A DNA stretch of 64,000 bases from an uncultured Solirubrobacterales bacterium. Its GTDB lineage: Bacteria > Actinomycetota > Thermoleophilia > Solirubrobacterales > 70-9. The notes beneath the pieces are model-generated. The model was not told where the DNA came from. It saw only the letters and a list, made by a program, of their open reading frames with translations, and did not search any database. The stretch lies in assembly GCA_963833375.1 (NCBI GenBank), contig CAWHXR010000001.1:408429-472428 (forward strand), written 5' to 3'. Numbering within the stretch: the first letter of the stretch is position 1; the number at the start of each line of letters is the position of its first letter. Of the stretch, positions 1 through 64,000 are shown piece after piece. The position numbers and the translations under genes are program-made.

Positions 1-1
1 G

Positions 2-103
2 AAGGGAAAGGTGCGGACCGAGCCGTTCGCCCGGATCGACGCCGCGGCGCGGCGCGAGCTTCGCGAGGAAGCGGACCGCCTCGCCGAGCTGCACATGAAC
101 TAG
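2..103 (+). CDS. 3' end of an unidentified CDS (partial, enters from window edge)
   Basis: Open frame from position 2 reading ...RIDAAARRELREEADRLAELHMN, with TAG at 101-103. Mostly G/C third positions. Too short to show a domain. Confidence 0.35.
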   Translation, partial: KGKVRTEPFARIDAAARRELREEADRLAELHMN

Positions 104-222
104 GTTCCGGTCCTGATGCGCCGGCCCCGTGCCCCAGGACGAGCGCGGCCCTGGGCCGATCGGCCCGGGTGCAGGTGCCCCCGCCCGAGACCGGACGGTG
201 TGTCGATCTGCACGGTCGGCAA

Positions 223-295
223 TGGAGCTAGCCGGACTCGAACCGGCGACCTCCTGGGTGCGATCCAGGCGCTCTCCCAACTGAGCTATAGCCCC
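223..295 (-). tRNA. tRNA-Ala (anticodon CGC)
   Basis: The reverse complement folds as a 73-nt cloverleaf. Acceptor GGGGCTA/TAGCTCC carries the G3:U70 Ala identity pair. D arm GCTC..GAGC, anticodon stem CCTGG/CCAGG with loop ATCGCAC, T loop TTCGAGT. CCA is not encoded. Confidence 0.9.
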
Positions 296-369
296 GCGTG
301 GGTGGGAAATATGTTGGCTCGCAGGCGACTGACCAAGCGCGCCGAGGGCCAAGGATACGCTGTCCCGCG

Positions 370-1665
370 GTGAGCTTCGGACGACGCCTGGCGCTGTTCT
401 TCCTGCTGATTGCGATCGTGCCCACGGTGGCGCTGATCGCGATTCTGCTGTTCGTCAGCGAGGACTCTCAGCGGGGAAAGGCCGATGCACGGCTCGCCGC
501 CGGGATCCAGACGGCGGTCGCCGTCTACGGCAGGCGAACCGAGGACGCGACCACCGACGCGCGACGGCTCGCCCGCGACCCGGGTCTGGCCGCGGCGATC
601 AGGGCGCATGACGTCTCCGGGCTGCGCGCCTTCGCCCGGCGGGCGGCGCGGGAGCCGGGGGTGGTCCGGGTCGAGGTCCTCGATGACGCCGGGCACCAGA
701 CCGCGCGCTCCGGACCCAGCGCGTCGGTCGCGTACGCCAGCGTCGGGCTGACCGAGAAAGGCCGGGCGGTCGGCGCCCTTCGCGTTTCGACCACGACCGC
801 CGGTCAATACGTCGCGGAGGTTCGTAGCCTCACCGATCGCGAGCTGGTGGTGAGCCGAGGGACGGCGACCCTGGCGTCCACGGTGCCGCCGCCGGAGCGG
901 ACGCTCCGCCCGGACGAGACTGCCGACCTGAGGACCGGTGGAGCCGATTACCGGGGTCACCTCACCGTGCTCAACCCGAGCGACAACGAGACGGTGTTGC
1001 TCCTCGGTCCGCCGAAGTCCGGCGGTGTGCTGGGGATTGGCGCGCCCGGTCTCGCGATCCTGATCTTGTTCCTGGTCGCCGCGGTCGCGTTGGCCTGGGC
1101 CCTGGCGCGGACGCTGACCCGACTGCATCAGCGGGTGGCCGAGCAGGCTGTGACGGATCCGCTGACGGGGTTGTGGAATCGCCGGTACATGGCGCAGACG
1201 CTCGACCGCGAGGTGTCCCGGGCGATCCGCTTCGATCACCCGATCTCACTGATCATCCTCGACGTCGACGACTTCAAGGAGATCAACGACCGCCAGGGGC
1301 ACATGCAGGGGGACGTCGTCCTCGAGAAGGTTTCGGACGTCGTCCGGGAGGCCACGCGCTCCATCGACGTCGCCGCGCGCTACGGCGGAGACGAGCTCGC
1401 GCTGATCCTGGTCGAGACGGGCCGCGAGGGAGCCATCTTCCTGGCGGAGCGGCTGGGCGAGCGGATGCGGGACACCGAGGTGCCGCTCCGGGACGGCGGA
1501 TCGATGGCCGTCACGATCAGCGTGGGCGTGGCGACGATCCCGGATTCCGCGGAGGACCTCGCATCCCTCGTGGACGCCGCCGATCGCGCGCTGCTGCGGG
1601 CCAAGAGGGAGGGAAAGAACCAGATCGGCGCCGCGCCGGTGACGCGTCCGGCGGCGAAGGACTGA
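370..1665 (+). CDS. membrane-anchored sensor diguanylate cyclase (GGDEF domain, GGDEL variant)
   Basis: ORF 298-1665 with hydrophobic N-terminal and central segments. C-terminal GGDEF domain: LDVDDFKEINDRQGH, an RSID I-site 5 aa before RYGGDELAL. In-frame GTG at 370 is preferred because the ATG at 298 lies 3 nt from the tRNA. Start is uncertain. Confidence 0.8.
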   Translation: MSFGRRLALFFLLIAIVPTVALIAILLFVSEDSQRGKADARLAAGIQTAVAVYGRRTEDATTDARRLARDPGLAAAIRAHDVSGLRAFARRAAREPGVVRVEVLDDAGHQTARSGPSASVAYASVGLTEKGRAVGALRVSTTTAGQYVAEVRSLTDRELVVSRGTATLASTVPPPERTLRPDETADLRTGGADYRGHLTVLNPSDNETVLLLGPPKSGGVLGIGAPGLAILILFLVAAVALAWALARTLTRLHQRVAEQAVTDPLTGLWNRRYMAQTLDREVSRAIRFDHPISLIILDVDDFKEINDRQGHMQGDVVLEKVSDVVREATRSIDVAARYGGDELALILVETGREGAIFLAERLGERMRDTEVPLRDGGSMAVTISVGVATIPDSAEDLASLVDAADRALLRAKREGKNQIGAAPVTRPAAKD

Positions 1666-1780
1666 GGGCGAATGGCCGGAAATTGGTCGGTCGAGTGCAG
1701 GGTCCAGGCGACCATCGAGCTATCACATGTGCGCCTCAGCACCTAAGCTTTGATCCCTCGAGGGGGTCAGACCGCGCATC

Positions 1781-3031
1781 ATGGGCATACTCGACGACGC
1801 GATTCGCGAACACCTCGATCTGAAGCGCAAGCACGGCGCCCGCGACGCCGAGTTGCGCGAGATCGAGGACGAAGCCTTCGGTTCGACCGATCAGCCGGAC
1901 CCCTTCGCGGCCAACGAGCTCTTCAACGAGGTCTCCTCCGGCACGGACGCCGAGGCACCGCCCGCGGGGGCGCCGCCGCAGGAGATCGGCGGCCTCGGCG
2001 AGCCCGACGAGGGCGGCGAGGAGCCGACCCTGTTGGTCGAGCCCGAGGCGCTCCGCCCGCCCGAGCCGGCGCAGGAGGAGTCAGAGTCCGCCTCGCCGGC
2101 TGAGCCGGTCAGCCCACCGGAGGGCCTGGGTCAAATCCCGGGTCAGGTGGAGCTGCCGGGACAGGACGAGATTCCCGGTCAGGAGCGCCTGGAGGAGCCG
2201 GTCGAGGGCTATCAGCCCGCGCCGGAGCCCGAGCCTGCCCTCGAGACGCCCGTGGAGGAGGCCGGCGAACCCGAGCCGCCTGCGTCGTCCGAGTCGCTCG
2301 AGGAGCTGATCGCCGAGGAGGAGCCGTTCCCGGAGGACATCGCGGCCCCACCCGTGCCCGAGCAGGCGCCGCCGCCGGGGACCGAGGAGAGGGAGCCCGC
2401 CCCGCCTGAGCCAGAGGCCGAGGAGGTAGGAGAGGAGGAGCCGGAACCGCGGCCCGAGCCGGAGAGCCGCGTGCCCGAGCCACCCCCGCCGCCTCCCGAC
2501 ACCGCGGCGGAACCGCCGGGAAGGGCCCGCGGCAGGGTCGACGTCCCCACCCAGGAGCATCCGCCCCCCGGGCAGACCGGCGGCCTGCCGCCCGTTCCAG
2601 CGGGTGAGCCCGAGTCCTTCGAGCCGGCGAGCGAGCCGCTGCCCGTCGAAGAGGCTCTCCCGGCTGATGAGCCACTCGCCGAGGATCAGCCCGCCGACGG
2701 CTCACCCGGCCCGGCGCTCTACGACTTCGAGACGGACGAGGACGATCTGGCCGCGCCGAGCGACACGGCCGACGACGAGTTCGAGGCTCTCGGACCCGCG
2801 GAGGAGGAGGCGCCCTACCTCGAGGAGGAGGAGCCGCACACCGAGGAGCCCGCGTCCGGCAGCGATCAGCCCTTCGACGAGCCCAGCACGGCTGTCAGGC
2901 CCGCGCTCGAGGACGAGGAGCCGTACGAGGGCGGGACGCTCGATCCCGAGGAGTCATACGAGGAGGAAGAGGGAGAGGAGGGCCTCTGGTTCGAGAAGGG
3001 CCCGCCTCAGGACTTCGACTTCGACGAGTAG
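1781..3031 (+). CDS. highly acidic Pro/Glu/Ala-rich, probably disordered protein with short ordered termini
   Basis: 416-aa ORF. N-terminus MGILDDAIREHLDLKRKHGARDAELREIEDEAFG and C-terminus GLWFEKGPPQDFDFDE flank about 350 aa of E/P/A/D low-complexity sequence. No recognisable domain. Confidence 0.6.
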   Translation: MGILDDAIREHLDLKRKHGARDAELREIEDEAFGSTDQPDPFAANELFNEVSSGTDAEAPPAGAPPQEIGGLGEPDEGGEEPTLLVEPEALRPPEPAQEESESASPAEPVSPPEGLGQIPGQVELPGQDEIPGQERLEEPVEGYQPAPEPEPALETPVEEAGEPEPPASSESLEELIAEEEPFPEDIAAPPVPEQAPPPGTEEREPAPPEPEAEEVGEEEPEPRPEPESRVPEPPPPPPDTAAEPPGRARGRVDVPTQEHPPPGQTGGLPPVPAGEPESFEPASEPLPVEEALPADEPLAEDQPADGSPGPALYDFETDEDDLAAPSDTADDEFEALGPAEEEAPYLEEEEPHTEEPASGSDQPFDEPSTAVRPALEDEEPYEGGTLDPEESYEEEEGEEGLWFEKGPPQDFDFDE

Positions 3032-3056
3032 CCCCGCGCTGCTCGCCTTCGCGCTC

Positions 3057-4421
3057 CTAGACGTAGCCCCGCGTGCGGCTGGCCTCGACCACCCGCTCGA
3101 TCCCCACCAGATAAGCGGCCTCGCGGAGCGAGATGCGCTCCTCCTTCGAGCGAGCCGAGACGTCGCGGTACGCCCGGCGCATGATCCCGCCGAGCTTGTC
3201 GTTGACCTCGCGCTCGGACCAGCGGAAGTGCTGGAGGTTCTGCACCCACTCGAAGTAGGAGCAGACGACCCCACCCGCGTTCGCCATCACGTCGGGGATC
3301 ATGTGGACCCCCTTGTCATGCAGGATCTGGTCGGCGGCGGGCGTGGTGGGGCTGTTGGCGCCCTCGATGATCAGCTTGGTGTTGATCCGATCGGCGTTGC
3401 CCTCGTGGATCATGCCGCCGAGCGCCGCGGGGATCAGGACGTCGCATTCGATCGCGAGCAGGTCGTCTGGGCTGATCACCTCGGCGCCGGGAAACTCGGT
3501 GAGCTTGCCTCCCTCGCGTATGTGGGCCGCCAGGTCGTCGGCGTCGATGCCCTCGTCGCTGCGGATCGCGCCGGTGGCGTCGGACGTGCCGACCATCTTG
3601 GCGCCGAGCTGCTGGAGGATGCGGGCGGCCCAGGAGCCGACGTTGCCGTATCCCTGGACCACGAAGGTGCTTTCCGCGGGGGTGAGGCCGATCTGCGGGG
3701 CCGCCTCCCGGAACATGTAGATGCAGCCGCGGCCGGTGGCCTGCTCTCGACCGTATGAGCCCTCCAGCGCGATCGGCTTGCCGGTGCAGATCGCGGGCGT
3801 GTGGCCGTGGAGCTTGCCGTACTCGTCCATCATCCAGGCCATCACCTGGGCGTCCGTGTTGACGTCGGGGGCCGGGATGTCGCGGGTCGGGCCGAGGATC
3901 TTCTGGATCTTGTCCATGAACGAGCGCGTGATGGTCTGCAGCTCGGAGCGGTCCAGCTTCTCCGCCGGGCAGTTGACGCCGCCCTTGGCCCCGCCGAAGG
4001 GGATGTTCGCCACAGCGGTCTTCCAGGTCATCAGCGAGGCGAGGGCGCGCACCTCGTCGACGTCGACCTCGGGGTGGTACCGGATGCCCCCCTTGTAGGG
4101 GCCGCGGGCGCCGTTGTGCTGGATCCGATAGCCGGAGAAGGTGTGGACCTTCCCGTCCGAGAGCTTGACCGGGATCTGGACGGTGACCTCGCGGTACGGG
4201 GTCCAGAAGACCGTGCGGATGTCGTCGGGGAGCTCGAGGCGCTCCACCGCCCGGTCGAAGTAGAAGCGGACGATGTCGAGGTTGGAGACCTCGGCGCGCT
4301 GTGCGGGCTTGGACTCGCCGGCCGCTGCAACGCGCTCCCTTTCCTGGTCGACAGCGGTAGGCGATTTGTCCGTCGCCTTCCGTTCCCCGACTGATTCCGG
4401 TTGCTTGGCCCTCGTCGCCAC
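3057..4421 (-). CDS. gdh: NAD(P)-specific glutamate dehydrogenase (Glu/Leu/Phe/Val dehydrogenase family)
   Basis: Motifs GGIRYHP and the catalytic-Lys region TWKTAVANIPFGGAKGGV, plus Rossmann segment VVQGYGNVGS. The ORF extends to 4493, but GTG at 4421 is preceded by GGAGGG. Confidence 0.9.
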   Translation of the reverse strand: MATRAKQPESVGERKATDKSPTAVDQERERVAAAGESKPAQRAEVSNLDIVRFYFDRAVERLELPDDIRTVFWTPYREVTVQIPVKLSDGKVHTFSGYRIQHNGARGPYKGGIRYHPEVDVDEVRALASLMTWKTAVANIPFGGAKGGVNCPAEKLDRSELQTITRSFMDKIQKILGPTRDIPAPDVNTDAQVMAWMMDEYGKLHGHTPAICTGKPIALEGSYGREQATGRGCIYMFREAAPQIGLTPAESTFVVQGYGNVGSWAARILQQLGAKMVGTSDATGAIRSDEGIDADDLAAHIREGGKLTEFPGAEVISPDDLLAIECDVLIPAALGGMIHEGNADRINTKLIIEGANSPTTPAADQILHDKGVHMIPDVMANAGGVVCSYFEWVQNLQHFRWSEREVNDKLGGIMRRAYRDVSARSKEERISLREAAYLVGIERVVEASRTRGYV

Positions 4422-4514
4422 AAGCCCTCCTGGGGCGGATTGCGCCAGCGCCAGTCTCTCACACGATGCTTCACGGGGGTGGCGGTCGCGCACCTACAAT
4501 CGGTGCACCCCCTT

Positions 4515-4587
4515 GGGGCCATAGCTCAGTTGGGAGAGCGCTTCGCTTGCACCGAAGAGGTCGCCGGTTCGAATCCGGCTGGCTCCA
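4515..4587 (+). tRNA. tRNA-Ala (anticodon UGC)
   Basis: GGGGCCA TA GCTC AGTTGGGA GAGC G CTTCG CTTGCAC CGAAG AGGTC GCCGG TTCGAAT CCGGC TGGCTCC A. G3:U70 is present and the cloverleaf is canonical at 73 nt. Confidence 0.92.
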
Positions 4588-4675
4588 CTTGCGGCCCCGA
4601 AGGGCTCGCCGAACCCGATCCGCGTGTAGCCGGCGACACTTGGCGGCTGCAGGATCGCCGCTGCGGGCCGAGGAG

Positions 4676-5293
4676 CTAGCGGTCGGTCTTGCCGTGTGGG
4701 CCCGCGGCGGGAGGGCCGGTCTCCCCGCCGCCTCCGCTGGTGTCCCTGATCACCTTCCGCTCGATCCTCTCCAGCTCGACGTCGAGCTCGCGGTCGGCCA
4801 GCATGCCCCGGAGCGCCCCGGTGATCGTCCTGGCCCACATCCGGCGGGCGACGGCGACCTCGGTGTGGCCGTCGGCATCCGACTCGTACTCGGTCCACTC
4901 CACGCAGACGTTCCGCTCGCCGACCGAGGGGGCGTCATCGGGGAGCGGAGCGCCGTTCCCGTAGAGGAGGATGCGCGCGCTCCATCCGTTCGGGCAGAGC
5001 TCCTGCATACGCTCGCGGGCCTGCCACTCTCGAACGACCATCGCGTCGCGACGCCGCTTGAACCTGCTGAGCAGCAGCACCGTCGCCGTCAGCAGAGCGC
5101 ACGCGAGCACCGCCGCACCGACGATCTCGATCGAGACACCCAAGCCTCCACCCGACTTCTGCACCGTGTTCTGCAGACCGAGGATGTGAAGCGCCGGAGT
5201 CATCGTCGTCCAGAGGACATCTTCCACGGTTCGCCCAGAAACTCCAAGGGGTTTGTTGCGTGTGCAATTCATATACCCGACGCCGTTCCGCAA
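4676..5293 (-). CDS. hypothetical single-pass membrane protein
   Basis: ORF track. One hydrophobic helix (GVSIEIVGAAVLACALLTATVLLL) followed by a soluble domain of about 130 aa with no known motif. Candidate starts are TTG 5293, ATG 5272 and ATG 5203. Confidence 0.5.
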   Translation of the reverse strand: MRNGVGYMNCTRNKPLGVSGRTVEDVLWTTMTPALHILGLQNTVQKSGGGLGVSIEIVGAAVLACALLTATVLLLSRFKRRRDAMVVREWQARERMQELCPNGWSARILLYGNGAPLPDDAPSVGERNVCVEWTEYESDADGHTEVAVARRMWARTITGALRGMLADRELDVELERIERKVIRDTSGGGGETGPPAAGPHGKTDR

Positions 5294-5308
5294 GGCCGAC
5301 GACCGCCA

Positions 5309-6181
5309 TCAGTAGAACGCGCAGGTGCTGGCGAGCACCAGGAGCAGCGCCACCGGGCAGGCGATCAGGCTGATCAGTGCGGCGACCCAGCGCCGCATGA
5401 CCAGCGCCCCGACCCCGGCGGCCATCCCGCCGATCGCGGCGACCGCCGTCACCGAGTCGATTGGGTCCGTCCACGACGGCGGGCTGCCATCACCGCCGCA
5501 ACCGGGCTGCGCCGTCACGAAGATCAGCCCGAGCACCCCGGTGATGGCCGTGAGCCCGAGGGCGACGATCGAGAGCCACCTGGCCAGCTCCTCCATCCGG
5601 GATCGCCTGGCCTGACCCGCGGTGCCGATGTGGATCGCCAGCTTGCCGAGGTGAATGACCCTCTCCCTGATCCCATCGGCCTGGCTCTGCTCCGCCCACC
5701 CCTCGGAGCGCCCGATCAGCGTCCCGGTCGCGGCGGCGGCCAGCAGGGCCACCGGCAGAACCAGAAGGGGCCCGGGCGGCGGCGTGACAGCGTTGCCGTC
5801 AGTGCTCAGCAGCACGACGATCACCCCGATCCCGAGCCAGACGCCGATCACGCCGAGATTGGTGAAGATCCGCGGCCACTCCGTGCGTCGGCTGGCCCGC
5901 AGGCCGTACGCGGTGGCGGCGGCCGCGATCGCCAGAACCGCGAAGGCATACAACCAGGCCCGTGAGTCGTACTGGCGCTGCAGCGGATCGGCCGCCCGGT
6001 CCCTCGCCACCTCCGCGCTGAGCTGTGCGTTGAAGCAGCTGGCCTCGTTCCGCTGGCAGGTGGGCGACGACTCGGGCAGCCGCGACTCGGTATGCGCCAG
6101 GTCGACGCCGGCGACCATCAGGATGAGGGCGCACAGCGCCAGGCACGCGAGCGTCGGCCTGCTTGGCGTCAGCTCACGCAT
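5309..6181 (-). CDS. hypothetical multi-pass membrane protein
   Basis: 290-aa ORF with about 6 hydrophobic helices and Cys-containing extracytoplasmic loops. Same strand as the next ORF, 15 nt upstream of it. Confidence 0.55.
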   Translation of the reverse strand: MRELTPSRPTLACLALCALILMVAGVDLAHTESRLPESSPTCQRNEASCFNAQLSAEVARDRAADPLQRQYDSRAWLYAFAVLAIAAAATAYGLRASRRTEWPRIFTNLGVIGVWLGIGVIVVLLSTDGNAVTPPPGPLLVLPVALLAAAATGTLIGRSEGWAEQSQADGIRERVIHLGKLAIHIGTAGQARRSRMEELARWLSIVALGLTAITGVLGLIFVTAQPGCGGDGSPPSWTDPIDSVTAVAAIGGMAAGVGALVMRRWVAALISLIACPVALLLVLASTCAFY

Positions 6182-6190
6182 CGGCCCCGC

Positions 6191-7279
6191 TCAATCCGTC
6201 GGGGGCTTCGGCTTTGGGCGGGGCGGCGGGGGAGCGACGATCCCCATCTCGTCGAAGCCGGCCCGCAACAGGGCGGGCACCTGCAGCAGCGGATTGGGAG
6301 AGTGGAGCAGCACCACCCCGAGCTCATGGCCGCCGGCCCGGGCGGTGGTGACGTAGCAGCGCCCCGCCGCGTCGGTGAATCCGGTCTTCAGCCCGGTGAC
6401 CTGCGCTTGCGGCAGGCCGGGGAGCCCCTGCTGCAGGAAGTAGTGGTTGTTGTAGAGGTAGAGGTGCTTGCCCTTGATCGGGAAGCGCGGCTTCGCGTCC
6501 CGTGTCTGCGCGATCTCGGCGATCCGCGGATTTGCCAGGTCCGCCCGCGCCAGCTCCGCCAGGTCGAGCGGGCAGGAGTAGTTGTTGCGATCCCGCAGAC
6601 CGTTCGGCGTGGAGAAGTGCGTGCACCTCAGCCCCATCGAGCGGGCCTGGAGGTTCATCTGCTTGACGAATCGGGTCACCGTGCCGCTGTCGTGCTCGGC
6701 GAGCGCGACCGCCGCGTCGTTGGCCGAGATCATGATCAGCGCTTGCAGCAGGGGCTCCAGCGGCACCCGCTTGCCGCGCGGGAGCAGCCCGGTGGCCGAG
6801 CCGGGGGTGTGGGCGGCCTTGTTGCTCACCATCACGTGCTCGGAGGGCCGATTCCGCCTGGCCACCAGCAGTGCGGTCATCATCTTGGTCAGGCTCGCGA
6901 TCGGGTGCTCGAGGGAGGGATGCCTCTCCCAGAGGATCTGCCCGCTCTTCACGTCGAAGAGGATCCCGGCGATCGGCGGATGCTTGAACCGGTATCGGAC
7001 CGGCAGTGGCTGATCGACGGGACGCAGCGCGAAGCGCGTGTCCGGCGGCAGCGGCGCCGTCCCGATGTCGGGAGACGCGATGCCCCCGCCGACCCCGGCT
7101 CCCGCGTCCAGTCTGCCCGAATCCTCGCCGGCGGACCCCGCCCCCGCGAGCAACCTGCTTGTGCGCGTGTTGGTGGTCCCGGCCTCGCCGGCTCGGTCCG
7201 GCCAGATCGCCACGGCGACGACGGCCGTGGCGCCGCAGGCGAGCATCAATCCCACGATGGCTGCGATCCGCTTAATCAT
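6191..7279 (-). CDS. D-alanyl-D-alanine carboxypeptidase (peptidase S11, low-MW PBP)
   Basis: N-terminal anchor, then SLTK (SxxK), SAND (SxN) and KTGFT (KTG) motifs in the canonical order. Confidence 0.85.
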   Translation of the reverse strand: MIKRIAAIVGLMLACGATAVVAVAIWPDRAGEAGTTNTRTSRLLAGAGSAGEDSGRLDAGAGVGGGIASPDIGTAPLPPDTRFALRPVDQPLPVRYRFKHPPIAGILFDVKSGQILWERHPSLEHPIASLTKMMTALLVARRNRPSEHVMVSNKAAHTPGSATGLLPRGKRVPLEPLLQALIMISANDAAVALAEHDSGTVTRFVKQMNLQARSMGLRCTHFSTPNGLRDRNNYSCPLDLAELARADLANPRIAEIAQTRDAKPRFPIKGKHLYLYNNHYFLQQGLPGLPQAQVTGLKTGFTDAAGRCYVTTARAGGHELGVVLLHSPNPLLQVPALLRAGFDEMGIVAPPPPRPKPKPPTD

Positions 7280-7487
7280 CCGGTGGGTTTCTCAGGGCGC
7301 CGATCAGGCCGGCGGCGATCATCACGATTATCAGCAGCGAGACACCGTAGAGGCCGATTGCGCCGATGTCCCCGAAGGTCCTCAGCCGCAGGCCCGTGTC
7401 GACGATCACGTAGATGGTCACGGCGGCGAAGAACCCGCAGAAGACCAGGCCGAGCATCAGCAGGGCGTTCCTGAGATCGGGGTCCAA
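7272..7487 (-). CDS. small two-helix membrane protein
   Basis: 71-aa ORF with two hydrophobic helices. Its stop overlaps the DD-carboxypeptidase start by 8 nt, suggesting translational coupling. Confidence 0.5.
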   Translation of the reverse strand: MDPDLRNALLMLGLVFCGFFAAVTIYVIVDTGLRLRTFGDIGAIGLYGVSLLIIVMIAAGLIGALRNPPDD

Positions 7488-7493
7488 TTTCGC

Positions 7494-8366
7494 TCAGTAG
7501 ACGGGTAAGCGTGGCTCGGGTGGTCGCCCTCGCATCGTGCGGAGCATGATCGCCGCGACGGCCAAACCGAAGACGAACCCGCCGACGTGGGCGAAATAGG
7601 CGACCCCCTGGTCGCCTCCCGAGCTGACCGCGACCTGGCCCAGGGCTGGGACGAATTGAAGGATGAACCAGACCGCGAGCAGGATCAACGCCGGTATCTC
7701 CACCAGCGTGACGAAGAAGATGATGAAGATCAGGGTGAGCACCCTCGCTCTCGGGAAGAGCAGGGCGTACGCCCCCAGCACTCCCGCGATCGCGCCGCTC
7801 GCCCCAATGGTCGGGGCCGTGGATCCGGCGGTGATCAGAGCCTGCGTGTAGACCGCGATCAACCCGGCCAGCAGGTAGAAGAGCAGGAACTTCACCCGGC
7901 CCAATCTGTCCTCGATGTTGTTGCCGAAGACCCAGAGGAACAGCATGTTCCCGGCTATGTGCAGGATCCCTCCGTGCATGAACATCGAGGTAAAGAGGGT
8001 CTCCCACCACGGCTTCTGATCGATCTGGAACGGCCCAAGATCCGAGTTCGGGTTGGCCTGGCTCCGCGCGACGGCGTCCGCGTAATCCTTCGTCCCGGGG
8101 CAGACCACCCCGGCCTCGAACTGCTGCACGCTCACCTGGCTGACCGCCCCGATGTCGCATTTGCCCGTGCTCGGATGGGTGATCCGGTAAGGGATCGCTC
8201 CGTACTCGAGCGAGCTCTGGTCGATCGACCCGAATCCGGCCTGCTCCAGCCGCTGGTTGGTCGGGAAGTTGAGCTGCCAGATGAAAACCGCGAGGTTGAT
8301 CACGATCAGCGCGACCGTGACGACCGGGAACCGCGCGGTCGGGTTGTTGTCCTTCAGCGGCAGCAC
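7494..8366 (-). CDS. rhomboid family intramembrane serine protease
   Basis: This is the C-terminal 290 aa of ORF 7494-9578. Motifs HGGILHIAGNMLFLWVFG, the catalytic GASGAIAGVLGA and HVGGFVFG. Start is set at GTG 8366, because the upstream part of the ORF is Arg/Ala/Gly/Pro-rich shadow sequence. Confidence 0.85.
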   Translation of the reverse strand: MLPLKDNNPTARFPVVTVALIVINLAVFIWQLNFPTNQRLEQAGFGSIDQSSLEYGAIPYRITHPSTGKCDIGAVSQVSVQQFEAGVVCPGTKDYADAVARSQANPNSDLGPFQIDQKPWWETLFTSMFMHGGILHIAGNMLFLWVFGNNIEDRLGRVKFLLFYLLAGLIAVYTQALITAGSTAPTIGASGAIAGVLGAYALLFPRARVLTLIFIIFFVTLVEIPALILLAVWFILQFVPALGQVAVSSGGDQGVAYFAHVGGFVFGLAVAAIMLRTMRGRPPEPRLPVY

Positions 8367-8435
8367 CTGGCGCGGGAAGCGTAGCCGCGGCCGCCGAGCG
8401 GCTCGCCGGTGAGGGGCGGCTGGGAGAATGGGTAC

Positions 8436-9149
8436 ATGCGTGAGATGGCGCAAAGACCGCGAACCGCCGATCCCTGGCGTGACACCGACGTGATCGACGA
8501 GCACGCCCCCCGCTTCAACCAGGCGGTGACGGGAATCGTCGCCCTGCTCGGCGCGATCTTCGGCTGGCCGCTCGCCTGGGCGCTGATGGCCGCACAGCTG
8601 CTGATCGGTCTGACGCTCGGGCGGCGCTTCTGCCTGCCCTGCGTCGCCTACTACGTGCTGGTGCAGCCCCGGCTCGGCGAGGGCCCGCTGGAGGACTCCA
8701 GGCCGCCCAGGCTCGCGAACAAGATGGGGACGGTCTTCCTCGGCTCGGCGGCGGTCACCTGGTGGCTCGGCGCCCCCACGGTCGGCGTCGTCCTGGGCCT
8801 GCTCGTCGCCGCTCTCGCGCTGCTTGCGGCGACCACCGGGTTCTGCGCGGGCTGCGAGATCTACAAGCTCTCCGCGCGGCTGCGCGGGATCTCGCCCCGC
8901 CACCACAGCCACATCGACACGGCGGACCTGGAGGGCATCGACGGTCGCCTCGCCTACGTCGAGTTCACCCACCCGCTCTGCTCCGAGTGCCACGACTGGG
9001 AGCGCCGCCTCGGCGATGCTGACGAGCCCCTGCTGAAGCTCGACGTGAGCGACCGCCCGGATCTGGCCCGCAAGTACGGCATCGCGGTCGTGCCCACGGT
9101 TCTCAAGGTGGCGCCCGACGGCGCCGTGCTCGAGCGGCTGGCGCCCTAG
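8436..9149 (+). CDS. DUF4395-type membrane domain fused to a C-terminal thioredoxin-like (CxxC) domain
   Basis: N-terminal part matches the DUF4395 pattern (PRFNQ..., LPC, ...FCAGCEIY). The C-terminal 85 aa has CSEC and a thioredoxin-fold-like IAVVPT segment. ATG 8436 is preceded by GGGAG at 8-nt spacing; the ORF opens at GTG 8409. Confidence 0.7.
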   Translation: MREMAQRPRTADPWRDTDVIDEHAPRFNQAVTGIVALLGAIFGWPLAWALMAAQLLIGLTLGRRFCLPCVAYYVLVQPRLGEGPLEDSRPPRLANKMGTVFLGSAAVTWWLGAPTVGVVLGLLVAALALLAATTGFCAGCEIYKLSARLRGISPRHHSHIDTADLEGIDGRLAYVEFTHPLCSECHDWERRLGDADEPLLKLDVSDRPDLARKYGIAVVPTVLKVAPDGAVLERLAP

Positions 9150-10348
9150 TAGCGGCCAGCCCGCGCGCGGGGCGGCGGAATCTCGTCCCGCACGGCCGGC
9201 AGCTTCGCCGACTTCGGCGGTGGCAGCGCGAGGCGGCCGGACGATCCCGCTGCGACCGCGCCGCCGTTGGTCCAGCGCACCGCCAGGGGCTTGTTCTGCA
9301 GCAACGGGCCCCAGGTGGGGATGTCGAGGTTGCCGGTCTGCGACAGGCCGTGATCGGCCTGGAACGCGTAGACCGCCGCCTGTGTCGGCGCCTGGAAGTA
9401 GCCGTTGACCGGGACGCCGTAGCCGCCTCCGGCGAGCAGCTGCTGGGCCCAGGCGACAGAATCCCCCTTCGAGCCGAGGTGAAGGAACGGGTAGCTCGGG
9501 TACGGAGTCGCGGAGGCGGGCGAGACCGGCGCCCCGACCGCCTGCCACTGCCGCTTTCCGGCCTCCTGCCAGTTCCACCAGCTGACGCCGTCGAAGCCAT
9601 GAGCCATCGCGAGCGCCCGGAAGCGGCGGATCTGGCCCGCCTTCGGGCGGCTGTAGAGCTGGCCGAGCGGCTCGATCGGCCGGCCGTAGATGCGGTTCCA
9701 GACCCAGGTGTGGATGTACCCCGCATCCACGGTGGTCCCGATGTCCTTCCAGTAGAGCTGGGGGACGTTGTACTGGGCGCCTCCGGGTCCCAGGAAGACG
9801 GAGAACGGAAGGGCCGGGTGGTAGTCGGTGTAGGGGAAGCTCGCCAGCGCGACCGGATAGTCCGGCCCGACCAGTGACCGAAGCGTGGACATGTAGAAGG
9901 ACGCCTGCGCGTAGCGGCCCTCATACTGGCCCTCGACGTCCATCACCAGGCAGTCGGCGCCGTTGGCGACCGCCGCGGCCCCCACACGCGCCTCCTTGCC
10001 GGGCTTGCTGCCGTAGAGGAACTGCCAGGCGCAAACGTTCAACCCGCGCGCGTGCAGCCCACTCGCCACCGAGGACGAGAACTGGCCCCAGTAGTGCGTC
10101 CCGTCCCCCGACTTGATCAGCACGGTCTCGATCCCGTGAGCCTTCGCCTTCTTCGCGATCGCCCCGAGCTTTCCATGCGAGGAGCGGCTCAGGTACCAGA
10201 TCCACATCCCATCCCCGGCCAGCGGGTTCTTCGTGGTGGTGTCGCTCGTCTGGGACGAGGCGCCGCCGGCCAGGGGGCCCGCGGTGAGCGCGATCGCGCA
10301 GGCGGCCGCGATCAGGGCAAGGGCTGTTCTGCGTCTGCGAGAACGCAT
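9146..10348 (-). CDS. secreted putative cell-wall hydrolase with C-terminal peptidoglycan-binding (PG_binding_1) domain
   Basis: Signal peptide MRSRRRRTALALIAAACAIALTAG. The C-terminal motif GDSVAWAQQLL...VNGYFQAPTQAAVYAFQADHGLSQTGNLD is typical of PG_binding_1. The function of the N-terminal domain of about 270 aa is inferred only. Confidence 0.6.
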   Translation of the reverse strand: MRSRRRRTALALIAAACAIALTAGPLAGGASSQTSDTTTKNPLAGDGMWIWYLSRSSHGKLGAIAKKAKAHGIETVLIKSGDGTHYWGQFSSSVASGLHARGLNVCAWQFLYGSKPGKEARVGAAAVANGADCLVMDVEGQYEGRYAQASFYMSTLRSLVGPDYPVALASFPYTDYHPALPFSVFLGPGGAQYNVPQLYWKDIGTTVDAGYIHTWVWNRIYGRPIEPLGQLYSRPKAGQIRRFRALAMAHGFDGVSWWNWQEAGKRQWQAVGAPVSPASATPYPSYPFLHLGSKGDSVAWAQQLLAGGGYGVPVNGYFQAPTQAAVYAFQADHGLSQTGNLDIPTWGPLLQNKPLAVRWTNGGAVAAGSSGRLALPPPKSAKLPAVRDEIPPPRARAGRY

Positions 10349-10428
10349 GATTTCGAGGCTACGGACCCCGGAACACGCGACCGCAAGGAAAGCTGCGCTG
10401 GCGCGCTGGTGCGCGTCCCGTTCGATGG

Positions 10429-11385
10429 CTAAGCCGTGGACGCGGCCGGGAGCTGCTCGTCCGCGTGGTACGAGGAGCGGACCAGCGGTCCGGATGCCAC
10501 CGAGGCGAAGCCGAGCTCGTACGCCGCCCTCCCGAGCGCCGCGAACTCATCCGGGTGCCAGTAGCGGTCGACGGGCAGGTGCTTCTCGGTGGGCCGCAGG
10601 TACTGGCCGACGGTCAGCACCTGGACGCCATGGTCCCTGAGGATGGAGAACGTCTCGACCATCTCGTCGAACTCCTCCCCCAGGCCGACCATCAGACCGG
10701 ACTTGGTGACGACCGCGTCACCGCCCATCTCCTTGGCCATCCGCAGCACCCGGGCCGAGCGCAGGAAGTCGGAGCCCCGGCGTGCCACCGGATAGAGCCT
10801 CGGGACGGTCTCCACGTTGTGGTTGAAGACGTCGGGGCGCTCCGCGATCACCTTGGCGAGTGGCATCTCCTGGCCGCGGAAGTCCGGGGTGAGGACCTCG
10901 ACCTTGCAGCCGTGGGCCAATCGCCGGATCGAGCGGATCACGCCGACGAAGGCGCCTGCACCGTAGTCCGGCAGGTCGTCCCGGTCGACCGAGGTGATCA
11001 CCGCGTGGCGCAGGCCCATCCGCTTCACCTGGTTGGCGACGCGCAGCGGCTCGAGGGGGTCGTTCCAGGTCGGTTTGCCCGTCTGCACGTTGCAGAAGCC
11101 GCAGCGGCGGGTGCAGACGTCGCCGAGGATCATGAAGGTCGCCGTGCCGCGCTCCCAGCACTCGCCGACGTTGGGGCAGTTGGCCTCCTCGCAGACGGTG
11201 TGGAGGTTGTCCCGCTCGATCGATTTCTTCAGCCGGCGGTAGGCGGGGCCGCCGGGAGCCGGAACCTTGAGCCAGTGCGGCTTGCGGGAGCGGAACCCGA
11301 CCTTGCCCTCGGTATCGATCACGCGACCGCCCGGGTTGGCACGGGAGCGTGTGACGTGGATGCGTTCGTCGATCGTCTCGGCCAT
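10429..11385 (-). CDS. lipA: lipoyl synthase
   Basis: CEEANCPNVGEC auxiliary-cluster motif and the radical SAM motif CTRRCGFCNV. Confidence 0.95.
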   Translation of the reverse strand: MAETIDERIHVTRSRANPGGRVIDTEGKVGFRSRKPHWLKVPAPGGPAYRRLKKSIERDNLHTVCEEANCPNVGECWERGTATFMILGDVCTRRCGFCNVQTGKPTWNDPLEPLRVANQVKRMGLRHAVITSVDRDDLPDYGAGAFVGVIRSIRRLAHGCKVEVLTPDFRGQEMPLAKVIAERPDVFNHNVETVPRLYPVARRGSDFLRSARVLRMAKEMGGDAVVTKSGLMVGLGEEFDEMVETFSILRDHGVQVLTVGQYLRPTEKHLPVDRYWHPDEFAALGRAAYELGFASVASGPLVRSSYHADEQLPAASTA

Positions 11386-11390
11386 CGCCT

Positions 11391-12122
11391 CTACCGTACC
11401 GGGGTGGGTTCGCCGAGCAGCTCGGCCAGCGCGTCGGGCTCCGTCAGGGCCGGCTCGCGGCCGTAGATCTGAGCGAAGCGCTCAACCACCACGTCCATGT
11501 AGGCGTCCATGTCCTGCTGCGCGCCGAGCTCGCGACAGAGCGAGGTCATACGGCAGCCATCGATGCCGCAGGGCACGACCCACTCGAACGGCTGCAGGTC
11601 GTTGTTGACATTGACCGCGAACCCGTGCGTGGTGACGCCCCGGTTGACGTGCACGCCGATGGAGCCGACCTTCCTTCCGTCCGGCGGCTCGCCGCCGACC
11701 CAGACGCCCGTCAGGCCGTCGATCACCTCGGCGCCGACCCCGTACGCGGCGAGAGAGCCGATCATCAACCGCTCCAGCTTTCGCACGTACTCGTGCACGT
11801 TGTCCCCGTACCGCTTCAGGGAGACGATCGGATAGCCGACCAGCTGCCCGGGGCCGTGGTAGGTGACGCGGCCGCCACGGTCGGTCTCGCAGATCTCGAT
11901 CCCCTGCATCCGGTACCAGTCCTCACCCATCCCGAGCTCGCCCGGCTCGGCGCGGCGGCCCTTCGTGTAGACCGGCGGATGCTCGAGCAGCAGCAGCACG
12001 TCCGGCACCTCGTCGGCCTGCCGGGCCGCCTCGATGCGCTTCTGCATCCGGCCCGCCTCCTCGTAGGGGACCAAGCCGCAGCGCACGACCAGCACCTCGT
12101 CCATGGAGACAGTGTCCCGCAT
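11391..12122 (-). CDS. lipB: octanoyltransferase (lipoate-protein ligase B)
   Basis: RGGRVTYHGPGQLVGYPI motif, with a catalytic Cys/Lys region (VPCGI). Lies immediately upstream of lipA. Confidence 0.9.
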   Translation of the reverse strand: MRDTVSMDEVLVVRCGLVPYEEAGRMQKRIEAARQADEVPDVLLLLEHPPVYTKGRRAEPGELGMGEDWYRMQGIEICETDRGGRVTYHGPGQLVGYPIVSLKRYGDNVHEYVRKLERLMIGSLAAYGVGAEVIDGLTGVWVGGEPPDGRKVGSIGVHVNRGVTTHGFAVNVNNDLQPFEWVVPCGIDGCRMTSLCRELGAQQDMDAYMDVVVERFAQIYGREPALTEPDALAELLGEPTPVR

Positions 12123-12134
12123 CGCTCGCCTCCC

Positions 12135-12527
12135 TCAGGCGGCGGTTGCCGGGGCGCCCTCCTGATCGGACGGCCAGAACGGCCATTCCTCGAAGTGCGT
12201 GCAGCGGCCGGCCTCATCGAGGCGGACGATCCAGAGGTCGCGGTACTCCTTGTTCCTCGGCGCGCCGTATCGGACCTCGACCCTGGCGACGCCTGTGTCT
12301 CCCTCGACGGCCACGATCTCGCCGGTCATCTCGAACGCCTCGTCCGGGCCGAGGCGCTCCGCGTCCCACATCTCGCGGATCGCCTGGAGCCCGCGGTGCG
12401 GGTTCTCGTAGGGCGCGGTCGAGTAGGTCGCCTCCTCGGTGAACAGCCCGGCCAGGGCGTCCGTGCCGGGCTTCCGCCATGCCCGCTCGTAGCCCTCGAG
12501 CCAGCCGCGCAGCTGCTCGCGGTCCAT
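12135..12527 (-). CDS. NTF2/SnoaL-like fold protein
   Basis: 130 aa with an N-terminal LRGWLEGYERAWR pattern typical of SnoaL/DUF4440-like proteins. Sits between E2 and lipB. Confidence 0.55.
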   Translation of the reverse strand: MDREQLRGWLEGYERAWRKPGTDALAGLFTEEATYSTAPYENPHRGLQAIREMWDAERLGPDEAFEMTGEIVAVEGDTGVARVEVRYGAPRNKEYRDLWIVRLDEAGRCTHFEEWPFWPSDQEGAPATAA

Positions 12528-12534
12528 GTGGCGC

Positions 12535-13881
12535 CTAGAGCGCCAGGCCGAGCGGCTCTTCGAGCAGCTCGCGCACGTGGGCGAGGAAGATCGCGCCGTC
12601 GGCCCCGTAGAGGATGCGGTGGTCGCAGGCGAGGGTCACGCCCATCAGCTGGCGCGGCTCGACCTCGCCGGACTCCGTCACCACCGGCTTCGCCGCAAGG
12701 GCGCCGACGGCGAGGATGCCTGCCTGCGGCGTGTTGATCACCGCCTGGAAGTTGGAGATCCCGTACATGCCGAGATTGGAGACCGTGAAGGTCCCCCCCG
12801 AGAGCTCCGGCGGCGTGATCGAGCCGTCGCGCACCCGCGCCGCGAGGGCCCTGGTCTCGGTTGAGATCTGGCGCAGTCCCTTGCGGTCCGCGTCGAAGAC
12901 CGTCGGGACGACCAGCGCATTCTGAGCCGCCACGGCGACGCCGACGTTGACCCGCGAGTAGAGCTCGATGCGGCCGTCGCGGTAGGCGCCGTTGGCCCGG
13001 GGGTGCTCCCGGAGGGCCAGCGCGCACGCCTTGACGATCATGTCGTTGAAGGTCGGGACCGTCTCCCCCTCCTTCGCCATCGCCTTCAGGCGCTTGCGCC
13101 CCTCGACCGCCGCGGTCATGTCGAACTCGGCCTGCAGGTAGAAGTGCGGCGCGGTCGCCTTGGACTCGGCCATCCGCCGGGCGACGGTCTGCTGAAGTTT
13201 GGTGAGCTCCACTATCTCGACCTGCCCCTTGGCCGTCTCCGGCTTCTCGCTCACCCCCGGAGTAGGCCCGGCGGGGGTGGGCCGAGCGATCGGGGCGGGA
13301 GCGGTCGCCGGCGCGGCGACTCCGGCGGCAAGTGCCTTCTCGACGTCCGCCTTGACAATGCGGCCGCCCGGGCCGGACCCGGTCAGCCCGTGCAGATCGA
13401 GCCCGCGATCGCGCGCGATCCGCTTGGCGATCGGAGAAGCCTTGACGCGCCCGTCTCCACCAGCTGAGGCTGGGGAGGGTGCCGCGACGAACGGTCCTGC
13501 TGCCGGCGGGGGAGCCTGGGGTGCGGCGACGGCGGGCTCCTGCCTTTCGATGGCCCGCTCGTCAGCGGCTTGGGCCCGCTGACCGAATTCGTCGCGGGCC
13601 CTGCCCGCCGGAGACGCTTCCCCAGCTCCGTTCCCAGCGACCTCGCTCGCATCGCCGACCCGCGCGATCGGGTCCCCGACCGGCAGCGTGTCGCCCTCCT
13701 GCGCAAGGATCTCGACCAGCGTCCCGGCCGCGTCGGCCTCGTAGACCATGTTCGCCTTGTCGGTCTCGATCTCGACGAGCTCCTCGCCGACGGTCACCGC
13801 ATCGCCCACCGACTTCAGCCACCGCAGCACGGTGCCTTCCTCCATCGAGTCCGAGAGGCGCGGCATGACCACATCAACCAT
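12535..13881 (-). CDS. pdhC: dihydrolipoamide acetyltransferase, E2 component of a 2-oxoacid (pyruvate) dehydrogenase complex
   Basis: Lipoyl domain with the IETDKA lipoyl-lysine motif, an Ala/Pro linker, a PSBD (ASPIAKRIARDRGLDL), and a catalytic domain with DHRILYGADGA. Confidence 0.9.
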   Translation of the reverse strand: MVDVVMPRLSDSMEEGTVLRWLKSVGDAVTVGEELVEIETDKANMVYEADAAGTLVEILAQEGDTLPVGDPIARVGDASEVAGNGAGEASPAGRARDEFGQRAQAADERAIERQEPAVAAPQAPPPAAGPFVAAPSPASAGGDGRVKASPIAKRIARDRGLDLHGLTGSGPGGRIVKADVEKALAAGVAAPATAPAPIARPTPAGPTPGVSEKPETAKGQVEIVELTKLQQTVARRMAESKATAPHFYLQAEFDMTAAVEGRKRLKAMAKEGETVPTFNDMIVKACALALREHPRANGAYRDGRIELYSRVNVGVAVAAQNALVVPTVFDADRKGLRQISTETRALAARVRDGSITPPELSGGTFTVSNLGMYGISNFQAVINTPQAGILAVGALAAKPVVTESGEVEPRQLMGVTLACDHRILYGADGAIFLAHVRELLEEPLGLAL

Positions 13882-13947
13882 GCGGGCTCCTCCCGGGGGA
13901 AACGGGTCGCCCGGGCCCGCGCCCTCGCATTTCCGGTGCCGGCATGG

Positions 13948-14940
13948 TCACTGCATGCTTCCCTCGAGCGTCTGCAGCGCCGCGCTGACAACGTGCTCGG
14001 CGTGCGGGATCGCTGCCTGCTCCAGGCGCTTGGAGTACGGCATCGGCACGTCGGCCCCGGTGACTCGCTCGATCGGGGCATCGAGGTGGTCGAAGGCCTG
14101 CCCCTGGATCAGCGCCGCGAGGTTCGCCCCCACCCCGCCGTGCGGCCAGCCCTCCTCCACGATCACCGCCCGATTGGTCTTCCGCACCGACTCGAGGATC
14201 GTGTCGAGGTCGAGCGGCCGCAGCGTGCGCGGATCGATCACCTCGGCCTCCACGCCTTGCTCGTTGGCCAGGGTCTGCGCCGCCTGCTGGGCGGTCTCCG
14301 ACATCCGCAGGATGCCGACGATCGTCACATCCGAGCCCTCGCGCCGGATCGCGGCCTCGCCGAAGTTGACCACCTCGTCGTCGCCCTCCGGCACCTCGCC
14401 GCGCAGGCCGTAGAGGGTCTCGTGCTCGATGAAGATCACCGGGTTGTCGTCGCGGATCGCGGCCTTGAGCAGGCCCTTCGCGTCGGCAGGCGTGGAGGGG
14501 CAGGCGACGAGCAGCCCCGGGATCTGCAGGAACATCGCCTCGAAGCTGTGCGAGTGGGTCGGGCCGAGCTGGTGCCCACCCCCTCCCGGCATCCGCACCA
14601 CCAGCGGCACCCTGACCTGGCCGCCGAACATGTAGGGGATCGCGGCGGCGTGGTTGACGATCTGATCCATCGCCAGGAGCGCGAAGTTGACGGTCATGAT
14701 CTCGACGATCGGGCGGACCCCGCCCATCGCGGCCCCCACGCCCATGCCCACGATCGTGTTCTCGGAGATCGGCGTGTCGCGCACGCGCTTCTCGCCGAAC
14801 TCGTCCAGCAGCCCCTCGGTCACCTTGAACGAGCCCTGGAAGACCCCGACGTCCTCCCCCATCACGAACACGTTCTCGTCGCGGCGCATCTCCTCCGCCA
14901 TCGCGTCCCGCAGCGCCTCCCTCATGCGAAGGGTCGCCAT
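13948..14940 (-). CDS. pdhB: pyruvate dehydrogenase E1 component beta subunit
   Basis: Starts at MATLRMREALRDAMAEEM (ATG 14940) inside the longer ORF 13948-15318. Transketolase-like Pyr and C-terminal domains. Its start shares 1 nt with the pdhA stop (TGATG). Confidence 0.9.
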   Translation of the reverse strand: MATLRMREALRDAMAEEMRRDENVFVMGEDVGVFQGSFKVTEGLLDEFGEKRVRDTPISENTIVGMGVGAAMGGVRPIVEIMTVNFALLAMDQIVNHAAAIPYMFGGQVRVPLVVRMPGGGGHQLGPTHSHSFEAMFLQIPGLLVACPSTPADAKGLLKAAIRDDNPVIFIEHETLYGLRGEVPEGDDEVVNFGEAAIRREGSDVTIVGILRMSETAQQAAQTLANEQGVEAEVIDPRTLRPLDLDTILESVRKTNRAVIVEEGWPHGGVGANLAALIQGQAFDHLDAPIERVTGADVPMPYSKRLEQAAIPHAEHVVSAALQTLEGSMQ

Positions 14941-16172
14941 CAGTGCACGTCCTCGGGCGCAGTATCCGGCTGATCCCCCTCGGCCTCGCGCAGCGCCTGC
15001 GCCTCCGGGGCGGCGTACGCGGCCCCGTGCTCGGCCAGCCTGCGAGCCCTCTCGCCGGCCTTGCGCTCCTCCTCGGCCGGGTGGGAGTCGGGCGAACGCT
15101 CGTCCACCCCGTACCAGCCGGGGATCTGGTCGCCGAGCACATAGAGGTGGTCGTAGAGCGAGTCGAGCGGCGGCTCGGGCGAGTTGTCCGCGAACTCGAC
15201 GGCCGCGGTGACCGTCTCCTCGGCTTCGTCCCTGATCTCCTGCACGTCGTCCTCGGTGATGACCCTCTCCTTGATCAGCCGCGCGGCGAAGGACTCGATC
15301 GGGTCCTTGCGCTGCCATTCCTCGACCTCCTTCTTCTCGCGGTAGATCTCGGGATCCGCCGCGGAGTGGCCGCGGTAGCGGTAGGTGAAGGCCTCGATCA
15401 GGGTCGGCCTGTGGTCCTCGCGGGCGATGCGGATGTGCTCGGCGACCGTCTCGCGGACGGCGATCACGTCCATGCCGTCGACCCGAACCCCCGGGACGCC
15501 CAGGCCGTCGGCCTTGTGGGAGAGGTCGGTCACGGCGGAATGGCGCTCGACCGCGGTCCCCATCCCGTAGAGGTTGTTCTCGACCAGGAAGACGACGGGG
15601 AGGCTCCAGAGCGCCGCCAGGTTCATCGTCTCCCCGAAGTTGCCGGTGTTGGACGCGCCGTCGCCGAACATGCAGACGGTCACCTCGTCGGTCCCCCGGT
15701 AGTCAGAGGAGAGGGCCAACCCTGCCGCCAGCGGCAGGTTGCCGCCGACGATCCCGTAGCCGCCCATGAAGCGGCGCTCCAGGTCGAAGATGTGCATCGA
15801 CCCGCCGCGGCCGCCGGAGGTGCCGTCGACTCGGCCGAAGAGCTCCGCCATCACGCGTCCGGGATCGGTACCGCGCGCGATCGCATGGCCATGGGTGCGG
15901 TAGGTGCCGATCAGGTAGTCGTCGTCCCGCATCACCGAGGTGGTGCCGACGATCGTCGCCTCCTCCCCGATCGCGAGGTGGAGGAAGCCCCCCGCCTTGG
16001 CGCGCTGGTACTGCCGCCCGGCCTCCTCCTCGAAGCGCCGGATCAGGACCATCAGGCCGAGCAACTCGCGACAGGTCGCCTCGTCCGGCAGCTTCGGCTG
16101 GGGGGCCGCCTTGCCCTTGCCGTCGGACGATCCGCTCGCGCCCCGTGCGGTTTTGGTCTTGCTCTGGGCCAC
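14940..16172 (-). CDS. pdhA: pyruvate dehydrogenase E1 component alpha subunit
   Basis: TPP-binding motif GDGASNTGNFGETMNLAAL. A charged C-terminal extension of about 60 aa is present. Confidence 0.9.
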   Translation of the reverse strand: MAQSKTKTARGASGSSDGKGKAAPQPKLPDEATCRELLGLMVLIRRFEEEAGRQYQRAKAGGFLHLAIGEEATIVGTTSVMRDDDYLIGTYRTHGHAIARGTDPGRVMAELFGRVDGTSGGRGGSMHIFDLERRFMGGYGIVGGNLPLAAGLALSSDYRGTDEVTVCMFGDGASNTGNFGETMNLAALWSLPVVFLVENNLYGMGTAVERHSAVTDLSHKADGLGVPGVRVDGMDVIAVRETVAEHIRIAREDHRPTLIEAFTYRYRGHSAADPEIYREKKEVEEWQRKDPIESFAARLIKERVITEDDVQEIRDEAEETVTAAVEFADNSPEPPLDSLYDHLYVLGDQIPGWYGVDERSPDSHPAEEERKAGERARRLAEHGAAYAAPEAQALREAEGDQPDTAPEDVH

Positions 16173-16210
16173 GAGCCCAGCCTACTCCCGCCGCTCAGCG
16201 TGGTCGAACT

Positions 16211-16825
16211 TCAGCGTGCGGCGGCCAAGGCGGCGGCCTCGACGGCCTCCTCCAGGCGGTCGTCGCCCCAGAAGAGCCGCTCTCCGACTGCGACCGTGGG
16301 AATCCCCTCCACGCCGAGCGCGACGGCCTCCTCCGTTGCGGCACGCAGCTTCTCCCTGACCGCCTTCGTCTCGATCCCCTTCAGGACCGCGTTCGGATGT
16401 AGCTCGCAGGCGGCCGCCGCGACCAGCACGTTGTCCATGTCGCTCATGTCGCGGCCCGCGGCGAACACCTGGCGGAAGCAGGCTAGGGAGAAGGAGACCA
16501 CCCGCCCGGACTCCTTCGCGTAGATCGCCGTCCGGACCGGGTTGAGGCTGTAGTTGTCGCGCGGCCAGCCCTGCGGGTAGCGCACCTCCGGAAGGCCGCG
16601 CTCGGTCGCGCGGCGCTGGATCTCCTCCAGGTCGGCGGGGTTCGCCCCGTCCGGCCGCAGCGACCAGGGGACCCTCCCGCTCGCCTTCAGCAGGTGCCCG
16701 AAGGAGATCGGCTGCCACGCGGGCTGCTCCACGCCCGCCTCGGCGAACAGCCCGCTGATCCGCTCGGCCGCCAGGTAGGAGTAGGGCGAGCTGAAGTCGT
16801 AGTAGAAGGTCGTCCGCTCGGTCAC
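16211..16825 (-). CDS. 2-hydroxychromene-2-carboxylate isomerase / DsbA-like thioredoxin-fold protein
   Basis: The N-terminus FYYDFSSPYSYLA and the C-terminal GIPTVAVGERLFWGDDRL are typical of the HCCA isomerase family. Confidence 0.7.
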   Translation of the reverse strand: MTERTTFYYDFSSPYSYLAAERISGLFAEAGVEQPAWQPISFGHLLKASGRVPWSLRPDGANPADLEEIQRRATERGLPEVRYPQGWPRDNYSLNPVRTAIYAKESGRVVSFSLACFRQVFAAGRDMSDMDNVLVAAAACELHPNAVLKGIETKAVREKLRAATEEAVALGVEGIPTVAVGERLFWGDDRLEEAVEAAALAAAR

Positions 16826-17433
16826 CCGGCGCCCCGATCCGCGTCCGCCACGGGGCTCCTCATGCCGGCGACCATGTAGTAGACGGCGAGGGCGGCGTTG
16901 ATCACGAGCACCACCGCCGGGTTGATGAAGGCGAACGCTAACTGGACCGCGTAGAAGGGCGTTCCGATCTGGAACCGCCTCGAGATGCGGCGGACCTGAT
17001 CCCCCGTGAGCTCCACGCCGAGGAGCTGCTTGCGGTTGGTGATGTAGGTCCAGAGGAACCCGTACGCGAGGGACATCGCCAGGAAGGCGCCGCTGTAGAC
17101 GATCGCCGCGACTCTCTCGTCGGCGCCCGACTTGAGGTGCTCGGCGAGCAGCGCGGTCGGAAACGGGATGAAGACGACGGTGAAGAGGAGCAGCAGGTTC
17201 AGGTAGAGCACGCCGCGGTCAGCCCGTGCCAGATGGTCGAGCACCCCGTGGTGGTTCACCCAGATGATCCCGATTACCCAGAAGCTGACGAAGAACGCCG
17301 CGAAGGAGGGCCACTCCTCCTTGAGCTGATGCCAGAGGTGGTCGCCCGCCGGCACGTTCAGCTCCAGGACCAGCAGGGTGATGGCGATCGCGAAGACCCC
17401 GTCGCTGAAGGCCTCCAGGCGGTTGGTTGTCAT
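16822..17433 (-). CDS. TMEM175/DUF1211 family potassium channel
   Basis: Signature RLEAFSDGVFAIAITLLVLEL in helix 1, six predicted helices. 4-nt overlap with the downstream gene. Confidence 0.75.
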   Translation of the reverse strand: MTTNRLEAFSDGVFAIAITLLVLELNVPAGDHLWHQLKEEWPSFAAFFVSFWVIGIIWVNHHGVLDHLARADRGVLYLNLLLLFTVVFIPFPTALLAEHLKSGADERVAAIVYSGAFLAMSLAYGFLWTYITNRKQLLGVELTGDQVRRISRRFQIGTPFYAVQLAFAFINPAVVLVINAALAVYYMVAGMRSPVADADRGAG

Positions 17434-17435
17434 TC

Positions 17436-18803
17436 CTACGCGTGGATGGCCCAGCCGTCGACGGCGCGGGCCCCGTCGAGGATCGCCTCCGACATGGTCG
17501 GATGCGGGTGGATGATGCGGCCGAGCTCCGGATAGCCGCCCTCCAGCGCGATCACGTTGACGATCTCGCTGATCATGTCGCAGGCGATGTTGCCGACGAC
17601 ATGGGCCCCGAGGATCTCGCCGTACTCGGGATCGCCGACGATCTTGACCAGACCCGCCCGGTCGTCGTAGACGACCGAGGCGCCGGCTCCGCCCAGCTTG
17701 AACTTGCCGACCTTGATCTGGCGGCCGGTCTCCTTGGCCTGCTCCTCGGTCAGCCCGACGCTCGCCACCTGCGGATGGCAGAAGGTCGCGCCCGGAACGA
17801 GGTCGACGTTCATGGGCTCGGTCGGTTGACCGGCGGCGGTCTCCATCGCGATCACGCCTTCCTCTGAGGCCTTGTGCGCGAGGGCGGGGCCACGGACGAG
17901 GTCGCCGATCGCGTAGATGCCGTCCGCCGACGTGCGCTGGTACTCGTCGACCTCGATCTGCCCCCGATCGTTGGTCTTGACGCCGGCGGCGTCCAGGCTG
18001 AGTGGGTCGGTGTCCGGCTTGCGTCCGCCGGCGATCACCAGGTAGTCGGCCTTGACCTCTTGGTCGCCCGCCTTGACCTTGACGCCGGTCTTCTGCTCCT
18101 CGACGCCCTCGACCTTGGTGCCGGTCATCACCTCGATGCCGTCCTGCTTGAACTGGCGCTCGACGACCCGCGCCATGTCCTTGTCCTCGGCGGGCAGGAG
18201 CTGATCGAGCATCTCGATCAGGGTGACGTCGACGCCCAGGCGGGCATAGCCGGAGGCGATCTCAGAGCCGGACGCGCCCGCCCCCGCGACCACCAGCGCC
18301 TTCGGCATGGAGTCGAGCGACCAGGCGCCCCAGGTGTCGATGACGCGGTCGGAGAAGTCGATTCCGGGGATCGGCATCGCGACGGAGCCGGTGGCGAGCA
18401 GGATCGTCCTCGCCCGGTGCTCGTCCGAGCCGACCTTCACCTTCCCGCCGCCGGCCAGCGAGGCCTCGCCGTGCAGGAACTCGACCTTGTTCTTCTTCCA
18501 GAGGAACTGGACGCCCTCCTCGAGGGTCTTCGAGACCTTCTCGCGACGGCCCTGCAGGGCCTTCCAGTCGATAGAGGTCCCGCTCGAGTTGATCCCGAGC
18601 TGAGCGCCCTCCCCGGTTACCGTCGAGTAGACCTCGGCGGTGTGGAGGATGGTCTTGGCCGGGATGCAGGCGTAGTTCAGGCAACGCCCGCCAGCCTTGT
18701 CGCGGTCGATGACCGCGGTCTTCTGACCGAGCTGGGCGGCGCGAATGGCAGCCACATAACCCCCCGGGCCGCCTCCGATCACGATCACGTCGTACTCGGC
18801 CAT
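17436..18803 (-). CDS. lpdA: dihydrolipoyl dehydrogenase (E3)
   Basis: FAD motif VIGGGPGGYVAA, a redox disulfide region GGRCLNYACIPAK, an NAD motif, and the C-terminal HPHPTMSE interface motif. Confidence 0.92.
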   Translation of the reverse strand: MAEYDVIVIGGGPGGYVAAIRAAQLGQKTAVIDRDKAGGRCLNYACIPAKTILHTAEVYSTVTGEGAQLGINSSGTSIDWKALQGRREKVSKTLEEGVQFLWKKNKVEFLHGEASLAGGGKVKVGSDEHRARTILLATGSVAMPIPGIDFSDRVIDTWGAWSLDSMPKALVVAGAGASGSEIASGYARLGVDVTLIEMLDQLLPAEDKDMARVVERQFKQDGIEVMTGTKVEGVEEQKTGVKVKAGDQEVKADYLVIAGGRKPDTDPLSLDAAGVKTNDRGQIEVDEYQRTSADGIYAIGDLVRGPALAHKASEEGVIAMETAAGQPTEPMNVDLVPGATFCHPQVASVGLTEEQAKETGRQIKVGKFKLGGAGASVVYDDRAGLVKIVGDPEYGEILGAHVVGNIACDMISEIVNVIALEGGYPELGRIIHPHPTMSEAILDGARAVDGWAIHA

Positions 18804-19489
18804 CGGCCTTCGACTCTATAGGAGCGGGATTTCGGCCGGCCTCGTCTGGGCGACCTGACTGAACGAGGACTGGGATTGCCGATCCGCCCTCCGGCGTTAG
18901 ACGTCGCCGGGGGGCTCGGCATCTGGATTCGCGCCATCGCGCGGATCAGGAAGTAGAAGAGCGTGCCCGAGCCCAGCAGCAGCAGGGTCGTACCGATCGC
19001 CTGCAGGACGGAGTTGACCACCACCAGGCCGAAGGCGCTGGCGAGCATCATCAGCAGGAGCACGGTCTGAAAGCCGAGGACGGCCCAGTAGCGGGCCCGC
19101 CACATGCCGATCGCCATGGCCCAGAGGACGACGGCGAACAGGAAGAGCGGCGCCGGCCTGGTGGTTGCATCCCCCGCGCCGACCCCCGCCAGCGACAGCA
19201 CGCCCTGGACGCTGATCGCGATCGCCAGCAGCGTCGAGACGACCGCCCCGACCGTGACCGCCCGGGGGCGCTCGCCCCGCCCGAGCGGCTCGAGCTTCGC
19301 GCGGGCCTCGGCATTGCGCTCCTCGTAGCGGCGGGCCATCCTCTCCTGGAAGGTCTCCTGCCGCGGTGCATCGCCGTTGGTGTCCCCGGGCGCGGCCGCC
19401 TGCTGGGCGGCGGGTGAGGGCACCGTCTCTGCCGGGCGGCGCTTGCGCTTCTGGCGCTCAGCGCGCTTCCGGTCCCTGGCGGCCGCCAC
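18785..19489 (-). CDS. four-helix membrane protein with basic N- and C-terminal tails, translationally coupled to thiE
   Basis: GTG at 19489 shares 1 nt with the thiE TAG (TAGTG). An alternative ATG lies at 19339. Four hydrophobic helices. The last 45 aa or so run through the region upstream of lpd and overlap the lpd start by 19 nt, so the C-terminus is doubtful. Confidence 0.5.
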   Translation of the reverse strand: MAAARDRKRAERQKRKRRPAETVPSPAAQQAAAPGDTNGDAPRQETFQERMARRYEERNAEARAKLEPLGRGERPRAVTVGAVVSTLLAIAISVQGVLSLAGVGAGDATTRPAPLFLFAVVLWAMAIGMWRARYWAVLGFQTVLLLMMLASAFGLVVVNSVLQAIGTTLLLLGSGTLFYFLIRAMARIQMPSPPATSNAGGRIGNPSPRSVRSPRRGRPKSRSYRVEGRWPSTT

Positions 19490-20226
19490 TAGCCCTCTCC
19501 TTCGGCCCGCGCGGCGGGGTCGACCGCTCCGAAGAGCTCCGTGGCGGCGGAACGCGGGTCCTCGGCGTCCCGGATCGCCCGGACCACGCAGATCCGCGCG
19601 GCGCCCGCCGAGACCACCTCCGCCACGTTGCCGCCGTCGATCCCTCCGATCGCGAACCAGGGCGGCCCGGCGACCTCGGCGGCCTCGCGGATCAGCTCGA
19701 GCCCGGTCGCAGGCCGCCCCGCCTTGGTGGGCGTCTCCCAGATCGGACCGACGCTGATGTAGTCGACCGGAGCGCCGGCGGCAGCCTCGATCTGCTCGCG
19801 GCTGTGCGTGGAGAGGCCGATGATCGCGTCCGGCCCCATGATCCGGCGGGCCTCGGCGGGGTCCATGTCGCCTTGTCCGAGGTGGACGCCGTCGGCGCGC
19901 AGCTCGAGGGCGAGGTGGGGATCGTCGTTGACGATGAAGAGCGCGCTGTAGGTGTTGGCGAGGCGGCGGAAGGTGTGGCCCGAGCGCTCGATCACATTTC
20001 GGGGATGCTCGCGGTCGCGGAGCTCGATCATCCCGGCCCCGGCGCCCATCGCGGCGTTCAGAAGCGCCTCGGGGTCCCGGCCGTGTGGCCGCGCGTCGCA
20101 GACGAAGTAGAGCCGAGCCCATCGCAGCCGCTGGCGGCGCAGCTCGCCGATGGCCTCGGGCGGTGTGAGATGAGTCGTGCCGGGCGCGGCGTCGGTCACT
20201 TCACGCGCAGCGTAGATCACCGTCAT
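19489..20226 (-). CDS. thiE: thiamine-phosphate synthase
   Basis: C-terminal 245 aa of ORF 19489-21636, starting at MTVIYAAREV. Motifs LYFVCD, IVNDD, GVHLGQGD and ISVGPIWETPTK. Confidence 0.85.
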   Translation of the reverse strand: MTVIYAAREVTDAAPGTTHLTPPEAIGELRRQRLRWARLYFVCDARPHGRDPEALLNAAMGAGAGMIELRDREHPRNVIERSGHTFRRLANTYSALFIVNDDPHLALELRADGVHLGQGDMDPAEARRIMGPDAIIGLSTHSREQIEAAAGAPVDYISVGPIWETPTKAGRPATGLELIREAAEVAGPPWFAIGGIDGGNVAEVVSAGAARICVVRAIRDAEDPRSAATELFGAVDPAARAEGEG

Positions 20227-20284
20227 CGGACGGGTGGCTGCTCGGCTGCGGGAGCCCCCTCGCATCACAGCTACGATGGTCATG

Positions 20285-20373
20285 CAACGGGAGCCCACCA
20301 AGGGCTGAGAGGGCGGCTGGAGCGCCGCCGACCGTCTGAACCTGATCCGGGTAATGCCGGCGCAGGGAGGTTG
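20285..20373 (+). promoter_or_regulatory. TPP (THI-box) riboswitch upstream of thiO
   Basis: CAAC-GGGAGCC...GGCTGAGAGG...GACCGTCTGAACCTGATCCGGGTAATGCCGGCGCAGGGAG-GTTG matches the conserved THI element core (CTGAGA, ACC..TGAACCTGATC.GG.TAAT.CC.GCG.AGGGA). P1 pairs CAAC with GTTG. Lies 30 nt before the thiO ATG. Confidence 0.85.
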
Positions 20374-20403
20374 GAGCGCAGCGGCCGCCGGAAAGAGCGG
20401 CGG

Positions 20404-23128
<2,725 letters not shown>

Positions 23129-23138
23129 CGGGTTCTCG

Positions 23139-23783
23139 TCAGGAGAGGCGCTCGCGTGCTCTGCCCAGGTCGCCGACCAGCAGGGCCATCGCGTCGTCCC
23201 GGTCCGAGGGGTCAGCCCGGAGGATGGCGGAAGGATGAAGCGTCGGCATCGCGGTCCGGCCCAGCCGCGACTCCAGGAACTCGCCGTGGTCCTTCATCAC
23301 GCGGGCCTTCGAGCCGATCACGGCCTTCACAGCCGTCGCGCCGAGGCAGACCATCACCTCCGGATCGACGAGGGCGAGCTCGGCCTCGAGCCAGGGCGCG
23401 CATGCCGTGATCTCCTCTGCGCGCGGGGCCTGGTGGATGCGCCGCTTGCCCTTCGGCTTCCACTTGAAGTGCTTGACGACGTTGGTGACGTAGGCGTCGC
23501 CTCGCTCGATGCCGGCCTCCTCCAGCGCCTTGTCCAGGATCCGCCCGGCGGGCCCGACGAACGGATGGCCCTCGATGTCCTCGCGGTCGCCGGGCTGCTC
23601 GCCGATCAGCATCAGCCTGGCCCGCTTGAGGCCCTCCCCGAAGACGGTCTGGGTCCCGGTCTTCCAGAGCGGGCAGGCCCGGCAGCCCGCGGCGGCCTCG
23701 CGAAGGGACTCGAGTGTGGGGCTCTCGGGGATCAGCGCCTCGGCGCCGCTGGTCTCTCCGTCGGTGAGGGGAAGCTGGCTCAC
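23139..23783 (-). CDS. udgX: family-4-like uracil-DNA glycosylase of the UdgX type
   Basis: CRACPLW Fe-S region, motif A LIGEQPGDRED, FVGPAG, and the UdgX-specific insertion VKHFKWKPKGKRRIHQAP containing the KRRIH loop. C-terminal HPS motif. Confidence 0.85.
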   Translation of the reverse strand: MSQLPLTDGETSGAEALIPESPTLESLREAAAGCRACPLWKTGTQTVFGEGLKRARLMLIGEQPGDREDIEGHPFVGPAGRILDKALEEAGIERGDAYVTNVVKHFKWKPKGKRRIHQAPRAEEITACAPWLEAELALVDPEVMVCLGATAVKAVIGSKARVMKDHGEFLESRLGRTAMPTLHPSAILRADPSDRDDAMALLVGDLGRARERLS

Positions 23784-23834
23784 GGGATCGTCCTACCCGT
23801 CGTTCAATCGACGCATTCGCAACCGAAGGATATG

Positions 23835-23848
23835 CGAACATCTGTTCG
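23835..23848. promoter_or_regulatory. LexA operator (SOS box, GAAC-N4-GTTC type)
   Basis: CGAACATCTGTTCG is a perfect palindrome. With its flanks, GCGAACatctGTTCGA matches TCGAAC-N4-GTTCGA at 11 of 12 positions. It lies in the 65-nt divergent region between udgX and the radical SAM gene and ends 1 nt before that gene's ATG. Confidence 0.7.
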
Positions 23849-25912
23849 ATGCGCTGGGACGCACAGAGGGTGGAGAGAGAGAAGGGAAGGAGCCTGCCCG
23901 GCCTGTCGGTCGAGCGGGTCCGCACCTTCGACGCGCCGGAGGCCCTCGGGATCAACTTCCACGAGGTCAGGGCCAAGTCGGCGCTCAACAAGGTTCCCGG
24001 CAACTACCTCCCGTTCAAGTGGACGGTCAACGCTTTCAGAGGGTGTGCCCATGCATGCACCTACTGCCTGGGGGGCGAGACCCCGATCATGCTCGCGGAC
24101 GGACGCGTCAGGCCCATCTCCGATCTGAAGGTGGGAGACCGCATATATGGCACTACGAAGGGCCCGACCTACCGCCACTACGCCATCACCGAGGTGCTTG
24201 CCCACTGGGAGACGTTCACGGAGGCTTACCGCCTCACGCTCGAGGACGGGACTGAGCTGATCGCCAGTGACGATCACCGCTTCCTGAGCCGGCGGGGGAA
24301 TTGGAAGCACGTCATCGGAGCCCAGTGTGGCCCGCTGCAGCGCCCATATCTGACGCTCAACGACGAGCTGATGGGCGTCGGGCAGTTCGCCCATGGTCCG
24401 GATACCGATTCCCCTATGTATCGAAGGGGGTATCTCTGCGGATTGATTCGAGGCGACGGAAATCTCCGCATCTACGAGGACAGGCGGCCCCACCGCACGG
24501 GCCAAAAGCTCCACCGATTCCGGCTCGCGCTCGCCGACTTCGAGGCTTTGCGCAGGGCACAGGAGTACCTCCGCGACTTCGACGTGGAAGCGGGCGAATA
24601 CGCCTTCTCGGCCGCCTCGGGCAACCGACGCGAGATCCGCGCGATCCGAAATCAGACGAGGGCGGGTGTCGAGACGATCCGTGAGGCGATCGCATGGCCG
24701 TGCGGATATTCGGAGCTATGGGCCAAGGGGTTCCTCGCCGGGATCTTCGACGCAGAGGGCTGTTACGCGCAGGGGGTATTCCGAATCGCCAACTGCGACC
24801 AGCAGATCATCGACTGGACCGCGTGGTCCCTCCGCCTGCTCGATTTCGATCATGCAATCGAGCGGAGCGGTCGACCCAACGGGATGACAAACGTCCGAAT
24901 CCGGGGCGGTCTCCGAGAGGTGCTGCGCTTCTTCCACCTCACCGAGCCTGCGATCACGCGGAAGCGATCGATCGCGGGCACCGCATTGAAGTCCGACTCG
25001 AAGCTCCGTGTTGCCTCGATCGAGCCGCTCGGTGAGCGCCAGCTCTTCGACATCACGACCGGAAGCGGTGACTTCATCGCCAACGGTGTGGTCAGCCACA
25101 ACTGCTTCGCCCGCAACACCCACACCTACCTCGACCTCGACGCCGGCCGCGATTTCGAGCGCGAGATCGTCGTCAAGGTCAACGTGCCCGAGCTGCTCCG
25201 GGCGGAGCTGGGCAGGCCGAGCTGGAAGCGCGAGCTGGTCGCCTTCGGGACGAACACCGATCCGTACCAGTGGGCCGAGGGCCGCTACGAGCTCATGCCG
25301 CCGATGCTCGAGGCGCTCCGGGATGCGGAGACGCCGGTCTCCGTCCTGACCAAGTCGTCGCTCGTCCTCCGCGATCTCGATCTCTTTCTGGAGCTGGCGC
25401 AGGTCGCCGACGTCAGCGCCAACTTCTCGGTGCCGACCCTGGACGAGAAGGTCTGGCGCGAGACCGAGCCGCACACCCCGCACCCGCGCAAGCGGCTGGA
25501 GGCGGTGGCGGCCTTCAACGAGGCGGGGATCCCGTCCGGGGTGCTGGTGGCCCCCCTGATGCCCGGGATCAACGACGCCCCGGAGCTGGTCGAGGAGATC
25601 GTCTCGATCGCCGAGGGTGCGGGGGCGACCTTCGTCAACGGCATCGCGCTCCACCTGAGGCCCGGGGTGAAGGAGGTCTTCATGTCCTGGCTCTCGGCCG
25701 CGCGGCCGGACCTGGTGCCGCGCTACGAGGAGCTCTACCAGGATCGCGCCTACGCCCCCAACGCGGAGCGCAAGCGGATCGGGAGCCTGGTCCGGGCACC
25801 GAACCGCTCGCGGGATCCGCGCTACAGCCGCCGCGACGAGCTCGAGAGGCGGCGGCGCCGGCGCGCGAGCGAGGCCCGGGAGCCCGGGGCCGCGCAGACG
25901 AGGCTCTTCTAG
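23849..25912 (+). CDS. Rv2578c/SplB-like radical SAM protein (DNA repair photolyase-like), intein-containing precursor
   Basis: N-extein MRWDAQ...LPFKWTVNAFRGCAHACTY, a 346-aa intein, then C-extein CFARNTHTYLDLD... Joining the exteins restores CAHACTYC (CX3CX2C). The extein is about 340 aa. Confidence 0.85.
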   Translation: MRWDAQRVEREKGRSLPGLSVERVRTFDAPEALGINFHEVRAKSALNKVPGNYLPFKWTVNAFRGCAHACTYCLGGETPIMLADGRVRPISDLKVGDRIYGTTKGPTYRHYAITEVLAHWETFTEAYRLTLEDGTELIASDDHRFLSRRGNWKHVIGAQCGPLQRPYLTLNDELMGVGQFAHGPDTDSPMYRRGYLCGLIRGDGNLRIYEDRRPHRTGQKLHRFRLALADFEALRRAQEYLRDFDVEAGEYAFSAASGNRREIRAIRNQTRAGVETIREAIAWPCGYSELWAKGFLAGIFDAEGCYAQGVFRIANCDQQIIDWTAWSLRLLDFDHAIERSGRPNGMTNVRIRGGLREVLRFFHLTEPAITRKRSIAGTALKSDSKLRVASIEPLGERQLFDITTGSGDFIANGVVSHNCFARNTHTYLDLDAGRDFEREIVVKVNVPELLRAELGRPSWKRELVAFGTNTDPYQWAEGRYELMPPMLEALRDAETPVSVLTKSSLVLRDLDLFLELAQVADVSANFSVPTLDEKVWRETEPHTPHPRKRLEAVAAFNEAGIPSGVLVAPLMPGINDAPELVEEIVSIAEGAGATFVNGIALHLRPGVKEVFMSWLSAARPDLVPRYEELYQDRAYAPNAERKRIGSLVRAPNRSRDPRYSRRDELERRRRRRASEAREPGAAQTRLF
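24065..25102 (+). mobile_element. intein with LAGLIDADG homing-endonuclease domain
   Basis: Begins CLGGETPIMLADG (block A). Block B is ASDDHRF. Two dodecapeptide motifs, YLCGLIRGDGN and FLAGIFDAEGC. Block F/G is FDITTGSGDFIANGVVSHN, followed by a +1 Cys. Confidence 0.85.
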
Positions 25913-25983
25913 CCGGTCGCCTGACGATTCGGTGGCCGCGTGCCGGGTAACCGGCCGGTGAAGAGGATCGAAAGGAGGTTGCG

Positions 25984-26325
25984 ATGCCACCGAGAGGCGT
26001 GAGGAAGGGCACGAAGTGGGCCCGGATGTACGAGCACGTCAAGGAGAGCGAGAGGCGCGAGGGCCGCCCGAAGAGCAAGGCGGAGGAGATCGCGGCCCGC
26101 ACCGTGAACAAGGAGCGGGCCAGGGCGGGCGAGTCCGACGAGGCCTCGAGCTCCTCGCTGCGGGACATCTCGTCGTTCCGTCGCGGCGGACTGCGCTCCG
26201 GCCGCGGCGCGGGCGGGCGAACGTACGCGCAGCTCTACGAGGAGGCCAAGGACCTTGGCATCAAGGGCCGCTCGAAGATGAACAAGCGCCAGCTCGTCGG
26301 AGCCGTGGAGGGGAGGAAGCGCTGA
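25984..26325 (+). CDS. small basic protein with C-terminal Rho_N/SAP-like helix-hairpin domain
   Basis: AAGGAGG lies 5 nt before the ATG. The C-terminus TYAQLYEEAKDLGIKGRSKMNKRQLVGAV resembles the Rho termination factor N-terminal (SAP-like) motif. Confidence 0.65.
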   Translation: MPPRGVRKGTKWARMYEHVKESERREGRPKSKAEEIAARTVNKERARAGESDEASSSSLRDISSFRRGGLRSGRGAGGRTYAQLYEEAKDLGIKGRSKMNKRQLVGAVEGRKR

Positions 26326-26414
26326 TGGCCACCCAGAGCCAGCGGCGCGCCGCGAGGCGAACGCGGTACGCAAGGGCGATCCCCCGGCGCGGCGGCACGG
26401 CCGACTAGCGGGGG

Positions 26415-27089
26415 TCAGCCCTCGATGCCGGTGGCGTCGTGGGGCGCCCCGACAGGCTTGGACTGCGAAGAGCCCCGCTGGCGGAGGAAGGCGGTGATGG
26501 CCACGAACGAGCCGACCGCGAGGAACTCCGACTGCCAGTTCTGCAGCGTCGCCTCCCAGAAGTCCGCCGATCCGACATAGCCGAGCCAGGACACCACCTT
26601 CTCGTGGTGGTCGACCTGCACCGCGTTGTACTTCGTCCAGCCTGTGACCGATTGAGCGAACCAGGAGCCGAAGAAGATGATCGACATCACGATCAGCAAT
26701 GAGTTGGAGTAGACGAAGGTCTTGATGCCGCGAGGTTTCGCCCAGTCGGGCGAGTCCTCGTGGGCGTGCTCCCCCACCTTCTGCTCCTCGTCCGACTCGA
26801 GCCCCTCCTTGCCGGGCTCCTTCGACTCCGGGGATCCGCGCTCGATCAACCAGATCGTGGCGAGCATGAAGAGCATGAACTGCAGGTACTCCGACTGCCA
26901 GTTCTCCATCACCGCATTGCCGAAGTCCGAGGAGACGATGTAACGCGAGAAGGTCATGGTGGTCCCGTGATGGGCCATCGCATCCTCGTTGTGGAGGATG
27001 TGTCCGGCGATCGCCTGGCCGACCAGCGCCGCGAGGAAGATCACCAGGAAGAAGAGGGAGAGGGAGTGATCGCGGATGAAGCGGCGCAT
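26415..27089 (-). CDS. DUF6766-like membrane protein with internal duplication
   Basis: Starts at MRRFIRDHSLSLFFLVIFLAALVGQ (ATG 27089) inside the longer ORF. Two repeats each end NWQSE(Y/F)L...RGS(P/S)(E/Q)SK. Family assignment is from memory of the pattern. Confidence 0.6.
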   Translation of the reverse strand: MRRFIRDHSLSLFFLVIFLAALVGQAIAGHILHNEDAMAHHGTTMTFSRYIVSSDFGNAVMENWQSEYLQFMLFMLATIWLIERGSPESKEPGKEGLESDEEQKVGEHAHEDSPDWAKPRGIKTFVYSNSLLIVMSIIFFGSWFAQSVTGWTKYNAVQVDHHEKVVSWLGYVGSADFWEATLQNWQSEFLAVGSFVAITAFLRQRGSSQSKPVGAPHDATGIEG

Positions 27090-27097
27090 CCGCGGCC

Positions 27098-27181
27098 TCA
27101 GTTGTGGGCCAGGCCGATCACGGAGTAGAAGACCAGCCCGGTCGCGATCACGGTGAGCCAGATGACGAGCATCGCCTTCAT
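27098..27181 (-). CDS. 27-aa hydrophobic peptide (not in the ORF track)
   Basis: ATG AAG GCG ATG CTC ... CAC AAC TGA encodes MKAMLVIWLTVIATGLVFYSVIGLAHN. Every third position is G or C, whereas the overlapping long-ORF frame has poor GC3. GAAGGA lies upstream. The stop is 8 nt before the DUF6766-like start. Confidence 0.5.
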   Translation of the reverse strand: MKAMLVIWLTVIATGLVFYSVIGLAHN

Positions 27182-27352
27182 GCGGAGATGTCCTTCCCCG
27201 ATGCGGCTTCGCTAATCGGATCCACGCTGCGAAGGCCTTCTTTCCCATCGGCTTGCTGGGCATTTCCCCCGATCGGATAGGAAATGAGGAGCTTCTTGAT
27301 CCAAAAAGTCGAGAACTCTGGTACCGTGGCCGACTTCTTATCAACGAAACCA

Positions 27353-28393
27353 ATGAAGAAAGGTCACAAAGCCTCTATGACTCAGGCAAAGAAGAAGCGC
27401 CAGCCGGGGCGCCTCCTCGCACGCCCTGGAATTGCCGCGGTCGCTCTCGGAGCGGTCCTCGGCATCGCCGCGTGCGGCTCGAGCGGGAGCTCCCTCAACT
27501 TGGTGGCGTACTCGACTCCACAGCAGGTCTACGAGCAGAGCCTCGAGCCCGGGTTCAAGAACACATCGGACGGCAAGAACGTCGACTTCTCCAACTCCTT
27601 TGGAGCGTCGGGCGATCAGAGCCGCGCCGTCGAGTCCGGTCAGCCGGCCGACGTCGTCGAGTTCTCGCTCGAGCCCGACATGCAGCGTCTGGTCGACGCC
27701 GGCATCGTCTCCTCGGACTGGAACCAGAACCAGTACAAGGGCATCGTCACCGACTCGGTCGTGACTCTGATGGTCCGGCCGGGCAACCCGAAGCACATCA
27801 CCAGCTTCGACGACCTCGCCCGGTCCGACGTGGAGGTGATCGATCCGAACCCGGCCACCTCCGGCGGAGCCCGCTGGAACATCATGGCCATCTACGGGTC
27901 GCAGATCGCGGAGGGCAAGTCCCCCGCTCAGGCCCAGGCCTTCGTCAAGCAGGTCCTGGCCAACACCTCCGTTCAGGATTCGAGCGCCCGTGACTCGCTG
28001 AATACGTTCTCCAGCGGCAAGGGCGACGTGCTGGTCGGATACGAGAACGATGCAATCCAGGCGAAGAAGGACGGCGTCGAGCTCGAGTACGTCACACCGT
28101 CCAGCACGATCCTGATCGAGAACCCGATCGCCGTCACCAAGGACGCACCGGCGGAGGCCCAGAAGTTCGTGAGCTTCCTGTACACGGACCAGGGCCAGCA
28201 GGACTTCGCCGACGCGGGCTACCGCCCAGTCGTCAAATCCGTCGCCGACAAGAACGCGAGCAAGTTCCCGGTTCCGGCGGGTCTGTTCACGATCGACAAG
28301 TTCGGTGGGTGGAGCAAGGTCGCCGATCCGTTCTTCGGCGACAACGGCTGGGTGATCCAGGCCGAGAAGGACCTCGGGAACCCGACGAGCTAG
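27353..28393 (+). CDS. cysP: sulfate/thiosulfate ABC transporter substrate-binding lipoprotein
   Basis: Lipobox LGIAAC. Sulfate-binding family segments SFGASGDQSRAV and PNPATSGGARWN. Candidate starts are ATG 27353 and ATG 27380. Confidence 0.85.
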   Translation: MKKGHKASMTQAKKKRQPGRLLARPGIAAVALGAVLGIAACGSSGSSLNLVAYSTPQQVYEQSLEPGFKNTSDGKNVDFSNSFGASGDQSRAVESGQPADVVEFSLEPDMQRLVDAGIVSSDWNQNQYKGIVTDSVVTLMVRPGNPKHITSFDDLARSDVEVIDPNPATSGGARWNIMAIYGSQIAEGKSPAQAQAFVKQVLANTSVQDSSARDSLNTFSSGKGDVLVGYENDAIQAKKDGVELEYVTPSSTILIENPIAVTKDAPAEAQKFVSFLYTDQGQQDFADAGYRPVVKSVADKNASKFPVPAGLFTIDKFGGWSKVADPFFGDNGWVIQAEKDLGNPTS

Positions 28394-28402
28394 AGGAACC
28401 GA

Positions 28403-29242
28403 GTGGCATCCGCCGATACAGCTGTCGCCAGACCGCCGAGGGTGGGCCTGCGGGCCCCCCTCGGCGGGGCTGCTCTCGCTCGCGGGGCGGCGACGTTGTG
28501 GATCAGCGTCATCGTGCTGATCCCGCTCGCGGCGGTGCTCAGCCGCGGCTTCTCCGATGGCCTCGGCCATTTCTGGTCGGCGATCAGCGACCCGGAGGCC
28601 GTCGCCGCAATCAAGCTGACGCTGATCTCCTCCCTGATCGTGGTGGCGATCAACGCGGTGATGGGGACCCTGATCGCCTGGGTCCTGGTCCGCGACGATT
28701 TCCGTGGAAAGCGGCTGGTCAACTCGATCATCGACCTGCCCTTCGCTTTGCCGACGATCGTCGCGGGCCTCACGCTCATAGCCCTGTACGGGGCGAACTC
28801 TCCGATCGGCGTGCACATCGCGTACACGCAGGCGGCGGTCGTCTTCGCCCTCCTCTTCGTCACCTTGCCCTTCGTGGTCCGGGCGGTCCAGCCGGTCCTG
28901 ATGGAACTGGACCAGGAGATGGAAGAGGCTGCCGCCTCCCTCGGCGCCTCCAACCACCGGATCTTCCGGAGCATCATCCTGCCGAACCTGACGCCGGCGC
29001 TCGTCGCCGGTGCAGCGCTGGCGTTCGCCCGCGCGATCGGCGAGTTCGGCTCTCTCGTGCTCCTCACCGGGAACATCCCCTTCAAGACGCAGGTCGCCTC
29101 CGTCTACATCTACGGCCGCATCGAGACCAGCGACCCGTCCGGCGCGGCTGCGGTCTCGATTCTGCTGCTCGCGATCGCGGTCGGTCTGCTGTTCGCGCTC
29201 AACCTGTTCGCCACCTGGAGGTCGAGGCATGAGCGCGCCTAG
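28403..29242 (+). CDS. cysT: sulfate ABC transporter permease
   Basis: Multi-pass permease with the EAA-like loop EEAAASLGAS. Lies next to cysP and cysW. Confidence 0.85.
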   Translation: MASADTAVARPPRVGLRAPLGGAALARGAATLWISVIVLIPLAAVLSRGFSDGLGHFWSAISDPEAVAAIKLTLISSLIVVAINAVMGTLIAWVLVRDDFRGKRLVNSIIDLPFALPTIVAGLTLIALYGANSPIGVHIAYTQAAVVFALLFVTLPFVVRAVQPVLMELDQEMEEAAASLGASNHRIFRSIILPNLTPALVAGAALAFARAIGEFGSLVLLTGNIPFKTQVASVYIYGRIETSDPSGAAAVSILLLAIAVGLLFALNLFATWRSRHERA

Positions 29243-30128
29243 CCGCCTATCCCGCTGGGGCCTGCGCTCGGTGGCGCTCTTCTACCTCGCCGCCCTGCTG
29301 ATCGTCCCGATCGGGATGATCTTCTACCGGACTTTCGAGCATGGGCTCAGCGAGCCGATCGACGCCGTGACCAGCCCAGATGGCCTGCACGCCTTCTGGC
29401 TGACGATCATCTGCGTCGGGATCGCGGTGCCCTTGAACACCCTCTTCGGGGTGATCACCGCGCTCGTGCTGGTGCGCCAGGACTTCCGCGGCAAGGCGCT
29501 GCTCAACGCGGCGATCGACTTGCCCTTCGCGATCTCGCCGGTCGTGATCGGACTGGCGCTCTTCCTCGTCTACGCCCCGCGCGACAGCTGGATCGGCAGC
29601 TGGCTCGCCGACAACGGCATCCAGGTGATCTTCTCCGTGCCGGGCATGGTGCTGGCGACGATCTTCGTCTCGCTGCCCTTCGTCGTGCGCGAGGTCATGC
29701 CCGTGCTCCAGGAGATCGGCACCGATCAAGAGGAGGCGGCCACGACGCTGGGCGCCTCCCCCTGGCAGACCTTCCGGAAGGTGACCTTGCCGGCAATCCG
29801 CTGGGGTCTTGCCTACGGCGTGGTGCTGGCAACCGCCCGGGCGCTTGGCGAGTTCGGTGCGGTCAGCGTGGTCTCCGGAAAGATCTCCGGATCGGGGGCG
29901 ACGCAGACCCTGCCGCTGTACGTCCAGAAGCAGTTCGAGAACTTCAACCTGGCGGGCGCCTATGCCGCCGCGATCCTGCTCGCGATCCTCGCTATGGCGG
30001 TGCTGTTCAGCATGAACTTCCTCCAGAGTCGGTCGGCACGGAGTGCAGACGCCGGCGGCGAGGAGGACGACCACGCGCTGCCCGGACCGGGGGTCTTCGT
30101 CCCGCAGCCCATCGAAAAGGAGGCCTGA
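29229..30128 (+). CDS. cysW: sulfate ABC transporter permease
   Basis: Starts at [12 protein letters not shown] (ATG 29229, 14-nt overlap with cysT). EAA loop [12 protein letters not shown]. Confidence 0.85.
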
Positions 30129-30129
30129 G

Positions 30130-31128
30130 ATGGCCATCTCCGTCAAGAACGTGACCAAGCGGTTCGGGGACTTCGTCGCCCTCGACGACGTCTCGATCGA
30201 CGTGCCGGACGGGGGCCTAACGGCTCTCCTGGGCCCCAGCGGCAGCGGCAAGTCGACGCTGCTTCGGGTGATCGCGGGCCTCGAGCAGCCCGACAGCGGT
30301 CAGGTGCTGATCTCCGGCGAGGACAGCACGGGGACGCGCGTGCAGGACCGCAACGTCGGCTTCGTCTTCCAGCACTACGCCGCCTTCAAGCACATGACCG
30401 TGTTCGACAACATCGCGTTCGGGCTGAAGATCAAGGGCGAGGGCAACGGCACGATCCGAGAGCGGGTCAAGCAGCTGATCGAGCTGGTGCACCTGACCGG
30501 CTTCGAGCGGCGTTTCCCGAATCAGCTCTCCGGCGGGCAGCGCCAGCGCATGGCGCTGGCTAGGGCGCTGGCGGTCGAGCCGCGGGTCCTGCTGCTGGAC
30601 GAGCCGTTCGGCGCGCTCGACGCGAAGGTGCGCGAGGAGCTCCGGACCTGGCTGCGGCGCCTCCACGACGACGTGCACGTGACGACCATCTTCGTCACCC
30701 ACGACCAGGAGGAGGCGATGGACGTCGCGGAGCAGATCATCGTGATGAACCACGGCAAGGTCGAGCAGTCGGGAGGGCCGCGGGACCTCTATGAGGATCC
30801 GGCCTCGGAGTTCGTGATGGGCTTCGTCGGGCCGGCACATCGCCTCGGCGAGGCCTGGGTGCGGCCGCACGACGTCGACATCCGCCACGAGCCGAACGGT
30901 CAGACCATCGAGGCGATGGTTCAGCGGATCGTCCACCTCGGCTTCGAGGTGAGGGTGGAGCTGACGCTCACCGACGGGGAGCAGTTCTCCGTGCAGCTGA
31001 CCCGCGACGAGGTCGACCAGCTCGAGCTCAGCGAGGGGCAGATCGTCTTCGTACGTCCGCGCTCGACGCGCGTGTTCGCGCCAGATGGCCGCGCGTCCCG
31101 CGTCACCACCGAGTCGGAGGTCGGCTAG
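30130..31128 (+). CDS. cysA: sulfate ABC transporter ATP-binding protein
   Basis: Starts at [12 protein letters not shown]. Walker [10 protein letters not shown], signature LSGGQRQR, Walker B LLLDEP, and a C-terminal TOBE-like regulatory domain. Confidence 0.9.
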
Positions 31129-31230
31129 GTCAGGTCCCGCTGGGCTGAACGAGCCGGCGAGCCGTCACCGGGTCGCGTCGCCGAGGACGACGGCTAACGC
31201 TGACTCCAGGCTTCCGCCGGCTCGCTCAGC

Positions 31231-31652
31231 TCACGGACCGGCGGCGGGCAGCTCACCGCCGACGAGGTCGCCGAGGGTCGTGTCCTCCATCACGGCGCGG
31301 AGATTGGCGCGCAGCGCGATCCAGACCTTCTGGAGCGGCACGGCCTCGCCCTTGTACTCGAGAGCTCTCGGGGCCCTGGCCGCGGACGCTCGCGAGCGGG
31401 TCCCTCGACGGCACGGACGATGTCGGCGAGGCTGACCTCATCGGCCGGCTTGGCGAGCCAGTAGCCGCCCTGTGCGCCCCGGCGGCTGGCGACGATGCCA
31501 GTGTGCTTGAGCTCGCCGAGGATGTTCTCCAGGAACTTGAGCGGGATGTCCTGGGCGTCCGCGATCGCCTCGCCTTTGATCGGATCGTCGCCGGCCGCGG
31601 CGAGCTCGATCGCCGCCCGGACGGCGTAGTCCACCTTGGCCGAGATCCTCAT
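31231..31652 (-). pseudogene. Rrf2-family transcriptional regulator, reading frame broken twice
   Basis: An intact wHTH N-terminus (MRISAKVDYAVRAAIEL...GGYWLAKP...IVRAVEG) is followed by the family-conserved PLASVRGQGPE, which lies in a second frame (seen in ORF 31253-31441). EYKGEAVPLQKVWIALRANLRAVMEDTTLGDLV lies in the third frame and ends at TGA 31231. Span length is 422 nt, which is 3n+2. Confidence 0.65.
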
Positions 31653-31701
31653 CGCATTGCGGGACTCTATTGGCCCGCGGCGCGAAGCCTAGACTTCCGT
31701 C

Positions 31702-31774
31702 GCCCCCGTAGCTCAACTGGTCTAGACGGCGAGACTTTTAACTCGTAGTCTGGGTTCGAGTCCCGGAGGGGGCA
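31702..31774 (+). tRNA. tRNA-Lys(UUU)-like element, structurally aberrant (probable pseudo-tRNA)
   Basis: The T arm is good (CTGGG TTCGAGT CCCGG) and 6 of 7 acceptor pairs form. The D stem cannot form 4 bp. The best anticodon helix, GCGAG/CTCGT, leaves an 8-nt loop ACTTTTAA and a 3-nt variable region. Confidence 0.5.
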
Positions 31775-31914
31775 CTTCTCCGACTTCTCGGCTTCAGGCG
31801 TCAGCGGCGAACATAGGTTCGCTGGGCAGGACCCGGGCGAATCGAGGATCCGAACTGCAGGCGCCAATCCCACTCGTCAAGAAGAGGGGTCGCCCGCCTG
31901 ATCCGAGGACGAAC

Positions 31915-32323
31915 GTGTCCGGTGGAGGAGCGGCGCTGCAGGCGGCATGGGCTGACCGAGTTCGCTCAGTACAGCCGCGCCCAAGCCGCGGCTACCGCTG
32001 GTCGTGCAAGCGGTGCGTCGGTGAGGCCGTACCGCCGTCGGCAGCAGAAGCTGAAGCGCATGCTCGTCGAAGAGGCCGGTGGTCTTGCTGCGGTGTGTGG
32101 CTATGACCGCTGCATCAGTCAACCTGCGGTTTCCACCACGTCGATCCAGCCAGAAGTCATTCGCCATGATCGATGGCGATGGGTAAGTCGATCGCCAGCT
32201 TTCGTGAAGAGGCCAGAGAAGTGCGTCCTCGTCTGCGCCAATTGCCACGGCGAGATCGAGGCGGGACTGATTCAGAGCCCGCCCGCGGGAACCAAGTTCA
32301 GTGGCGGCCTGAAGGCCGCCTAG
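31915..32323 (+). pseudogene. small HNH endonuclease gene, multiply frameshifted with an in-frame stop
   Basis: Family-like segments are scattered over two frames: RRCRRHGLTEF (frame of ORF 31922), GYRWSCKRCVGEAV (frame of ORF 31915), QQKLKRMLVEEAGGLAAVCGYDRC, FHHVDPA...TGA(32167)...GKSIASFREEAR, then KCVLVCANCHGEIEAGL. GC content is visibly lower than in the flanks. Confidence 0.65.
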
Positions 32324-32333
32324 GGTTGGGTGG

Positions 32334-33941
32334 CTAGTGCCGGAAGTGGCGGCGCTTGGTGAAGACCATCGCGACGCCGGCCGCGTCGCAGGCCTCGATC
32401 ACCTCGGCGTCGTTCTTCGACCCACCCGGCTGGATCACGGCCGTCGCTCCGGCGTCGATCGCGGCCTGCGGCCCGTCGGCGAAGGGGAAGAAGGCGTCGG
32501 ACGCGACCACGGACCCGGCCAGGAGGGTCTCGGCGTCCGGTCCGCGCGACTCCTTCGCCTTCTCGATCGCGAGCCGGACGGAGTCCACCCTGCTCATCTG
32601 CCCTGCGCCGATCCCGAGCGTGGCGCGGTCGCGCGCCAGGACGATCGCGTTGGAGCGCACGTGACGCACCACGCGCCACGCGAAGAGCAGGTCGGCCCAT
32701 TGCTCCTCGCTCGGCTGCGCCTTGGTCGCGACCTCCATGAGCTCGCGCGGCTCCGGTGAGCCGTCGGGGTCCTGAACCAGGATCCCTCCGCGGACCCGTT
32801 TGATGTCCGGCTCGATCTGGTGGGTGCGCCGCTCGGTGTCCTCGAGGATGCGGATCGCCTGCTTCCGCTGGAGCATGGGCAGGGCGCCTTCCTCGTAGCC
32901 GGGAGCGATCAGGACCTCGACGAACTGCTTGTCGAGGCGCTCTGCCAGAGTCTCGTCAACCGGCCTGTTCAGGGCGATCACGCCCCCGAACGCCGACATC
33001 GGATCGCAGGCGAAGGCCGCGTCGTACGCCGCGCCGAGCTCGTCGGCCTCGGCGACCCCGCACGGGTTGTTGTGCTTGACGATCACACAGCCCGGCCCTT
33101 CCAGGTCCCCCAGCAGGGCCCGCGCCGAGTTCAGGTCCAGCACGTTGTTGAACGAGAGCGACTTGCCGTGCAGCTTCGACACCCGCGAGAGGACGTGAGA
33201 GCGCGCGCGCGGCTCCACGTACAGCGCCGCGCGCTGGTGCGGGTTCTCGCCGTAGGAGAGGTCGAGCTCCTTCTCCCACGCGGTCACCCAGTAGGTCGGC
33301 AGCTGCTCGTAGCGACGCGCGAACCAGCGGCTGATCGCGGCGTCGTAGCGAGCGGTGTAGGCGAAGGCCTCGTTGGCGAGCCAGTGGCGGGTGGCGGCCG
33401 AGAGCTCTCCGGTCTCCTCGAGCTCGTCCAGCACCGCGTCGTAGCTTTCCGGGCGGACCACGACGGCCACGAAGCGGTGGTTCTTCGCCGCGGCCCTGAT
33501 CATCGTCGGACCCCCGACGTCGATGTTCTCGATCGCCTCCTCCTCGGGCACGTCGCGGCGGGAGACCGTGCGCTCGAAGGGATAGAGATTGACGCAGACC
33601 AGGTCGATCTCCTCGATCTCGCGCTGCCTGAGGGTCTCGGAATGCTCCGGGTTGTCGCGCACGGCGAGGAGCGCGGCGTGCAGATGGGGATGGAGCGTCT
33701 TGACCCGGCCATCGAGGATCTCCGGGAACCCGGTGAGGTCCTCGACCGGCCGGGCCTCGACCCCGGCCTCATGGAGCACCGAGAGGGTCCCACCGGTTGA
33801 GATCACCTCCACCCCCTGCTTGGCGAGTCCGGCGGCGAACTCGGCGACGCCCGTCTTGTCGGCGACGGAGATCAGCGCCCGGCGCACCGGCAGCGACTCG
33901 CCGGCGGGCTCTGGAGCGATCTCGGAAGAGGGAGTCGACAC
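32334..33941 (-). CDS. purH: bifunctional AICAR transformylase / IMP cyclohydrolase
   Basis: MGS-like N-terminal domain (ALISVADKTG, VISTGGT) and the AICARFT domain through to the C-terminal RHFRH. Confidence 0.95.
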   Translation of the reverse strand: MSTPSSEIAPEPAGESLPVRRALISVADKTGVAEFAAGLAKQGVEVISTGGTLSVLHEAGVEARPVEDLTGFPEILDGRVKTLHPHLHAALLAVRDNPEHSETLRQREIEEIDLVCVNLYPFERTVSRRDVPEEEAIENIDVGGPTMIRAAAKNHRFVAVVVRPESYDAVLDELEETGELSAATRHWLANEAFAYTARYDAAISRWFARRYEQLPTYWVTAWEKELDLSYGENPHQRAALYVEPRARSHVLSRVSKLHGKSLSFNNVLDLNSARALLGDLEGPGCVIVKHNNPCGVAEADELGAAYDAAFACDPMSAFGGVIALNRPVDETLAERLDKQFVEVLIAPGYEEGALPMLQRKQAIRILEDTERRTHQIEPDIKRVRGGILVQDPDGSPEPRELMEVATKAQPSEEQWADLLFAWRVVRHVRSNAIVLARDRATLGIGAGQMSRVDSVRLAIEKAKESRGPDAETLLAGSVVASDAFFPFADGPQAAIDAGATAVIQPGGSKNDAEVIEACDAAGVAMVFTKRRHFRH

Positions 33942-34025
33942 GAGAGGCGAGTCTATTAATGCGTGGGTGCTCCGAGGCGGAGCCGAGGAGCAACCCGCTT
34001 TACGTTGGGGCGGACCGCCAGCCGT

Positions 34026-34655
34026 TCAGCCCCCGCCCTCGGGCCTGATCCGGACTACGCGGGGATTCGCTTCGTCGAAGCTGACCCTGCCTGAGGCGAT
34101 CATGCGGATCGCCTCAGGCAGCAGCGCATGCTCGGTCCGGTGAATGGCGCTCTCGAGCTCCGCGCGGTCACGGCTGGGCGGCACGGGGATCGGCCGCTGC
34201 AGCACGATCGGCCCGGAGTCGACGCCCTCGTCGACGAAATGGACGGTCACCCCGGTGATCTGCACGCCGTGCTCCAGCGCCTGCCCGATCGCGTCGAGCC
34301 CGGGAAACGACGGCAGCAGCGCCGGGTGGACATTGACGATCCTGTTGCGAAACCGCATCACGAAGTGCTCCGAGAGCAGCTGCATGTACCCGGCGAGCAC
34401 GATCAGGTCGACACCCCGCTCCTCCAGCCAGTCACCGATCGCGGCGTCGCGGGCCGCCCGGTCCTCATAGTCGGCCGAGGGGAACGTCGCGGTCTCCACG
34501 CCCGCCTTCGAGGCGCGCTCGAGAGCCATCGCATCCGGCTTGTCGGAGGCGACTGCCGCCACCGCGATGCCGTCCTCGCCGTGGAGCTGGTCGAGGATCG
34601 CCTGCAGGTTCGTGCCCGTGCCCGAGGCGAGCACGGCGATGCGGAAGTCGCTCAC
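34026..34655 (-). CDS. purN: phosphoribosylglycinamide formyltransferase
   Basis: Starts at GTG 34655 (VSDFRIAVLASGTGTNLQAI). Motifs NVHPALLP and VHFVDEGVDSGPI. Confidence 0.9.
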   Translation of the reverse strand: MSDFRIAVLASGTGTNLQAILDQLHGEDGIAVAAVASDKPDAMALERASKAGVETATFPSADYEDRAARDAAIGDWLEERGVDLIVLAGYMQLLSEHFVMRFRNRIVNVHPALLPSFPGLDAIGQALEHGVQITGVTVHFVDEGVDSGPIVLQRPIPVPPSRDRAELESAIHRTEHALLPEAIRMIASGRVSFDEANPRVVRIRPEGGG

Positions 34656-34668
34656 TGCCGGGAGATCG

Positions 34669-36141
34669 CTACCGGCTCGCGGGGACCACGGCGATGTCCT
34701 CGAGGGCGAACTTCCCGTTCGCGGTCTCCGGATCGCCGAGCGGGTAGTCGCCGGTGAAGCAGGCGTCGCAGTGCTTCTCACGCGGGGTCCCGACCGCCTC
34801 GTAGACGGCGTCCATGGAGAGATAGGCCAGCGAGTCCGCGCCGAGCTCCTTGGCGATCTCCTCCACCGACCGATCGTGGGCGATCATCTCCTCGCGCGTC
34901 GACATGTCGATGCCGTAGTGGCAGGGATGGCGGATCGGCGGAGCCGAGATCCGCAGGTGCACCTCTTTCGCGCCCGCGTCCTTGAGCATCGCGACGATCT
35001 GACGGGTGGTGTTGCCTCGCACGATCGAGTCGTCTACCACCACCACGCGCTTGCCGGCGACGATCGCGGGAAGCGGGTTGAACTTCATGCGGAGGCCGTG
35101 CTTGCGGAGCTCCTGTCCCGGCTGGATGAAGGTCCGCGCGACGTAGCGGTTCTTGATCAGCCCGTCGTCCTTCGGCAGGCCCGTGGCGCGCGCGAACCCA
35201 TTCGCCATCGGGTTGCCCGAGTCGGGGACCGAGATGACGAGATCGGCGTCGACCGGAGCCTCCTCGGCGAGAAGCTCGCCCATCCGGCCGCGGACCTCCT
35301 GGAGGACGCGGTTCTCGAGCCGCGTGTCGGGCCGGGAGAAGTAGATGTGCTCGAACACGCACTGGGCGGTCCTCTTGCCCCGGATCACCGGCTTCATCTC
35401 CAGTCCGCCGGCGGTCAGCGAGACCATCTCTCCGGGCTGGACCTCGCGGATCAGCTGGGCACCGATGATGTCGAACGCGCAGCTCTCCGAGGCGACCACG
35501 AAGCACTCGGGGAAGCCGTCGCTCGCCTTGATCTTGCCGAGGGCCAGCGGCCGCACCCCGTGCGGGTCGCGGAACGCCACGACCGCGTGCTTCGTCATCA
35601 CCACGGTCGAGTACGCGCCCTGCAGTCTCGGCATGACCTCGGCGACGGCGTCCTCGATCCACTCATCGCCCTCCCCGGCCGTTCGCGAGAGCAGCGCGGC
35701 CATGATCTCGGAGTCCGAGGTGCCGCGGAGCTGCAGCCCGGAGTCGGTGAGCTCGTTGTACAGCTCGACGGCGTTGGTCAGGTTGCCGTTGTGCGCGAGG
35801 GCCAGCTCACGGCCGTCGTCGCGCCAGACCGGCTGCGCGTTCTCCCACGCTCCGCCCCCGGTGGTCGAGTAGCGGACGTGGCCGATCGCCATGTCGCCGG
35901 ACAGGGCGCGCAGCTTCTCCTCGTCGAAGACCTGCGAGACCAGGCCGAGGTCGCGGAGTGTGGTGATGTGGCCGCCCTCGCAGGAGGCGATCCCCGCCGA
36001 CTCCTGGCCCCGATGCTGCAGCGCGTAGAGGCCGAAGTATGCGAGGCGGGCGACCTCGCGGCCGGGCGCGTATATGCCAAACACTCCGCACTCATCGCGC
36101 GGACCATCGCGATCGGGAACGTCAAAGCGCGCGTCGGTCAC
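34669..36141 (-). CDS. purF: amidophosphoribosyltransferase
   Basis: Ntn Cys in ECGVFGIY, a PRTase motif VVVDDSIVRGNT and C-terminal Fe-S cysteines. Start is set at GTG 36141; the ORF extends to 36252. Confidence 0.9.
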   Translation of the reverse strand: MTDARFDVPDRDGPRDECGVFGIYAPGREVARLAYFGLYALQHRGQESAGIASCEGGHITTLRDLGLVSQVFDEEKLRALSGDMAIGHVRYSTTGGGAWENAQPVWRDDGRELALAHNGNLTNAVELYNELTDSGLQLRGTSDSEIMAALLSRTAGEGDEWIEDAVAEVMPRLQGAYSTVVMTKHAVVAFRDPHGVRPLALGKIKASDGFPECFVVASESCAFDIIGAQLIREVQPGEMVSLTAGGLEMKPVIRGKRTAQCVFEHIYFSRPDTRLENRVLQEVRGRMGELLAEEAPVDADLVISVPDSGNPMANGFARATGLPKDDGLIKNRYVARTFIQPGQELRKHGLRMKFNPLPAIVAGKRVVVVDDSIVRGNTTRQIVAMLKDAGAKEVHLRISAPPIRHPCHYGIDMSTREEMIAHDRSVEEIAKELGADSLAYLSMDAVYEAVGTPREKHCDACFTGDYPLGDPETANGKFALEDIAVVPASR

Positions 36142-36273
36142 GTCTGGAGGAGGTGTCTCAACCTCTGGAGATCGAATGGCCGGGCAGGACTTCAGCCCGC
36201 AGAGGGAGGGTAGCAGCGGGCACGGCGCGCTCCGCGACCCTGGCTCGCCCAAAATGCGGCGATTTGCAGGGAC

Positions 36274-37548
36274 CTACTTCGTCTTCTTGCCCTTCTTTTC
36301 GAGGGTGACCGTGACCTGCTCTGAGTTCGGCACCCCGGCCACGCCCGCCGGGACGAAGTGGATGAAGACCTTGACCTTCACCTTGCCCTTGCCCTTCTTC
36401 TTGACCTGCTTCTTGAGCTTCTTGGCGGTCTTGCCCTTCGGCTTGACGGGCAGCTTGAACGACGACGCCTGGGTGATCGTCAGGCCGACCTGCTTGACAG
36501 CGGCGGCGGTGGCGTTGACGTCGGGTGGGGTGTTCGTCTGGTTCAAGGTCACCTGACCCGGGCCGGGGACCTTCGCGTTGATCGTCGCCGTGCCCTTCTT
36601 CTTCTTTCGGGCGACCGAGTTGATGGTGATCTTGTTGGATGGGGCCGCGGCGAGCAGGAACGGGCTGCTGACTCCGGTGATCAGGCGCAGGATTCGGGGA
36701 GTTGCCGTTGATGTTCGCTCGTCCGATGCGCCGGCGCGTCGCCGTTGCTCCAGAAGACGTACTGCGAATTGACCGCGAAGCCGAACGGACCGCCGCTCGT
36801 CGTTCCGGTCGGGAATGAACGACCCATCTGGAGTGCCACCGCCCACGGGTACCCGGCCGACGGTGTTGCCGGCGTCGGATCCCCAGTAGAGGAAGCTCGG
36901 GTCGACGGCGAGACCGCAGAAAGGTTCGGGGATCGCAATGAAGTTGGGTTCAACCCCGGTCCCGTCGAGCCTCGCCCTACCGATGTGGGGGCCATCGCCG
37001 CCGAAGAAGTAGACGAAGCTCGAATCGGCGGCGACGCCCACAGGTGTCGACCGGGCCGCTGATGAAGTCGGGATCAGGGTTGCTTCCGTCGATGTTGGCG
37101 TGGCCGATCGACGTGCCGCCCATGCCCACCTCGTTCGTCCAGTAGATGCCCGAGGAGGTGACCGTGACGCCGGTCGGGTTGGTCACACCGGTGGTGATGA
37201 ACTGAGATTCACCCCCGAGCCGTCGAGGTTTGCGCGGCCAATCGAGGCGGTGCCGCCACCCCCTTCCGCCCAGTAGATGAACTTGGCGTCTACGGCGACT
37301 CCGCGCGGCTGGTTGATGCCCGCGATGAAGTTGTTGTTCGCGCCCGTCCCGTTGATCTTGGCGCGGCCAATCGTGCTGCCGGGAGATTGATTCGCCCAGT
37401 AGACGAAGTTCGCGCTGGCGATCGGCGGCAGGATCAGCAACAGCATCGCGGCGAGCAGACCCGTCGCGAGGATCGCCGCTGGACCGGGACTCCCCTGCCG
37501 GTGATGCTGACCATCTGGACGAGGGTGGAGCACTACTTCCCCAAACAC
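36274..37548 (-). pseudogene. secreted YWTD-like six-bladed beta-propeller protein with Lys-rich C-terminal domain, at least 5 frameshifts
   Basis: Signal/anchor LLAAMLLLILPPIASA, then six repeats of about 42 aa of the form (F/I)(V/I)YW...(S/T)IGRA.(I/L)(N/D)G(S/T)....FI......P.G(V/L/F)A(V)D. The repeats are distributed over ORFs 37183-37548, 36977-37912 (C-terminus), 36274-37041 and 36681-36995. The frame path is 0-1-0-2-1-0. Confidence 0.65.
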
Positions 37549-37580
37549 GCGTGGAGCCTACCCGGCGCGGTCCTGGCCAA

Positions 37581-39857
37581 TCAAATGCGCTGGTCGAGGG
37601 ACCGCCAGGCGCGCACTGCATCGGCGAGCGGGAGGGAGACGTCCCGTTCGGCCGCGGCGATCGAGATCCGGTCACCCGAGGCGAGCCCAATCTCGAGCGC
37701 CTCGACCCCCGCCTGCTCCGCCCGCTTGAGCGCGTTCTCGGCGCCCTCCGTTCCGACGGCGAGCACGATCCCGCCTGGACCCTCGCCGAACAGGCAGGTC
37801 TCGCCCGAGCCGCCGCGCAGCTCGACCAGCGGATCGAGGTCGGCCTCGATCCCCGCGCCGGCGGCGATCGCCATCTCAGCCAGGGCGCAGGCGAGTCCGC
37901 CGTCGCTGACATCGTGCGCGGCGGAGGCGGCGCCCGCGCGGACCAGGTCCCTGACGAGGCCGAGCGCAGCGTCCACCTCCGCGACCGGCGGCTGCGGCAG
38001 GCCCTTGTCGAGCTCGCCGCGGTGCTTCGCCAGCTCGGAGCCCGCGAGCGAGGGCGCGAACGGCCCGATCAGGAACAGCCGGTCGCCCTCGCGCGGTGCC
38101 AGGCCCGGGACCATTGCCGGATCGGGCAGCTCGCCGACCATCCCCACGACGGGGGTCGGGTAGATCGGCCCGTGCTCGGTCTCGTTATAGAGGGAGACGT
38201 TGCCCCCGACGACCGGCACGCGCAGCGCGAGGCAAGCGTCCGCCAGGCCGAGCACCGCCCGGTCGAGCTGCCAGGCGACGCTGGGCTTCTCCGGGTTGCC
38301 GAAGTTGAGGCAATTGGTCAGACCCAGCGGCTCCGCGCCGACGCAAGCGAGGTTCTGGGCGCACTCGAGCACCGCCTCGACCGACCCCGCATAGGGGTCG
38401 CAGGCCACCCGGCGGCCGTTGCCGTCGATCGCCACACCGATCGCCCGATCGGACTCGGGGAGTATGAGGACGGCGGCGTCGGCCGCCTCCGGCCGTCTCG
38501 CCGTCCGGGAGCCGACCACCGAGTCGTATTGCTCGAAGGCCCAGCGCTTCGAGGCGACGTTCGAAGAGCCGAGAAGCGCGCAGAGGATGGCCGAGGGGTC
38601 GCTGGCATCGGCCGACCGCCCAGCTCTGAGCGCGACCCGCTCGGCGAGCGTCTCGGCGTTGCCGTACATCCACCCGCCGGGCTCATCGGGCTCGAGGTCG
38701 TAGAGGGGGCACTCGTCGACCAGCGCCGCGACGGGGACGTCGCCGACCTCCACGCCGTCGTCGAGCACCCGCAGGTGGCGGCTGTCCGTGATCTCCCCGA
38801 TCGCCGCGGCGCCGGTCTGCCATCGCTCGCAGGTCGCCACTACCTCGTCGAGGCGCGCGGGCTCCACGACCGCGAGCATCCGCTCCTGGGATTCGGAGAT
38901 CATCACCTCGAAGGGCTCGAGGTCCGGCTCGCGGAGCGGCACCCGCGCCACGTCGATCTCGATTCCGACGCCGCCCTTCGATGCCATCTCCCCGGCGGAG
39001 GAGGTCAGCCCCGCGGCGCCCAGGTCCTGAAGCGAGACGAGCAGACCGCGCTCCAGCAGCTCCAGGCAGCACTCGAGCAGCTTCGACTCCTCGAACGGGT
39101 CGCCGATCTGGACGCTCGGACGCTTGCTGTCATCGCCCGCCTCGAGCTCCGCGGAGGCGAGCACCGACGCGCCGCCGATCCCGTCCCGCCCGGTCGACGC
39201 GCCCATGATCACCAGCAGGTTCCCCGGGCCCGCCGCCGCCGAGCGGATCATCTCGTCGGTCTTCGCCAGCCCGACGCACATCGCGTTGACGAGGCAGTTG
39301 TGCTCGTACGGAGGCTCGAAGTAGACCTCCCCTCCCACCGTCGGGACCCCGATCGAGTTGCCGTAGTGGCCGATCCCGGCCACCGCGCCCTCGAACAGGT
39401 AGCGGGAGCGCTCCGAGGAGAGCTCGCCGAAGCGCAGCGAATCGAGCACCGCGATCGGCCGCGCCCCGATCGCGAACACGTCCCGGAGGATCCCGCCGAC
39501 GCCGGTGGCGGCGCCCTGGAAGGGCTCGACGGCGCTCGGATGGTTGTGGGACTCGACCTTGAAGGCGACGGCGTGTCCGTTGCCGACGTCGACCGCCCCG
39601 GCGTTCTCCCCCGGGCCCATCACCACGCGCTCGCCCTCGGTCGGCAGCCGCCCCAGCAGCTTGCGGGAGTGCTTGTAGGCGCAGTGCTCCGACCAAAGCA
39701 AGGAGAACATCGCCAGCTCGACCTCGTTCGGGTCGCGGCCTAGCAGCTCGGTGATGCGCTCGTACTCGGAGTCGGTGAGCCCGAGCTCAACATATGCCGG
39801 CACCTCCTCAGCTTCGCGTCCGGGGGTGCCGGCTGTTGATGCAGGTCCGGCGCTCAC
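37581..39857 (-). CDS. purL: phosphoribosylformylglycinamidine synthase subunit PurL
   Basis: 758 aa. Motifs [20 protein letters not shown] and duplicated PurM-like domains. Confidence 0.95.
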
Positions 39858-40525
39858 GCCGCGGCGGCCTGCGGGGCGCCGACCAGCGCCCGGAACAGGG
39901 CGAGGCCGTCGTCGGAGCCCGTGAGCGGGTCGACGGCGTGCTCGGGATGAGGCATCAGGCCGAGCACGTTGCCGGCCCGGTTGATCACCCCGGCGATGTC
40001 GCGAGCGCTCCCGTTCGGGTTCTCCCCCGCGGCGTAGCGGAAGGCGACCTGCCCGTTTCCCTCCAGGCGATCGAGCTCGTCGTCTGGGGCGAAGTAGCGG
40101 CCGCTCATGTGCTTGATCGGGATCGAGAGGCGCTCGCCCGCGCCGAGCTCCGAGCCGAACGGCCCCGCGACGTCCTCGGCGACGAGGTCGACCTGCCGGC
40201 AGATGAAGCGAAGCCCCTCGTTGGGGAGCAGCGCGCCGGGCAGGAGGCCCGCCTCGCAGAGGACCTGAAAGCCGTTGCAGATCCCGAGCACCGCGCCGCC
40301 ATCGGCGGCGAACCGGGAGACGGCCTCCATCGCGGGCGAGAAGCGCGCGATTGCTCCGGCTCGCAGATAGTCGCCGTAGGAGAACCCGCCGGGCACCACC
40401 ACGCCGTCCAGCCCTGACAGGTCTGTTTCCTCGTGCCAGACCAGCCGGCCCTCGCCGACCCGCCTGACGGCGGCCAGCGCATCGCGCTCGTCGCAGGACC
40501 CCGGGAACTGGATGACGCCGATCAC
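39854..40525 (-). CDS. purQ: phosphoribosylformylglycinamidine synthase glutaminase subunit
   Basis: Class I GATase with GGFSYGD, catalytic GICNGFQ and HPE. 4-nt overlaps on both sides. Confidence 0.92.
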
Positions 40526-40779
40526 TGGTCGATCTCCACCTCGTAGTCCTCGATCAGGGGGTTCGCGAGCAGCTTCTCGCAGAGCGCGTCGAGCTTGCTC
40601 GGATCGTCGGTCTCCAGCTCGACGAGCCGGCCGACGCGCACGTCGTGGACGCCCTCGAAGCCGAGCGCCGGCAGCGCTCTCTCCACGGCCTTCCCCTGCG
40701 GATCGAGGATCCCCTCCTTGGGCCTGATCAGAACCTTGGCCTTCACCGGCCCAGCGTACAAGCGCACCCGGCCCAACAA
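40522..40779 (-). CDS. purS: phosphoribosylformylglycinamidine synthase subunit PurS
   Basis: [22 protein letters not shown] motif. GTG at 40746 is an alternative start. Confidence 0.85.
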
Positions 40780-40788
40780 GTCGCGTGA

Positions 40789-41643
40789 TCAGTCCAGTTT
40801 GCGGCCGGTAATGCGCTCGTAGGCCTCGATGTACTTGGCCCGCGTGTTCTGGACGACCTCGTCGGGCAGCTCCGGGCCGGGGTCAGTGTGATCCCAGTCC
40901 ACCGAGTCGGAGTAGTCGCGCACGTACTGCTTGTCGAAGGACGCCTGCGAGCGCCCGGGCTCGTAGTCGTCGGCGGGCCAGAAGCGCGAGGAGTCGGGGG
41001 TCAGGACCTCGTCGCCGAGGACAACCTCGGCCCCGGCCGTGCTGCCGAACTCGAACTTCGTGTCGGCGAGGATGATGCCCCGCTCCGCCGCGTGGTCGGC
41101 GGCCTTCTCGTAGATCTCGATCGAGACCCGGCGCAGCTCCTCCATCAGCGGGCGGCCGCCGATGATCTCGGCGGCCCGGTCGAAGTCGATGTTCTCGTCG
41201 TGCTCGCCGAGCTCCGCCTTGGTCGCGGGGGTGAAGATCGGCTCGGGAAGCACCTCGGATTCGCGCAGCCCCTCAGGCAGCTCGATCCCGCAGACGGCGC
41301 CGGACTCCCGATACTCCTTCCAGCCGGATCCGGAGAGGTAACCGCGGACGACGCACTCGACCGGGTACATGTCGAGCTTCTTGACCCGCATGCCCCTGCC
41401 GGCCGCCTCCGGCGGGACGTCCTCGGAGATGAAGTGGTTCGGGACGATGTCGCCGGTCAGCTCGAACCAGAAGAGCGACATCTGGGTCAACACTTTCCCC
41501 TTGTCCGGGATCTCGGTGGGCAGGATCACGTCGTAGACCGAGATCCGATCCGAGGCGACCATGATCAGCTCGTCGCCGTCCTCGTAGATCTCGCGGACCT
41601 TGCCCGAGGCGTGCAGACGCAGATCGGTGAGCGATGAGGTCAT
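40789..41643 (-). CDS. purC: SAICAR synthetase
   Basis: Starts at [20 protein letters not shown] (ATG 41643) inside the longer ORF. Motifs SDRISVYD and [10 protein letters not shown]. Confidence 0.92.
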
Positions 41644-41945
41644 CCGCCGCCGACCGCGGGCTGGTAGGCGGGATGGGCCCGCGCCCACTTGACGATCTTG
41701 CCCGAGCCGACCACGGTCTTGCCCTCGTCGAGGACGAGGACGGGCACGTTGATCTGCCCCGTAAGCCTCCTGACCTCCTCGCGTCCGCGGCGACGCTTGC
41801 CCCAGGTCCAGGGGGCGAGGCGGTAGCCCGGAAGGTCGCGAATCTCGTACTCGTATCCCGCCTGGTCGAGCGCCCTGGCCGCCCGTCCGCAGGGGTGCCC
41901 GATCGAGGCCTGCTTCTTCTTCTGTCCGCAGGTGTAGAGGATCAC
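41640..41945 (-). CDS. glutaredoxin-like / GST-N-terminal-like thioredoxin-fold protein
   Basis: 101 aa with MILYTC...GHPCGRA...[26 protein letters not shown] overlap with purC and a 4-nt overlap with purB. Confidence 0.6.
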
Positions 41946-43225
41946 GCCGCAAGCCTATCCAGGCGGCCGATGACCTCGGGGACGTGCTCGAGATACGCCT
42001 GGTAGTCGAAGACCGCATCGAGGTCGAGTTGCGGCGCCGCTGCGCCGATCAGCTCCCGGAAGCTCGTCCCCTCGTCCCAGGCCCGCTGGGCGTTCTCCTG
42101 AACCACGCGGTAGGCGTCGTCGCGCGTCATCCCGGACTCGACCAGCGCGGTCAGGGCCCGCTGGCTGAAGAGGGCGCCGTGGGTGAGCTCGATGTTCTCC
42201 CGCATTCGGTCGGTGTGGACCGTCATCCCCTCGACGATCCGGGTGGCGATGTGCTGCATGTAGTCGAGCGCGATCGCCGCGTCCGGCAGCACGACCCGTT
42301 CGGCGCCGGAGTGGGAGATGTCCCGCTCGTGCCAAAGGGCGATGTTCTCGATGCCTACCTGCGAGTAGCCGCGCAGGACACGCGCCAGGCCGCAGAGCCG
42401 CTCGGCCAGGATCGGGTTGCGCTTGTGCGGCATCGCCGAGGAGCCCTTCTGGCCGGAGCCGAACGGCTCCTCGACCTCCCGCACCTCGGTGCGCTGGAGG
42501 TTGCGGATCTCGGTGGCGAAGCGCTCCAGGCCCGCGCCCGCGATCGCGATCCGCGCCAGCACGACCGCGTGCCGGTCGCGCGGCACGACCTGGGTGGAGA
42601 CGTCCTCCGCGGTCAGCTCGAGCGCGTCCATCACCTTCGCCTCGACCGACGGCGGCACTGAGGCGTAGGTGCCGACCGCGCCCGAGAGGTTCCCGACGGC
42701 CGCCTGCTCGAACGCGTCGCTCAGCCGCTGCAGGTTACGGTCGGCCTCGAAGGCGAAGCTCGCCAGCCGCAGGCCGAAGGTGGAGGGCTCGGCGTGGACG
42801 CCGTGGGTGCGCCCGACGCAGAGGGTCTCCGCGAACTCCTTCGCCCGCTTCACCAGCGCATCCCGGTAGGCCCGCGCGCCCCGGACGACGATCTCGCCCG
42901 CATCGGAGAGCTGCAGCGCCAGGGCCGTGTCGAGCACGTCCGACGAGGTGAGCCCGTAGTGCAGCCAGCGCCCCTGCTCCCCGATCGAGCTCGAGACCAC
43001 GTCGACGAAGGCGGCCACGTCGTGACCGGTGGTTCGCTCGCGTTCCTCCACCGCCTCGACCGTGAAGGAGGCTCGCTCCCGGCAGGCCCGGGCGGCCTCC
43101 TCCGGCACGATGCCCTCGGCGGCCCACGCCTCCGTGGCCGCCAGCTCCACCTTCAGCCAGGTCTCCATCCGGCGCTGCTGGGTCCAGACCGCGCCGATCT
43201 CCTCCCGTGTGTAGCGAGGGATCAC
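41942..43225 (-). CDS. purB: adenylosuccinate lyase
   Basis: Fumarate-lyase signature [11 protein letters not shown]. 427 aa. Confidence 0.95.
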
Positions 43226-43232
43226 GTTCCGC

Positions 43233-43557
43233 TCATGCGGCGAGCCTCGGCTCCGGTGGAGCCAATGCCTCCGTCAGCAGTTGGGTGTCGCAGTACTCGG
43301 TCAGCTCCCTCACCATGCCGTCGGCGAGCCGGCAGACGTAGCAGTAGGAGTTCCGATACGGCTTGCCCGCCTTGGTGTGGACATCGCCGCGGGATTCGAT
43401 CACAACCCAGTCATCCTCTGCGACCCGACCCGGCGGTGTCCCCGATGATGGTCCAGCGCACGTCCTCGGCGAGAGCGCCGACGAACGGCCGCCCGTTGCC
43501 GTGGGCCAGCTCGGCGAACACGTCACGCATCAGTCGCTTGTTCTCTGCTGCGTTCAC
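43233..43557 (-). pseudogene. SnoaL/NTF2-like protein gene with internal deletion and frame change
   Basis: GGAGG lies 8 nt before GTG 43557, which gives VNAAENKRLMRDVFAELAHGNGRPFVGALAEDVRWTIIGDT and then a stop after 48 codons. The family C-terminus AEDDWVVIESRGDVHTKAGKPYRNSYCYVCRLADGMVRELTEYCDT continues in another frame (ORF 43233-43526). About 30 family-typical residues are missing between the two parts. Confidence 0.6.
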
Positions 43558-43654
43558 GATGGGCACCTCCTGGCAGTTGGTTGCTCCACGACGGTAGGCC
43601 CAGAAGAGCTATGCCACAAGCGACGATCCAGCACAGCTACCATGCGTAATACGC

Positions 43655-44593
43655 ATGGCTGAGCTTAGCCTGACCGGGTTGAGGGTCCTGCGCGAGGTCG
43701 CCACCCGCGGCTCGTTCACGGCCGCCGCCGAGTCGCTCGGCTACACGCAGTCCGCGATCTCTCGGCAGGTCTCCGGCCTCGAGGGAGCCGCCGGGGCGAC
43801 CCTCTTCGAGCGCGGGCCGCGTGGGGTGCGGCTGACCGAGGCGGGCACCACCCTGCTCATGCATGCCGGGACCGCCCTCGACGAGCTCGACGCGGCCCGC
43901 CGCGAGCTCGAGGGGATCACCGTGAGGGCCACCGGCCGGTTGCGCATCGGGGCTTTCCCGACCGCTGTCGCGGCGCTGCTTCCCCCAGCCCTCGCGGCCT
44001 TCCGGAACGGCCATCCTGGCGTCGAGATCTCGCTCAGGGAGGGCAGTACCCCCTCGCAGATCCGCCGGGTCGTCTCCGGCTCGGCGGACGTCGCCGTGAT
44101 CGGGGTGCTGCCCGGGGCCCGTGCGACGCACGACCGGCGGCTCAGGCTCGAGCACCTGCTCGAGGACCCCCTTCTGCTTGCCGTCGGGCAGGCCCACCCG
44201 CTGGCCCGGCGGCGGACGGTTGCCCTCGACGACCTGGCCGGGGAGCGGTGGATCGCCGCCAGCCCGAAGGCGAACGACACCTTCCTCGGCGCCTGGGAGT
44301 GGGCCGAGTGGCAACCCAGGGTCGAGTTCATCGCGCGGGAGTGGACGGCCAAGCTGGGCCTGGTCGCGGCCGGCCTCGGGGTGACACTTGTGCCCGGCCT
44401 GGCCGCCGACGCGGTTCGCCCCGACGTGGCCCTGGTCCGCATCCGGAGCGAGAGGCCCGCGAGCCGCGAGGTGCTGATCGCGACGCGCCGCGGCGGGGAC
44501 CAGGCGCCGCACGCGGACGCGTTCGGCGAGCTGCTGGGGGAGGCGGCAGCGGAGCTCTCGGCGCAGCTGCAGCGCCGGGTCCGCGCGCGCTGA
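43655..44593 (+). CDS. LysR-family transcriptional regulator
   Basis: N-terminal HTH LRVLREVATRGSFTAAAESLGYTQSAISRQV plus a substrate-binding domain. Divergent from the SnoaL-like remnant. Confidence 0.9.
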   Translation: MAELSLTGLRVLREVATRGSFTAAAESLGYTQSAISRQVSGLEGAAGATLFERGPRGVRLTEAGTTLLMHAGTALDELDAARRELEGITVRATGRLRIGAFPTAVAALLPPALAAFRNGHPGVEISLREGSTPSQIRRVVSGSADVAVIGVLPGARATHDRRLRLEHLLEDPLLLAVGQAHPLARRRTVALDDLAGERWIAASPKANDTFLGAWEWAEWQPRVEFIAREWTAKLGLVAAGLGVTLVPGLAADAVRPDVALVRIRSERPASREVLIATRRGGDQAPHADAFGELLGEAAAELSAQLQRRVRAR

Positions 44594-44602
44594 CCGGATG
44601 CT

Positions 44603-45079
44603 CTAGGTGCTGATGATCCTGACGGCGAGCAGCCCGGCGTTCTTGGCTCCGTCGATCGCCACGCACCCCACCGGGACCCCGGGCGGCATCTGCACGGCCG
44701 AGAGCAGTGCGTCGAGGCCGCCGAGGTTCTTGCCCGAGATCGGCACGCCGATCACCGGCAGGTCGGTGTGCGCGGCGGCGAAGCCCGGCAGCGCCGCCGA
44801 CATCCCCGCGCCCGCGATGATCACCTTGAGCCCCCGCATCCGGGCGTTGGTGCAGTACTCGCGCGTCGCGTCGGGGTCGCGGTGCGCGCTCAGGACCCTG
44901 ACCTCGTAGCGAATCCCGTTGTCCTGGAGGGCCTCCCCAGCCGGCTGGAGCTTGGGCTTGTCGTTCTTCGACCCCATGATGATCCCGACCAGCGGGGCGT
45001 CGACCTCGATCTCCTCGAACGCCTTCTCGACCTCGGGCATCGTCTCTGCTACCTCGCCCTCGGGCATCAGCTCCTCCAT
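44603..45079 (-). CDS. purE: PurE-family (AIR carboxylase / N5-CAIR mutase) protein with atypical active-site motif
   Basis: VGIIMGSKND, VLSAHRDP and VIIAGAGMSAALPG (family motif G-x-A-A-H-L-P-G), then VIGVPI and VQMPPGVPV. Confidence 0.8.
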   Translation of the reverse strand: MEELMPEGEVAETMPEVEKAFEEIEVDAPLVGIIMGSKNDKPKLQPAGEALQDNGIRYEVRVLSAHRDPDATREYCTNARMRGLKVIIAGAGMSAALPGFAAAHTDLPVIGVPISGKNLGGLDALLSAVQMPPGVPVGCVAIDGAKNAGLLAVRIIST

Positions 45080-45105
45080 TCCGTAGTCGTCAGTCCTCGG
45101 TTGTC

Positions 45106-46389
45106 CTATGCCGCTGCCGCTTCACCGTCAGCGGCGCGGGCGGCGATGTCGGTTCGCATCTGCCGGCCCTCGAAGCCGATCAGCTCCGCGGCATCGTAGG
45201 CGCGTCGACGGGCATCCACCGCCGTCGGCCCCAGTCCGGTGACGTTCAGAACGCGGCCGGCCGCCGTCACGACGTCTCCGTCTCGCTGGGCGGTCCCGGC
45301 GTGGGTCACCTCCACTCCCTCGAGCGCGGCTGCCTCGTCGAGCCCGCTGATCACGTCGCCCTTCGATGACGAGGCGGGGTACCCGGCGGACGCGAGCACG
45401 ACGGTCACGGCCCAGTCGTCGCCGAAGTCGGCATCCGCTCCGGCCAGCCCGCCCGGCTCCCGCGAGGCGAGGCAGAGGTCGAGCAGGTCGGAGCGCAGGC
45501 GGGGCAGCACAGCCTGCGTCTCCGGGTCACCGAAGCGGCAGTTGAATTCGAGCACCTTCGGGCCGGCCTCGGTCAGCATCAGCCCGGCGTAGAGCACCCC
45601 GTGGTAGGGGGTCCCCCGCCGGCGCATCGCCTCGACGATCGGGCGGTGCACCAGGCCGGCGATCCGGTCGGTCTCCTCGCGGTCGAATCCGGGGACCGGC
45701 GAGTAGCTCCCCATGCCGCCCGTGTTCGGCCCCCGGTCGCCGTCGTAGATCCGCTTGTAGTCCTGCGCCGGGGCGAGGGGGACGACGTTCTCCCCGTCGC
45801 AGAGCGCGAGGAGCGAGAGCTCCTCGCCCTCGAGGAACTCCTCGATCACGACCTCGGTGTCGCCGAAGCGGCGCTCCTCGAAGAAGACGTCGGCCGCCTC
45901 GCGCGCCTCGGCCTCGGACTGGCAGATGATCACCCCCTTGCCCGCCGCCAGGCCATCGGCCTTCAGCACGGCGGGATAGGACGCGCAGGAGATCTGATCG
46001 AGCGCGTCGGTGCGAGATCGCAGAACCGTGTGGGATGCCGTCGGGACCTCGGCCTCCCTCATCAGCTCCTTGGCATGGAGCTTCGAGCCCTCGATCCGCG
46101 CCGCCTCGCCGCTGGGGCCGAATGCCGCGATCCCCTCGCGCTCCAGCGCGTCGACCAGCCCGGCCACCAGCGGCGCCTCCGGGCCGACCACCACGAGATC
46201 GACCGACTCGTCGGCGGCCGCCCCGACCAGCGCGTCCACGTCCTCCGCGCCCGCCTCGATGCAGCGAGCCTCCTCCGCGATGCCCGCGTTGCCGGGAGCG
46301 CAGAGCAGCTCCGGCCCCCGTGGAGAGCGGGCGAGGGCGCGAATGATCGCGTGCTCGCGCCCCCCTCCGCCGACGACGAGAACCCTCAA
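45106..46389 (-). CDS. purD: phosphoribosylamine-glycine ligase
   Basis: [14 protein letters not shown], an ATP-grasp domain and a C-terminal PurD domain. Confidence 0.95.
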
Positions 46390-46667
46390 AGGGCGCCCGC
46401 CAGCTCCTCGGGCGGGATCGCCGCCAGCGTCTGGCTGCTCATCGTGCCGCGCGAGCCGAGCTCGACGGAGACCTTGGCCATCGTCTTCTCGTCAGGCGCC
46501 TCGACGATGGTGATGAAGTCATACTGGCCGAGCGTGGCCCACTGCTCCTTGACGGTGACCCCGAGTTGCTCGACCTCCTTGTTGACCTCCTGCACCCGGC
46601 TCGGGTTGTTCTTGAGCGTCTGAACGCCCTCGGGGGTCAGATTGGTGAGCATTACGAACGTCGGCAT
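46386..46667 (-). CDS. GYD-domain protein
   Basis: [15 protein letters not shown]...[19 protein letters not shown] lies 6-7 nt before ATG 46667. 4-nt overlap with the purD start. Confidence 0.75.
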
Positions 46668-46789
46668 CTGTTCTCCTCTCCTCGTGACTTGCCTCTCGTT
46701 GGACCCCCTTTCTTTCACTTTCGGGCGCCTCGTGCAATCTCGGCCACCGAGCGGCGGCGCGCGTCCGAAACAGTGGAGATGATTTCAAC

Positions 46790-47437
46790 GTGAGCGAGCA
46801 CCCGATCTTCGCCCGCTTCTACGACCGGATGACCGCCGGGACCGAGCGAGCGGGCCTGGGTGAGATGCGGCGGGAGCTGCTCGCGTCGGCCGCGGGGCGC
46901 GTCCTCGAGCTCGGCGCGGGCACCGGCCACAACCTCGAGCACTACACCGCGGCCGTCACCGAGCTCGTCGCGACCGAGCCAGACCCGCACATGGCGCGCC
47001 GCCTTCGAGACCGGCTCGCCGCGGACCCGGCTCTCACCGGGCGCACGTCGGTGGTCGAGGCTCCGGCGGAGGACCTGCCGTTCGACGACTGCACCTTCGA
47101 CACGGTCGTCGCGACGCTCGTGCTCTGCACGGTCGAGGACCCCCACCGCGCTCTGACGGAAGCCCGACGCGTCCTGGTCGAGGGCGGGAAGCTGCTCTAC
47201 CTCGAGCACGTTCGCAGTGACAGGCCGGCGCTGGCACGCTGGCAGAACCGGCTGGAGCGGCCGTGGGGGTTCTTCGCGGCCGGATGCCACCCCAATCGCG
47301 ACACCGGCCAGCAGCTAGCCGACGCCGGGTTCTGGATCGACAGCCTCGAACGCGGCAGGCTGCCGAAGGCTCCGCCGATCGTGCGGCCGCTGATTCGGGG
47401 GGTCGCCCGGCGGCCCTCCGGGGTCGAGTCGGACTAG
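46790..47437 (+). CDS. class I SAM-dependent methyltransferase
   Basis: Motif I VLELGAGTGHN and a post-I acidic residue. Methyltransf_11-like FDTVVATLVLC. GTG start. Confidence 0.8.
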   Translation: MSEHPIFARFYDRMTAGTERAGLGEMRRELLASAAGRVLELGAGTGHNLEHYTAAVTELVATEPDPHMARRLRDRLAADPALTGRTSVVEAPAEDLPFDDCTFDTVVATLVLCTVEDPHRALTEARRVLVEGGKLLYLEHVRSDRPALARWQNRLERPWGFFAAGCHPNRDTGQQLADAGFWIDSLERGRLPKAPPIVRPLIRGVARRPSGVESD

Positions 47438-47449
47438 CCCCGGCGGGAG

Positions 47450-48391
47450 CTACTGGGGTGGCCCGGCCGCCCGTCCCTCCTGCCAGGGGCCCAGTCCCTC
47501 GGCCGTCGCCCAGGGGGATGCCCCGTCGGCCTCGACCTGCCTGGCCATGGCCGCCATCTTCTCCTGCGAGGACTCCGTCGCCGAGGAGACCATGAACCAC
47601 TTGCGCTCGACCGCAAGGCCCTTGGCCAGCGGCCGCGAGCCGCCCTCGTAGACGGCGCGCTTCAGCGACCGGATCGCCTCCGGCGACCGCCGCGCGAGGC
47701 GCTGCCCGATCCGGATCGCCGCCTCCTTCACCTGATCCGCCGGGACGACCGCCTGGACCAGGCCGAAATCGAGCGCCTCGCGAGGGCTCAGCGTCCTGCC
47801 CTCGAGCAGCATCTGCATCGCGCGCCCCACGCCGACCAGCCGCGGCAGCCGCTGGGTCCCTCCCGCGCCGGGGTTGAAGTCGATCGTCATCTCCGGCAGG
47901 CCGATCGCGATGTCGGTGTCGGCCATCAGACGGAGATCGCAGGCGAGTGAGGTCTCGCAGCCGCCGCCGGTGGCGGGCCCGTTGATGGCGGCGATGAAGA
48001 CCACGGAAGAGCGGTTCATCTCCAGGAAGAGCTCGTGAATGCGGTAGAGCTCGAAGACCGCGGCGAGGGGCGTCCGCTCGGCGAGCCCGCGCAGGCCGGG
48101 TATCCGCCTGATGGCGCCGGCCACGCGCAAGACGATGCCCGTCAGCCAGGGCGGCGCGGCGATCCCCGCTCGCCTGACGCCCGCCAGGATCTCGCCGACG
48201 TCGTAGTGGGTGATGTAGAGGTCGTCCGGCTTACCGGTGATCACAACCGCGCCGATCGAGCGATCACCGCTGAGGGAGCGGACCAGCCCCCTCAGCTCGC
48301 GCACCATCTCGCCGTTCATGAAGTTGTGCGGCGGGTTGTCGATCCGCACTTCCAGGACGCGCCCGTGGCGCTCCGTCTCGAGCATCGGCAT
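47450..48391 (-). CDS. enoyl-CoA hydratase/isomerase (crotonase) family protein
   Basis: AAINGPATGGGCETSLACDLR oxyanion-hole region. 313 aa. Confidence 0.8.
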   Translation of the reverse strand: MPMLETERHGRVLEVRIDNPPHNFMNGEMVRELRGLVRSLSGDRSIGAVVITGKPDDLYITHYDVGEILAGVRRAGIAAPPWLTGIVLRVAGAIRRIPGLRGLAERTPLAAVFELYRIHELFLEMNRSSVVFIAAINGPATGGGCETSLACDLRLMADTDIAIGLPEMTIDFNPGAGGTQRLPRLVGVGRAMQMLLEGRTLSPREALDFGLVQAVVPADQVKEAAIRIGQRLARRSPEAIRSLKRAVYEGGSRPLAKGLAVERKWFMVSSATESSQEKMAAMARQVEADGASPWATAEGLGPWQEGRAAGPPQ

Positions 48392-48416
48392 GGGCCCGGA
48401 AGCCTATGCCTACGGC

Positions 48417-50031
48417 CTAGGCGTCGAAGCCGACGTGGACGTGGTCGCAGTGGTCGGCCTGGGCGAACCCGCTCGGGTTGGCCGGGCCGTCGGGGTCGAA
48501 GCAGTAGATCAGCTCGGTCGGCTCCTGACCCGCCGGCAGTGCGCCGAGCTGGCGGGCGATCGTGCCGCACGGCCCGTCGGGGGAGACGTTGGTGCAGGGG
48601 ACGCCGTCGATCGCCGCGATGTCCATGGCGCGGCCGTAGTAGTGGTTCGAGACGTTGCCGCTGGAGGTGGACTTGGAGTGGTCGGAGCGCAGCGCCGAGA
48701 TCCGAATGGTGTGCTGCTGGCTGATCGCGCCGAGGATGTTGAGGATCCGAGGATCGATCGCACCCGACTGGATGTCGACCATCTCGAGTGAGTTCGAGAG
48801 CTCGACGTTGCCCCAGTTGATCGGCGCGTTGGTCGGTCCCGGAAGCGCCACGGAGTAGGCGACCGTCTTCACCTGGCAGCTGCCCGCCATGGCCTCGGCG
48901 TCCTGGAGCACAGCATTGACGTACCACTCCGCGTGGTTGTGCTGGAAGAGACCGGCTCGCACGTCGCCCGAAGCCCAGATCATCCGCGCCAGGGTCGCCG
49001 CGGAGTCGGCGGGGCTCTCGTGCCTGACCTTGCCGTCGCCGTCGCCGTCGACCGCATACCTCCTCCAGTTGTCCGCGGTGATTCCGAGCGGGCCAGTCGA
49101 GCTGAGCTGCTCAGCGCTCATGCCCTTGCCGAAATTGGACTCGAGGCGGGCCACCGCGGCGATTGCCCAGACACCGTTCTGGCCCAGGTCGTAGCGGCCC
49201 GCGGCGTCCTGGAAGGCCTTCATGTAGTCGCCCGGGATCGACCGCCTGCGAACCCTTCGCAGGCGCGCAGACCAGCTGCTGTCGCTTCGGGATCAGCGAG
49301 AGTCCGCCGATCGCGCCGTTGCCGATGCCGCTGAAGCAGGCGGCGCGCGCCATCACCTCGGCGACGTACCAGTCGGCGTGGTTGTAGGCGAAGACGGCGC
49401 CCTCGGGGTCCTCCGGCATACCCGCGGCCCGCAGGTATCGCGCCGCGGCGAAGATCGCATCGTTCGGGTTGTTCGGGTCCTTGGTGCCGTCGCCGTCCGC
49501 ATCGACGCCGTAGGTGGCCCAGGTCGATGGCATGAACTGCATCCATCCCTCGGCTCCGGCGGAGGACGGGCCGAGGTTCTGGCCGAAGCCGCTCTCGATC
49601 TCGTTGATCGCCGCGAGGATTGACGGACCGGCCGGTCCAAGGTCGTAGGCCTGGGCGGCCGCCTGGTAGATCGGCCCGAGGTAGGCGGGCACCGCCACCG
49701 GCCCGCAGGCGCCCGGCATCGGGCTGACCGGGGGAGGCGGAGCCGTGCCGCCCACTGTGGCCGTGCCCTTCTCGTTCTCGCCGCCCTTGTGGCCGGGAGC
49801 CTTGCTCCCTCCGTCGCCCGAGGGCTTGGGTGAAGGCTTGGGCTTGGGCTTCGGGACAGGTTTCGGCGCGGGCAGCACCGTCACCGGCGGCTGCGGCTGG
49901 GTCGCCGGGGGGTCAGGCGGGGTGGTGGTCGTGGGCGGCGCCGGATCCGGCGTCGTCTGCGCGTTCGCGCTCTGCGCGGCGATCGCCGCGCCCACGACCA
50001 CCGCCGCCATTGCCGTCCTGATCCTTCCCAT
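48417..50031 (-). pseudogene. secreted two-domain lytic transglycosylase fused to a LAS/M15-type metallopeptidase, split by one frameshift
   Basis: Signal peptide MGRIRTAMAAVVVGAAIAAQSANA, a Pro-rich linker, then SLT-like domain 1 (EIESGFGQNLGPSSAGAEGWMQFMPSTW...DGDG). After a frame change near the C3G3 run at 49231-49236 comes domain 2 (RLESNFGKG...) and the zinc-peptidase motifs SNHYYGRAMD and DHCDHVH. Span is 1615 nt, which is 3n+1. Confidence 0.65.
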
Positions 50032-50786
50032 CAGCCAAGGACCTGAGCGACCCGCCACCCATCGCCGGTCTTCGTCAGAGTGAGGCGCACCTCGCTGATC
50101 GCCCGGAGCCGGACGAGCGAGACGCTGGCGGTCACCTGCTGCTTGCCGGCCGCGCCGAGGACGACGTTGAGGACACGCGCCTGCGGAACCTTGCCGTTGG
50201 CGGGAAGGCGCGGCGGGTTGACCCTGAGCGCCTTCGCCAGCGGCTTCGTGGCGGTCGAGGTGAATGCGGCGTCGGTCTTCTTGTCGGAGTGCCCGACCTC
50301 ATATGCGACGAAGGCCTGCGCGAACTGCCAGGCCACCTGTGTCGGGGGATCGGCGGACTCGGCCGGGGGCTTGGGAGCGGCGACGGGTGCATGGCCAGGC
50401 TGGAACTGAGGTTTCACGCCCTGAAGGACCAGGGTGTTCGATCCCTGCGGCGCCGCGGTCACCGAGGCCGGCACCGGCACCGGATCGGGCCCGGAGGGGT
50501 GGTCGGTCGCGCTGAGCGCTCCGCCGACGGCCGAGGCGAGCGCAACCGTCGCAGCCGAAGCCGCGATTGCGGCGCGCGTCCTGCCGCTGCGCTCCCACAG
50601 GACGTCGCCGATCGGCCAGGTGATCCGCGTCTGGATCAGCCGCTGCAGCGGCTGCACGGCGCGGCTCGCGCGCCCGAGGGCGTCGCGAGTGGCGTCGCTG
50701 CCTCGCCACCAGACCCGCTCCTCGAGGCCCCAGGCGGCCTCTCGGATGGTCCAGCCGGCGTCCTCAGCTGAGACACGAATGTTCAT
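50031..50786 (-). CDS. hypothetical membrane-anchored protein
   Basis: 251-aa ORF with one central hydrophobic segment (AAIAASAATVALASAVGGAL) and a Pro-rich linker. Its stop shares 1 nt with the start of the downstream lytic enzyme gene (TGATG). Confidence 0.5.
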   Translation of the reverse strand: MNIRVSAEDAGWTIREAAWGLEERVWWRGSDATRDALGRASRAVQPLQRLIQTRITWPIGDVLWERSGRTRAAIAASAATVALASAVGGALSATDHPSGPDPVPVPASVTAAPQGSNTLVLQGVKPQFQPGHAPVAAPKPPAESADPPTQVAWQFAQAFVAYEVGHSDKKTDAAFTSTATKPLAKALRVNPPRLPANGKVPQARVLNVVLGAAGKQQVTASVSLVRLRAISEVRLTLTKTGDGWRVAQVLG

Positions 50787-50958
50787 GCCCTCAACTAGTC
50801 GTCCGGCTGAGGGCTAAGCCCCATACCGAGAAGTTGGTCGATTACGCCTACCGCAGGCGTGACGCGGGCGGCTAGCGCTTCTTTCGCTTCACCTTGAAGT
50901 CGTTAGGAGGAGACCTCGCCGAACTGCGTCCCGCCCAGCGTGGTCTCCACCCGGAGGG

Positions 50959-53582
<2,624 letters not shown>

Positions 53583-53620
53583 CCCGGCAATGGTAGCCGC
53601 TATAGTCGCCGAAGTAAAGA

Positions 53621-53645
53621 AATCTATGTGATCAGGACTTAGATT
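53621..53645. promoter_or_regulatory. 9-7-9 inverted repeat upstream of clpB (candidate HspR operator)
   Basis: AATCTATGT-GATCAGG-ACTTAGATT, with 8 of 9 arm positions complementary. Lies 39-63 nt upstream of the clpB ATG. The half-site ACTTAGATT recurs upstream of dnaK. Confidence 0.45.
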
Positions 53646-53733
53646 CGTGCCTGGAGTATCCTGGACCGATTGTCAGGTTGGCAAGGACCCGCGGCTGGCC
53701 ATAGGATGGCTTTCGAGCGGGTCAAGGATGACC

Positions 53734-54150
53734 ATGGAAGCGAACGTCGAGATCTACCAGCTGATCCTGGAGACCTTCAATCGCGAGGGGATCGAGGGCG
53801 TGATGTCCTACTTCACCGACGACGTCGAGGTCTATGACCCGGATCTGCCTGCGGGCACGTACCGGGGTCCCGATGCCGCGAGGCAGGTGATCGAGCAGCT
53901 GATGAGCGGATTCGTGAACGTCGAGATCCGGGATTTCCAGCTGCTGCCCGCCGGCGACCGCGTCGTCGCTCTGATCCACACCCGGGCCAAGGGGGATCGC
54001 GATGACCTGCAGGTCGAGGTGCGGGACGCGCACACGATGACGTTCCGCGACGGGAAGATCGCGTACTGGCGGCTCTATCTCGACCAGGGCGAGGCGCTCA
54101 CCGACGCCGGCCTCGACCCCGAGCTCGCCGGCGCCCGGTCGGGCTCCTAG
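53734..54150 (+). CDS. SnoaL/NTF2-like protein
   Basis: MEANVEIYQLILETFNREGIEGVMSYFTDDVEVYD..., a typical SnoaL-like pattern. AAGGA lies 5 nt before ATG 53734. The ORF opens at 53647. Confidence 0.65.
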   Translation: MEANVEIYQLILETFNREGIEGVMSYFTDDVEVYDPDLPAGTYRGPDAARQVIEQLMSGFVNVEIRDFQLLPAGDRVVALIHTRAKGDRDDLQVEVRDAHTMTFRDGKIAYWRLYLDQGEALTDAGLDPELAGARSGS

Positions 54151-54169
54151 AGGCGCCTCCGCTTCCCCG

Positions 54170-54905
54170 GTGGGGAGCGCCAGGATCAAGCGGGCGCCTG
54201 CGGCCCTCGTTGCCGTGATGGCGGCGGCGCTGGCTCTCGGCGGCCAATCGATCGCCGAGCCGGGGAAACCGCGGCAAGCGCCACGGCCCAGATCGCGTCT
54301 GGCCGCGAATCGCCTACCCGCCGGCCCGCGCCATCCGACGCGCGCAGGGGTTCGCCGCTGGCCGCGGCGATGTTTCCTTCGCCGTCTGCGATCGCTCGAT
54401 CGGCCTGCGCGGGTACGACACGGAGAGGCAGTTCAGCTCGGCGAGCGTCAGCAAGGTCCTTCTGCTGGCGGCGGAGCTGCGCCGGCTGGAGCGCGAGGAC
54501 CTGCCGCTCGACTCGGAGACCCGCGGTCTGCTGGAGCCGATGATCACCTACTCCGACAACCGAGCCGCCGACGCGGTCTACGCGCAGGTGGGAGATGACG
54601 GGCTCGAGGAGGCCGCCCGCCGCGCCGGCATGGACGACTTCGAGGCCACGCCGGGCTTCTGGGGCGGGGACAAGATCACCCCCGCGTTCAAGGGCGGCTG
54701 GCGCCCCCCGGGGCAGAAGCGCACCAGCGGACCGGTCACCCACCAGGTCGCGCTTCTCGAGCATCGTGGTGGCGAGCGCCTCGCCCTGGCGGTGCTCAGC
54801 GATGAGCCGCCGGGCGACGATGGCGGCTTTGGAGCCATCCGGGGCGTGGCCGAGCGCCTGCTGGGCCCGCCGCCGCCGCATCGCGGCGGCTGGGTCGCGC
54901 CCTAG
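54170..54905 (+). pseudogene. class A beta-lactamase-like serine hydrolase, signal peptide and mature domain in different frames
   Basis: Signal peptide MGSARIKRAPAALVAVMAAALALGGQSIA is in the frame of ORF 54170. The SxxK (SASVSK), SDN (MITYSDNRAAD) and KGG motifs are in the frame of ORF 54540, which is open from 54219. One extra nt near the G4A3 run at 54262-54268 would explain the shift. Span is 736 nt, which is 3n+1. Confidence 0.6.
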
Positions 54906-55381
54906 GAGCTGCGGCGCCGGATGGGGATCCGGGTGGATCCGCGGCCCCGGGCGATCGTCTCCGGCTCGTAGGCGCCGTAGGGGACGAGCTCGCCGCCGAT
55001 CGACTTGCGCAGGCGCTCGAGCTCCCGGGTCATGCGGCTCTCCATCTCGGCGGCGCGCTTGCGCATCCGCGTCATCTCCAGGCGCATCCGCTCCAGCCGC
55101 CGCTCGAGCTCCAGGACGGTCTCGACGCCGGCGAGGTTGAGACCCTCCTCGCTGGTCATCTGCTGGATGCGACGCAGGCGATCGACGTCGGCCTGCGAGT
55201 AGAGCCGGGTGTTCTTGGGCGAGCGCTTGGGGGTGATCAGGCCCCGCGCCTCGTACATCCGGAGGGTCTGCGGGTGCATCTCGGCGAGCTCGGCCGCCAC
55301 CGAGATCATGAAGACCCCGCGGTCCTCGTCGATCTGCCGCTCGCCGGCGGACTGCTTGTTCCTGCGTGCGCCGTCAGCCAT
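54902..55381 (-). CDS. hspR: MerR-family heat-shock repressor HspR
   Basis: Starts at [10 protein letters not shown] (ATG 55381, 8-nt overlap with the dnaJ end). [40 protein letters not shown]. It is the last gene of the dnaK operon. Confidence 0.85.
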
Positions 55382-56507
55382 CGGTCTCAACTCTCCCCTC
55401 TGCCCCGGACCGAGCGGCGTGGCCGAGCAGCGAGGCGCGTGGATCCTCGCCGTTGAGGGCCTCGGCGAGCCTCTCGACCGCCTCGCGCTGCTCATCCGAG
55501 AGCTCCTTCGGAACGTCGATCTTGATGCGGTAGTAGATGTCGCCCCGGCCCGATCCCTTGGTCCGCGGCGGCCCCTCGCCACGCAGGCGCTGCACGGTGC
55601 CGTGCTGGGTGCCGGGCGAGATGCGGATCGTCTTGGAGCCGTCGAGCGTCGGCACCTCGATGCTGGCTCCTTGGATCGCCTCCGCCACCGTGACCGGCAG
55701 GTCGACCTCGAGGTTGCCGTCGGGGCGCTGCCGGAAGACCGGTGAGGGTGCGACCCGCGTGGTCACGTAGAGGTCCCCGCGGGGGCCGCCGCGGTATCCC
55801 GACTCCCCCTTCCCGGGCAGCCTGATCCTGCTGCCGTCGTGGACGCCCGCCGGGATGTTGACCCGGTAGCGCTTGGTCTCCTGCGCGATCCCGCTGCCCG
55901 CGCAGGTGGGGCAGGGCTCGTCGATCAAGCTGCCCTGGCCGCCGCATTCCGGGCAGGGCTGAGAGATCGAGAAGAAGCCCTGGCTCTGCGCGTCGATGCC
56001 GCGACCCTCGCAGCGCGGACAGACCCGCGGCGAGGTGCCCGGCTTGGCTCCGCTGCCATCGCAGGTCGGGCAGGGGCCGGTCGTCGGGACGGAGACCGCC
56101 ACCTGGGTGCCGTGCATGGCCTGGTCGAACGAGAGCCGGACCTCGGCCTCCAGGTCCCGGCCGCGCTGGGCGCGCGGGCCCTGCTGCCGGCCGCGACCGA
56201 AGAACGAGGAGAAGATGTCCCCGAGGTCGGAGGCGAAGCCGCCGCCCGGGAACCCACCCCCGCCCGGGAACCCACCGGCCCCGAAGCCGGCGAACCCGCC
56301 GGAGTCGTACTGCTTGCGCTTCTCGGGGTCCGAGAGGACGTCGTAGGCATGCTGGATCTCCTTGAAGCGCTCCTCGGCCTCCTTGTCGTCCGGGTTGCGG
56401 TCGGGATGCCACTTGCGAGCCAGCTCGCGGTAGGCCTTCTTCACCTCGTCCTGCGAGGCGGACTTCGAGACGCCGAGCACCTCGTAGAGGTCACGCGGGC
56501 CGGCCAC
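55374..56507 (-). CDS. dnaJ: molecular chaperone DnaJ
   Basis: J domain DLYEVLGV...HPDRN, a G/F region and four CxxCxGxG zinc-finger repeats. Confidence 0.95.
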
Positions 56508-57049
56508 TACTGGCTCACCACCACCCTGGCCGGGCGGAGCACCTGCCCGTCCAGCCGGTAGCCCTTCTCGAGCGTCTCCACGACCACGCCGGGGTCGGTG
56601 CCCTCCTCGGGCCGCGTCGAGAGCGCCTCGTGCAGCTGGGGATCGAAGCGCTCGCCCGTCGGGTCGAACGCCTCGACGCCGGCGCCCTCCAGCCGGCCGC
56701 GAAGCTCATCGTGCACGAGCGCTACGCCGTGGATCAGGGCCTCGTGGGCCGAGGGGTCCTCACCCGCCTGCAGCGCGCGCTCCAGGTTGTCGATCACGGG
56801 CAGGAGCTCCCGGGCCAACTCGGCCTTGCCGCGAGCGAGCGCCTCGGACGTTTCCCGGGCGACCCGCTTGCGGTAGTTGTCGAAGTCGGCCCTGGTGCGC
56901 TGCGCGAGCTCCAGGAACTCGTCGCGCTCGCGCTTGGCCTCGCCGAGCTCGTCGAGATCTCGCTCGACCTGCTGCTCGGCCTCGCGCTCCTCGCGCTCGG
57001 CCTCCGTCGGGATGCGCTCCTCGGCCTCGGGGGACGGCTGATCGCTCAT
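56507..57049 (-). CDS. grpE: nucleotide exchange factor GrpE
   Basis: [12 protein letters not shown] motif. Lies between dnaK and dnaJ. Confidence 0.92.
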
Positions 57050-57058
57050 CGGCCGCCC

Positions 57059-59008
<1,950 letters not shown>

Positions 59009-59036
59009 TTACGGCTTCCTAGGCTAGCACCCAAGA

Positions 59037-59061
59037 AATCTAAGTCGCAGTGGGGCAGATT
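59037..59061. promoter_or_regulatory. HspR-operator-like element upstream of dnaK (one perfect half-site)
   Basis: On the dnaK strand the sequence is AATCTGCCC-CACTGCG-ACTTAGATT. It has the same 9-7-9 geometry as the clpB repeat, with an identical right arm and left-arm outer 5 nt AATCT. It overlaps a TAGATT -10-like hexamer 56-80 nt upstream of the dnaK GTG. Confidence 0.35.
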
Positions 59062-59080
59062 GTCGTCCGCCTGCAAGGCC

Positions 59081-59116
59081 AAAAAGAGAGGCCGGGGCAC
59101 CTGGCCCCGGCCTCTC
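59081..59116 (-). terminator. intrinsic terminator after the EEP-family gene
   Basis: Perfect 12-13 bp GC-rich stem GAGAGGCCGGGG(C)/(G)CCCCGGCCTCTC with a 5-7 nt loop. On the minus strand it is followed by TTTTT. Lies 23 nt downstream of the stop at 59139. Confidence 0.8.
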
Positions 59117-59138
59117 GGGAACTGCTGGACGGCTGGGC

Positions 59139-60959
59139 CTACTTCTTCTTGCCCTTGTGCTGCTTGCCGCCCGGAACGTTCAGCACGCCCAGGACTCCGG
59201 CGTGATCCGACTGCCAGAGGCCGTTGGCGAAGGTATTCAGCAACAACGAGCTCTTGAGACTGATGCTTGAGCTGTTGGTGAGAATGTGATCGATGTGCTT
59301 CGTGAGCGTGTTGTCGTTCGGGTCGGTGAGCAACTCGGCGTGCCCATCGGTCGGCGTGCTGAGTGACGTCAGAGACGAGAACCCAGCGGCCGCCAGCCTG
59401 TTGTAGGCGATGTTCGACGCGTTGTCCGCGTTGGGATCGGCGCCCGGAGCAACGTTCGCATCCGAGTTGAGATCGCCGATCAGGACCGTGTTCGGCTGAG
59501 CCGCCGGTCCGCCCGGAGCGACCAGCTCTGATGCCTGGTCCTCTCGGAACGTACCTGCGTTCTCCGACTCGAGGTGCGTGTCCACGAGGTGGAACTTCTT
59601 GCCGCGGACATTGAGATCAGCGGCGATCCAGCCTCTGGTGAACCTGAGCGTCGCGGCTCCACCGAGCACCGACACCGCGAACGTGTTCTGCGGCGCGTAG
59701 TTGCCGCTCTTCACGTTCGATGACTTGATGTCCGCGCCCTTGCGGACGATGACGGCGTCGCGCATCTGCAGACGCGCGTCTGCGTCGACTCCGTGGAACA
59801 TGCACACGGGGGCGCGTGCCGCCGCATACCCGGCGCCGCTGAACGGCCACCCTAGGGTTCCATCCGCGGGGCCCGGGTCCGCGCTGGTGTCCTGCTCGGG
59901 CTCCGTCGGCGACGCACAGTCCTCGACGCCCGCGGCATCGAGCCCGTTTCCGGCCGCGTCGAACGCGACGGGGCTGGGGCTATCCCCGCACCCGCCACCG
60001 CAGAGCGGGGTGCCGTTGTCCGGCGACGGGAAGTTGCCGGACAGGGCGCTGTGATCGAAATTGGCGTCCTGCGGCAGCCCGATCGGGTCCTGGCCCGGCG
60101 GATTGACATCCGTCTCGCTGTTGTCCAGCCGGCTCTCGCAGTCATACGGGGCGGCCGCGCCCTGCATGCCGGTGCCCGGCGTCGGGTCCCCAGCAGCCGG
60201 ACCACTCTTCTCGTTTCCCGCCGTGGGCCCATAGTCGATCAGGCCATCGCCGTCGTTGTCCTTGCCGTCCGAGCACTGCGCTGCGGGCGGCTCCTGGGCC
60301 TTGACACCGACGTCGTCGTTGCCCCAGAGCCACTTCCCGATGTCCAACGGGCTCGTGGTCTGGCTGACGTCGAACGTCCTGCCGTCGGGACCGTTGTTGT
60401 GGTCGAGATCCGAGGGCTCACTGACATCTGCCTCCTGCTGCGCCCGCAGCAGCGTGTAGCCGCGGTAGCACTGCTTGTTCGGGTGCTTCTTGTGGAAGTT
60501 CTTGCACCCCTTCTTGGTCAACGCCTTCTGGTTCAGGGTGTTCAGCAGGGTGTCGATGTAGTCGATCAGCGGCGTAGTCGCCCCAAAGCCGGGTGGGGAT
60601 CCGAGCTTCCACAGCGCCGCCTCCTGCAGCCCGACGACGTCCGCCTTGTTCTTTTTGATCTCGTTGGCGATCGTCTGGGCGCGAACGTTGAAGTCGTTCG
60701 TGTTCACGTTGTTGATGATCGTGCCGGCCTCATCGACCAGCCCGTCCGTATGCGAAAGCGCGCCCTCTCTCGCGGCACGCGTGAGGTCAGAACCCAGATA
60801 GAGGTTCTGGGTCATGACCTTGACGTAGTCCTTCTTCTTCTTTCCCTTCGCGTCGGCGACGCCCGGGAACAGCACCAGCCCGAGGGCCGCAACCAGCCCC
60901 AAGACCACTGCCAGCCCCACGCGTCCCCGCTTCCTCGGGAACCGATCTGCGTAACTCAA
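59139..60959 (-). CDS. secreted endonuclease/exonuclease/phosphatase (EEP) family protein with a large insert
   Basis: TTG start with AAGGAG 5 nt upstream, then a signal peptide. EEP N-terminal motif VMTQNLYLG and C-terminal SDHAGVLGV. The central insert of about 200 aa contains CSDGKDNDGDGLIDYG. Confidence 0.7.
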   Translation of the reverse strand: MSYADRFPRKRGRVGLAVVLGLVAALGLVLFPGVADAKGKKKKDYVKVMTQNLYLGSDLTRAAREGALSHTDGLVDEAGTIINNVNTNDFNVRAQTIANEIKKNKADVVGLQEAALWKLGSPPGFGATTPLIDYIDTLLNTLNQKALTKKGCKNFHKKHPNKQCYRGYTLLRAQQEADVSEPSDLDHNNGPDGRTFDVSQTTSPLDIGKWLWGNDDVGVKAQEPPAAQCSDGKDNDGDGLIDYGPTAGNEKSGPAAGDPTPGTGMQGAAAPYDCESRLDNSETDVNPPGQDPIGLPQDANFDHSALSGNFPSPDNGTPLCGGGCGDSPSPVAFDAAGNGLDAAGVEDCASPTEPEQDTSADPGPADGTLGWPFSGAGYAAARAPVCMFHGVDADARLQMRDAVIVRKGADIKSSNVKSGNYAPQNTFAVSVLGGAATLRFTRGWIAADLNVRGKKFHLVDTHLESENAGTFREDQASELVAPGGPAAQPNTVLIGDLNSDANVAPGADPNADNASNIAYNRLAAAGFSSLTSLSTPTDGHAELLTDPNDNTLTKHIDHILTNSSSISLKSSLLLNTFANGLWQSDHAGVLGVLNVPGGKQHKGKKK

Positions 60960-61154
60960 CAGGACTCCTTTCTGAGAGACGCAGCCCCGCCGCCCCTCGA
61001 CTCTCCTCTCTCTACCCCCATAAGACTCTGCCCCTATAAATAACGCTATTCGATCCAGAGTTGCGCGGATACCGGGGAAAACCGCAGAACTCGGTAGTAG
61101 CCCCCACTTAGGGACAACTCGGTACGAGCTGGATGGCGCCTGGCGCGCCTGGCC

Positions 61155-61547
61155 CTAGGGCCCCTGTCCCGCGACCTGGGAGACGAAGGTCGCGACCTCG
61201 TCGGCCTGCTGGCCGCTGAGGATGCCCTTCGGCATCCGCCCGGCGACGCCGTTGTTGATCGCGCTGAGCACGCGGGGCTTGATCGTCGCCGGGTCCGGCG
61301 CGCTGGAGCTGGGCGGCGCCAGCAGCTCGTCGAGGTTGGGCCCGACGACGCCGTCGGTGCCGGCCTTGGCGAGGGTGTGGCAGGCGCCGCAGTTGGTCAC
61401 GAAGAGGTCCTTGCCGGGCTGCAGGCTGGAGGAGACCTCCTCGGGCGAAGCACTGCCCGAGCCCTCGTGGGTGATCGCCCAGGCGGGGATGCCGACCCCG
61501 AGGATCAGCACGACCAGCCCGAAGATGACGAAGGTGCTCCGCTTCAT
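61155..61547 (-). CDS. membrane-anchored class I c-type cytochrome
   Basis: Starts at MKRSTFVIFGLVVLILGV (ATG 61547). Haem-binding CGACH and the distal Met in GRMP. Confidence 0.8.
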   Translation of the reverse strand: MKRSTFVIFGLVVLILGVGIPAWAITHEGSGSASPEEVSSSLQPGKDLFVTNCGACHTLAKAGTDGVVGPNLDELLAPPSSSAPDPATIKPRVLSAINNGVAGRMPKGILSGQQADEVATFVSQVAGQGP

Positions 61548-62323
61548 TTCTGGCGGCGGAGCATATAGCCGCTCATGGCGCCGCTCTTGTAGAAGGGGCA
61601 CATCCGGCGCAGCCCGCACTCGCCGCAGCGCGGCCGCGGGCGGCAGATCGCCCGGCCGTGCCGAATCAGGTTGATGTGGAGCTCGTAGGCGTCCTCGGGC
61701 GGCGTGATGGCGAGCATCTCGTCGTGCGCCTCGTCGAACGAGGCGCCCGCCCTGAACAGCCCCAGCCGGCCGCCCACCCGGTGAACGTGCGTGTCGACCG
61801 GGATCTCTGGGCGCCCGAGGGCGAAGATCAGAACGCAGGCCGCGGTCTTCCGCCCGACGCCGGGCAGCTCGGTGAGGAACTCGAGCGCCCGCTCGCGCGG
61901 CGCCTCGGCCAGCCAGTCGAGGTCGGGCTCGTCGCCGAGCCGCCCGAGGATCTCCTGGATGCGAGGGGCCTTCGTCGCGCTCAGCCCACCCGGCTTGATC
62001 GCGGCCTCGACCTCCTCGGTCGGCGCGTCGCGCACCGCCTCCCAGGTGGGGAAGCGCTCGCGGAGGCGGTCGTACGCCACGTCCCGGTTGCGGTCGTTCG
62101 TGTTCTGGGAGAGCACCGTGCGGACCAGCTCCGCGATCGGGTGCCCGTGCGGCTCGTTGACGGGCTGCCCGTAGAGCTCGCGAAGGCGGTCCCGGATGGC
62201 GAGCACCCGGCGGCGCGGCGGCCGGCGCCAGTCCGGGTCGCGCTTCGGAACGCGCGGGGGAGGCGAGGGAGGGAGCGTCGCGGTCTTGCCGCCGGCGAGG
62301 ACGACCTTGCTGGGCAGGGGCAC
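61544..62323 (-). CDS. nth: endonuclease III-like HhH-GPD base-excision glycosylase
   Basis: C-terminal part of ORF 61544-63208. HhH LPGVGRKTAACV, a catalytic D in VDTHVHRV, and the Fe-S motif CRPRPRCGECGLRRMC (C-x6-C-x2-C-x5-C). Start is uncertain: GTG 62323 or an internal GTG. Confidence 0.8.
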   Translation of the reverse strand: MPLPSKVVLAGGKTATLPPSPPPRVPKRDPDWRRPPRRRVLAIRDRLRELYGQPVNEPHGHPIAELVRTVLSQNTNDRNRDVAYDRLRERFPTWEAVRDAPTEEVEAAIKPGGLSATKAPRIQEILGRLGDEPDLDWLAEAPRERALEFLTELPGVGRKTAACVLIFALGRPEIPVDTHVHRVGGRLGLFRAGASFDEAHDEMLAITPPEDAYELHINLIRHGRAICRPRPRCGECGLRRMCPFYKSGAMSGYMLRRQK

Positions 62324-62350
62324 GCGGCGAGGATATTGTCCGCGCCCACC

Positions 62351-63193
62351 GTGGCCTCCATCGAGACCGGCACCGTGATGGTCGACGGCGTCTCCGCCTT
62401 CTTCCGGAGGGTGCACGGGGACGGGCCGCCGGTCGTCTTCGTCCACGGCAATCCGACCCACAGCGAGGATTGGCAGCCGTTCCTCGAGCGAATGCCGGGC
62501 CCGGCGCTGGCGTTCGACCTCCCTGGCTGGGGCCGCTCGGGGCGCCCCTCGCCCTCGGACTTCGACTACTCGATGGGCGGCCTGGCCAGGTTCACTCGGC
62601 GCTTCCTGCAGCGGATGGCGGTCGACGATTACTCGCTGGTCGTGCACGACTGGGGAGCGGTCGCGCTGATCGCCGCGCAGGAGGAGCCGGAGAGGGTCAG
62701 GCGGCTGGCGGTCGTCAACGCGGTCCCGCTCCTGCCCGGGTATCGCTGGCACCGCACCGCTCGCGCCTGGAGGACCCGCGGCCTGGGCGAGCTCTCGAAC
62801 CGGCTCTGGACCCGGCGGCTGCTGGACCTGGGGCTGCGCGAGTCCCGCGGCGCCTGGAGCCGGCACGACGCGGCCTTCGTCGACATGATCTGGAACCACC
62901 TCGACCAGGGCACGTTCGACGCGATCCTGAGGCTCTACCGCTCGGCGGATCCCGACGAGCTGGCCGCCGCCGGCCGGCGCCTCGCCTTGCTCACGTCGCC
63001 CGCGCTGGTCCTCTGGGGCATGCGCGACCGCTACATCCCGTCGAGGTTCGGGGCCGAATATTCCGCTCGGCTGCCGAACTCGGAGCTCGTGGAGGTCCCG
63101 GAGGCCGGCCACTGGCCTTGGGTCGACGCGCCCGAGCTGGTCAATCGCGTGGTCAGCTTCCTGGCGAGCCACGAAGACTTCCGCAACCCTTGA
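62351..63193 (+). CDS. alpha/beta hydrolase (haloalkane dehalogenase-like fold)
   Basis: VFVHGNPT oxyanion motif and nucleophile elbow VVHDWG. The C-terminal GHWPW provides the catalytic His. Candidate starts are GTG 62351 and ATG 62378. Confidence 0.8.
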   Translation: MASIETGTVMVDGVSAFFRRVHGDGPPVVFVHGNPTHSEDWQPFLERMPGPALAFDLPGWGRSGRPSPSDFDYSMGGLARFTRRFLQRMAVDDYSLVVHDWGAVALIAAQEEPERVRRLAVVNAVPLLPGYRWHRTARAWRTRGLGELSNRLWTRRLLDLGLRESRGAWSRHDAAFVDMIWNHLDQGTFDAILRLYRSADPDELAAAGRRLALLTSPALVLWGMRDRYIPSRFGAEYSARLPNSELVEVPEAGHWPWVDAPELVNRVVSFLASHEDFRNP

Positions 63194-63240
63194 CGAACTT
63201 GTTATCACCGGTTAACTGGGTGACTAGAATCCCCCGACTT

Positions 63241-63999
63241 ATGCGTGCCCTGATCGACAGAATCGGTAGGTGGCTACCTCAGGGGTATGGGGACGCGGCC
63301 CGGCAGCTCAGCTTGTTCGTGGTCGCGGAGCTCTGCTACGAGGCCGTGCGCGGCGTCGCCGATGGCCAGCGGATGCACGCGATCACCAACGGCCAGCACG
63401 TGATCTCGTTCGAGAAGAGCATCCACGCGTTCTTCGAGCCGAATCTGCAGGCCGCCTTCATCGGCCATCGCTGGATCGTCGACTTCGCGAACTTCATGTA
63501 CATGAACAGTCACTTCGTCGTGACCACGGCGTTCCTGGTCTGGCTCTACATCTTCCGCAATCAAAACTTCTACTTCGTCCGGAACATGTTCATGGTGGCG
63601 ATGGGACTCGCGGTCGTCGGCTACGCCCTGCTGCCGACCGCGCCGCCGCGGATGTTCGACGAGTTCACCGACACGATCACCAAGTACGCGCAGGTCAACC
63701 ACGACTCCGGCCTGGTCAAGCTCTTCATCAACCCCTACGCCGCGATCCCGAGCATGCACGTGGCCTTCTCCACGATGATCGGTGTCACGGGGGCCCTGAT
63801 CTCCAGGCACACCATCAGCCGCGTCCTCTGGTGCGCCTATCCTGTGCTCGTCTTCTGGGTCGTCGTGGTGACCGCGAATCACTTCTGGGTTGACGGCGCG
63901 TTCGGGCTGCTCGTCGCGGCGCTCGCGGCCGTCACCGCTCGGCAGGTCCTGGCCCGCGTCCGGCCCGCCGTTTGGTCCTGGCGGCCAGCGACGGCTTGA
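63241..63999 (+). CDS. PAP2-superfamily (PAP2_3 / inositolphosphotransferase-like) membrane protein
   Basis: Starts at ATG 63241 (MRALIDRIG) inside the longer ORF. Multi-pass, with motifs PSMHVAFS and ANHFWVDG. A TAGAAT -10-like hexamer lies 10 nt upstream, which may indicate a very short leader. Confidence 0.7.
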   Translation: MRALIDRIGRWLPQGYGDAARQLSLFVVAELCYEAVRGVADGQRMHAITNGQHVISFEKSIHAFFEPNLQAAFIGHRWIVDFANFMYMNSHFVVTTAFLVWLYIFRNQNFYFVRNMFMVAMGLAVVGYALLPTAPPRMFDEFTDTITKYAQVNHDSGLVKLFINPYAAIPSMHVAFSTMIGVTGALISRHTISRVLWCAYPVLVFWVVVVTANHFWVDGAFGLLVAALAAVTARQVLARVRPAVWSWRPATA

Positions 64000-64000
64000 G

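Follow-up and report, generated by a model that had tools for sequence, protein, structure and literature searches.

A perfect palindrome, CGAACATCTGTTCG, directly precedes an Rv2578c-family radical SAM gene in a 64-kb stretch of DNA from an uncultured Solirubrobacterales bacterium (hereafter the window, meaning the whole stretch analyzed). Judged by comparison with relatives, it is a genuine LexA-type (SOS) operator, and its conservation at the start of this gene is very strong. We consider it very likely that LexA binds here to control the radical SAM gene, and the palindrome is in all probability an operator lying over the gene's own promoter. This reading, put forward in a preliminary description of the same DNA, is now supported by 1) the position of the box in 79/79 related loci, 2) the presence of the motif upstream of recA in 12 related loci, and 3) ChIP-seq evidence from Mycobacterium tuberculosis. 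The wider proposal made at the same time, an SOS-controlled module joining udgX to the radical SAM gene, is not supported as it was stated, since the box follows the radical SAM gene through every change of neighbors.

A LexA-type box adjoins the radical SAM start codon

The box matches the 14-mer CGAAC-N4-GTTCG exactly. The 16-mer that encloses it, GCGAACATCTGTTCGA (23834-23849), agrees at 11/12 positions with the actinobacterial consensus TCGAAC-N4-GTTCGA, and a direct reading of the sequence thus bears out the palindrome and the degree of match first described. The last A of this 16-mer is the first base of the radical SAM ATG at 23849, and the box directly adjoins the ATG. The layout of the divergent region also proved right: it spans 65 nt (23784-23848) between udgX and the radical SAM gene, and the udgX GTG at 23783 lies 51 nt from the box, for which about 50 nt had been given. 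The features of the locus are listed in Table 1.

Table 1. Features discussed in the text, with window coordinates
Feature	Position	Strand	Remarks and basis
197-aa helical protein	22535-23128	-	10 nt downstream of udgX
udgX (uracil-DNA binding/crosslinking family), 214 aa	23139-23783	-	Divergent from the radical SAM gene; TIGR03914, 6AIL alignment
Candidate extended -10 element, TG-C-GAACAT	23833-23841	+	Over the left half of the operator; one-sided conservation
LexA-type SOS box (Cheo box), CGAACATCTGTTCG	23835-23848	none	Sequence read, conservation, recA recurrence in relatives
Rv2578c-family radical SAM gene (SplB/COG1533-like "DNA repair photolyase"), 687-aa precursor	23849-25912	+	NCBIfam profiles, homologues
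Intein, 346 aa (Cys1 ... His-Asn, +1 Cys)	24065-25102	+	Splice junctions and profiles
Basic protein with Rho_N-like C-terminal motif, 113 aa	25984-26325	+	71 nt after the radical SAM stop
Second perfect box, CGAACATAGGTTCG	31808-31821		Non-coding, between tRNA-like and HNH-like genes

Boxes of this quality are rare by chance. In the 64-kb window, CGAAC-N4-GTTCG was found twice against 0.08 expected from dinucleotide-preserving shuffles, and the shorter GAAC-N4-GTTC core was also found twice, against 0.59 expected. Looser sites are in excess as well, with 11 16-mers within two mismatches of TCGAAC-N4-GTTCGA where 3.3 were expected. The nine non-perfect sites among them (e.g., at 3085, 18148, 38549, and 45015) are without the GAAC/GTTC cores, and our guess is that codon composition produces this excess.

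The box is conserved at the start of the radical SAM gene

Scanning one genome per species gave 80 related loci, in which identity to the radical SAM protein runs from 91% down to 60%. All 80 genomic relatives, and the best protein matches, are metagenome-assembled genomes (MAGs) of Solirubrobacterales or other Thermoleophilia. Counts over 80 sequences below refer to the 79 loci in which the 5' end of the gene is present plus the window, and counts over 81 to all 80 loci plus the window.

GCGAAC-N4-GTTCG is present at the start of the radical SAM gene, no more than 36 nt upstream, in 79/79 Thermoleophilia loci whose sequence reaches the 5' end of the gene; the second-best site within 300 nt upstream has three to five mismatches. 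The GAAC-N4-GTTC core is largely confined to this position, since 78 of its 81 copies in 667 kb of related loci lie at a radical SAM start. Across the 80 sequences, the half-sites do not vary and the flanks have diverged. The spacer is ATAC in 26 sequences, ATAT in 22, ATGT in 14, GTAT in 12, and something else in 6 (ATCT is among the spacers seen). The resulting consensus, CGAAC-ATAT/ATAC-GTTCG, is that of the Gram-positive Cheo box, CGAACATATGTTCG. Invariant half-sites around a variable spacer argue for a protein operator and not for an RNA stem.

The same core lies upstream of recA in relatives

Neither lexA nor recA is encoded in the 64-kb window, and no lexA was found in all the related loci searched with Escherichia coli LexA as the query. 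The expectation raised in the preliminary description, that the motif should recur upstream of recA, was therefore checked in relatives. One of the three cores located away from the radical SAM gene, GCGAACAGCTGTTCC in locus L075 (104-118), sits 50 nt upstream of the ATG of recA, which is the only recA gene in the 80 loci. In the closest metagenomic relatives of this RecA, retrieved with RecA as the query (L081-L083), CGAACAnnnGTTCC is kept 52-54 nt upstream of recA, and two further metagenomic recA loci have perfect boxes at 59 nt. A separate set of recA loci, fetched through six RecA proteins of which three are labelled Solirubrobacteraceae (L161-L168), has CGAACAnnnGTTC(C/T)GTCC upstream of the gene in 8/8 cases, at 53-63 nt in seven and at 149 nt in L166. 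The box thus precedes recA in 12 related loci (L075, L081-L083, and L161-L168), with flanks unlike those of the radical SAM boxes.

The expectation stands for these 12 loci and not as a general rule: a site with at most one mismatch lies within 300 nt of recA in only 22/74 metagenomic recA relatives (mostly taxonomically unlabelled, down to 60% identity), so that control of recA through this motif is not shown to be universal. In Solirubrobacteraceae-like genomes, the recA SOS box is conserved 50-63 nt upstream of the ATG, with the exception of L166.

Operator, predicted promoter, and start codon coincide

By the distance from the 14-mer box to the start codon, the 80 sequences form two groups. 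In the larger one (63/80), box and start codon abut: the gap is -1 nt in 23 sequences, where a GTG start overlaps the last G of the box, 0 nt in 10 sequences including the window, +1 nt in 27, and +2 or +3 nt in 3. The remaining 17 sequences have a leader, with a gap of 28-36 nt. A Shine-Dalgarno-like sequence was found in only 1/63 abutting sequences and was missing from the other 62, whereas most members of the leader group (11/17) have such a match, GGAG, and the group shares a conserved TGCAAGACTGGAGAG-type Shine-Dalgarno sequence between box and start. Loci with a leader are L002, L004-L011, L013, L018, L021-L025, and L080. This looks like one gene that has switched between leaderless and Shine-Dalgarno-led translation.

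The box itself is constrained in a way that a symmetric dimer does not explain. TG occurs two bases before GAAC in 79/80 sequences, without a conserved mirror-image counterpart after GTTCG; likewise, all 80 sequences have T as the second spacer base, but only 60/80 have A at the mirror position. In relatives, the recA boxes have neither the left TG nor the spacer T. An extended -10 element (TG-n-GAACAT) would explain these one-sided constraints, which suggests that such an element is built into the operator. In the window, its last T (23841) precedes the A of the start codon by 7 nt, and the distance is 6, 7, or 8 nt across sequences, the geometry expected for transcription beginning at the start codon. 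GAACAT is a poor -10 hexamer, in which only A2 and T6 fit TANNNT. Scans of 23600-24050 and 22300-26500 found no E. coli-type promoters or terminators, a result that says little since the genome is that of a 69% GC actinobacterium. From the abutting starts and the scarcity of Shine-Dalgarno-like sequences we infer that the radical SAM mRNA is probably leaderless, and the leaderless or very-short-leader message proposed earlier holds at that strength.

The radical SAM gene is split by an intein in its Fe-S motif

The gene to the right of the box had been described as an intein-bearing radical SAM gene, and NCBIfam alignments together with intein motifs agree with this. The precursor aligns full length, from residue 1, with NF038136 (intein-containing Rv2578c family; 676.3 bits, cutoff 700) and with NF038135 (401 bits, cutoff 430), both scores being slightly under the cutoff, and it scores 236 bits against NF033668, the PA0069 sister family. 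The ATG at 23849 is the true start: the alignment to the family model begins at residue 1, and the N-terminal MRWD is common to all the homologues aligned. With the intein taken out, the protein is 80-92% identical to hundreds of intein-free homologues.

The ends of the intein read CLGGE...VVSHN/C. It separates Y72 from the third Cys of the CxxxCxxC cluster motif (GCAHACTY/intein/CFAR), and this motif is restored once the intein is removed in silico. The +1 Cys of the intein is also the third ligand of the Fe-S cluster. Two LAGLIDADG-type motifs, GLIRGDG and GIFDAEG, are intact as read from the sequence. The intein scores 24.7 against TIGR01445 (cutoff 24.5), and its matches to Pfam Intein_splicing and LAGLIDADG_3 are under their cutoffs. 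Inteins occupy the same site in 10/80 related loci (11/81 with the window), all within L017-L026, and the closest extein homologues (92%) are without one. Alleles at this site are 36-77% identical to that of the window, which suggests spread by repeated homing.

The box travels with the radical SAM gene through changes of neighbors

The leftward gene was rightly identified as udgX. Its product scores 260.5 bits against TIGR03914 (cutoff 190) and aligns with the Mycobacterium smegmatis UdgX structure 6AIL (E = 2e-58), and it conserves motif A (GEQPG), the KRRIH loop with the crosslinking His, and motif B (HPS). Yet udgX faces the box in only 15/81 sequences, all of them in a close subclade (L001-L026 and the window), where the spacing is steady at 50-55 nt. 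Eight close relatives lack udgX, and there the gene for the 197-aa protein is the direct neighbor opposite the box. In L015 and L025, an additional minus-strand gene separates udgX from the box, which remains at the radical SAM start, and no second box accompanies udgX. The 54 distant loci have unrelated genes upstream, often in the same direction as the radical SAM gene (YtoQ-like, SnoaL-like, MiaB, sigma factor), some of them ending only 30-50 nt before the box. On these comparisons, the box travels with the radical SAM gene and not with udgX.

A tandem of YtoQ-like (~154 aa) and SnoaL/NTF2-like (~162 aa) genes, in the same direction as the radical SAM gene, is found 0.5-1 kb upstream in many of L027-L080, with the SnoaL/NTF2-like gene ending 30-50 nt before the box.

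The 197-aa protein is probably encoded in the same operon as udgX. It has 577 detectable homologues, all in Solirubrobacterales, and belongs to no Pfam family; a hidden Markov model of it finds the protein in 22/26 close loci and in no distant locus. A set of His and acidic residues is unvarying (H9, E12, H13, D106, E119, and H175). The AF2 model (pLDDT 78) has bacterioferritin, Dps, and YciF as best Foldseek matches (E ~0.01, TM 0.55-0.6), a weak indication that the protein may be a ferritin/Dps/YciF-like four-helix bundle. A PDB sequence search with its profile returned only designed helical repeats and was set aside as not meaningful.

This protein had been presented as a passenger of udgX. 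Its gene does start 10 nt after udgX, but it persists in eight relatives that lack udgX. The passenger role therefore does not hold; if either of the two is a passenger, it is udgX. By the same comparison, the 197-aa protein is a steadier neighbor of the radical SAM gene than UdgX is. Downstream, the Rho_N-like ORF with its own ribosome-binding site, GAAAGGAGG, is laid out as first described, and it follows the radical SAM gene in only 8/80 loci. With neighbors this variable, the "module" amounts to a lineage-specific neighborhood in which the 197-aa gene is the steadier partner.

LexA control of udgX would be an addition to the main reading

That LexA at the box also represses the divergent udgX-197-aa transcript is plausible, because the operator lies where the upstream promoter region of that transcript should be. 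A more extensive arrangement, in which one operator co-represses udgX and the 197-aa gene leftward and the radical SAM and Rho_N-like genes rightward as a single SOS repair module, would add to the main reading and not replace it; we regard it as a tentative proposal, somewhat less likely to be right than wrong. The operator is centered ~58 nt upstream of the udgX GTG within the 65-nt intergenic region, so that any udgX promoter would either overlap or abut the LexA footprint or else lie beyond it and be blocked. The constant distance of udgX from the box (50-55 nt, n = 15) is in keeping with this, as is the fact that a minus-strand gene begins within ~80 nt of the box in the close-subclade loci with usable upstream sequence, except L014. 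The LexA peak of M. tuberculosis is likewise assigned to both of the divergent genes, Rv2578c and Rv2579 (PMC3381160).

Several observations weigh against joint control. The box tracks the radical SAM gene only, with 54 distant loci having unrelated and often co-directional upstream genes; udgX is absent from eight close relatives and is displaced, without a box, in L015 and L025; and the Rho_N-like gene is a minority neighbor (8/80 loci). The right flank of the box contains no mirror-image promoter element, and no udgX promoter was recognized: an alignment of the 15 upstream regions showed no TANNNT at a consistent place. What is conserved upstream of udgX on the minus strand, in 15 loci and in 23784-23834 of the window, is ATTGAACG followed by GGGTAG 8-12 nt before the GTG. 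A similar block, CGTT(C/G)AA, is found 24-28 nt away from the box in loci that have the 197-aa gene opposite it. We found no published link between UdgX expression and LexA, and none of the comparisons among relatives calls for co-repression.

Discussion

The SOS box at M. tuberculosis Rv2578c/Rv2579 was reportedly described by Davis in 2002. In that organism, Rv2578c/Rv2579 is ChIP-seq peak 20, where an SOS box with one mismatch is bound by LexA and induction is RecA dependent (PMC3381160, Smollett 2012). A radical SAM protein is also part of the core Gram-positive SOS regulon (PMC7739468) and of the LexA regulon of Streptomyces venezuelae (PMC9380542), and PA0069, a photolyase-like radical SAM protein, is one of the 15 SOS genes of the Pseudomonas aeruginosa LexA regulon (Cirz 2006). 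These reports already establish LexA control of this gene family, and our finding is correct but largely ordinary in that the radical SAM gene is already an SOS regulon gene in other bacteria.

The M. tuberculosis locus is alike in its gene family, in the TCGAAC-N4-GTTCGA motif (there with one mismatch), and in having the box between divergent genes. It differs in the divergent partner, which is dhaA (haloalkane dehalogenase) there and udgX with the lineage-specific 197-aa protein here, and the intein is a feature of the present gene, unlike Rv2578c. The Gram-positive Cheo box regulon shares the box consensus and has a radical SAM gene as a recurrent member; the Thermoleophilia lie outside the analyses in PMC7739468, and on our reading its "radical SAM protein" may be taken to be of the Rv2578c family. 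PA0069 belongs to a sister family within the SplB/COG1533-like group and is also SOS induced, but in another phylum and through another LexA motif. The proteobacterial motif is CTG-N10-CAG. We know of no intein in PA0069 and of no UdgX neighbor. M. smegmatis UdgX (MSMEG_0265) resembles the present protein in the GEQPG, KRRIH loop, and HPS motifs; we found no report of LexA control for it, whereas here udgX lies 51 nt from an SOS box.

Other readings of the palindrome fare far less well. It might be the operator of some other dimeric repressor local to the radical SAM gene and merely resemble a LexA box, and the flanks (tATG...) are indeed more conserved than those of a generic SOS box. We judge this improbable, given a core identical to the Gram-positive/actinobacterial LexA consensus, the same core with different flanks before recA in 12 related loci, and an orthologous M. 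tuberculosis gene that is a ChIP-verified LexA target (PMC3381160); nor was any regulator gene found to be consistently linked to the radical SAM gene across the related loci.

Still less probable is a role at the RNA level, with a 5'-terminal hairpin (GCGAAC-NNNN-GUUCG) in the message masking the start codon or stabilizing the transcript. A stem of 5-6 bp could form beside the start codon, and in the 17 leader loci the transcript could begin at the hairpin or close to it, but the stem positions are invariant over 80 sequences, with no compensatory change, and it is the loop that varies, so that the constraint is on sequence and not on pairing. The box would not be transcribed at all in a leaderless message, recA has the same sequence 53-63 nt upstream, and there is no match to an Rfam family. 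The Rfam scan for an RNA element in the intergenic region gave only a sub-threshold sRNA match inside udgX, and the idea of an RNA element was rejected on that result.

A chance palindrome without function is effectively refuted by positional conservation in 79/79 loci over 60-91% protein identity with diverged flanks, where 0.08 sites are expected per window, even if the second perfect CGAAC-N4-GTTCG in the window (31808), which is not conserved in relatives, shows that such sites can arise. That second site was downgraded as an independent LexA site, since the syntenic Rrf2-tRNA-HNH regions of L007 and L013 are without a box, and it illustrates that a perfect box alone is no proof of function.

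The tRNA-Lys(UUU)-like gene beside the second site (31702-31775) scores 30.7 bits in Rfam (gathering score 29), and ARAGORN assigned it no anticodon; compared with L007 and L013, one T is missing from the 3' strand of the anticodon stem, which means that the tRNA is damaged or else that an indel arose in the assembly. The HNH-endonuclease-like gene at ~31880-32323 (+; CxxC ... FHHVDP ... CANCH) can be read only with at least four switches among three frames and is, by this reading, probably a pseudogene. Its homologue is intact at L007:5562-6137+ (71% identity), and the L013 copy also looks disrupted.

Under LexA control, the locus might work as follows. The left half-site and two spacer bases (TG-C-GAACAT) would act as an extended -10 element, and transcription would start at the ATG after the box, or one to two bases from it, so that the mRNA would be leaderless. 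Bound to the box, a LexA dimer would cover both the -10 region and the start site until DNA damage led to RecA-stimulated self-cleavage of LexA, freeing the promoter. Since the intein interrupts the Fe-S motif, the radical SAM precursor should become active only after splicing. The udgX-197-aa operon, so close to the box, may be co-repressed.

UdgX crosslinks itself to uracil in DNA and is in that sense a "suicide" protein; UdgX-DNA adducts have been proposed to provoke RecA-dependent repair. If udgX were wired into the SOS response, these adducts would close a feed-forward loop. It is conceivable, though on balance unlikely, that in this lineage udgX is connected to the SOS response through the radical SAM operator together with a ferritin/Dps-like 197-aa protein, so that damage would induce both uracil tagging and a radical SAM repair enzyme that depends on splicing. 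Such a link, if true, would bear on what UdgX is for.

The LexA/Cheo-box SOS system, with an SplB-like radical SAM member, is extended by these findings to the little-studied and mostly uncultured Thermoleophilia. The locus also appears to combine operator, extended -10 element, and leaderless start in a single compact natural design, and the sister group with a Shine-Dalgarno leader allows a direct comparison. They also reinforce the view that this radical SAM enzyme of unknown chemistry is among the most persistent of bacterial SOS genes, which makes a good case for finding its substrate.

Follow-up and report, generated by a model that had tools for sequence, protein, structure and literature searches.

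Within the window analyzed here, i.e. the whole stretch of 64,000 nucleotides of Solirubrobacterales (Thermoleophilia) DNA, a radical SAM protein gene is interrupted by an insert that is very probably a class 1 mobile homing intein with a two-motif LAGLIDADG endonuclease, which has invaded the cluster motif of its host. The new observation is that the nearest relatives of this intein share one residue-exact site across radical SAM families, in cells as well as in phages. Inteins of this kind have already been catalogued and the intein itself is routine; its value lies in the test bed that it offers for gated splicing and in the lineage for which the cluster loop is a hot spot.

The precursor open reading frame (23849..25912, + strand, as are all features of the gene given below; 687 aa plus stop) translates as quoted in the preliminary description, and the 346-aa intein has the hallmarks claimed for it. 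The N-extein (aa 1-72; 23849..24064), which is colinear with intein-less orthologues, ends in RGC66AHAC70TY and contributes the first two cluster cysteines, C66 (24044-24046) and C70 (24056-24058; position −3). The intein (24065..25102; precursor residues 73-418; Cys1...Ser-His-Asn) begins with block A (CLGGETPIMLADG, 24065..24103), where Cys1, the nucleophile, is precursor residue 73 (nt 24065). In block B (IASDDHRFL, 24260..24286), the DDH reported earlier is at the right place, within an S68-x-x-H71 variant of TxxH that aligns with CSEEHLF of the gp41-1 intein. The homing endonuclease domain spans approximately intein residues 106-300 (24380..24964) and includes LAGLIDADG motif 1, GYLCGLIRGDG (24428-24460; acidic residue D131), and motif 2, GFLAGIFDAEG (24728-24760; acidic residue E231); it is followed by block F (QLFDITTGSGDFIANG, 25040-25087; D329) and block G (VVSHN, 25088-25102), with the penultimate His345 and the terminal Asn346 (precursor residue 418; nt 25100-25102). 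The C-extein (aa 419-687 plus stop; 25103..25912) opens with the +1 Cys (C419, 25103-25105), which together with C73 completes the cysteine pair of a class 1 intein, and ends in QTRLF, a QxxLF motif (25895-25909). Here, S68, H71, D131, E231, D329, H345 and N346 follow the intein numbering, and C66, C70, C73 and C419 that of the precursor. A tblastn search with the intein as the query found no second intein elsewhere in the window.

As proposed in the preliminary description, the intein lies between the second and third cysteines of the CX3CX2C motif of an Rv2578c/COG1533-type radical SAM protein, and its excision gives CAHACTYC. The extein obtained by removing the intein in silico is 341 aa long and reads CAHACTY/CFARNTH (the slash marks the junction, here and below). 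Because this product is colinear with intein-less orthologues, the +1 Cys corresponds to the third cysteine of the cluster motif; Cys1 and the +1 Cys are both encoded by TGC, so that at the DNA level the boundary of the insertion is ambiguous by one codon. The comparison of the joined exteins with intein-less homologues showed colinearity across the junction in protein, synteny and DNA. Among the best 120 intein-less homologues listed (80-92% identity, typically 341 aa, coverage mostly 100%), CxHACxxC is contiguous; intein-less orthologues (loci L081-L083) share the thiSG-hyp-UDG-rSAM synteny, and deletion of 24065-25102 leaves the DNA colinear with the intein-less loci.

The precursor matches the profile NF038136, 'intein-containing Rv2578c family radical SAM protein', with an E-value of 4e-203, and the insert alone does so with 9e-64, values well outside anything that chance would produce. 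The intein aligns with profile positions 76-334 and the C-extein with the profile from 335, i.e. the insertion points coincide (between 75 and 76 and between 334 and 335). The architecture and insertion site are the same, although the whole-protein score of 676.3 bits falls narrowly under the cutoff of 700 for this protein from Solirubrobacterales; among its homologues, P0069 and P0422 carry the name of the profile. NF038136 corresponds to the SplB (COG1533) inteins, that is, to the same host family and intein lineage, and 48 such inteins have been recorded in Actinobacteria, in a paper the main text of which mentions neither the radical SAM motif nor the insertion site (Novikova et al. 2016, PMC4760082). 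The earlier statement that intein-bearing members of this family had been annotated was, accordingly, accurate.

Other profile searches were split: TIGR01445 (intein N-terminal region; 26.2 bits) and Pfam LAGLIDADG_3 (24.1 bits) scored above their cutoffs of 24.5 and 22.5, respectively, whereas Pfam Intein_splicing (29.0 bits vs. 35.8) and TIGR01443 (14.5 bits vs. 15.6) remained below theirs. In structure comparisons, the AF2 model of the intein (pLDDT 93.4) was matched by Foldseek to PI-PfuI (5e-15), PI-SceI (2e-13) and TliVMA, indicating a HINT fold, and to I-DmoI chains (TMt 0.72-0.79, rmsd about 3.3 Å), indicating an I-DmoI-like pair of alpha-beta-beta-alpha-beta-beta-alpha folds. These best structural matches share the HINT plus double-LAGLIDADG architecture, although the sequence identity is only 10-17% and the intein analyzed here is shorter. 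I-DmoI uses an Asp/Glu catalytic pair, and the likely counterpart here is D131/E231. Together, the profiles and the model bear out the assignment to LAGLIDADG class 1 inteins.

With regard to the host protein, Pfam Radical_SAM (PF04055) scored 47.3 bits (cutoff 29.5), and the spliced protein has the CX3CX2C motif with an aromatic residue preceding the third Cys, as in radical SAM enzymes. The spliced protein scored 407.7 bits against NF038135, the Rv2578c family equivalog, under the cutoff of 430; judging from its sequence, the host is best described as Rv2578c-like/COG1533. The label 'SplB-like' given to it earlier holds at the superfamily level only, the true spore photoproduct lyase SplB (TIGR04070) being rejected with a score of 22 bits where 400 are required. 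For an intein-less orthologue, the AF2 model is of moderate quality (pLDDT 69.7, with a disordered, low-pLDDT cluster loop) and matches generic radical SAM enzymes, namely PFL-AE, Mmp10 and SPL (4k9r, TM 0.44, one of several such matches); for these reasons, the label is not sharpened further. No homologue of the spliced extein was found in the PDB by sequence search.

The residues that are expected to carry out splicing and cleavage are strongly conserved. Among the 120 intein-bearing homologues listed, all 118 with identifiable junctions retain Cys1, xHN and Cys+1, and their inteins measure 343-348 aa, with no length decay. Across 87 intein sequences, C1, H71, D329, H345 and N346 are invariant, as are D131 and E231 over a span of 54-98% identity; S68 and both LAGLIDADG motifs are conserved in at least 90%. 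From these residues, we infer that the intein splices itself out and cleaves DNA. The precursor would be inactive until spliced, and the claim that enzyme activity depends on splicing is, in that sense, plausible.

Several lines of evidence favor mobility. Occupied and empty alleles interleave on the extein tree, with 28 state changes among 239 leaves, a count that represents a biased frequency, given that the tree samples the best 120 plus the best 120 matches listed; polymorphism for intein presence is likewise seen in other hosts. In 92 pairs, exteins diverged by less than 10% contain inteins diverged by more than 35%, and the Spearman correlation between intein and extein divergence is only 0.44. 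The intein also differs from the C-extein in GC3 (0.81 vs. 0.96; endonuclease domain, 0.78), and dN/dS in the endonuclease domain is 0.09-0.43. When the window was compared with loci L001, L002 and L003, dS was 1.1-2.7 for the intein (one pair being saturated and not calculable) and about 0.7-1.0 for the extein; this contrast is suggestive but is not relied on because the values are near saturation and confounded by the high GC3 of the extein. An immobilized intein, with an inactive endonuclease, that is tolerated and persists because it still splices appears quite improbable. Immobilization is a common fate of inteins in the homing cycle, an imprecise deletion at this point in the cluster motif would destroy the host enzyme, and many Solirubrobacterales species representatives carry the intein by vertical descent. 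However, the maintenance of the LAGLIDADG motifs with their invariant acidic residues, the constant intein length, the dN/dS values below 1, the interleaving of occupied and empty alleles, and the occurrence of several divergent intein lineages within near-identical hosts all argue for an endonuclease that is still at work. An artefact, whether a chimeric assembly or the insertion of something other than an intein, e.g. an ORF of a mobile element fused to the gene, can be rejected with near certainty: the reading frame runs through the insert, the splice junctions are precise, and the same architecture was found in 80 genome loci, one of them in a cultured strain (Conexibacter stalactiti KCTC 39840), as well as in over 100 proteins from metagenomes.

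The distribution of the relatives of this mobile intein shows a tight association with one site. The nearest ones occupy the same Cx3Cx2/C position in PA0069, DUF5131, B12-binding, QueE and SPASM maturase hosts, and the hosts of related inteins altogether represent at least 8 radical SAM families from bacteria, a haloarchaeal MAG and phages (phage contigs). Visible N-junctions of the relatives conform to Cx3Cx2/C1 in 69 of 84 cases and, in a wider set, in 90 of 91; a +1 Cys is present at 75 of 77 and, in the wider set, 92 of 92 C-junctions. Among the relatives, P0274 has Ser1, and P0309 is inserted before the second Cys. No MoaA host was found among these relatives. Literature searches found no paper on inteins within the cluster motif of radical SAM enzymes, and none on one intein lineage at a residue-exact site across radical SAM families; a hit on a Campylobacter phage proved irrelevant. 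Inteins do cluster at conserved motifs in proteins that are not orthologous, for example in the clamp loader and MCM ATPase domains (Novikova et al. 2016, PMC4760082). As in those proteins, homologous or similar inteins recur here at one catalytic motif in different families. The classic clustering motif is the P-loop, whereas the motif in the present case is CX3CX2C, and the residue-exact site is kept across at least 8 families. The radical SAM CX3CX2C loop is, then, a residue-exact hot spot for one intein lineage across many families and phages, and the system is suited to studying jumps of homing endonucleases between paralogous targets as well as being a source of new Cys+1 inteins.

In the mechanism we propose, the intein entered the CX3CX2C [4Fe-4S] motif where the codon of Tyr72 meets that of the third cysteine. 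Following translation, Cys1 would carry out an N-S acyl shift, the resulting thioester would be attacked by the +1 Cys (which would later serve as the third ligand of the cluster), Asn346 would cyclize, and the exteins would be ligated into one continuous chain, the 341-aa enzyme with CAHACTYC. Once released, the intein would cut intein-less alleles site-specifically, and repair would copy the intein in. The putative target in empty alleles is CATGCRTGCnnnTAY/TGCTTCGC, with the form TGCGYNTAY/TGCTTCGC in L081 and L082. The position of the intein can be attributed to the motif being immutable and providing the obligatory +1 Cys, and the lineage has probably become specialized on the cluster-loop site over many radical SAM families. 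Ordinary homing to a site that is conserved accounts for the position, and the novelty that the preliminary description located in the mechanism is weakened.

The host gene itself appears to belong to a stress regulon. A LexA/Cheo-type SOS box (CGAACATCTGTTCG, 23835..23848, listed without strand; 0.08 expected per window) abuts the start codon, and the putative LexA operator CGAAC-N4-GTTCG is conserved in 75 of 80 related loci and in 3 of 3 intein-less loci, from which we infer that the host gene is stress-regulated. In M. tuberculosis, Rv2578c is bound by LexA and is RecA-dependent (PMC3381160). Together with the C-terminal QxxLF motif, the LexA box sharpens the hypothesis that members of the Rv2578c/PA0069 family work on DNA at the replisome or close to it.

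A further possibility, compatible with homing but unlikely on the present evidence, is that splicing is conditional. Cys-7, Cys-3, Cys1 and, via the HINT fold, Cys+1 would lie close together in the precursor, where a C70-C73 disulfide, a metal or an Fe-S cluster could keep the nucleophiles out of reach; maturation of the oxygen-labile radical SAM enzyme would then be confined to cells that are reducing or Fe-S-replete, and a role as a post-translational switch for a repair enzyme induced by the SOS response would explain why the intein is retained. The precursor does contain the C-x-x-C1 spacing (C70-T-Y-C73), which is present in 118 of 118 homologues with identifiable junctions, each of these close homologues having Cys1 and never Ser1, and the conserved LexA box is in keeping with such a role. 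To our knowledge, the only proven natural redox-trap intein is that of Pyrococcus abyssi MoaA, a radical SAM Fe-S enzyme, and its Cys-3/Cys1 geometry, with an N-extein Cys at −3 and Cys1 forming C-x-x-C, is matched here, as is the proposed logic. As summarized in two reviews (PMC3922620, PMC10663303; for the MoaA intein, after Callahan et al. 2011), a Cys-3/Cys1 disulfide was shown experimentally in this native trap, oxidation blocks splicing, the host enzyme is oxygen-labile, and the same trap exists in an engineered Ssp DnaE intein. On that account, the mechanism is less novel than had been claimed and, unlike in P. abyssi, where redox control was demonstrated according to these sources, such control is a possibility in the present case. 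Moreover, the C-x-x-C1 spacing is fixed, and Cys at −3 and +1 imposed, by the host motif, regulatory or not; the intein is dispensable, given the many intein-less orthologues (80-92% identity) at this locus; P0274 and P0309 show that precisely this geometry is not required; and an intact endonuclease together with discordant intein and extein histories fits a selfish element. Topilina et al. (2015) reportedly found that splicing of the M. tuberculosis SufB intein is sensitive to oxidative and nitrosative stress via catalytic cysteines; that intein is likewise actinobacterial and in an Fe-S-related host, but SufB is a cluster-assembly scaffold and its intein is not known to lie within a cluster-ligand motif.

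Slightly less likely still is a combined scenario in which a site-specialized intein lineage, cysteine-gated splicing in an SOS-induced, possibly clamp-tethered repair enzyme, and an endonuclease timed to recombinational repair all hold. Convergence of the cysteines at −7, −3, 1 and +1 in precursors implies that disulfide formation or Zn or Fe-S binding could gate splicing. If so, redox or Fe-S status would be coupled to the maturation of a DNA-repair radical SAM enzyme with a C-terminal QxxLF, and the endonuclease would be expressed exactly during the induction of recombinational repair. The mobile intein at the cluster motif, the reading preferred here, provides a natural test bed for asking whether maturation comes to depend on redox state or cluster supply when one cysteine is both an Fe-S ligand and a splicing nucleophile.

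Outside the intein, a divergently transcribed uracil-DNA glycosylase superfamily gene (23139..23783, − strand; Pfam UDG, 119 bits) is a conserved neighbor of the host gene, also in the intein-less loci L081-L083; an association of UDG with SplB-like proteins has been noted previously (PMC3765255).

The radical SAM gene (23849-25912, + strand) encodes a precursor in which the intein runs from Cys1 at residue 73 (nt 24065) to the terminal Asn at residue 418 (nt 25100-25102), a length of 346 aa; excision of the intein leaves a 341-aa protein with the junction ...RGCAHACTY/CFARNTHTYLD (here and below, a slash within a motif marks the junction). The third Cys of the cluster motif is supplied by the +1 Cys, whose sequence position is held by Cys1 in the precursor; because both of these residues are encoded by TGC, the DNA boundary of the intein is ambiguous by one codon. 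The translation contains block A (CLGGETPIMLADG), block B (IASDDHRFL, an S-x-x-H variant of TxxH), two LAGLIDADG motifs (GYLCGLIRGDG and GFLAGIFDAEG), block F (QLFDITTGSGDFIANG) and block G (VVSHN, followed by Cys). Thus, the open reading frame proposed in the preliminary description is genuine, the translation quoted there is exact, and every intein motif listed was found.

When the spliced extein was used as the query, the best 120 matches listed were intein-less homologues, typically 341 aa long and 79-92% identical, mostly from Solirubrobacterales and mostly covering the full query length; all except one (119 of 120) have a contiguous CxHACxxC. Two of these, traced to their contigs, share the gene order of the window (thiS/thiG, a 197-aa ORF, UDG and the radical SAM gene) and are therefore orthologous empty sites. 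Deletion of 24065-25102 from the DNA restores ...TGCACCTAC joined directly to TGCTTCGCC..., colinear with both loci. The joined exteins align with the intein-less homologues without a break in colinearity across the junction, so the intein call stands; together with the profile matches, this bears out the earlier placement of the intein immediately before the third cluster Cys.

The whole precursor matches the NCBIfam profile NF038136, 'intein-containing Rv2578c family radical SAM protein', with E = 4e-203 and 676 bits (cutoff 700). Within this profile, the insert by itself covers positions 76-334 and the C-extein starts at 335, which places the insertion at the point curated by NCBI. Among Pfam domains, Radical_SAM and LAGLIDADG_3 exceed the threshold and Intein_splicing is slightly under it. 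Taken as a whole, the profile comparison settles the proposed identity as a LAGLIDADG intein. The spliced protein scored 408 bits against NF038135 (Rv2578c family; cutoff 430), 254 bits against the PA0069 family profile and 22 bits against the spore photoproduct lyase model (cutoff 400); given the last value, the label 'SplB-like' is valid at the superfamily (COG1533) level but not in the sense of a true spore photoproduct lyase. AlphaFold2 modelled the insert confidently (pLDDT 93.4); the PDB folds closest to this model are those of PI-PfuI, TliVMA and PI-SceI, all inteins that carry an endonuclease, and its central domain superposes on I-DmoI (TMt 0.76-0.78). The element thus belongs to an already curated kind of intein.

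Relatives of the precursor are encoded by no fewer than 596 GTDB species representatives. An intein is present in every one of the best 80, which come mainly from Solirubrobacterales, Thermoleophilaceae and Conexibacter, and include a cultured strain, C. stalactiti KCTC 39840. Intein-bearing members had been annotated before, as the preliminary description states: 'SplB, COG1533, 48 inteins, Actinobacteria' appears among the top bacterial intein hosts in Novikova et al. 2016 (PMC4760082), the main text of which does not contain the word 'radical'. No discussion of the position inside the Fe-S motif was found in the literature that could be searched. The same type of intein-bearing gene was also seen in MAGs assigned to Gemmatimonadota, Acidobacteriota, Proteobacteria, Planctomycetota and Armatimonadota (locus L067, from Gemmatimonadaceae, and proteins P0408, P0457, P0461 and P0486) and in a Halobacteriales archaeon MAG (P0464), reflecting either horizontal transfer or binning error.

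Junctions were parsed in 118 of the 120 full-length intein-bearing homologues listed, the other two being truncated sequences; all 118 keep Cx3Cx2/C1, xHN and Cys+1, with intein lengths of 343-348 aa. Across 87 sequences, with identity down to 54%, C1, H71, D131, E231, D329, H345 and N346 are invariant. Each of the two LAGLIDADG motifs shows conservation of 90% or more. Nei-Gojobori dN/dS values were 0.09-0.43 for the endonuclease domain and 0.06-0.31 for the HINT parts, with dS close to saturation. In an extein tree of 239 leaves, a biased sample drawn from the best rows of two homologue searches, intein-bearing and intein-less alleles interleave, with at least 28 state changes. Divergence of intein and extein is poorly coupled (Spearman 0.44), and 92 pairs combine extein divergence below 10% with intein divergence above 35%. 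GC3 is 0.81 in the intein and 0.78 in its endonuclease domain, compared to 0.96 in the C-extein (25103-25912) and 0.80-0.94 in neighbouring genes, all except one of which are at 0.87 or higher; the exception is a DUF6766 membrane gene (26415-27353, - strand; 0.80). Taken together, the interleaved alleles, poorly coupled divergences, discordant pairs and lower GC3 are consistent with an element that is still passing through the homing cycle, several lineages of which circulate among close host relatives.

A search with the intein only against 1.84 billion representative proteins returned 2252 matches, 263 of them at <1e-30. Among the best 150, the N-junction was Cx3Cx2/C1 in 69 of the 84 visible cases and the +1 residue was Cys at 75 of 77 C-junctions; most exceptions look like fragments or parsing failures. 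A profile search of a 5.8-billion-protein set gave 90 of 91 and 92 of 92, respectively. Besides Rv2578c-type proteins, the hosts include the PA0069 family, ParB_N-DUF5131 / 'radical SAM mobile pair A', B12-binding radical SAMs, an NrdG-like small enzyme and unclassified radical SAMs (examples at Cx3Cx2/C in other families are proteins P0268, P0277, P0309, P0317, P0326 and P0380 and viral loci L084-L111). Of the 29 full-length relatives on viral contigs of IMG/VR, 23 occupy the Cx3Cx2/C position and 2 more a DUF5131-type Cx6Cx2/C; among their hosts are bona fide QueE (243 bits against a cutoff of 206), a CXXX-repeat peptide maturase (373 bits against a cutoff of 350) and enzymes of the SPASM/twitch type. 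In the intein tree, Rv2578c/PA0069-hosted inteins, that of the window included, form one clade, with a sister clade of mixed host families; presence/absence polymorphism was observed in two other hosts at 93-98% extein identity. Variants were also encountered: an intein before the second motif Cys (P0309, residues about 199-562, CPYR/CNFC), Ser1 in place of Cys1 (P0274, about 215-560), and two inteins in one radical SAM/SPASM host protein, the second in a C-terminal Cys-rich SPASM-like region (P0347; also L100 and L103, where the host ORFs lie around 3001-4047).

Of the by-products of the analysis, this residue-exact recurrence in many radical SAM families and in phages is the most interesting; its simplest reading is that a single intein lineage became specialised for the cluster loop of radical SAM enzymes. 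On this reading, the loop is an immutable target that also supplies the +1 Cys, and the lineage has moved from one paralogous family to another, phages being the likely carriers. The recurrence thus supports selfish homing as the reason for the exact position and lessens the need for a regulatory explanation, in which redox state or the Fe-S cluster would gate splicing on top of homing. Such gating appears unlikely here, even though the idea has a close precedent. MoaA is a radical SAM enzyme. In its Pyrococcus abyssi intein, a native Cys-3/Cys1 disulfide stops splicing under oxidising conditions (PMC3922620, PMC10663303), and the precursor of the window has the same C-x-x-C1 spacing (C70-T-Y-C73), as dictated by the host cluster motif. 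Ordinary class-1 splicing combined with LAGLIDADG homing at a conserved site that provides the Cys is the best-supported mechanism and very probably applies, splicing and cleavage being predicted from conserved residues.

The radical SAM gene has a perfect LexA/Cheo SOS box, CGAACATCTGTTCG (23835-23848), directly before its ATG, compared to 0.08 sites expected per window. Of 80 related loci, 75 have an equivalent box upstream of the gene, mostly at -14/-16 relative to its start; each of the three intein-less loci has one too. The position of the box suggests a leaderless or very short-leader transcript, predicted to be SOS-regulated. The divergent neighbour in the window is a UDG. The protein ends, after a variable Arg-rich linker, in QTRLF (25895-25909), and a Q-x-x-L-F C-terminus is present in 234 of 240 close homologues; it resembles the beta-clamp-binding consensus and is a putative beta-sliding-clamp-binding motif. 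Distant Rv2578c/PA0069 family members end in EQISLL, EQLTLL, GQMELF or QQLTLRL. No literature on this C-terminus was found. In M. tuberculosis, the gene Rv2578c is bound by LexA and is RecA-dependent (PMC3381160), and Aravind and colleagues associated SplB-like radical SAMs with SOS and uracil-DNA glycosylases (PMC3765255).

A second perfect SOS box, CGAACATAGGTTCG (31808-31821), lies between an Rrf2-family regulator gene (31290-31652, - strand) and a 133-aa ORF (31922-32323, + strand) with a possibly HNH-like CANCHGEIE stretch, for which a Pfam search gave no match. Just 3' of the radical SAM gene lies a small ORF (25984-26325, + strand; 113 aa) whose highly charged product carries a C-terminal Rho_N domain (25.5 bits).
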